From: Candidatus Sumerlaeia bacterium
GTDB lineage: Bacteria; Sumerlaeota; Sumerlaeia; SLMS01
Length of the DNA: 28,544 nucleotides
Assembly: GCA_038208905.1 (NCBI GenBank)
Contig: JBBQYG010000039.1
Coordinates: forward strand, 1-28,544
Direction: 5' to 3'
Of this stretch, positions 1 to 28,544 are shown one piece after another (the stretch's first letter is position 1; each line of letters starts with the position of its first letter). The notes below the pieces were generated by a model. It was given only the letters and a program-made list of their open reading frames with translations. It was not told where the DNA came from and made no database searches. The translations under genes and the position numbers were made by a program.

Positions 1-1419
1 ATGGAACTTGCCCGCCATGTCCGCGCACCGCTGGACATCGGCGCGGCGCTCGCGCTGGCAGCGATGGAATTCGTCCCCGGCGACACCACGCTGGCGGCGG
101 GCGTCCACGAACTCCGCGCCGGAAGCGCGCTCGCCTTCCGCCAGGGCGCCGTCATGCTTCGTTCATGGTGGCGCCCGCGCCTGATGTCCGATGCGGAAGC
201 AGACGAGGCAGCGCTGGAGAAGGAGTTGGCACTTATCCTCAACACGGTCGCCGACGAGTGGTCGGAGGGCCTGCGCAGCCTGCTCCCCATTGGCGCGCCT
301 GTGTATATACCCCTCAGCGGCGGGCTCGATTCGCGGCTACTGGCGGCACTCTTCTCCCGCCGCCTTGGCAACCGGGCGCAGGCCGTATGCTACGGCGATC
401 CGCTGTCCCAGGATGTGCGCTATTCCCGCGCGGCGGCGGCGGCGCTGGGGATGGAGCACCGCCTCGTCGCGTTCACCGACGGTTCATTCCTCTCGCCAGA
501 ACGGCGCCGCCTGCTGGCGGAATCCATCGGCCTGACTACCCGCCTGACGCTGGCCGATGGGGGGCTGCGCCTGTCGGAGGAATTCCTCCCCGCCGAGGGT
601 CTGGCGGTCTTCCTCTTGGGTCATTCGGGCGATATCCTCAGCGGCTCGCGATTGCACGCGGGGCTACAGGGGCTTCGCACGGGCGGGGACGTGGCCGCGC
701 TCATGTCAAGTCGCTGGACGTGCTTCCGGGCCCCGCTGCTTGAGAAGCTGCTTCGCCCGGAGCACCTGCACCTGGCGGGATCGACAGGAAGCCAGCTTGC
801 GGGGAGTTGTGCCCTGGTTCCGTCGGGCGACGCGATGGAGACGGCACAGGAATGGTTGCTCTACCAGCTGGTATGGCGCCGCGTCCTTACCGAGTCGATC
901 GTCTATCGTCGGCGGGCTCTCCCGATGCTGCCGTTCTTCGACAGTCGCCTAGCGGACTTCTTTGGGCGGATTCCCCGGCGCTTCCTCTACAACCAACGTG
1001 TCTATAAAAATACAATCCTCCGGCGCGTGTTCCGGGATCATGCAGTCGCCCGGGTACCGTTGCAGGGGCGGGGCGTGCTTTCGCCCGTGGGGGACGCGAA
1101 CAAGAGGCACTCGCTTCGCTACCAGACGCGTCGGGCGACGAATCGCCTGCTAAGGGCCTTGGCGCCGCTGAGCTATGAGCGGCGGGTTTCGTCCTGCCCG
1201 ATGGTGGCACTGTGGCGGCGCGACGCGGAGATGCGGGAATCCGTCTTGGGTGACATCGAACGCTCGAGTGTGCTCCCGCATCTGTTCCAGATGGACCGAT
1301 TGAAGGACTATCTCAGGTCGAGTCTGGGGCGCGACGACAACCTTACCACTCTTGGCGTGTGGGGCCTACTGACCATCGAGTACGCAGGCCAGGCTATCGC
1401 CGACCGGCCAGGCGCATGA
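1..1419 (+). CDS. Asparagine synthetase (glutamine-hydrolysing)-like amidotransferase, probably 5'-truncated by the window edge
   Basis: PP-loop motif IPLSGGLDSR, LGHSGD and PFFDSRL motifs of the AsnB synthetase domain; adjacent to a Wzx flippase. The N-terminal Cys of the GATase domain is not visible, so the gene probably starts upstream. Confidence 0.75.
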   Translation: MELARHVRAPLDIGAALALAAMEFVPGDTTLAAGVHELRAGSALAFRQGAVMLRSWWRPRLMSDAEADEAALEKELALILNTVADEWSEGLRSLLPIGAPVYIPLSGGLDSRLLAALFSRRLGNRAQAVCYGDPLSQDVRYSRAAAAALGMEHRLVAFTDGSFLSPERRRLLAESIGLTTRLTLADGGLRLSEEFLPAEGLAVFLLGHSGDILSGSRLHAGLQGLRTGGDVAALMSSRWTCFRAPLLEKLLRPEHLHLAGSTGSQLAGSCALVPSGDAMETAQEWLLYQLVWRRVLTESIVYRRRALPMLPFFDSRLADFFGRIPRRFLYNQRVYKNTILRRVFRDHAVARVPLQGRGVLSPVGDANKRHSLRYQTRRATNRLLRALAPLSYERRVSSCPMVALWRRDAEMRESVLGDIERSSVLPHLFQMDRLKDYLRSSLGRDDNLTTLGVWGLLTIEYAGQAIADRPGA

Positions 1420-2890
1420 GCAGGCGGAATTGCTCCGGGTGGAACCGCCAGAGCAGTACTGTATAGACAATCGCCGGAAGGACACTGAGCAATGGCCCCC
1501 ACAGCAGGTGCCCCTGCGTCGCGGCGATGCAGAGCCATAGCCCCCCCGCATAGACGCCGAGCGCGGGCACCAGCCGGAGCGTGGCCGCCAGATACCGCCC
1601 CCATCCCGCCCCCAGCAGCCAGCCCAGAATCGCCGCGTTGGCGACCCACATCGCCATGCTGAATATTCCAATTCCCGCCACCACCGCCAGCAGCCCATCC
1701 GGAGCCAGCCACCAGATGATCGCCACACGCCCACCGGTATAGACGATGTTCCAGAGGAGCCCCACTTCGGAACGGTCGCGCACCATGTCGAGACTGCTGA
1801 TCGGCGTATAGACGGCCACCAGCACCATGTAGATCGCCATCCACCGGACGATGGGCGTTGCGGTTTCCACGAAGGCCCCGCCCGCCAGCAGATACACGTT
1901 GGATGGGGCAAAGAACGCAAACCACAGCACCGCCGGCGCGATGAACGCCGCGGCCCCCGCGATAATCGCGAGGCAGCGGCGGTGCAACTCTGGGTCCGGC
2001 ACGCCGGAGATCGTGGGAAACGTGACCCGCCACAGCGCGCCCGACAGCAGCATCACCGGCAACACCAGCAGTTGCAGCGCCACGGAGTAGTCTGCGGTGG
2101 CCCCCTTGGATATCCATGCCACGAAGAGCACCCCCGGCAGGAGCGACGCCACATTGTTCAGCGTCAGGTCCGCCGTGTTGAACGTGCAGTAGCCGAGGTG
2201 CCTCCTCACGAGCCGCTTCAAGATCGAGAACCGCGACGGACGCAGGATCGACGCGGGCCTGAACGGTTCCCGACGAAAGAGCCACCAACACTCGAAGACT
2301 TCCCCCGCCAGGTACATCGCCATCAGTGGCCATGCCTTTGCCAGTGCCAGCGCGGCGATTCCCCCCCCGATACAGGTGATCAGTCCGTTGCCGAATTCGC
2401 CGATGGAGATCTTCTTGAAGTCGAGCCGCGCCGCCAGCGAACCGCGGATGGAGAGCTTGACCGCCTGAACCGCAAAGATCAGCGGCATCAACAGCAACGC
2501 CGGCCAGTCGTCCCCCACGGTAAGCCACCCGCCCAGAAAACTCGACGCGCCGACGTGCGGCACCAGAGCGAGCACCAGCGTCCCTAGCGCCAATCCTCCG
2601 CCGATCAGCGCCAGCGCCTGAGAGCACGCGGCGACGTAGCGGGCCCGCCTCGACTTCTCCCTCACCAGCAGCGAATCGAGCCCAAACGGCAGCAGCGCCA
2701 GCGCCATCAGGTGGATCAGCACCATCGCGCGATACAGGCCAACGACATCCTTCTCCACCACGCGGTAGATGATCATCTGGCCACCGAGCGAGAGCACCCG
2801 GAAGCCAAACGATCCCATCAGAATCCAGCGTGTGGCGGAAATTGCAGAGCCCATGCCGCGAGTCGAAGGCTCCCCGGGGAAGACGGTCAA
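1394..2890 (-). CDS. Oligosaccharide flippase (Wzx/PST, MOP superfamily)
   Basis: About 490 aa with 12-14 hydrophobic segments; VGLY, LDFKKI and TFPTIS motifs typical of PST exporters. Start is uncertain: TTG 2890 or ATG 2854. The 3' end overlaps the convergent gene by 26 bp. Confidence 0.85.
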   Translation of the reverse strand: MTVFPGEPSTRGMGSAISATRWILMGSFGFRVLSLGGQMIIYRVVEKDVVGLYRAMVLIHLMALALLPFGLDSLLVREKSRRARYVAACSQALALIGGGLALGTLVLALVPHVGASSFLGGWLTVGDDWPALLLMPLIFAVQAVKLSIRGSLAARLDFKKISIGEFGNGLITCIGGGIAALALAKAWPLMAMYLAGEVFECWWLFRREPFRPASILRPSRFSILKRLVRRHLGYCTFNTADLTLNNVASLLPGVLFVAWISKGATADYSVALQLLVLPVMLLSGALWRVTFPTISGVPDPELHRRCLAIIAGAAAFIAPAVLWFAFFAPSNVYLLAGGAFVETATPIVRWMAIYMVLVAVYTPISSLDMVRDRSEVGLLWNIVYTGGRVAIIWWLAPDGLLAVVAGIGIFSMAMWVANAAILGWLLGAGWGRYLAATLRLVPALGVYAGGLWLCIAATQGHLLWGPLLSVLPAIVYTVLLWRFHPEQFRLLMRLAGRR

Positions 2891-2906
2891 AGGGAAGGTG
2901 GCGCTT

Positions 2907-4001
2907 CTAGACCTGCTTCGCGCCGCGGCGCTTCAGCTCCCGAGCCACCAGGCGGACGTCCTGGGCGCTGCTCTTGGAGGCCACCAGCACGGAGTCCCTG
3001 GAGATGATCACGATCAGGTTCTCCGCGCCGACGATGCCCACGGCGATGTGCTCGGCGCCGGCCTCGTTGATCACGATGTTGCCGCGCGATTCCACAAGGA
3101 CCGGGTCGCCCTCGGCCACGTTCCCCGCGGCGTCGTGGGGGCGCGACCGGTCGAGCGCATCCCACGAACCCACGTCGTCCCACGGGAAGTTGGACTCCAC
3201 CATCAGCACGCTGGAGGCGCGCTCCATCAACGCGTAGTCGATGGAAATGTCGGGCAGCTTTTCGAATTCCTTCGCCGCGGGCTTGGCTTTCTTCTTCGCG
3301 AGGAGCGCCGCCACATTGCGCGTCACCTCTGCGTGAATCGGGGAGGCGCCGTCCAGCTCGCGCAGGAACGTATCCACGCGCCAGAAAAACATGCCGCTGT
3401 TCCAGTAGTGCTGGCCGCTGGCCACGAACTCCTCCGCCAGCTCGCGGTTGGGCTTTTCGCGGAACCGGCTAACCCGGCGGGCGGCGCCGCTGAAGCGCCC
3501 CTTCACCACCTCGATATATCCATAGCCCGTCTCGGGCCGCGTCGGGCGGACGCCGATGGTGACGAGGGCGTCGTTCTTTTCCGCCGCGACCATCGCCGCG
3601 CGGACCTTCGAGCGGAACCGCCCGGGCTGACCGATCATGTGGTCGGCGGTCAGCACCGCCAGCGAGATCTCCTCGCCGGGAAAGCGCGCCATCACCTCGC
3701 TCGCCACCCAGGAAAGACACCCCGCCGTGTTGCGGCGCGCGGGTTCGCTGAGCACGTTGGCGCGGGGGATCGGCAGGCCGGCCCCCCGGATCGACGGCGC
3801 CAGAATATCGGAAGTTGAGACGAAGACCTGCTCGGCGGGGATCAGCGGAAGGATCCGCTCGACGGCCTCCTCCAGCAGGGTCTTGCGGGGGTGCGTCAGC
3901 CGGAGCATCTGCTTGGGGCGCTGCTGGCGGGAGAGGGGCCAGAATCGCTCTCCCGAACCACCGGCCATGATCACGGCCACCCTGCGGAACTTGCGCGCCA
4001 T
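2907..4001 (-). CDS. manC: Mannose-1-phosphate guanylyltransferase (no C-terminal cupin/PMI domain)
   Basis: IMAGGSGERFWPLSR..PKQ, EPARRNTA, PETGYGYI, FREKP, WNSGMF, ISIDYALME and WDDVGSW motifs; 364 aa. Confidence 0.93.
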   Translation of the reverse strand: MARKFRRVAVIMAGGSGERFWPLSRQQRPKQMLRLTHPRKTLLEEAVERILPLIPAEQVFVSTSDILAPSIRGAGLPIPRANVLSEPARRNTAGCLSWVASEVMARFPGEEISLAVLTADHMIGQPGRFRSKVRAAMVAAEKNDALVTIGVRPTRPETGYGYIEVVKGRFSGAARRVSRFREKPNRELAEEFVASGQHYWNSGMFFWRVDTFLRELDGASPIHAEVTRNVAALLAKKKAKPAAKEFEKLPDISIDYALMERASSVLMVESNFPWDDVGSWDALDRSRPHDAAGNVAEGDPVLVESRGNIVINEAGAEHIAVGIVGAENLIVIISRDSVLVASKSSAQDVRLVARELKRRGAKQV

Positions 4002-4171
4002 CCCTGTCGGTGCTCCCTGTCAGTAGTTGCCCGCCGCGAGAGCCGGAGTCAGCCGCCCACCGCCCCGGGGCCGCAACAAAAGAGAGACATCGCCTTCGCC
4101 GACGGCGAAAATGACCGCTTTTCCCCTTGCGGCAGGGGGGCTGCTCGCCTCTTCTCACAGGGCCCTACGGG

Positions 4172-4247
4172 GCTGCTGTAGCTCAGTCGGCAGAGCACGT
4201 CCTTGGTAAGGACGAGGTCAGCGGTTCGATCCCGCTCAGCAGCTCCA
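4172..4247 (+). tRNA. tRNA-Thr (GGT)
   Basis: Acceptor stem GCTGCTG/CAGCAGC, D arm AGCTCAGTCGGCAGAGC, anticodon arm CGTCC-TTGGTAA-GGACG, T loop TTCGATC, encoded CCA; 76 nt. Confidence 0.97.
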
Positions 4248-4378
4248 CTTGGCTTCCCACTGACAACCGATGGCTGAATCGCAATCCCGAAGGACGTAGG
4301 GGACTGCCAAGGACTGCAAGGGCTTGGCGCCGTGTTTCGTCGCCACTTTCCCCTGCCTTTCACCGCTGTTCCCCGCCA

Positions 4379-5101
4379 TTAATCATCGTCGCGGTTGCGG
4401 GGCTTCTGCATCGAATACTTCACGATGCAATACAGCGCGCGAAAGCCGTCCTTCATGCCGATTTTCTTGCCTTCGTCATAGGTCCGGCCGTGGTAGGTAA
4501 TGCCGATCTCATAGAACCGTGCCTGCTTCTTGGCCAGCTTTGCCGTGATCTCCGGCTCGAAGCCAAATCGATCCTCCTCGATATGCACACCCTTGAGGAT
4601 CGAACGGCGGAACATCTTGTAGCACGTCTCCATGTCGGTGATATTCAGGTCGGTGAACATATTGGAGAGCGTGGTCAGCACGCCGTTCCCCACGCGATGC
4701 CAGAAGTACAGCACCCGATGCTCGTGCCCGCCCAGAAAGCGCGACCCATAGACCACATCGGCCCGGTTATCCAGCAGCGGATTGATCAGCTTGGCGTATT
4801 CCTGGGGGTCGTACTCCAGATCGGCGTCCTGAACCACCACATAGTCGCCGGTGGCCTGGCGAAATCCCGTGCGGATGGCGGCGCCCTTTCCGCGGTTCTT
4901 CTTGTGGAGGATGATCTTGGCGACCTTGGACTCCAGCGCGGGATACAGGTCGCGCGTGCCATCGGTGCTGCCATCGTCCACCAGGATGATTTCCTTCTGT
5001 CCCCCGGCGGGGAGCACCACCGCGCGGGTGGCCTCGACGATGGCCTCCAGGGTCTTCAGCTCGTTGTAGACCGGAATGACGACTGACAGCAGATAGCTCA
5101 T
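4379..5101 (-). CDS. Glycosyltransferase family 2, DPM/polyprenol-phosphate glycosyltransferase-like
   Basis: SVVIPVYNE, VDDGSTDGT, NRGKGAA, QDADLEYDP, VYGSRF, TDMETCYK and FGFEPEIT motifs. Confidence 0.92.
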   Translation of the reverse strand: MSYLLSVVIPVYNELKTLEAIVEATRAVVLPAGGQKEIILVDDGSTDGTRDLYPALESKVAKIILHKKNRGKGAAIRTGFRQATGDYVVVQDADLEYDPQEYAKLINPLLDNRADVVYGSRFLGGHEHRVLYFWHRVGNGVLTTLSNMFTDLNITDMETCYKMFRRSILKGVHIEEDRFGFEPEITAKLAKKQARFYEIGITYHGRTYDEGKKIGMKDGFRALYCIVKYSMQKPRNRDDD

Positions 5102-5280
5102 GGTTCCGGCGGCTCCGGGAGAGAGGGGGATTCACCCGCAAAATTCAATCGCACATTGGGGCACCGGAGGTGGCGGGAGGGTCAAGCGCATTGCCCCAGC
5201 CAACGGTCGAGAGCCGATACAGCTTGCCGTTGTTCGGCGCGGGGGCGCTGACGTTCCTCCAGATTTCCCGGAGGTGTGCG

Positions 5281-6168
5281 ATGGCGCCCAGCGACTTGCG
5301 AATTCTTCTCCTCTTCATTCTCTCGGCGCTCCTGCCGATGCCGTCGGCGATAGCCGCGCCCGCAGAGTTCCGCTTCGTGGGCGCCGACGCCGATCTGGTG
5401 ACGGTGGCCGACATGAAGGCGGCTCGCGACCAGCCCGCCGCGTGGGCCATGCTGGAGCAATACCTCCCCCCCGAGGAGCAGGCCCGCCTCGCCGAGTTGC
5501 AGGGCGCCCTGGGCGTCAACGTGCGCCGCGACGCCGACCAACTCCTCCTGTCGGGCCCGTCGCGCAATCCCGGTGCAATGGTGGCCGCCCTGACGGGGCG
5601 CTTTGACCCCAAGGCCATTGGCGCCCGCGCTGCGAAGATTCCCGGATACAAGACGGGCAAGCTCTCGGGCCTGCCGGTTCACGCGATTCCCAGCGGAGGC
5701 GGCATCCTGGTCGCCTTCCCCTCGCCCGGGATCATGCTGCTCGCAAGCGAATTCACCGCCATGGAAAAGGCCATCGCCACCGGGGCCGCTGGCGGCGTGG
5801 CCCGGAAGGTCGGCGGCGCCTATCCCACGGCCACTGCCGGACGCGGCGCGCCAATCCTGTGGCTGGACGGCATCGAGCCCGATTTGGCCATGCTGGCGCT
5901 GCCGCCCGCCATCGCGGGCCTGCCGCTGGACCGGGCGACATTGGGCATGTGGCTGAAGGGAAATCAGGCCGCGCTCGACGGCAAGCTCCGCGCGCGCGAC
6001 GCCGAAAGCGCCAACCGGATTGCCCTGGGGCTCAAGGGCCTCGCGGCGCTCTCTTGGATGCAGGCGGAACACTCCGACCCGCTCTCCGCGTTGCTGGCGC
6101 AATCCGAAGTGCGAGCCGGCAGCGATCCGAGAGAAGTCCTCGTGACCGGGAGCGCGCTCTGGCCCTGA
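5281..6168 (+). CDS. Hypothetical exported protein (295 aa)
   Basis: GGAGGT RBS at 5270-5275 before ATG 5281; signal-peptide-like N-terminus (RILLLFILSALLPMPSAIA); GC-rich third codon positions. Confidence 0.7.
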   Translation: MAPSDLRILLLFILSALLPMPSAIAAPAEFRFVGADADLVTVADMKAARDQPAAWAMLEQYLPPEEQARLAELQGALGVNVRRDADQLLLSGPSRNPGAMVAALTGRFDPKAIGARAAKIPGYKTGKLSGLPVHAIPSGGGILVAFPSPGIMLLASEFTAMEKAIATGAAGGVARKVGGAYPTATAGRGAPILWLDGIEPDLAMLALPPAIAGLPLDRATLGMWLKGNQAALDGKLRARDAESANRIALGLKGLAALSWMQAEHSDPLSALLAQSEVRAGSDPREVLVTGSALWP

Positions 6169-6205
6169 GCCAGTCGCGCCGTTACTCGATCTGAAAAGAA
6201 AGGGG

Positions 6206-6281
6206 TGGTACTCCCAAGGGGATTTGAACCCCTGTTACCGCCGTGAGAGGGCGGTGTCCTAGACCCCTAGACGATGGGAGC
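6206..6281 (-). tRNA. tRNA-Glu (CTC)
   Basis: Reverse complement reads GCTCCCATCGTCTAGGGGTCTAGGACA-CCGCC-CTCTCAC-GGCGG-TAAC-AGGGG-TTCAAAT-CCCCT-TGGGAGT-ACCA. Confidence 0.97.
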
Positions 6282-6300
6282 ACAAGTGCCGAGAAAAATT

Positions 6301-6376
6301 TGGCTGGGGAGCTAGGACTCGAACCCAGAACATTCAGATCCAGAATCTGACGTGCTACCAGTTGCACCACTCCCCA
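6301..6376 (-). tRNA. tRNA-Gln (CTG)
   Basis: Reverse complement reads TGGGGAG...TCAGA-TTCTGGA-TCTGA...CTGGG-TTCGAGT-CCTAG-CTCCCCA-GCCA; lies 19 bp upstream of tRNA-Glu. Confidence 0.97.
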
Positions 6377-6447
6377 GCGGTGCCCCACCGGTTTCCCGGC
6401 AGGGCGGATAGGTGAGCCCCACCACCACCCCCGCGTCAAGGGCGAAA

Positions 6448-7215
6448 TTACTCCCGCGGCGACGGCCTCAGCACCAGCGACCGCTCGAACCCCTGCACCG
6501 CCAGGATCACCATGACGATCGTGACGATACCCACCGGCAGCACCAGCCCCGCGAGGGTGAGGCTCTTGACGAAGAGCGCCAGCGTCGCCGCGGCCACCAG
6601 ATAGGCGACGAAGAGCGTCTCCGACTTTGACGGAATCCGCGGGCGGCGACGCAGCACCTCCGCCACGGCGCGGCCCAGCATCGCGCCGACAAGGACCCCG
6701 CCGAGCGCACTTCCCGCATAGGTCTCCCGCGTGAGGCCCGGCACAAAGCTGACCAACCCGATCACGAGGCAGAGCAAACCCGTCAGCAGCGGAAGCAACG
6801 CCAGCACCTCCACCAGCCCCACGATTACAAACACCCAAATCAGCGTCAGCGCGCTGGCGGTGATCGCGTCCAGCGACACCGACCCGATCCCCGGCACTCC
6901 CACGAACGGAAGCCGGAATCCGCCGACGCACAGAATCAACCCCGCGACCAACGTCGCGATCACATGGCGGCGGGAGCTCGGGAGAGACACATCGGAAAGG
7001 CGGCAGAAAACCAGCATCGCCACCCCGCCCGCCACGATCCATCCGAGTCCCTCTCCCGGATGCTGGAGCGCCATCAGCATCAGCGCCCCCAGCACCCCCG
7101 CGCCAAACATCGGACGGGGTCCTCGCCTTGCGCGCGGGAGCCGATCCGACGCCACCTCCAGCACGCAGACGAGTAGCCCCGCGGCGACCAGCGCGTGAAG
7201 TCCCACGTTGCTCAT
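6448..7215 (-). CDS. MraY/WecA (PNPT, GT4)-like membrane protein with degenerate catalytic motifs
   Basis: ATG 7215 overlaps the GT2 stop (ATGA). Hydrophobic pattern and the segments P-MFGAG, 'FRLPFVGVPG' and 'LTLIWVF' resemble WecA/TagO. The 81 upstream codons in the ORF track overlap the GT2 gene and are excluded. Confidence 0.6.
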   Translation of the reverse strand: MSNVGLHALVAAGLLVCVLEVASDRLPRARRGPRPMFGAGVLGALMLMALQHPGEGLGWIVAGGVAMLVFCRLSDVSLPSSRRHVIATLVAGLILCVGGFRLPFVGVPGIGSVSLDAITASALTLIWVFVIVGLVEVLALLPLLTGLLCLVIGLVSFVPGLTRETYAGSALGGVLVGAMLGRAVAEVLRRRPRIPSKSETLFVAYLVAAATLALFVKSLTLAGLVLPVGIVTIVMVILAVQGFERSLVLRPSPRE

Positions 7216-8942
7216 GGCCGCGCAACCTTTCCTTCGATCCACGCCGCCGCCAACTGCACGCCGCACCGCGCCCCGATCATCGCGCCGGTCGCCGCGTCCA
7301 GGAACATCAGGCTGCGGCTGTAGTGCTTCTTGTAGAATTTGTACATGGAGCGGTGCCGCTCCAGGATCGTGAGCGTGCGGTACTTCCGCGAGGACTGGCC
7401 GATCAGGTGCACGACGCGCGCGAAGGGGAGATAGCTGACGCGGTAGCCCGCCTCCCACACGCGATAGCAGTAGTCCACGTCCTCCGAGTACATGAAGAAA
7501 CGCTCGTCCAGCGGACCCACGCGCTCAAGTGCCTCCCGCCGGATCATCAGGCAAGCGCCGCTCACCCAGTCCACGTCCTGAATCTCCTCGTGGCGGAAAT
7601 CCGTCATCAGGTAGGAGCGCGAAAACCGATTGTTCGGAATCATCCGCGTCAGCAGCGAATAGCGATTGAAGAGCGCCTGGCTGAAGCTGGGAAAGCGCCG
7701 ACACGAGAGCTGGAGCGAGCCGTCGCCATTCAGCAGCTTGAGCCCCGCCGCCCCGATGGCCGGATGCCCATCCATGTACTCGATCGCCGCGCTGAAGGCG
7801 CCAGCCTGCACGCGCGTGTCGTTGTTGAGGAGTAGGACGTGGCGCCCCGCCGACGCCTCGATCCCTTGGTTGTTGGCGCGCGTGAAGCCAAGGTTTCCCT
7901 TGTTGGCGATCGTCTTCACATCGGCGTAGCCTGCCTTCACCGCCTCGATGGTTCCGTCCTTGCTGCCGTTATCGACGACGAAGACCTCCATCCGGTGGCG
8001 CGGCGCGGCGTCGGCCAGCGAGCGCAGGCAATCCAGCGTCAACGCCTTGCCATTGTAGTTCACGATCACCACGGAAAGATCCGGTCGGTCCGCCGCCTTG
8101 TTCCCGCTCTCGATTCCCTCCACGCGGACGCGCGACGCCGGGCGGCTGGGCCATGCCCAGTTGAGCCCCTGATGATGAACCTTCCACCAGAAGCGCAGCC
8201 CGCTCTTCAGGTGCTCCAGCGCCAGGCGGTTCAGCCCCTTGTCCGACAGGCGCTGCACCTTGTGTACGATGCGCGCGTGCGGATTGAAGGCGATGCGCCA
8301 TCCCGCGCGCTTGGCCCGCCAGCACCAGTCCACGTCCTCGAAACCGAAGTAGTATTTCTCGTCGAAGTGGCCCACCTGCTCGATGGCCTCGCGCCTCATG
8401 CAGAAGCATGCCCCCGCCATCCAGTCGCCCAGGAACGGGAGCGTGTGGTCCTTGTCTTTCATCAAGTGGCGTTGGGTCCACGGGTTATCGGGCCAGCGGC
8501 GCTGAATCGGCGACCGCCGCACCAGCACCGTGGCGAGGTCGTAGAAGCGCTTCACATTGTACTCGAGCTCGCCGTTCAGCCGCACCGTGTGGCCACCGCA
8601 CCCCGCCAGCCTGGGATGCCGGTCCATGAACCGCACCAGTGCGTCGAGGCAGCCGTCCAGCAGCTCCGTATCCGCATCCAGAATCAGGCAATGCCGCCCC
8701 GTCGCCGCGCGCAGGCCCACGTTGCGCATCTCGGCGATTCCAAAGATGTCGTGCCGGATCAGGTTCACCCACGGATACTTCTCCGCGACCAATTCCTCCG
8801 TCCCATCGCCAGAGGGCTTGTTGACGAGGATCGTCTCCACGCTGCACTTGTGGGCGTGACGCTCGATGCAGGGGAGCACCCCGGCAACGTCAGCCCCCAT
8901 GCGCCAGTTGATGAGGATGATGGAGAGGTCTGGCGTGGTCAC
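7212..8942 (-). CDS. Glycosyltransferase with two tandem GT2 (WbbL/rhamnosyltransferase-like) domains
   Basis: Domain 1: DLSIILINW, LILDADT, DWMAGAC, FEDVDWC. Domain 2: DLSVVIVNYN, VDNGSKDG, NLGFTRANN, LNNDT, DWVSGAC, FMYSEDVD. Start is uncertain: GTG 8942 or ATG 9014. Confidence 0.88.
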   Translation of the reverse strand: MTTPDLSIILINWRMGADVAGVLPCIERHAHKCSVETILVNKPSGDGTEELVAEKYPWVNLIRHDIFGIAEMRNVGLRAATGRHCLILDADTELLDGCLDALVRFMDRHPRLAGCGGHTVRLNGELEYNVKRFYDLATVLVRRSPIQRRWPDNPWTQRHLMKDKDHTLPFLGDWMAGACFCMRREAIEQVGHFDEKYYFGFEDVDWCWRAKRAGWRIAFNPHARIVHKVQRLSDKGLNRLALEHLKSGLRFWWKVHHQGLNWAWPSRPASRVRVEGIESGNKAADRPDLSVVIVNYNGKALTLDCLRSLADAAPRHRMEVFVVDNGSKDGTIEAVKAGYADVKTIANKGNLGFTRANNQGIEASAGRHVLLLNNDTRVQAGAFSAAIEYMDGHPAIGAAGLKLLNGDGSLQLSCRRFPSFSQALFNRYSLLTRMIPNNRFSRSYLMTDFRHEEIQDVDWVSGACLMIRREALERVGPLDERFFMYSEDVDYCYRVWEAGYRVSYLPFARVVHLIGQSSRKYRTLTILERHRSMYKFYKKHYSRSLMFLDAATGAMIGARCGVQLAAAWIEGKVARP

Positions 8943-9005
8943 GGGGGGGCGCGCGGGGAGTGGAGCGGTTGGGGGAAGCCTGGGCGGTTGCGACCGGCAT
9001 GGTGC

Positions 9006-9033
9006 TTGATCCATACCCCCGCGCGGATAACAT
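9006..9033 (+). promoter_or_regulatory. Putative sigma70 promoter of the ahpD-like gene
   Basis: TTGATC-N16-TAACAT, upstream of AGGAG RBS (9066-9070) and ATG 9077. Confidence 0.4.
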
Positions 9034-9076
9034 CCGGCGACAGAAACGCCGGACACATCCTGCGCAGGAGACCCCC

Positions 9077-9715
9077 ATGCCGGAGCCAGAAAGCCGACTC
9101 GCTACGGTCGAGCCAACCGAAAAAGGACTGCGCGCCCTTGACCGCATCAAGGAGCGCTTCCGTGTCGCCGACCTCCCCCCCGCCTTCCACGTCCTCGCCG
9201 GTTCCGAGACCGGCGCGAGCGACATCGCCGCCAACCTCGACCGCCAACTCGCCGACGGCAAGCTCCCGGAGAAGACCAAGCTCGTCATCGCCGTCGCCGT
9301 CGCCTCCGCCGCGGGAGGACGCGCCGCCACGGACTTCTTCACCGCCGCCGCCCTCGCCGCCGGCCGCACCCGCGCCGAAGTCCTCGACGCCATCGCCGCC
9401 GCCGCCGTCTGCGCCATCTTCAACGGCTACTACCGCTTCCGCCACCAACTCCCCGCCGACCTCCGCCCCACCTACGACGCCTTCCGCGCCCCCTTCAACG
9501 CCAACACCCACATCAACTCCGCCCTCACCCACACCGAGACCGAAACCATCTGCCTCGCCGTCTCCTCCCTCAACAACTGCGAAGCCTGCGTCGCCAGCCA
9601 CCTCGCCAAAGCCCACAAGCTAGGCCTCACCGACGAGCAGATCGACGAAGCCATCAAGGCCGGCGCCGTGGCGGCGGCGGTGGCGAAGTTGCTGTCGGCG
9701 TTGGGGGGATGTTGA
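9077..9715 (+). CDS. ahpD: Alkylhydroperoxidase AhpD / carboxymuconolactone decarboxylase family protein
   Basis: Two CMD-like repeats, NGYYRF motif, E-x-I-x-LAVS-x-LNNCEACVASH (CxxC plus His, as in AhpD); AGGAG RBS. Confidence 0.8.
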   Translation: MPEPESRLATVEPTEKGLRALDRIKERFRVADLPPAFHVLAGSETGASDIAANLDRQLADGKLPEKTKLVIAVAVASAAGGRAATDFFTAAALAAGRTRAEVLDAIAAAAVCAIFNGYYRFRHQLPADLRPTYDAFRAPFNANTHINSALTHTETETICLAVSSLNNCEACVASHLAKAHKLGLTDEQIDEAIKAGAVAAAVAKLLSALGGC

Positions 9716-9845
9716 AGTTGCATCATGGGCGTTGCTTCCCGGGAAAGGGAAGGGCCGAAGTCCGAGGCTCCCATTCTTCCGTCCCTGCAGCCACCATCCC
9801 GAAACCGAAAGCCTGCATCGCCCGCCATCGCGGCGCCACGCGAGT

Positions 9846-9881
9846 CGCTCCCCCCGGACCGTGAGGCGTCCGGGGGGAGCG
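9846..9881. terminator. Perfect 14-bp GC hairpin between convergent genes; probable terminator or mRNA 3'-end stabiliser
   Basis: CGCTCCCCCCGGAC, 8-nt loop, GTCCGGGGGGAGCG; no U-tract on either strand. Confidence 0.55.
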
Positions 9882-9910
9882 GGTAGAGGTGTGTGGGTTG
9901 CGTGGTGCGG

Positions 9911-12900
9911 TTACTGGACGAGCGAGACTTCCTCGACACGGATGCTCTTCAGCGTGAGCTGCACCGTCGGGTCGTCCGCGTTCGGATCCACGGAGACATC
10001 CACCGGGGTCTTCACGAAGAGGTAGTCGAAGGAGAAGATCCACGTGGCGCCGTCGATTTCGGCGGGAGCCTGAAGTATCTGGGTGTAGGTAATGTCGTTG
10101 CCCGCCGTTGGAACGCGAACCGCCGTATTGCGCGAGTCGATATTCGTGAGGGCGGAGAACATCAGGCTGCTGTCGTTGACGCGCAGGCGGAAGGTCGGCA
10201 CGCGCCCGCGGTTTGCTTCCGTGGCGTCGGAGGTGACTGTCCACAGCAGGCGGTAGAGCTTGCCCGCGGTGAACGGAACCATCGTGTCGAGGCCGTAGTT
10301 GCCAAAGATCGCGCCGACATTCGTCGTCGTGCCGGGGGCAATGGCGCGGATCGTCAGGCCGCCGGAAGTGCCGAATTCGGCGGGCTTGGCAAGGAGCGGG
10401 GTGGCGTCGCGCGGGGTGAAGCCGAGCGTGCCGGAAGAGGCGAAATCGAAGTTCGCGACCAAGGCCGCCGTCAGCGGGGAACTCAGCGCTTCAACCGTCA
10501 CACCGTCGAGGTACAGCGTCGCGGCGGCGGCATCGGTGGGATCGAAGTTCAGCACGTCGAAGTCCAAGCGGAACTGGCTCTGGCCGACGGGCTGGCTGAA
10601 GTACTGCACGTAGTTGCGCGCGGCCGTGGCGGAGTAGCTTCCCGTGCCGGTGGAGGTGGCGACGAGGACGTCGCTCTGCTGGAAGTCGTCCGATGAGGAG
10701 CGCATGCGCACCGTCGGAACGATGGCCGATGAGGCCAGGCTGGAACCCACCGTGAACGTGGAGCGGAAGAGCGCGTTGGCGCCGTCCTTCGCGACGATCG
10801 AGTAGGCCGTGTTGGCCTTGGCGGGCTGGCCGTGGGTTGAACCCATAATTTCGAACATGCCGGATTCGAGGAAGGCGAAGGTGTTCGTGTTGTCGTTGGT
10901 TGTAATGATAAGGGCGCCGCGATCGGCATCGTAGCCGCCCGTGGTGGTGCCACCACCAAAGTCGGATAGTTCACGGAAATCCCAGCCGCTTGCGGTGGTG
11001 TTGAAGTCGAACGCCACCGAGGCAGCGGGAGTGGGACTCGCCGTTGTTACGGGGGTAACGGTGGGCGTGGGTGATGGGGTTTCCGTGGCTGATGGCGAAG
11101 GACTCAGCGTTGGGGCGGTGGTTTGCGTCGGGCTCGATGTAGGGTTCGGGGTGGCACTCGCGGTGGGCGTGGCGGTGAGGGTTTCGGAGGGGCTTGGGAC
11201 GGAGGTGATGCTCGGGCTCGGGCTCGCGCTGGGCGAGGCGGAGGCGGAGGCGGAAGGAGTTCCGATGGATGTTTGCGTCGGGCTGGCGGTGGGGCTCAAT
11301 CCCGTTGGGGTTGGGGCCGGTGTGGCAGTCTCGCTGACCGAGAGCGTAGGCGTAGGCGTTGGGGACGCTGTCGCGGTGGCGGTGGCGGTCAAGGACGGTG
11401 TGAAGGCCAAGGTGGGCGTGGCGGTTGTCGGCGTATCCGTCGGTGAGACGGTGGGACTGGCTGTTGGTGTGGGGGAGGCAGTCTCGCTCGCCGAGGGCGT
11501 CGGCGTCGGCGTCGCGGTGACAGTCATGGTGGGCGTGGCTGTTGTCGGCGTATCCGTCGGTGAGACAGTGGGACTGGGTGTTGGTGTGCCCGTTGGCGTG
11601 GGCGCAACGGCGGGGATGAAGTTTGCTGCCAGCTCCCGGTTTGCCATGACAACGAATTCGAAGACGGGCGTGGAGCTGACGATGGTGCCGCCGTCGGTCC
11701 AGGTGGCGAAGTCGAAGCCCGGCAGAGGCGTCGCGGTAACCGTGGCCAGGGCGCCGTCGAGATAGTCGCCGTCGCCGGTGGTGGTACCGTCGGTGGCGGG
11801 GATCGCGGTGGTGGTAACGGTGAAGTGTAGAAGCGGGACGATGCCGGGTTCTGCGATGGTCAGGTTGTACGTGGTGGCGACCTCGGCGGCGCTGGCGTCG
11901 ATGCTGCGGATTTCGAAGCTGAAGGTGCCGGCGGTGTTGGGGGTTCCAGAGAGGACTCCGGCGACTTCGTCGAAGACCAGGCCGTCTGGGAGGAGTCCGG
12001 TGCGTAGGGTTGTGATGGGCGATGTGCCGCCGTTGACGATGGTGCGCTCGGTGTAGGGCTGGTCGCGCTCGCCGTCCTGAAGGTGGTCGATGAGGCCGAG
12101 TTGTTGGCCAGCGTCGAAGCCGGCCATTTGGGCACCGATGAAATCGCCGACGATCTCCAAGGTGGAGAGGTCCACGTCGATTCCGTCGATGGGCTTGATG
12201 CCGATACCGTGGATGCCGTCGGGGCCGACAGAGTCAGCGAGGGCTTCGCCGGTCTCGGTGTCGATGGGGCCGACGTATTTGAAGAAGTCGTACCGCCGGG
12301 TGATGATTTCGTCGCCGTTGGGGATGTCTTCCGGGGCACCTGCGAGTTCGCCGTTGGCGCCGCCATTGCCAGAGTTGAAATCCGTCTGCAGGAGCTGCCA
12401 TTCGACTTCGACTTCGTCCGGTTCATTGTTGGCCCAGTTCCTGTCGTTGGGGTCGTCTGGGTCATCGGTGACAAGGTCGCGGAGTTCGACGCGGTTGTTG
12501 TTATGGGTCTGCGTCCTGGTTTCCTTCACCCAGCTGGGGTCGCCGAATTCGAGCGGTGGGGGCGCGGGGGGCGGGGGCGGGACGATCACGGCCTGCACCT
12601 GGGCGGGTCCGCCGGCAGGAGGAAAGTAGGTGAATGTGGGGGTGGCGATGTTGACGGCGTTGCCCCGGATGAGGTTGCCGGCGCCGTCGTCGATGAGCCA
12701 GTGATAGCGGACGGCTGTGGGGGCGGCGTTAAAGCCAACCCCGAAGTGCTCGCCACCAAAGTTGACGGATGGGTCGGTGAACTGGTGGCCGTCTGTCGGG
12801 GAGATGGGTCCGGCGGGAACGGCGGTGAAGGAGGTCCAGGAACCGTCGGGGTTTTTCGAGCTTTCATATCGGACAGACACGCGGGGGTGGAGGGGGTCGG

Positions 12901-13147
12901 TGTTGTCTTCGGTGATTCTCGGGACGCCGTAGTGGTTCCAGTCGTAGGTGTAGGAAATATCCCTGCTGCGGAGGTCCTCGATTTCAATTTCAAAGCCGTG
13001 GCAGGGGGTGCCGTTATCATTGACGGCATCGAAGTTGTTGATGCTGCCGTAGCCTTGGCTTGCATCTGCTGTCGTGGCGGCGGAGGCGAGGAGGAGGCTA
13101 ATGGCTGCAAGGGTGACTGCCCAGCGGTGGAGGGAGTTGCGCTTCAT
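9911..13147 (-). CDS. Large modular secreted/surface protein (~1078 aa): unknown acidic N-domain, putative Ig (He_PIG-like), InlB-B-like repeat, Pro/Thr/Ser linker, duplicated C-terminal domain
   Basis: ATG 13147 gives a signal peptide (MKRNSLHRWAVTLAAISLLLASAA). LPDGL..D...GVLSGTP..AGTFSF matches He_PIG; GDY..G..ATVTATP.PGFDFATW matches the InlB-B-like repeat; ~195-aa P/T/S linker. Confidence 0.85.
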   Translation of the reverse strand: MKRNSLHRWAVTLAAISLLLASAATTADASQGYGSINNFDAVNDNGTPCHGFEIEIEDLRSRDISYTYDWNHYGVPRITEDNTDPLHPRVSVRYESSKNPDGSWTSFTAVPAGPISPTDGHQFTDPSVNFGGEHFGVGFNAAPTAVRYHWLIDDGAGNLIRGNAVNIATPTFTYFPPAGGPAQVQAVIVPPPPPAPPPLEFGDPSWVKETRTQTHNNNRVELRDLVTDDPDDPNDRNWANNEPDEVEVEWQLLQTDFNSGNGGANGELAGAPEDIPNGDEIITRRYDFFKYVGPIDTETGEALADSVGPDGIHGIGIKPIDGIDVDLSTLEIVGDFIGAQMAGFDAGQQLGLIDHLQDGERDQPYTERTIVNGGTSPITTLRTGLLPDGLVFDEVAGVLSGTPNTAGTFSFEIRSIDASAAEVATTYNLTIAEPGIVPLLHFTVTTTAIPATDGTTTGDGDYLDGALATVTATPLPGFDFATWTDGGTIVSSTPVFEFVVMANRELAANFIPAVAPTPTGTPTPSPTVSPTDTPTTATPTMTVTATPTPTPSASETASPTPTASPTVSPTDTPTTATPTLAFTPSLTATATATASPTPTPTLSVSETATPAPTPTGLSPTASPTQTSIGTPSASASASPSASPSPSITSVPSPSETLTATPTASATPNPTSSPTQTTAPTLSPSPSATETPSPTPTVTPVTTASPTPAASVAFDFNTTASGWDFRELSDFGGGTTTGGYDADRGALIITTNDNTNTFAFLESGMFEIMGSTHGQPAKANTAYSIVAKDGANALFRSTFTVGSSLASSAIVPTVRMRSSSDDFQQSDVLVATSTGTGSYSATAARNYVQYFSQPVGQSQFRLDFDVLNFDPTDAAAATLYLDGVTVEALSSPLTAALVANFDFASSGTLGFTPRDATPLLAKPAEFGTSGGLTIRAIAPGTTTNVGAIFGNYGLDTMVPFTAGKLYRLLWTVTSDATEANRGRVPTFRLRVNDSSLMFSALTNIDSRNTAVRVPTAGNDITYTQILQAPAEIDGATWIFSFDYLFVKTPVDVSVDPNADDPTVQLTLKSIRVEEVSLVQ
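11411..11588. repeat. 61-bp direct repeat (11411-11471 and 11528-11588) in the PT linker
   Basis: GGTGGGCGTGGC[G/T]GTTGTCGGCGTATCCGTCGGTGAGAC[G/A]GTGGGACTGG[C/G]TGTTGGTGTG; 3 mismatches, 117-bp (in-frame) period. Confidence 0.85.
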
Positions 13148-13176
13148 CTGGAAAGCCTTTCGGTCCCCCGTGCGGC

Positions 13177-13198
13177 TTTTCATAAATTCTGATGAAAA
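13177..13198. promoter_or_regulatory. AT-rich palindrome, candidate transcription-factor operator
   Basis: TTTTCAT-N8-ATGAAAA, 30 bp upstream of ATG 13147, in an otherwise very GC-rich background. Confidence 0.4.
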
Positions 13199-13676
13199 TT
13201 CCGTTCTTCTTCCGGGGTTGCGACTAGTTGTAGTGGTACTCGAAAAGGCTCTGAAAAGACAAGGACTATGTACGTCCGGGAGATGTCGGCGGGGGAACTC
13301 CGAGAGCTCCCCCTTGATGCGCTTCGCCCCGATGGCGTGGCGGGGGCGCCGCATCGTGAACAGGAACAAATGGCACGGGCGCACGCCTCCGCCGCCTCGT
13401 GTTTTTCCTTGGTGTACCTGTTCCGCCGTTGGATTTCGACACACCTGTTTCCAGGCTTCTTGAGACGCGGGAGCCCTGTGCGCCGCGTTTGACTGCCAAC
13501 GGCTCGGTTCTGTTGGGCCGCCGGGTGGGAAACGGCCTACCCCCTAAGGAGTTCTGCTGTCGGGAGGGGATCGGATACCATACATCCGATGCCCACCTCG
13601 CCCGCAGGGCTTTTTCTTTGACGCGACGCTCCGCCAAACGCCAACTTCGCCGAATCAATTGAGAGGCGATCACGCC

Positions 13677-14636
13677 ATGTCCTCACCTCCCCCACCACCC
13701 GGCGGGCCCGGGCCATTGCCGTTGCATTTGATGAAGCGGCGCAAGACGCAGCACCGGCTGCGGCGTCGGCAGTATGGCGCGGCGTTGGAGGCCGCGGGCC
13801 CTGTGTTGGAAACCGTCGCGGGCGTGAGCGAGGGCGCCGCCGGGTCGGCGGGTGAGCCGTCCACGGGATCGACGAAGGGGAGCGAGGTGGATGCCCTCCG
13901 CGCCCGCGCGGGAGTGGCGGAGCGGGCAGTCGCCGAACTGAATGCGAAGGTCGATGAAATGACAACGCTCCTGACGCTCCGCGAGGAGGAAGTCGCAACA
14001 CGCGAGCGCGCCTTTCAGGAGGCGAAGAAGGTGGTGGAGGAGGCCAAGGCGCAGGTCCTGCGGTCGAACCAGGAGATGGACCTCCAGCGTAAGCGCCTGC
14101 TGAAGGAGAAGGAAGACGTCCAGAAGTTCGCGGCGGAGAAGCTGCTGGAGCAGCTCTTCCCGGTGCTCGACAATTTCGCGATGGCGGTGGAGTCCTTCGA
14201 GAAGGGGACGCCGGCCGACACGCTGGTCTCGGGCGTGGTCATCATCCATCGGGACATGCTGGGGATGCTGGGCCAGAGTGGCTTTAGCCAGGTGGAGGCC
14301 GTGGGCCAGCCCTTCGACCCGCGCCAGCACGATGCCGCCAGCATGGAGGCCGATCCCTCCAAGCCCGAGGGCGTGGTGCTGCGCGTGCTGAGGCCGGGCT
14401 ATGTACTCCACGACAAGGTGCTGCGTCCGGCGATGGTGATGGTGAACCGGCTGCCCAAGGCAGAGACGCCCCGCCCCATCGAGGGCGCACCCGTCACCCC
14501 GGCGCCCGACCTGCCCGCCGATCAGCGCCGCCCCTCGGACCCCGATATCCAGAAACCGACTGTCGGTACGCCGAAGGATCAGATCATCGACCCGCTCGAG
14601 CGAGCCCGTCGATTGATGGACACCAGTTTCGAATAG
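13677..14636 (+). CDS. grpE: Nucleotide exchange factor GrpE with N- and C-terminal extensions
   Basis: Coiled coil followed by LFPVLDNF, G.PFDPRQHDA and GYVLHDKVLRPAMVMV; GAGAGG RBS before ATG 13677. Confidence 0.92.
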   Translation: MSSPPPPPGGPGPLPLHLMKRRKTQHRLRRRQYGAALEAAGPVLETVAGVSEGAAGSAGEPSTGSTKGSEVDALRARAGVAERAVAELNAKVDEMTTLLTLREEEVATRERAFQEAKKVVEEAKAQVLRSNQEMDLQRKRLLKEKEDVQKFAAEKLLEQLFPVLDNFAMAVESFEKGTPADTLVSGVVIIHRDMLGMLGQSGFSQVEAVGQPFDPRQHDAASMEADPSKPEGVVLRVLRPGYVLHDKVLRPAMVMVNRLPKAETPRPIEGAPVTPAPDLPADQRRPSDPDIQKPTVGTPKDQIIDPLERARRLMDTSFE

Positions 14637-14669
14637 GAATGTGACACGGGCGGGACGCGCCGCGCTACC

Positions 14670-16388
14670 TTACGGTGCCGTCTGAGCGACCTGGCGCTTG
14701 GCGAAGGGCTGGAGCGCCGCGGGGAGCGCGACGGCGTCAACCTCCGCGACGCGCTTCTCGAGCGCCAGCGCCACGGGCGCCAGCGAGGCCCGGGTGGCGG
14801 GGGCGATGGCGTCGAAGAGCGGCTTGGGATACAGCCCGATGATGAGCGCGAAGATGCCCAGCACGAGGAGCTGGCCCCACTCGCGCGGGACGAGGTCCGT
14901 CAGGCCGCCATTCTTCTCCTCGTCCAGCTTGCCGAAGAACGTCTTCTGGTACATGATCAGCAGATACACGGCGCCAAAGATGACGCCCGAGGCGGCGCCC
15001 GCGGCGACGACCCACGTGTAGTTGGCCATCCCCATCGACGCGGCCCAGCTATACGGGTCCTGAGCTTCCATCAGAATCGGCAGGTTATTCATCGAACCGA
15101 TGATGATCGCGAATTCGCCGATGAACCCGTTGAGCCCGGGAAGACCCACGCTGCTCAGGACCATGATCATCGTGAGCACGGCGAAGATCGGGAGGTTCCT
15201 GGCCAGCCCGCCAAAGTCGCTCATCTGTCGCGTATGGGTGCGTTCGTAGATCATGCCGACCGCGAGGAAGAGTCCGCTGGTCGAGATGCCGTGGTTGATC
15301 ATCTGCATCACCGCGCCGCTAACGCCCTGGGGGTTCATGGAGAAGATGCCGAGCACCACGAATCCCATGTGGGACACCGACGAGTAGGCGACCAGGCGCT
15401 TGATGTCCGTCTGCACGATGGCGGTCATGGCGCCATAGATGATGGCGATGACGGCCAGCCACGAAATCGCGGGGGCAAAGGCCACCGACGCATCGGGGAA
15501 GAGCGGCAGGCAAAAGCGCAGGATGCCGTAGCCGCCCGTCTTGAGCAGCACGCCCGCCAGGATCACGGAGCCCGCCGTCGGCGCCTCGGTGTGGGCGTCG
15601 GGGAGCCACGTGTGCAGCGGGAACAGCGGCACCTTGATCGCAAACGCGAGGAACAACGCCAGGAACGGCAGCATCGCCGTGTGGAAGGTGGCGAGGGCTC
15701 CGGCACCGGTCTGGGTGGCGAGAAGGACCTCGTAGGAGTAGGTCTTCACGTACTCGATCTCGCCCGTGGCTGTGTTCAGCGCGCCGTTGTTGTAGTACAT
15801 CCAGATCATGCCGATCAGCATCAGCACCGACCCGAAGAGCGTATAGAGCACGAACTTGATCGTGGCGTAGTAGCGGTTCTTGGAACCCCAGATGCCGATC
15901 ATGAAATACAGCGGGATCAGCATCAGTTCCCAGAACATGTAGAACAGGAAAAGGTCCGTGGCCAGGAAAGTGCCAAGGATCGCCGTCTGGATCAGCATCA
16001 GGTAGAAGAAGAATTCCTTCTGGCGCTTCTCGATCGCCGTCCAGGAGCAGAGGACGCCAAAGATGCCGAGGATACCCGTCAGCACCAGCATCACCATCGA
16101 GAGGTTGTCGACGCCCACCGAGTAGCCGATGGAGAACTCCGGGAGCCACGCGAGGTACTCGCGGAACTGGAAGGTGGAAGCCACCTCCCTCATGGCACCG
16201 CCGCCAACGGGAACGCTGACGATATTGCTGACGCTGCCGCTCCAGTCGAATCGCGCGGCGAGGAACAGGATCAGGACCAAATCCAGAATTACCACGCCCA
16301 GCGCGCCGTACTTGACCTGGCGGGCCGGCAGGCTGGCGCACAGGATGGCGCCGAGGAAGACCGGGAGAAAGATAATCAGGCTGAGCAT
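14670..16388 (-). CDS. nuoM: NADH-quinone oxidoreductase subunit M
   Basis: DLFLFYMFWELMLIP, KVPLFPLHTWLPDAHTEAPTAGSVILAGVLLK, AYSSVSHMG and GLPGLNGFIGE motifs. Confidence 0.96.
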   Translation of the reverse strand: MLSLIIFLPVFLGAILCASLPARQVKYGALGVVILDLVLILFLAARFDWSGSVSNIVSVPVGGGAMREVASTFQFREYLAWLPEFSIGYSVGVDNLSMVMLVLTGILGIFGVLCSWTAIEKRQKEFFFYLMLIQTAILGTFLATDLFLFYMFWELMLIPLYFMIGIWGSKNRYYATIKFVLYTLFGSVLMLIGMIWMYYNNGALNTATGEIEYVKTYSYEVLLATQTGAGALATFHTAMLPFLALFLAFAIKVPLFPLHTWLPDAHTEAPTAGSVILAGVLLKTGGYGILRFCLPLFPDASVAFAPAISWLAVIAIIYGAMTAIVQTDIKRLVAYSSVSHMGFVVLGIFSMNPQGVSGAVMQMINHGISTSGLFLAVGMIYERTHTRQMSDFGGLARNLPIFAVLTMIMVLSSVGLPGLNGFIGEFAIIIGSMNNLPILMEAQDPYSWAASMGMANYTWVVAAGAASGVIFGAVYLLIMYQKTFFGKLDEEKNGGLTDLVPREWGQLLVLGIFALIIGLYPKPLFDAIAPATRASLAPVALALEKRVAEVDAVALPAALQPFAKRQVAQTAP

Positions 16389-16412
16389 GGGATGCGGAGC
16401 GGCTCCTGGGTC

Positions 16413-18881
16413 TTAGTCGGTTGCCAGCGCCGTTACGGCAGGCGCGGCGGGGGCGGAAATTTTGGTGGCGGGCGGCGGGGTCAGGCGGGGGCCCTGCTTC
16501 TCCAGGAACGTGGCCAGCCCCAGCGCGAAGTACAACACGAAGAGGCACACGCCGATGAACATCACCAGTCCGTAAACCTGGACTTGGCCGTTCTGCAGGC
16601 GGCGGAACTCGTTGGCGCAACTACGCGCGAACGATCCCACGCCGTTCACCGCGCCATCGACCACCTTCTTGTCGAACCACAGCACGGCGGCGTACAGACG
16701 CATGAATCCGCGCACGAAGATCGAATCGTTGATGTCGTCCCACCACCAGCCGTTCCAGGAGATATTCCACAGGGGGCTGAAGGCGCGCTTCATCTTCTCA
16801 GACTTGCTCAGGTCGCCGCTGCCATAGAGCACCCACGCGATGCCGAGACCAAGCGCGGCGAGCAGGACGGAGACAACGGCCAGCATCACCTCCGGACCAT
16901 GATAGCCGAAGTACATCGCGCCGTCCTTGGTCACGTTGCCCACGACGATCGGCCCATAGGGAGCCGCCGCGCCGGTGTAGCCGTGGAACTGCGTCGCGAT
17001 ATTGTGGACGCCGCGGTCGGTGACGGGCTCCAGGAAGTGGTGGAAGGCGCTGTTGAAATCGCCGAGCGGGAGCAGGCCCTTGGGCACGTTGAAGAAGCCC
17101 ACAACCAGCGAGGCCACCGCCAACACCATCAGCACGCCGGTGATGGAGAGGGGCGATTCCTTGACCTTCTCGAACTCCACGCCGTGATGCGCGTGGGCGT
17201 CGTGGCCGTGGTCGTCACGATGGTCGTGGTGATGGTCGTCATGCCCCGCATGGGCCATGCGCGTCTTGCCAAAGAAGGCGAGGAACAGCGACCGGCCCAT
17301 GTAGAAGGCCGTCATGATCGCCGTCAGCACCGCCAGCACCCAGAGCACCGTGTAGAACCCGTTCCCCTGGCCGGCCATATAGACGAAGTACAGGATCTCG
17401 TCCTTGGAGAAGAACCCGGCAAACGGCACGATGCCCGCAATGGCCAGCGTGGCGGATAGGTACGCAAGGAACGTGAGAGGCATCTTGGACTTCAAGCCGC
17501 CCATCTTGAACACGTCCTCCTCGTGGTGCAGAGCGTGGATGATCGATCCCGCTGCGAGGAAGAGGCACGCCTTGAAGAAGGCGTGGGTGAACACGTGGAA
17601 GATGCCCACGGCGAATCCGCCCACGCCGATGGCGAGGAACATGAAGCCGAGCTGGGACACCGTGGAGTAGGCGAGGATCTTCTTGATGCCGCGCTGCGTC
17701 AGGCCGACCACCGCCGCCACAAACGCCGTGGCCGCGCCGATCACCGCGATCACCACCAGCGCCGAGGGCGCCAGCATGTAGAGCACGTTGAGCCGCGCCA
17801 GCATATACACGCCCGCCGTGACCATCGTCGCCGCGTGAATCAGCGCCGAAACCGGGGTCGGGCCCGCCATGGCGTCGGGCAGCCAGATGAAGAGCGGAAT
17901 CTGCGCGCTCTTGCCCGTGGCGCCCAGAAACAGCAGCAGCGCCGCCGCCGTGATGATCGCGCCGTTGTAGCCAAAGCCCGCGGGCACCTCGCCCACGGAA
18001 AGCTTGTGGATCACTTCCTGGAAGTCCAGCGTGCCAAGTCCCCAGAACAGCAGCCCCATGCCCAGGATCAGGCCGAAGTCGCCGACGCGGTTCGCCACGA
18101 AGGCCTTCTTGCCCGCGTCGGAACACGACAGCTTCTCGCTGAACGGGCGGTCGTAGTAGTATCCAATGAGCAGGTAGGAGCAAAGGCCGACGCCCTCCCA
18201 CCCGATGAACATCACGGCGAAGTTGGCGCCGAGCACCAGCGTGTACATCGACGCGGCGAAGAGCGCCATGTAGCTGAAGAAGCGCGCATAGCCCTCGTCC
18301 AGCACCACGTGGCCGTTGCGCTCCTCCTTCATATAGCCCGTGGCATAGATGAACACCAGCGTGCCGACGAAGCTGACGAACATCAGGAAGACGGCGGTGA
18401 GTTGGTCCACGTGGAGCGCGAGGTCGATGACCATCGACTTCTCTCCGGAGAAGACCGCGGGAATATCGATCCAGCGCCACAGCGAAACGTAGCCGCCCTG
18501 GCCGCCGCGGAACTCCGTCTCCCAGGGCTTCACATTGGCGGGGTCGGCGACGCGGATGAAGGTGTACTGCGCCTTCATCGCCTCCTGGCCCTCGTGGCTC
18601 AGGCCGTTCCAGTAATTCATCCCCGCGTCGGCGCTATGCGTCGCCGCGTGGGCGTGCTCGGTGGCGGCATGGTCGCCGCCCTCGTGGGCGCCGTGCGCGA
18701 TGTGCGGCGCGGCGGACTTCACCTGCATGAAAACGAGCGTGGCGATGATGAACGTGGAGCCCATCGCGCCCGCGGAAATCAACCCCGCCAGCGCGCCAAG
18801 ACGCTTGCAGAAGACACCGTTGACCAGGGCGGCCAGCGCCATGATCGCGGGAATAAGCCAGACGAATCCAATCGCGTCCAT
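16413..18881 (-). CDS. nuoL: NADH-quinone oxidoreductase subunit L (822 aa, His-rich insertions)
   Basis: GWEGVGLCSYLLIG, NRVGD, GKSAQIPL..WLPDAMAGPTPVSALIHAATMV, THAFFKA and GFFSKDEI motifs; AGGAGG RBS at 18894-18899. Confidence 0.96.
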   Translation of the reverse strand: MDAIGFVWLIPAIMALAALVNGVFCKRLGALAGLISAGAMGSTFIIATLVFMQVKSAAPHIAHGAHEGGDHAATEHAHAATHSADAGMNYWNGLSHEGQEAMKAQYTFIRVADPANVKPWETEFRGGQGGYVSLWRWIDIPAVFSGEKSMVIDLALHVDQLTAVFLMFVSFVGTLVFIYATGYMKEERNGHVVLDEGYARFFSYMALFAASMYTLVLGANFAVMFIGWEGVGLCSYLLIGYYYDRPFSEKLSCSDAGKKAFVANRVGDFGLILGMGLLFWGLGTLDFQEVIHKLSVGEVPAGFGYNGAIITAAALLLFLGATGKSAQIPLFIWLPDAMAGPTPVSALIHAATMVTAGVYMLARLNVLYMLAPSALVVIAVIGAATAFVAAVVGLTQRGIKKILAYSTVSQLGFMFLAIGVGGFAVGIFHVFTHAFFKACLFLAAGSIIHALHHEEDVFKMGGLKSKMPLTFLAYLSATLAIAGIVPFAGFFSKDEILYFVYMAGQGNGFYTVLWVLAVLTAIMTAFYMGRSLFLAFFGKTRMAHAGHDDHHHDHRDDHGHDAHAHHGVEFEKVKESPLSITGVLMVLAVASLVVGFFNVPKGLLPLGDFNSAFHHFLEPVTDRGVHNIATQFHGYTGAAAPYGPIVVGNVTKDGAMYFGYHGPEVMLAVVSVLLAALGLGIAWVLYGSGDLSKSEKMKRAFSPLWNISWNGWWWDDINDSIFVRGFMRLYAAVLWFDKKVVDGAVNGVGSFARSCANEFRRLQNGQVQVYGLVMFIGVCLFVLYFALGLATFLEKQGPRLTPPPATKISAPAAPAVTALATD

Positions 18882-18886
18882 GCGGG

Positions 18887-19216
18887 TCAGGAGCCTCCTG
18901 CGCCGACGGGCGCGCTTCCGAGGGATAGGGAGATGATATTCTGCCAGGGAATGAGCGTGCGGCGCACCGGCTCCACATCGATGGACTGCGCTTCCGCGTC
19001 CACCAGCAGGCCCCGCTCCGTCACGTCCAGAATGTTAATCACATTCACGTCCGCCGCCGGACCAGCCTGCCATTGGGACTGGGAGCGCGAGACGAGGAAA
19101 TACGGAAGCTCGCGGAACTCCACCTCCACGTGCGGCGCCCCGCAGACATCCACGGCGTCCAGCAGGTCGCGCAGCGCGGCCTCTGCGCGAGGCGTGCATC
19201 GACAGGGCGAAAGCAT
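18887..19216 (-). CDS. Hypothetical 109-aa protein (orfX) embedded between nuoN and nuoL
   Basis: ATG 19216 overlaps the nuoN stop (TGATG). The stop at 18887-18889 lies 5 bp before the nuoL start, and the nuoL RBS is inside its last codons. Sequence MLSPCRCTPRAEAALRDLL...RRTLIPWQNIISLSL... It is the C-terminal part of track ORF 18887..20716. Confidence 0.8.
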   Translation of the reverse strand: MLSPCRCTPRAEAALRDLLDAVDVCGAPHVEVEFRELPYFLVSRSQSQWQAGPAADVNVINILDVTERGLLVDAEAQSIDVEPVRRTLIPWQNIISLSLGSAPVGAGGS

Positions 19217-20820
19217 CAGGGCGCGATCCCGCTGGCCAGGTGCTGGCCGACGCCGATGAAGAGCCACGGCAGCAGGCCGAGGACGAAGATCAGGATCCCC
19301 GCGCCGATCAGGTACATGCGCGTGAAGGAGGCGCTGGTGAACAGGCCGCACTGGTGGGCGCCCGTTCCACAGAGCGCCACGGCGCCATCCCCGGTCTCCG
19401 GCTCGCGCATGAACATCCGCGTCACCAGGCCAAGGTAGTAGAACGCCGACACCACGGAGGCCAGCACGGCGATCACCACCACGGCGGTGAAGCCATACTG
19501 CACGCCCTCCTTGAAGAGGTAGAACTTGCCCATGAACCCGATCGTCGGCGGCGTGAAGCCGATGCCCACCAGGCTGAACATCGCGATGCCCATGCCGAAG
19601 GCCGCGCCCGGATTGCGCCAGAACAGGCCGCGATAGGCCTCCATGTTGGACTCGCCGTCCAGGTGATACGCCAGCCCGAAGGCCAGGACGTTCATGATCG
19701 TATATCCGCCGAGGTAGAGCGCGATGGCCTGACGCACTGTTGCCGTCGCCGTCGCCAAATCGTCGCCCTGAAGCAGCGCCGGCAGGGAGACGATCACCAG
19801 CACGCCAACCATCATGTAGCCCGTGTGCGCGACGGAGGAGTAGGCCATCATGCGCTTGAAGTCCTTCTGAACCAGCGCCGCCAGATTCCCCCAGATCATC
19901 GAGACGATGGCAACCAGCCCGATGATGAATGCGGCGGAACCGGCAAACGGCTCCCAGAAGGAGAGCGCCGTGACCAAGTGAATCAGGAAAGCGAACGCCG
20001 CGACTTTGGAACCCGTGGCGATCATCATCGCCGTGGGCGTATTGGCGCCTTGGTACACGTCGGGCGCCCACATGTGGAAGGGCGCAAGGGTCAGCTTGAA
20101 GCAAAGCCCGGCGAAAACCAGCGTGAAGCCCAGGTATATCCACACCGGGTTGACGGCAACCGTCTCGCCCGTGATGAGCGTGTTGTAGCCGCTCGCCAGC
20201 ACCTGGCCCATCAGGTCGAGCCGCGTCGTCTGCGTGGCGCCATATAGGAAGGCCATGCCGAACACCAGCAGCGCCGATGCAAAGGCGCCGAGGATGAAAT
20301 ACTTGAAGGCGGCCTCGGCGGCGCGCCCGCTGCGCCGGTCGATCCCCGTCAGCACATAGAGGGAGAGCGACATGATCTCCAGAGAGATAAACGCCGTGAG
20401 CAACTCGTTGGACATCGCGAGGAGGCACATGCCCAGCGAAGCGAAGATGATCAGCGTGTAGAACTCGCCCGAGGGGATGTTGCGGCGCTCGATCAGGCGC
20501 GGGGCCAGAATCACCATCAGCAAGCCCGCAAAGAGGCAGACGATGCAGCAGATCTGGGCGAAGAAATCGCCGTAGAAGGCGCCCTCGACAAACGGACGCG
20601 ACGGCACGAGGCCCATGAAGAACGATGCGATGGCGGCGATGAGAGTGACGCCGGCGATCGGCGGCAGGATTCGGCGGCTGCCCTTCTTGTCGCTGGCGGC
20701 ATCGGCCACCAGGCAAACAATTCCCCCCAGGAGGAGGATCAGGAAGGGGGCCAGCGATGCCAGACTGATGTCTGGCACGTAGGCGACGATGTCCTGGATT
20801 TCCTTGTTGATCGGGTTCAT
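19216..20820 (-). CDS. nuoN: NADH-quinone oxidoreductase subunit N
   Basis: LEIMSLSLYVL, EAAFKYFILG, FKL..APFHMWAPDVYQGA, KRMMAYSSVAHTGY and PPTIGFMGK motifs. ATG 20820 avoids overlap with nuoK. Confidence 0.95.
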   Translation of the reverse strand: MNPINKEIQDIVAYVPDISLASLAPFLILLLGGIVCLVADAASDKKGSRRILPPIAGVTLIAAIASFFMGLVPSRPFVEGAFYGDFFAQICCIVCLFAGLLMVILAPRLIERRNIPSGEFYTLIIFASLGMCLLAMSNELLTAFISLEIMSLSLYVLTGIDRRSGRAAEAAFKYFILGAFASALLVFGMAFLYGATQTTRLDLMGQVLASGYNTLITGETVAVNPVWIYLGFTLVFAGLCFKLTLAPFHMWAPDVYQGANTPTAMMIATGSKVAAFAFLIHLVTALSFWEPFAGSAAFIIGLVAIVSMIWGNLAALVQKDFKRMMAYSSVAHTGYMMVGVLVIVSLPALLQGDDLATATATVRQAIALYLGGYTIMNVLAFGLAYHLDGESNMEAYRGLFWRNPGAAFGMGIAMFSLVGIGFTPPTIGFMGKFYLFKEGVQYGFTAVVVIAVLASVVSAFYYLGLVTRMFMREPETGDGAVALCGTGAHQCGLFTSASFTRMYLIGAGILIFVLGLLPWLFIGVGQHLASGIAP

Positions 20821-20845
20821 GCTGGTTGCGGGTTCGCTTTCGGAA

Positions 20846-21151
20846 TCAGCCGTGGAGGGAATCGTGCTCGTCGACGCGGATGTGGTGCTTGCCGCGGAAA
20901 AGCGAAATGAAGATCGCGAGGCCAACGCCCGCCTCTGCCGCGGCCACCGTCATGATGAACAGAACGAGGATGCCGCCGGAGAGAAGGCCCAGCTCGTAGG
21001 CAAACGCGACGAACGCCAGGTTGGCGGCGTTCAGCATCAGTTCCACGCTCATGAACAGCGAGATGGCGTTGCGCTTCCACATGACGCCCAGAATGCCGAT
21101 GGTAAAGAGGAGGGCGCTCAGCAGGAGGTTGGCTTCGAAGGTCAGTTCCAT
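20846..21151 (-). CDS. nuoK: NADH-quinone oxidoreductase subunit K
   Basis: [17 protein letters not shown] and [12 protein letters not shown] motifs; 101 aa. Confidence 0.96.
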
Positions 21152-21158
21152 CGGTGGA

Positions 21159-21719
21159 TCAGGCGACCTCCTCTTCGATCAGGATCTCGTTGCCGTCCTC
21201 GTCCTTGCGGCGCGCCATCACGATGGCGCCGATCACGGCTACCAGCAGCAGCACCGACGTCAGAAGGAAGGGAGCGATGTATTCGGTGAGCATCAGCGTC
21301 GCCAGCAGGATGACCTCCGGCGTTTCGCGGGCCGCGATGGCGGCCTCCTTGGCGGCGGTGGCCTTGGTTCCGCCCGAGACGGCGAAGATCTGGATCCCCG
21401 CGGCAAGCACGAAGAAGAACACGATCGCCAGCGCGCCGCCCCAGAACCGCGCGTTGCGCAGGTACCACGGCGTCGTCTCGCGCTCGCGCAGGTTGAGCAT
21501 CATGATCACGAAGAGGAACACCACCATGATCGCGCCGGCATAGACCAGGATCTGGATCAGCGCCACGAACTCCTGGCGCATCATCAGGTAGTTCACCGCG
21601 ATGCAGAACATCACGCCGACCAGGCACATGGCGCTGCTGACGGTGTTCCTGTTGAGGAGCACGCCGAGGCCGAAGGCCACGGTGATCAGGAAGAGGAGCG
21701 TATAGACAAGTCCGGCCAT
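21159..21719 (-). CDS. nuoJ: NADH-quinone oxidoreductase subunit J
   Basis: [20 protein letters not shown] motif; five hydrophobic segments. Confidence 0.95.
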
Positions 21720-21756
21720 CGGTCGTCCGTTCGTGTGGCGCCCGGAGGCGCCGGGG

Positions 21757-22293
21757 TCAGTGCTTCGCCGCCCAGGGGTCCGACTTCGCCTCGGCGTCGG
21801 ACTCGGGGGTCACGTGGGAAATATAGGGATCGTAGTCGTGGTAGGTGCCGAAGCCCATTTCCACCGGGTCCAGCATGTCTTCCTTGGCCGCCACCGTGTC
21901 CGTCCGGCGGTCCATGGCCAGCTCGTAGGTCGGCCCCATGATGATGGCGTTCTCGGGACAGGCCTCCTCGCAGAAGCCGCAGAAGATGCAGCGCAGCAGG
22001 TGGATCTGGTAGATCTCCGCATAGCGCTCGCCCGCCGAAACCTGATGCTCCGGCGTGTTCTCCGCGGCCTCCAGATAGATCGCCTCCGACGGGCAGACCG
22101 CCGCGCAGAGCGAGCATCCGACGCAGCGCTCCAGGCCGTCCTCGTAGCGCTGCAGGCGATGGCGCCCGCGGAAGAACGCGGGCTGCTCGCGCTTCACTTC
22201 GGGATACTCCAGCGTCACGCTGCCCTTGCCAGCCAGGTACAGGACCATGTGGCGGGTGGCGATCGAGGCGCCCTTGAGGAATTCGAGGATCAT
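21757..22293 (-). CDS. nuoI: NADH-quinone oxidoreductase subunit I
   Basis: T..YPE and FRGRH motifs; two 4Fe-4S motifs, CVGCSLCAAVCP and CIFCGFCEEACP. Confidence 0.96.
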   Translation of the reverse strand: MILEFLKGASIATRHMVLYLAGKGSVTLEYPEVKREQPAFFRGRHRLQRYEDGLERCVGCSLCAAVCPSEAIYLEAAENTPEHQVSAGERYAEIYQIHLLRCIFCGFCEEACPENAIIMGPTYELAMDRRTDTVAAKEDMLDPVEMGFGTYHDYDPYISHVTPESDAEAKSDPWAAKH

Positions 22294-22320
22294 GATGCGT
22301 TCTCCTGGAGGCTCGGCAAC

Positions 22321-23709
22321 TTAGGAAACCAGCGCGGACCGACCGGTGGAGGTCTCCTCCGAATAGTGGCGGTAGTCCCGGGTCATCTGGGCCTTGCGGC
22401 GCGGCGAGAAGTACAGCAGGTCCCAGCCGAGGAACAGCGACAGCGTCACCGCGCCAAGGACCCATTTCGTCGCGAGTTCGATCTTTCCGTTCGGCGTCCA
22501 CATCATGTCCAGCGCCACGGCGACCGCCGTGATCACGAAGTTGATGAGGCCGAAGGGGAGCATGTACTTCCAGCCGATGTTCATGAGCTGGTCATAGCGG
22601 ACACGCGGCAGCGTGGCGCGCGCGAAGAAGAACAGGAAGATGAAGAACCCGATCTTGGCCGGCATGATCACCAGCGGACCCAGCAGGAACGATCCGATGA
22701 TCACCACCCAGTCGTATCCGCCCGTTGCCGCGCCGATCGCCACCCAGTCCAGCTGGATCGGCCCGAGGAAACCGCCAAGGAAGAGCGTGGCGCACATCGC
22801 GCCCACGATCACCATGTTGACGTATTCGCCCAGAAAGAACAGCGCGAAGCGCATCGACGAGTACTCGGTGTGGAAGCCACCGGTCAGTTCCGCCTCGCCC
22901 TCCGCCAAGTCGAACGGCAGGCGGTTGGTCTCCGCAAACATTGCGACGATGAACAGGATGAACGCCACCGGCTGGGCCACCACGTTCCAGTTCCAGAAGC
23001 CGCCGCGCTGGCCGTCCACGATGGAATACAGGTTCAGGCTGCCGCTGAGAAGCACCACGCCGATAATGGCGAGGGAGAGCGTGATCTCGTAGCTGATCAT
23101 CTGCGCCGAGGCGCGGATTCCGCCGAGGAGCGACCACTTGTTATTCGACGACCAGCCCGCCAGCGTGATGCCGTAAACGCCCACCGACGTGATCGCGAGC
23201 ACATACAGGATGCCGACGTTGGGGTTCGAGATGGCTAGGGCGATATGCTTGATCGCGCCGTTGGGACCAACCATCGCCGGATCGAGGCGCAGGAAGTTGC
23301 CCATCGCCGCCAGATTGTTCCCCTCGATCAGCGGGCCGACGGGAATCAGGCACAGCGCGAGGAACGCGGGAATCACCACGAGGCCCGGCGCCATCAGGTA
23401 CAGGACGCGGTCCACGCCACTGGGCAGGATCTCTTCCTTGAAGAAGAGCTTCACGCCGTCCAGGAAGCCGTGCAGGATGCCGAATGGGCCCGCGCGGTTG
23501 GGGCCCGGGCGATCCTGGACCCAGCCAATGATCTTGCGCTCGAGAAGGATCAGGATCGGGATGACCTGAAGCAGGCCACCGAGAATCAGCAGGATCTTGA
23601 CCAGCGCCGCCACGATGATAAAGGCGTAGGTGGCACCAATGAGGGGATCGTTGCTAAGGAAACGGCCGATGAAATCGAAGAGGGGCTGAAGGCTAAAGGG
23701 TAGCTGCAT
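22321..23709 (-). CDS. nuoH: NADH-quinone oxidoreductase subunit H (462 aa)
   Basis: ERK..GWVQDRPGPNR, AQMISYE, AETNRLPFDLAEGEAEL.GGFHTEYS and RVRYDQLM motifs. Confidence 0.96.
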   Translation of the reverse strand: MQLPFSLQPLFDFIGRFLSNDPLIGATYAFIIVAALVKILLILGGLLQVIPILILLERKIIGWVQDRPGPNRAGPFGILHGFLDGVKLFFKEEILPSGVDRVLYLMAPGLVVIPAFLALCLIPVGPLIEGNNLAAMGNFLRLDPAMVGPNGAIKHIALAISNPNVGILYVLAITSVGVYGITLAGWSSNNKWSLLGGIRASAQMISYEITLSLAIIGVVLLSGSLNLYSIVDGQRGGFWNWNVVAQPVAFILFIVAMFAETNRLPFDLAEGEAELTGGFHTEYSSMRFALFFLGEYVNMVIVGAMCATLFLGGFLGPIQLDWVAIGAATGGYDWVVIIGSFLLGPLVIMPAKIGFFIFLFFFARATLPRVRYDQLMNIGWKYMLPFGLINFVITAVAVALDMMWTPNGKIELATKWVLGAVTLSLFLGWDLLYFSPRRKAQMTRDYRHYSEETSTGRSALVS

Positions 23710-23757
23710 TCGACCGGCCTTGGATATTTGGGCTTGGTGACAGCGGGGGCCTGGGGT

Positions 23758-23775
23758 TTGGGAATTTTTTCACAA
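23758..23775. promoter_or_regulatory. Rex-type operator upstream of nuoH (1 mismatch)
   Basis: TTGGGAA-TTTT-TTCACAA versus consensus TTGTGAA-N4-TTCACAA. It overlaps the -10 of a minus-strand TTGCAA(23786-23791)-N17-AAAATT promoter candidate. Confidence 0.7.
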
Positions 23776-23895
23776 ACTCGCCCCGTTGCAAATAAGCCCT
23801 GAAAATGCGCCGCCAGTAACGGCGTGGCGTTCCCGTGCGTCAAGGGTGGTTTGATCCGCCGATTCGCCGCGCCCGGTGAACCGGTTCCTCTGATA

Positions 23896-26586
23896 CTAGC
23901 CGACTTCCACGGGCTCCCTGGCCACCACTTCCAGCCGCGCCGTGACCGCGGAGACCTGATTCCGGAAGCTGATCGGTCCAAGCCCCTCGGGAACATACAA
24001 CACCCCCGGGGCTGGCCCCCGGCGGACAATCACGTCCACCTCGTGGCTTTCGCCGTTGATGTGGAGGATCGCCCGGTGGCGGGCAAACGGGTCCTCGATG
24101 CCGAGGCCCTTCGCATCCGCCGGGTTGATCTCCGCATAGGGGGTCGCCTTGAGCATCTCGGCGATGGAAGCGTTGTTCAGGTGATAGTCGTCTCCCTGGC
24201 CGTGGGCGCCCCATGTCACCAGAAACTCGCCATCGGCCGCAGGGGCTGACGGAGCGGGAAGGCCCGCCGCCTCGACGGCCTCGCCCTTCCAGCGCAGATG
24301 AGCGCCGTCGATCCGGTAGTCACCGGGGTTGTACAGCGGCGAGTGCTTGCGCGCGCCACCCGGATCGGAGATCGACACATCGTTGCGCGGCCCGCGCAGG
24401 TTCATGGCCTGAAAGGAGCCTTGGAAACCCGGCGCGATCAGCGGCATCATCTCGGCAAACACGTCGGCGACGCTCTCATAGTCGAACTCGTCGGAGCCCA
24501 TCAGCGTGGCGATTCCGGTGAGGGCCTCCCACTCCGGCCGGCTGCCGCCGGCGGGGGGCTCGGCCTCGGTCAGGCGGGCCAGATTGCCCTCGAGGTCGGC
24601 ATAGGTGCCGTCCTTCTCCAGATTGGAGGCCGCGGCGAGGAACACCGTGGCGTGAGCGGCGAAGTCGGACTCGAAGAGGTCGGAAAGAACGAAGAACTCC
24701 AGCTTCTGCAACGCCGCGATCAGGCGCTCGCGATCGGCGTAGGCATGAAGCGTATCGGCCCCAAGCGCCACCAGCGCGCGGATGCGGCCCGACTCGATGG
24801 CCTCGATCAACCCGTGGGCCGCAAGGCCACCATCGGTCGGGAGCGACACATTTGCATCGACGCCCCACGCCTGGCGAACGCGCTTCTCGTCAGAGGGAAG
24901 AACCCCGGGCTGCGCACCCACCGCATACAGCCCGAAGGCGTTCCGCGCGCGCATGGTGGGAGTGTAGCCCCACGCGGCGCCGAGCGCCGCCTTGAGCCCC
25001 AGCGCGGCGGGGACCTCGGAGGCTAGACCCCGGCTTCCCATGTCATCGAGATTGTGGATCAGCAGCCCCTTGCGATAGGAGGCGGAGAGCAGTTCGACCA
25101 ACTGGCCGACGCGCTCGGCGGTGACATTGAGAAGTCCCGCCAGCTCGTCCTTCGCGGCGGCGGTGCCACCGATGGCCTTTGCAAGAAGCGAGAGAACCTT
25201 GGCGATGGCGCCCGGCTGGCAGTGGAAACGCCACGCGGTCTCTGCCGAGAGGTAGGGATCGTGATGATGGCCGAGGAGCACGAGGGGCTTGCCGTTGAGG
25301 CGGGCGTGCTCCCTAACACGCATCGCAAAGACCGGCGTCGTGTGAAGGTAGTCGCCGCTGAGGACGATGGCCGCGTCGAAGCCATCCTCCAGATCGCCAT
25401 CGGCGTGCTGGATCGCCACCGTGGCGGCGTCGGCGGACTCCTGAGTATCCAGCGAAACGCGCCAGTCGATATTGTCGGTGCGGAGCACCGTGCGCGCGAA
25501 CTTCGCGGCGAGGTAGCCCTCCTCCATCGTGGCGCGCGGGCTGACGAGGACGGCGATGCTATCGCCACCGCTCGCGGACTTCACGCGGCCAAGGCCCTCC
25601 GCGGCTTGGCGGACAGCCTCGGTAAACGAAGAGGGAAGCGGCGATCCGCCGATGCGGATGCGGCTCTCGTCCCAACGCGACTCGTGGCGGGAGAAGTCCG
25701 AGCCAAAGCGCGTGATATTGTCGATGAACTCCTCGGTGTCCTCGTTGACCGTATAGCCGTCGTGGATCTTGCGGGAGGGCGGCGTCGTGCGGTAGAGCTT
25801 CCCGTTGCGGGTCCAGTGCGTGACCTTCGCGCCGCTGGCGTCCCAGATGCTGGTGGACTGCGTCTGGAGCAGCTCCCACACGCGGGCCTTGAAGCGGAAC
25901 GGCTTGCTGGTGAGGCAGCCGACCGGGCAGATGTCGATCACGTTGCCGCTGAGAATATTCGAGACGGGCCCCTGACCGAAGGTGCCGATGTAGTTCCCCT
26001 CGCCGCGGTCGAACACGCCCATGACGTGCTCGCCGGCGACCTCGTCGCAGAAGCGCACGCAGCGCGTGCACATGATGCAGCGGTTGCGCTCGATGTCGAT
26101 CAGCGGGTCGGCCTGGGGCTTGGTGAACTTGCGCTTCTTGTCGGCCATGCGGGCGTGCCCGGTGCCGTACTCCATGCTGTAGCGCTGGAGCATGCACTCC
26201 CCGCCGCGGTCGCAGATCGGGCAATCGAGCGGGTGATTCGCCAGCAGGAACTCCATCATGCCATTCTGGCATTCCTTCGCCAGGGCGGAGTCGGTGAACA
26301 CGTGCATCCCCGCGCTGATGGGGGTTTGGCAGCCGATGACGGGCTTGGGCGCGGGGGAAAGCTTGCCGTCGCGGCCCGGCATGTGGACCTCGACCAGGCA
26401 GAGGCGGCAGTTGCCCGCGACGCTGAGCGAGGGGTGCCAGCAGTAGTGGGGCACATAAACGTCCTCCCGCGCGGCCACGGTAATGATCGTCTCGCCCTTG
26501 AATCCGGTGACCTCGCGGCCATTGAGGACGATCTTGACCTGCTCGGTGCCGGGCTTGAGCGCGGGATGGATGGTTTGATCGGACAT
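23896..26586 (-). CDS. nuoG: NADH-quinone oxidoreductase subunit G (896 aa)
   Basis: N1b: YCWH...GNCRLC...GC. N5: HPLDCPICDRGGEC. N4: CIMCTRC...CPVG. C-terminal molybdopterin-oxidoreductase-like domains (EKDGTY...G; INPADA..LG). The true start is ATG 26586 (MSDQT), not the track's 28332. Confidence 0.93.
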   Translation of the reverse strand: MSDQTIHPALKPGTEQVKIVLNGREVTGFKGETIITVAAREDVYVPHYCWHPSLSVAGNCRLCLVEVHMPGRDGKLSPAPKPVIGCQTPISAGMHVFTDSALAKECQNGMMEFLLANHPLDCPICDRGGECMLQRYSMEYGTGHARMADKKRKFTKPQADPLIDIERNRCIMCTRCVRFCDEVAGEHVMGVFDRGEGNYIGTFGQGPVSNILSGNVIDICPVGCLTSKPFRFKARVWELLQTQSTSIWDASGAKVTHWTRNGKLYRTTPPSRKIHDGYTVNEDTEEFIDNITRFGSDFSRHESRWDESRIRIGGSPLPSSFTEAVRQAAEGLGRVKSASGGDSIAVLVSPRATMEEGYLAAKFARTVLRTDNIDWRVSLDTQESADAATVAIQHADGDLEDGFDAAIVLSGDYLHTTPVFAMRVREHARLNGKPLVLLGHHHDPYLSAETAWRFHCQPGAIAKVLSLLAKAIGGTAAAKDELAGLLNVTAERVGQLVELLSASYRKGLLIHNLDDMGSRGLASEVPAALGLKAALGAAWGYTPTMRARNAFGLYAVGAQPGVLPSDEKRVRQAWGVDANVSLPTDGGLAAHGLIEAIESGRIRALVALGADTLHAYADRERLIAALQKLEFFVLSDLFESDFAAHATVFLAAASNLEKDGTYADLEGNLARLTEAEPPAGGSRPEWEALTGIATLMGSDEFDYESVADVFAEMMPLIAPGFQGSFQAMNLRGPRNDVSISDPGGARKHSPLYNPGDYRIDGAHLRWKGEAVEAAGLPAPSAPAADGEFLVTWGAHGQGDDYHLNNASIAEMLKATPYAEINPADAKGLGIEDPFARHRAILHINGESHEVDVIVRRGPAPGVLYVPEGLGPISFRNQVSAVTARLEVVAREPVEVG

Positions 26587-26662
26587 GGGGTTCCTGCCGG
26601 TGGATGGAGCCGCGGAACGCAACGCGGGCTGTGCCCCGCCCCGACGCGGGGCTGGCAGAGGC

Positions 26663-26680
26663 TTGTGAATTTCTTCACAA
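26663..26680. promoter_or_regulatory. Perfect Rex-type operator upstream of nuoG
   Basis: TTGTGAA-TTTC-TTCACAA, with the palindrome extending to C26662/G26681. It overlaps the -10 of a minus-strand TTGCTC(26691-26696)-N17-GAAATT promoter candidate. Confidence 0.8.
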
Positions 26681-26820
26681 GACCCCGCGCGAGCAACGGG
26701 AAAGATGGGCGCCACCCCGGCGAAGCCGTCTCGATGTGCGGCGCCGGTCCAAGGAAATTTGGCCCGCATCTGGCGCTCAAAGGGCAAGTTCACCGCACCG
26801 CCCACCCGAAAGGCCACTCC

Positions 26821-28026
26821 GTGGACCTCCGCTCCGCCCAGCCGTTCGCGCTCCTCAAAAACGGGTTGGGCGAGGCGTTTCCGCCGCTTGGGAAGGCAGA
26901 ACGCTGCGACGTGGCCGTGATTGGCGCGGGTATCAGCGGGGCCCTGGTGGCGGATGAGTTGGTGGCGAACGGGCTGGATGTCGTCGTGATCGACAAGCGC
27001 GACGCCGGGCACGGGAGCACGGCGGCCAGCACGGCGCTGCTTCAATACGAGGTGGACACGCCGCTTTCCCGGCTGATCCCCTTGGTGGGTCGCGACCACG
27101 CGATGCGGGCCTATCGGCTTGGGGTGGAGGCACTGGAGCATATCCACGACGCGGTGCGGGGCCTTGGCGCCGAATGTGGATATGCCGCCCGGCCAAGCCT
27201 TTTCGTGGCCCGCCACGAGCGCGATGTGCGGCTGGTGGAGGAGGAATACAAGCTCCGCCGCGAAATCGATCCCAAGCTCAAGTACCTGGACGCGGGTGCA
27301 ATAGCCGAGCGCTTTCCCTTTGATGGCGCGGCCGCGCTCTACTCTCGGATCGGGGCCGAGGTGGACTGCTATCGCCTCTGCCACCTGCTCCTGAAGCGCG
27401 CCGAAAAGCGCGGCGCCCGCGTCCACGACAACACGGCGGTGAGCAAGGTCGTCAGGGCGCGCGGCGGCTTTCGCATCCAGACCGACCGCGAATTCGACGT
27501 GACGGCGCGGACCGTCGTCTTCTGCACCGGATACGAGTCGCGGGAGTTCATCCCCCGCGAGAACACCGGCTGCCTGAGGTCCACCTATGTCGTCGCCAGC
27601 GAGCCGATCGCCGACTTCTCCACCTGGCCGGACCGCTGCCTGATCTGGGAGACGGGGCATCCCTACTACTACCTGAGAACCACCGCCGACAACCGCGCCT
27701 ACATCGGCGGCCTCGACGACGACTTCCGCTCGCCCAAGCTCCGCGACGCCGCGGTTCCCCGCAAGGCCGGCATTCTGGTGCGCCGCTTTCGCTCGATGTT
27801 TCCCGACATCCCCTGGGAAACCTACTGCGCGTGGGGCGGCACCTTCGGCGAGACCAAGGACGGCCTCGCCTACCTCGGCGAGGCCCCCTCCCTCCCCGGA
27901 GCCTTCTTCGTCCTCGGCTACGGCGGCAACGACATCACCTACAGCGCCATCGCCGCGCAGTTGGCGCGGGACTTTGTGCTGCGGCGGAAGAATAAGGACG
28001 TGGATATTTTTCGGTTTGGGCGGTAG
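26821..28026 (+). CDS. FAD-dependent oxidoreductase, DAO/PuuB-like family (401 aa)
   Basis: GTG 26821 (MDLRS...KNGL); Rossmann motif DVAVIGAGISGA; GSTAASTALLQYEVD, TGYES, WGGTFGETKDGLAY and GYGGN motifs. Confidence 0.88.
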   Translation: MDLRSAQPFALLKNGLGEAFPPLGKAERCDVAVIGAGISGALVADELVANGLDVVVIDKRDAGHGSTAASTALLQYEVDTPLSRLIPLVGRDHAMRAYRLGVEALEHIHDAVRGLGAECGYAARPSLFVARHERDVRLVEEEYKLRREIDPKLKYLDAGAIAERFPFDGAAALYSRIGAEVDCYRLCHLLLKRAEKRGARVHDNTAVSKVVRARGGFRIQTDREFDVTARTVVFCTGYESREFIPRENTGCLRSTYVVASEPIADFSTWPDRCLIWETGHPYYYLRTTADNRAYIGGLDDDFRSPKLRDAAVPRKAGILVRRFRSMFPDIPWETYCAWGGTFGETKDGLAYLGEAPSLPGAFFVLGYGGNDITYSAIAAQLARDFVLRRKNKDVDIFRFGR

Positions 28027-28167
28027 GGGCGGAGAGGCGTTCTCGACGCAATCCCCAGACCACGCGCGCCATCCTCGACGCCCAATCGGCCAAGACGACC
28101 GAGGTGGGTGGGGAAAAAAAGTGCTACGACGCGGGGAAGAAAGCGCCACATCTCCTATGATTCGCGC

Positions 28168-28260
28168 CCCGAAGTCCGAACACTCGTACCGCTCCACCAC
28201 CGTCCCCGCGCGGTCCGTCGCGAAGAGCACCGTGCCCGCGTCGACGGCGTGGAGGTAGAA
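28168..28260 (-). pseudogene. RHS/YD-repeat protein remnant
   Basis: FYLHAVDAGTVLFATDRAGTVVERYECSDFG resembles the RHS segment YYHxDxLGSVxxxTDxxGxVVERYxYxxFG; no intact gene context. Confidence 0.5.
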
Positions 28261-28332
28261 GTCCTTGGATGGCCATCCGTAGTCGGGGTTGGCGGCGCCG
28301 ATGCCGGGGGCCAGGGTGTCGAGAACCCTCAC

Positions 28333-28452
28333 CAGCTCGCCGTGGCCCCCAAGGCGCCCCTCGGCAAGGCCAACGGATACGCGCTCGCCAAATGGGCGCG
28401 GCTATACGTCTGTACAACCAACGGACGCATCCTCATCGACAGCAACGCCGTC
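28333..28452 (+). mobile_element. IS66-family transposase (TnpC) fragment, degraded
   Basis: The frame read from 28321 gives VAPKAPLGKANGYALAKWARLYVCTTNGRILIDSNAV, matching the IS66 motif PKSxLGKAxxYxLxxWxxLxxxxxDGRxxIDNN. It has no start codon and is absent from the ORF track. Confidence 0.65.
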
Positions 28453-28544
28453 TCGGCGTGGCTCGCGCCCTCGCGCCGGTCTCAACCTGTGGGACTAGGC
28501 CACCGACCTGCTGACCCGAATCCCCTCGCACCCCATCAACCGCC

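Follow-up and report, generated by a model that had tools for sequence, protein, structure and literature searches.

Complex I of bacteria is generally regarded as an invariable machine of 14 subunits, few lineage-specific extra subunits being known. Nqo15 and Nqo16 of Thermus are lineage-specific accessory subunits of the bacterial enzyme, and the accessory subunits of Thermus, Paracoccus and M. smegmatis bind to the peripheral arm. Extra reading frames that have stayed unassigned, the urf genes, are present in the nuo/nqo operons of Rhodobacter and Paracoccus. The ferredoxin-dependent NDH-1 of cyanobacteria and chloroplasts, a relative of complex I without NuoEFG, carries the small barrel-like accessory protein NdhS (CRR31) on its peripheral arm. 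We know of no extra subunit of bacterial complex I that is encoded among the proton-pump genes. One study describes bacterial complex I as being able to carry accessory subunits, i.e. A9 in M. smegmatis and A12, S4 and S6 in Paracoccus (PMC12361115). For the phylum Sumerlaeota, the text of the genome paper notes only the presence of nuo genes (PMC8092238), and we found no published description of the gene reported here, which the supplementary gene tables of that paper, not covered by our search, may list as hypothetical.

Gene X, located between nuoN and nuoL of a Sumerlaeota complex I operon, resembles Thermus Nqo15/Nqo16, the Paracoccus NDUFA12/S4/S6 homologues and the A9-like subunit of M. 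smegmatis in encoding a small, soluble protein confined to one lineage, in accompanying an otherwise complete NADH-type complex I and in being presumably dispensable in relatives, its association with the enzyme being a candidate one. The searches made revealed no similarity to these subunits in sequence or fold, and the gene for X lies between those of two membrane-arm pumps whereas the described accessory subunits belong to the peripheral arm. With the urf genes of Rhodobacter and Paracoccus it shares being an extra frame conserved within a complex I operon, but family, phylum and position are different. NdhS, to which the first-pass annotation had drawn an analogy, differs in that NuoF and NuoG are present here and that X has no match to any Pfam family. 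We regard X as a new family of a known kind, i.e. extra genes of complex I operons, which is set apart by its location amid the pump genes and by a predicted fold without a clear relative among solved structures.

Gene X within the complex I operon

The window, i.e. the whole stretch of 28,544 nucleotides that was analysed, carries on its minus strand a nuo operon in the order nuoG-H-I-J-K-N-X-L-M. With nuoN placed ahead of nuoL and nuoM, this order differs from the canonical L-M-N. The subunit names J, K, N, L, M and G derive from Pfam and NCBIfam matches. The features are as follows:

23896..26586, minus strand: nuoG, first gene of the operon, 896 amino acids from the ATG at 26586; Fer2_4, NADH-G_4Fe-4S_3, Fer4_Nqo3 and Molybdopterin
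22321..23709, minus strand: nuoH, open reading frame named by its position and by conserved orthologues in the same place
21757..22293, minus strand: nuoI, open reading frame named by its position between nuoH and nuoJ, by two CxxCxxCxxxCP motifs and by 68-83% identity to the matching reading frame of relatives
21159..21719, minus strand: nuoJ (PF00499)
20846..21151, minus strand: nuoK (PF00420)
19216..20820, minus strand: nuoN, 534 amino acids from the ATG at 20820 (TIGR01770, 355 bits), with K437-E438 encoded at 19507-19512
19214..19218, minus strand: TGATG, overlap of the nuoN stop (TGA, 19218-19216) and the X start, the A being common to both genes
18887..19216, minus strand: gene X, 109 codons from the ATG at 19216-19214 to the TGA at 18889-18887, encoding an acidic, soluble protein of an orphan family
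18894..18899, minus strand: AGGAGG, Shine-Dalgarno sequence of nuoL within codons 106-108 of X, 12 nt 5' of the nuoL ATG
16413..18881, minus strand: nuoL, 822 amino acids with His-rich insertions (NF005141, 613 bits)
14670..16388, minus strand: nuoM, last gene of the operon, 572 amino acids (TIGR01972, 570 bits)

A FAD-oxidoreductase-like gene lies divergently on the plus strand upstream of nuoG, and nuoD and nuoF of the same genome are found on another contig (C97). The presence of NuoF together with NuoG shows the enzyme to be of the NADH type, and the location of nuoD and nuoF together with the divergent gene upstream of nuoG means that it is encoded in at least two operons. The I-J-K-N-L order is also present in other families of the class (G025, G031), beside canonical operons ending in M-N. 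Two further Proton_antipo_M genes are located outside the nuo operon in genome G000 (contig C46, 1324-5633), probably belonging to an Mrp-type antiporter or similar.

The reading frame is present as the first-pass annotation had described: it fills the gap between nuoN and nuoL, which we measure at 334 nt, starts in the TGATG overlap and holds the nuoL Shine-Dalgarno sequence in its last codons. The nuoL ATG at 18881 follows 5 nt past its stop. The encoded protein is acidic and soluble, also as read earlier from the sequence, with a pI of 4.53 (family median 4.9, range 4.4-6.5) and GRAVY values of 0.14 and about -0.2; it is not hydrophobic and has neither a signal peptide nor a hydrophobic segment. 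The junctions on both sides are kept short among relatives. From the nuoN stop to the X start, the distance is -1 to 21 nt in the 15 genomes read base by base. From the X stop to the nuoL start, it is -4 nt (an ATGA overlap) in five and +5 nt in four of the nine genomes of family f1, and 22-46 nt in five of the six genomes of family f3, the sixth giving no value. Near X we found no internal promoter or terminator beyond the shuffled expectation, and terminator-like sites in the operon show no excess (10 versus 7.5 +/- 2.9 expected).

An open frame on its own is no proof of a gene here, since the window has a GC content of 65% and contains many long spurious open reading frames. Two shadow frames run over real nuo genes in other frames, one of 609 codons on the minus strand (18887-20716) and one of 578 codons on the plus strand (17523-19259), both being a consequence of the high GC content; the frame of X stays open across nuoN and is the tail of the 609-codon one. 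These spurious frames would fit X being no gene at all but a frame left open by chance at high GC content. Against this, the GC content at the three codon positions of X (0.72/0.47/0.79) follows the pattern of the real genes of the window, the AlphaFold models are confident, and orthologues in 19 other genomes show conservation at the amino-acid level with dN/dS ratios of 0.12-0.17. The comparative sequence data refute the chance-frame reading, to which we attach next to no credence.

Conservation, orphan status and descent of gene X

Searching 75 genomes of the phylum Sumerlaeota with a profile, we identified X in 20, with eight of ten genomes in family f1 and all 11 in family f3, and in none of the other 16 families; of 41 related genomes searched in the manner of tblastn, 20 contain it. 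Both f1 genomes without X are incomplete (80% and 75%) and have no nuoN match either, so that the operon is probably just unassembled. All 20 carriers (11 + 3 + 5 relatives and the window) have the arrangement nuoK-nuoN-X-nuoL. The 19 orthologues, which always occupy this same place, share 36-50% identity with X, compared to 44-61% for NuoN and 50-74% for NuoL, X thus evolving faster than its neighbours. Each genome yields a single match with no second copy or paralogue, and X was never found away from the nuoN-nuoL site in any genome searched. A word-indexed protein search returned seven relatives of X among 38 candidates (40-99% identity, 105-109 amino acids), one of them annotated as hypothetical in a MAG of Candidatus Sumerlaeia, and a scan of named species genomes gave 11 loci, ten in MAGs titled Candidatus Sumerlaeota or Sumerlaeia and one titled only "bacterium".

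For the two closest pairs, dN/dS is 0.117 (G010/G002) and 0.171 (G020/G024), values that are overestimates if anything, dS being above 1. In an alignment of 35 sequences the columns E33, F34, P38, R44, P90, W91, N93 and S96 are invariant, and eight further columns are at least 90% conserved. Judged by these comparisons, X is a genuine gene that codes for a protein and is held by purifying selection, and the synteny in 20 of 20 carriers bears out the earlier view that it is conserved and fixed within the complex I operon.

The conserved columns speak to the N-terminal CxC motif as well, which the first-pass annotation had listed together with a further Cys and a His. The motif is partly conserved: at least one Cys is present within the first eight residues in 35 of 37 full-length members, two N-terminally truncated sequences being left out. 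This, the conserved acidic trio E31/E33/E36 and the His-rich loops in NuoL of the same order would fit X acting as a Cys-dependent metal or redox chaperone, the CxC delivering a metal or repairing a cofactor of complex I. Yet the two full-length members P0014 and P0022 have no Cys within their first ten residues, no single Cys position is invariant, the additional residues Cys25 and His29 are unconserved, and variation in the His-rich loops of NuoL does not follow X, making such a chaperone rather improbable.

These NuoL loops deserve a description of their own. The length of 822 residues in the window is due to low-complexity insertions rich in His and Asp at 17189-17255 and about 18480-18704 (residues about 543-565 and 60-135, respectively). 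They are variable among relatives, and families f4 and f2 have instead a His/Asp-rich insertion in a different loop, after GYMKEK. NuoN of family f3 (L022-L026) has an insertion of ~60 residues that is absent in f1, f4 and f2.

Outside this clade X has no recognisable relatives. Searching 1.84 billion representative proteins with the profile gave 21 sequences, all with E <= 1e-10 and all of 86-115 amino acids, and nothing weaker, so that there are no distant relatives and no fused forms. No Pfam or NCBIfam family was found for X. Scanning 18 members against all of Pfam-A gave no family in more than two members and none that is an Ndh family; Phage_Gene33 was hit by one of the 18 at E 0.031, below the cut-off, and was taken as a chance match. 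Among the PHROGs only phrog_9981, of unknown function, was hit (7 of 18 members, best E 0.019), which is not informative. The sequence profile search of the PDB returned two matches (E 3.9 and 9.5), both being designed proteins and neither a complex I chain, and the ESM Atlas gave a best score of 0.88 to unnamed clusters with no usable named match. PADLOC matched none of 35 members, and neither this search nor the Pfam scan links X to a known mobile or defence family; with the fixed context and the non-patchy distribution, membership of a known mobile, toxin-antitoxin or defence family is not supported. As far as these searches reach, X forms a small family of its own, restricted to two families within a single order of the Sumerlaeota.

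The gene order is older than X, as judged from relatives that have the order K-N-L with nuoN abutting nuoL and no X in between, i.e. family f4 (both genomes) and family f2 (its one genome) of the same order and families f5 and f11 of the same class. A tree of concatenated NuoI, NuoJ, NuoK and NuoN, rooted on f5/f11, gives (f2,(f3,(f4,f1))) with a support of 99/98 for f4 joining f1. It follows that X was gained once before f3 split off and was then lost in f4, or that it was gained twice. The distribution of X follows the operon tree with one loss, its context being fixed in 20 of 20 genomes, and we consider a single gain with a loss in the sister family f4 to be probable. In the tree of X itself, which is short and poorly resolved, the f1 and f3 labels need two changes compared to a mean of 6.9 after shuffling, none of 500 shuffles being as low; such a tree appears not to contradict vertical descent. 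In family f4 (L016, L017, L055, L056), which has no X, the operon ends at nuoL, and an orthologue of nuoM with 59-61% identity is present on other contigs.

A real gene whose job is unrelated to complex I might have been inserted once and kept for the expression it gains from the operon. Insertions of this kind do occur: in G011 of family f2, a toxin-antitoxin pair of MntA (a nucleotidyltransferase) and HepT lies between nuoL and nuoM (L018, G011:C79, 3263-3903), and the complex I operon therefore tolerates passengers. X was lost cleanly in f4 with no visible change in NuoN or NuoL, it evolves faster than both, and the Nuo subunits have no overall excess of columns correlated with X (see below), all of which a passenger would explain. 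On the other hand, X keeps the same position in all 20 genomes across two families, its junctions stay tight, it stands alone without a partner gene, no defence, toxin-antitoxin or phage family matches it above threshold, and it is never found elsewhere. We judge it unlikely that X is such a passenger.

Predicted fold and the relation to small barrels

AlphaFold2 gave the same model of X from alignments of 18 and 35 sequences (pLDDT 83.1 and 86.4, pTM 0.76 and 0.78, respectively). Its topology is beta-alpha-beta-alpha-beta4, with these elements:

residues 2-7: strand
residues 9-18: helix
residues 28-34: strand
residues 39-48: helix
residues 60-65: strand
residues 69-73: strand
residues 86-90: strand
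residues 94-101: strand

The C-terminal tail is disordered in the models, and in family f1 it doubles as the ribosome-binding site of nuoL. The first-pass annotation had read the sequence as an N-terminal helix followed by five beta-like segments. All five segments are strands in the models, whereas the N-terminal strand 2-7 and the second helix 39-48 had been missed.

It had also placed X among the Sm/Hfq or SH3-like small barrels, an assignment that our comparisons do not support. VIA-align against 48,161 chains gave 14 and 10 chains with Z >= 2 for the two models, the top value being 2.5; small barrels of the Hfq, Sm and SH3-like types predominate among them, and none is a complex I chain. 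Hfq and Sm chains head both lists (Z 2.0-2.5, rmsd 3.4-4.8 A, 49-57 residues aligned), and designed SH3 barrels and the C-terminal domain of BirA reach Z 2.2-2.5. By the calibration that comes with VIA-align, even unmatched models usually reach Z 7-8, and we read the values of 2.0-2.5 as no match, the models hinting only at a bent sheet that may be small-barrel-like. Foldseek against the PDB gave a best E of 0.63 and TM below 0.3, the top rows being Sm proteins, and at E <= 0.001 there was no match in the PDB and no viral fold match in BFVD. At the sequence level, none of 18 X members matched the LSM or Hfq models of Pfam at E <= 1, and hhalign of the 35-sequence X profile against seven canonical Hfq proteins of the same phylum aligned one column with a probability of 0.14%, leaving the earlier by-eye alignment of IPWQNIISL with YKHAISTV of Hfq without statistical backing. 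X does share with Sm/Hfq and SH3-like small barrels, such as the Hfq-like protein of M. jannaschii (2qtx) and the designed proteins 7ur7 and 7uwy, a helix followed by bent antiparallel strands. In contrast to these, its models show an additional strand at the N-terminus and one more helix, it is acidic, and it has no Sm1/Sm2 motifs and no profile similarity.

Hfq itself has a distribution that bears on the question. A match to PF17209 above the cut-off is present in none of the 22 genomes of f1 and f3 and in neither of the two f4 genomes, compared to 46 of the 51 other genomes of the phylum. The X-carrying clade thus appears, from these genome sequences, to have lost Hfq, and on the NuoI, NuoJ, NuoK and NuoN tree the loss of Hfq and the gain of X map to the same branch. 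The complementary distribution, lying on a single branch, counts as one event and not as 66 independent genomes.

X might accordingly be thought of as a Sm/Hfq-like small-barrel RNA-binding protein, either regulating the nuo mRNA or replacing the lost Hfq. The coincidence on one branch, the Sm and Hfq chains among its sole neighbours with Z >= 2 and in the top rows of Foldseek, and a second helix with the conserved basic and aromatic residues R/K35, Y39, F40, R44 and W49 would agree with it. The structural scores, however, lie far under those of typical unmatched models, the profile comparisons with Hfq and LSM families are negative, the family is acidic, f4 lives without both X and Hfq, and the complementarity amounts to that single event; we hold an RNA-binding protein of this type to be improbable. 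In a more specific variant, X would be an Sm-like barrel, either radically diverged or arrived at by convergence, and would have assumed the part of an RNA chaperone or regulator upon the loss of Hfq in the ancestor of f1, f3 and f4, its level being tied to respiratory gene expression via the operon; we consider this highly improbable.

A candidate accessory protein of the membrane arm

A role in complex I is the best bet for X in view of its position, its tight coupling to both neighbours and its fixed synteny across two families. We put it at about even chances that X is a lineage-specific protein of the cytoplasm that serves the membrane arm of complex I, be it as an accessory subunit or as an assembly factor. 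According to this model, the nuoGHIJKN-X-LM operon would supply X along with the antiporter-like subunits NuoN and NuoL, and X would bind to complex I. It would then either be a supernumerary subunit, seated on the membrane arm at its cytoplasmic face, or assist in the assembly of this arm. The conserved patch formed by E31/E33/F34/E36/P38/Y39 and P90/W91/N93/S96 would be the contact surface, presumably facing positively charged cytoplasmic loops. Less likely than this broader reading, though with an appreciable chance, X would be the first accessory subunit known from the distal part of the membrane arm in bacteria, and one with a fold not seen before.

X is presumably dispensable, since its sister family f4 does without the gene in an otherwise equivalent operon, and because f4 and f2 both keep the order K-N-L without X, this type of complex I does not need it. 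Predicting the complex of X (alignment of 35 rows) with full-length NuoL (alignment of 13 rows) gave a score of 0.00 in both runs, which is evidence neither way. Comparing the subunits, we found no indel in NuoN or NuoL that is common to X-bearing genomes and missing from X-less ones. The His/Asp-rich loop insertion of NuoL that is found only in the X-less families f4 and f2 was considered as an anticorrelate of X and rejected, the X-less outgroups f5 and f11 aligning without it.

Single residues do follow the presence of X. K437-E438 of NuoN, within an FKEG sequence, is invariant in ten of ten X-bearing genomes and different in five of five X-less ones, and E125 of NuoM is invariant in the same ten and different in three of three X-less genomes. 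Both sites are located in what we take to be short cytoplasmic loops near the N/M interface. There is no excess of Nuo columns correlated with X, as the f1+f3 pattern accounts for 29.4 columns compared to 33.8 for the control pattern f3+f4 (two sequences per family); with the control being equally frequent overall, the correlated residues of NuoN and NuoM are a lead and not evidence.

With X there is now a concrete candidate that may serve the pump modules of complex I as an accessory part or an assembly helper, and family f4 offers a natural X knockout for comparison. With a predicted fold that has no clear match among solved structures, solving the structure of X would be informative in itself. 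The coincident loss of Hfq in the clade carrying X is a separate and testable curiosity concerning RNA regulation in Sumerlaeota.
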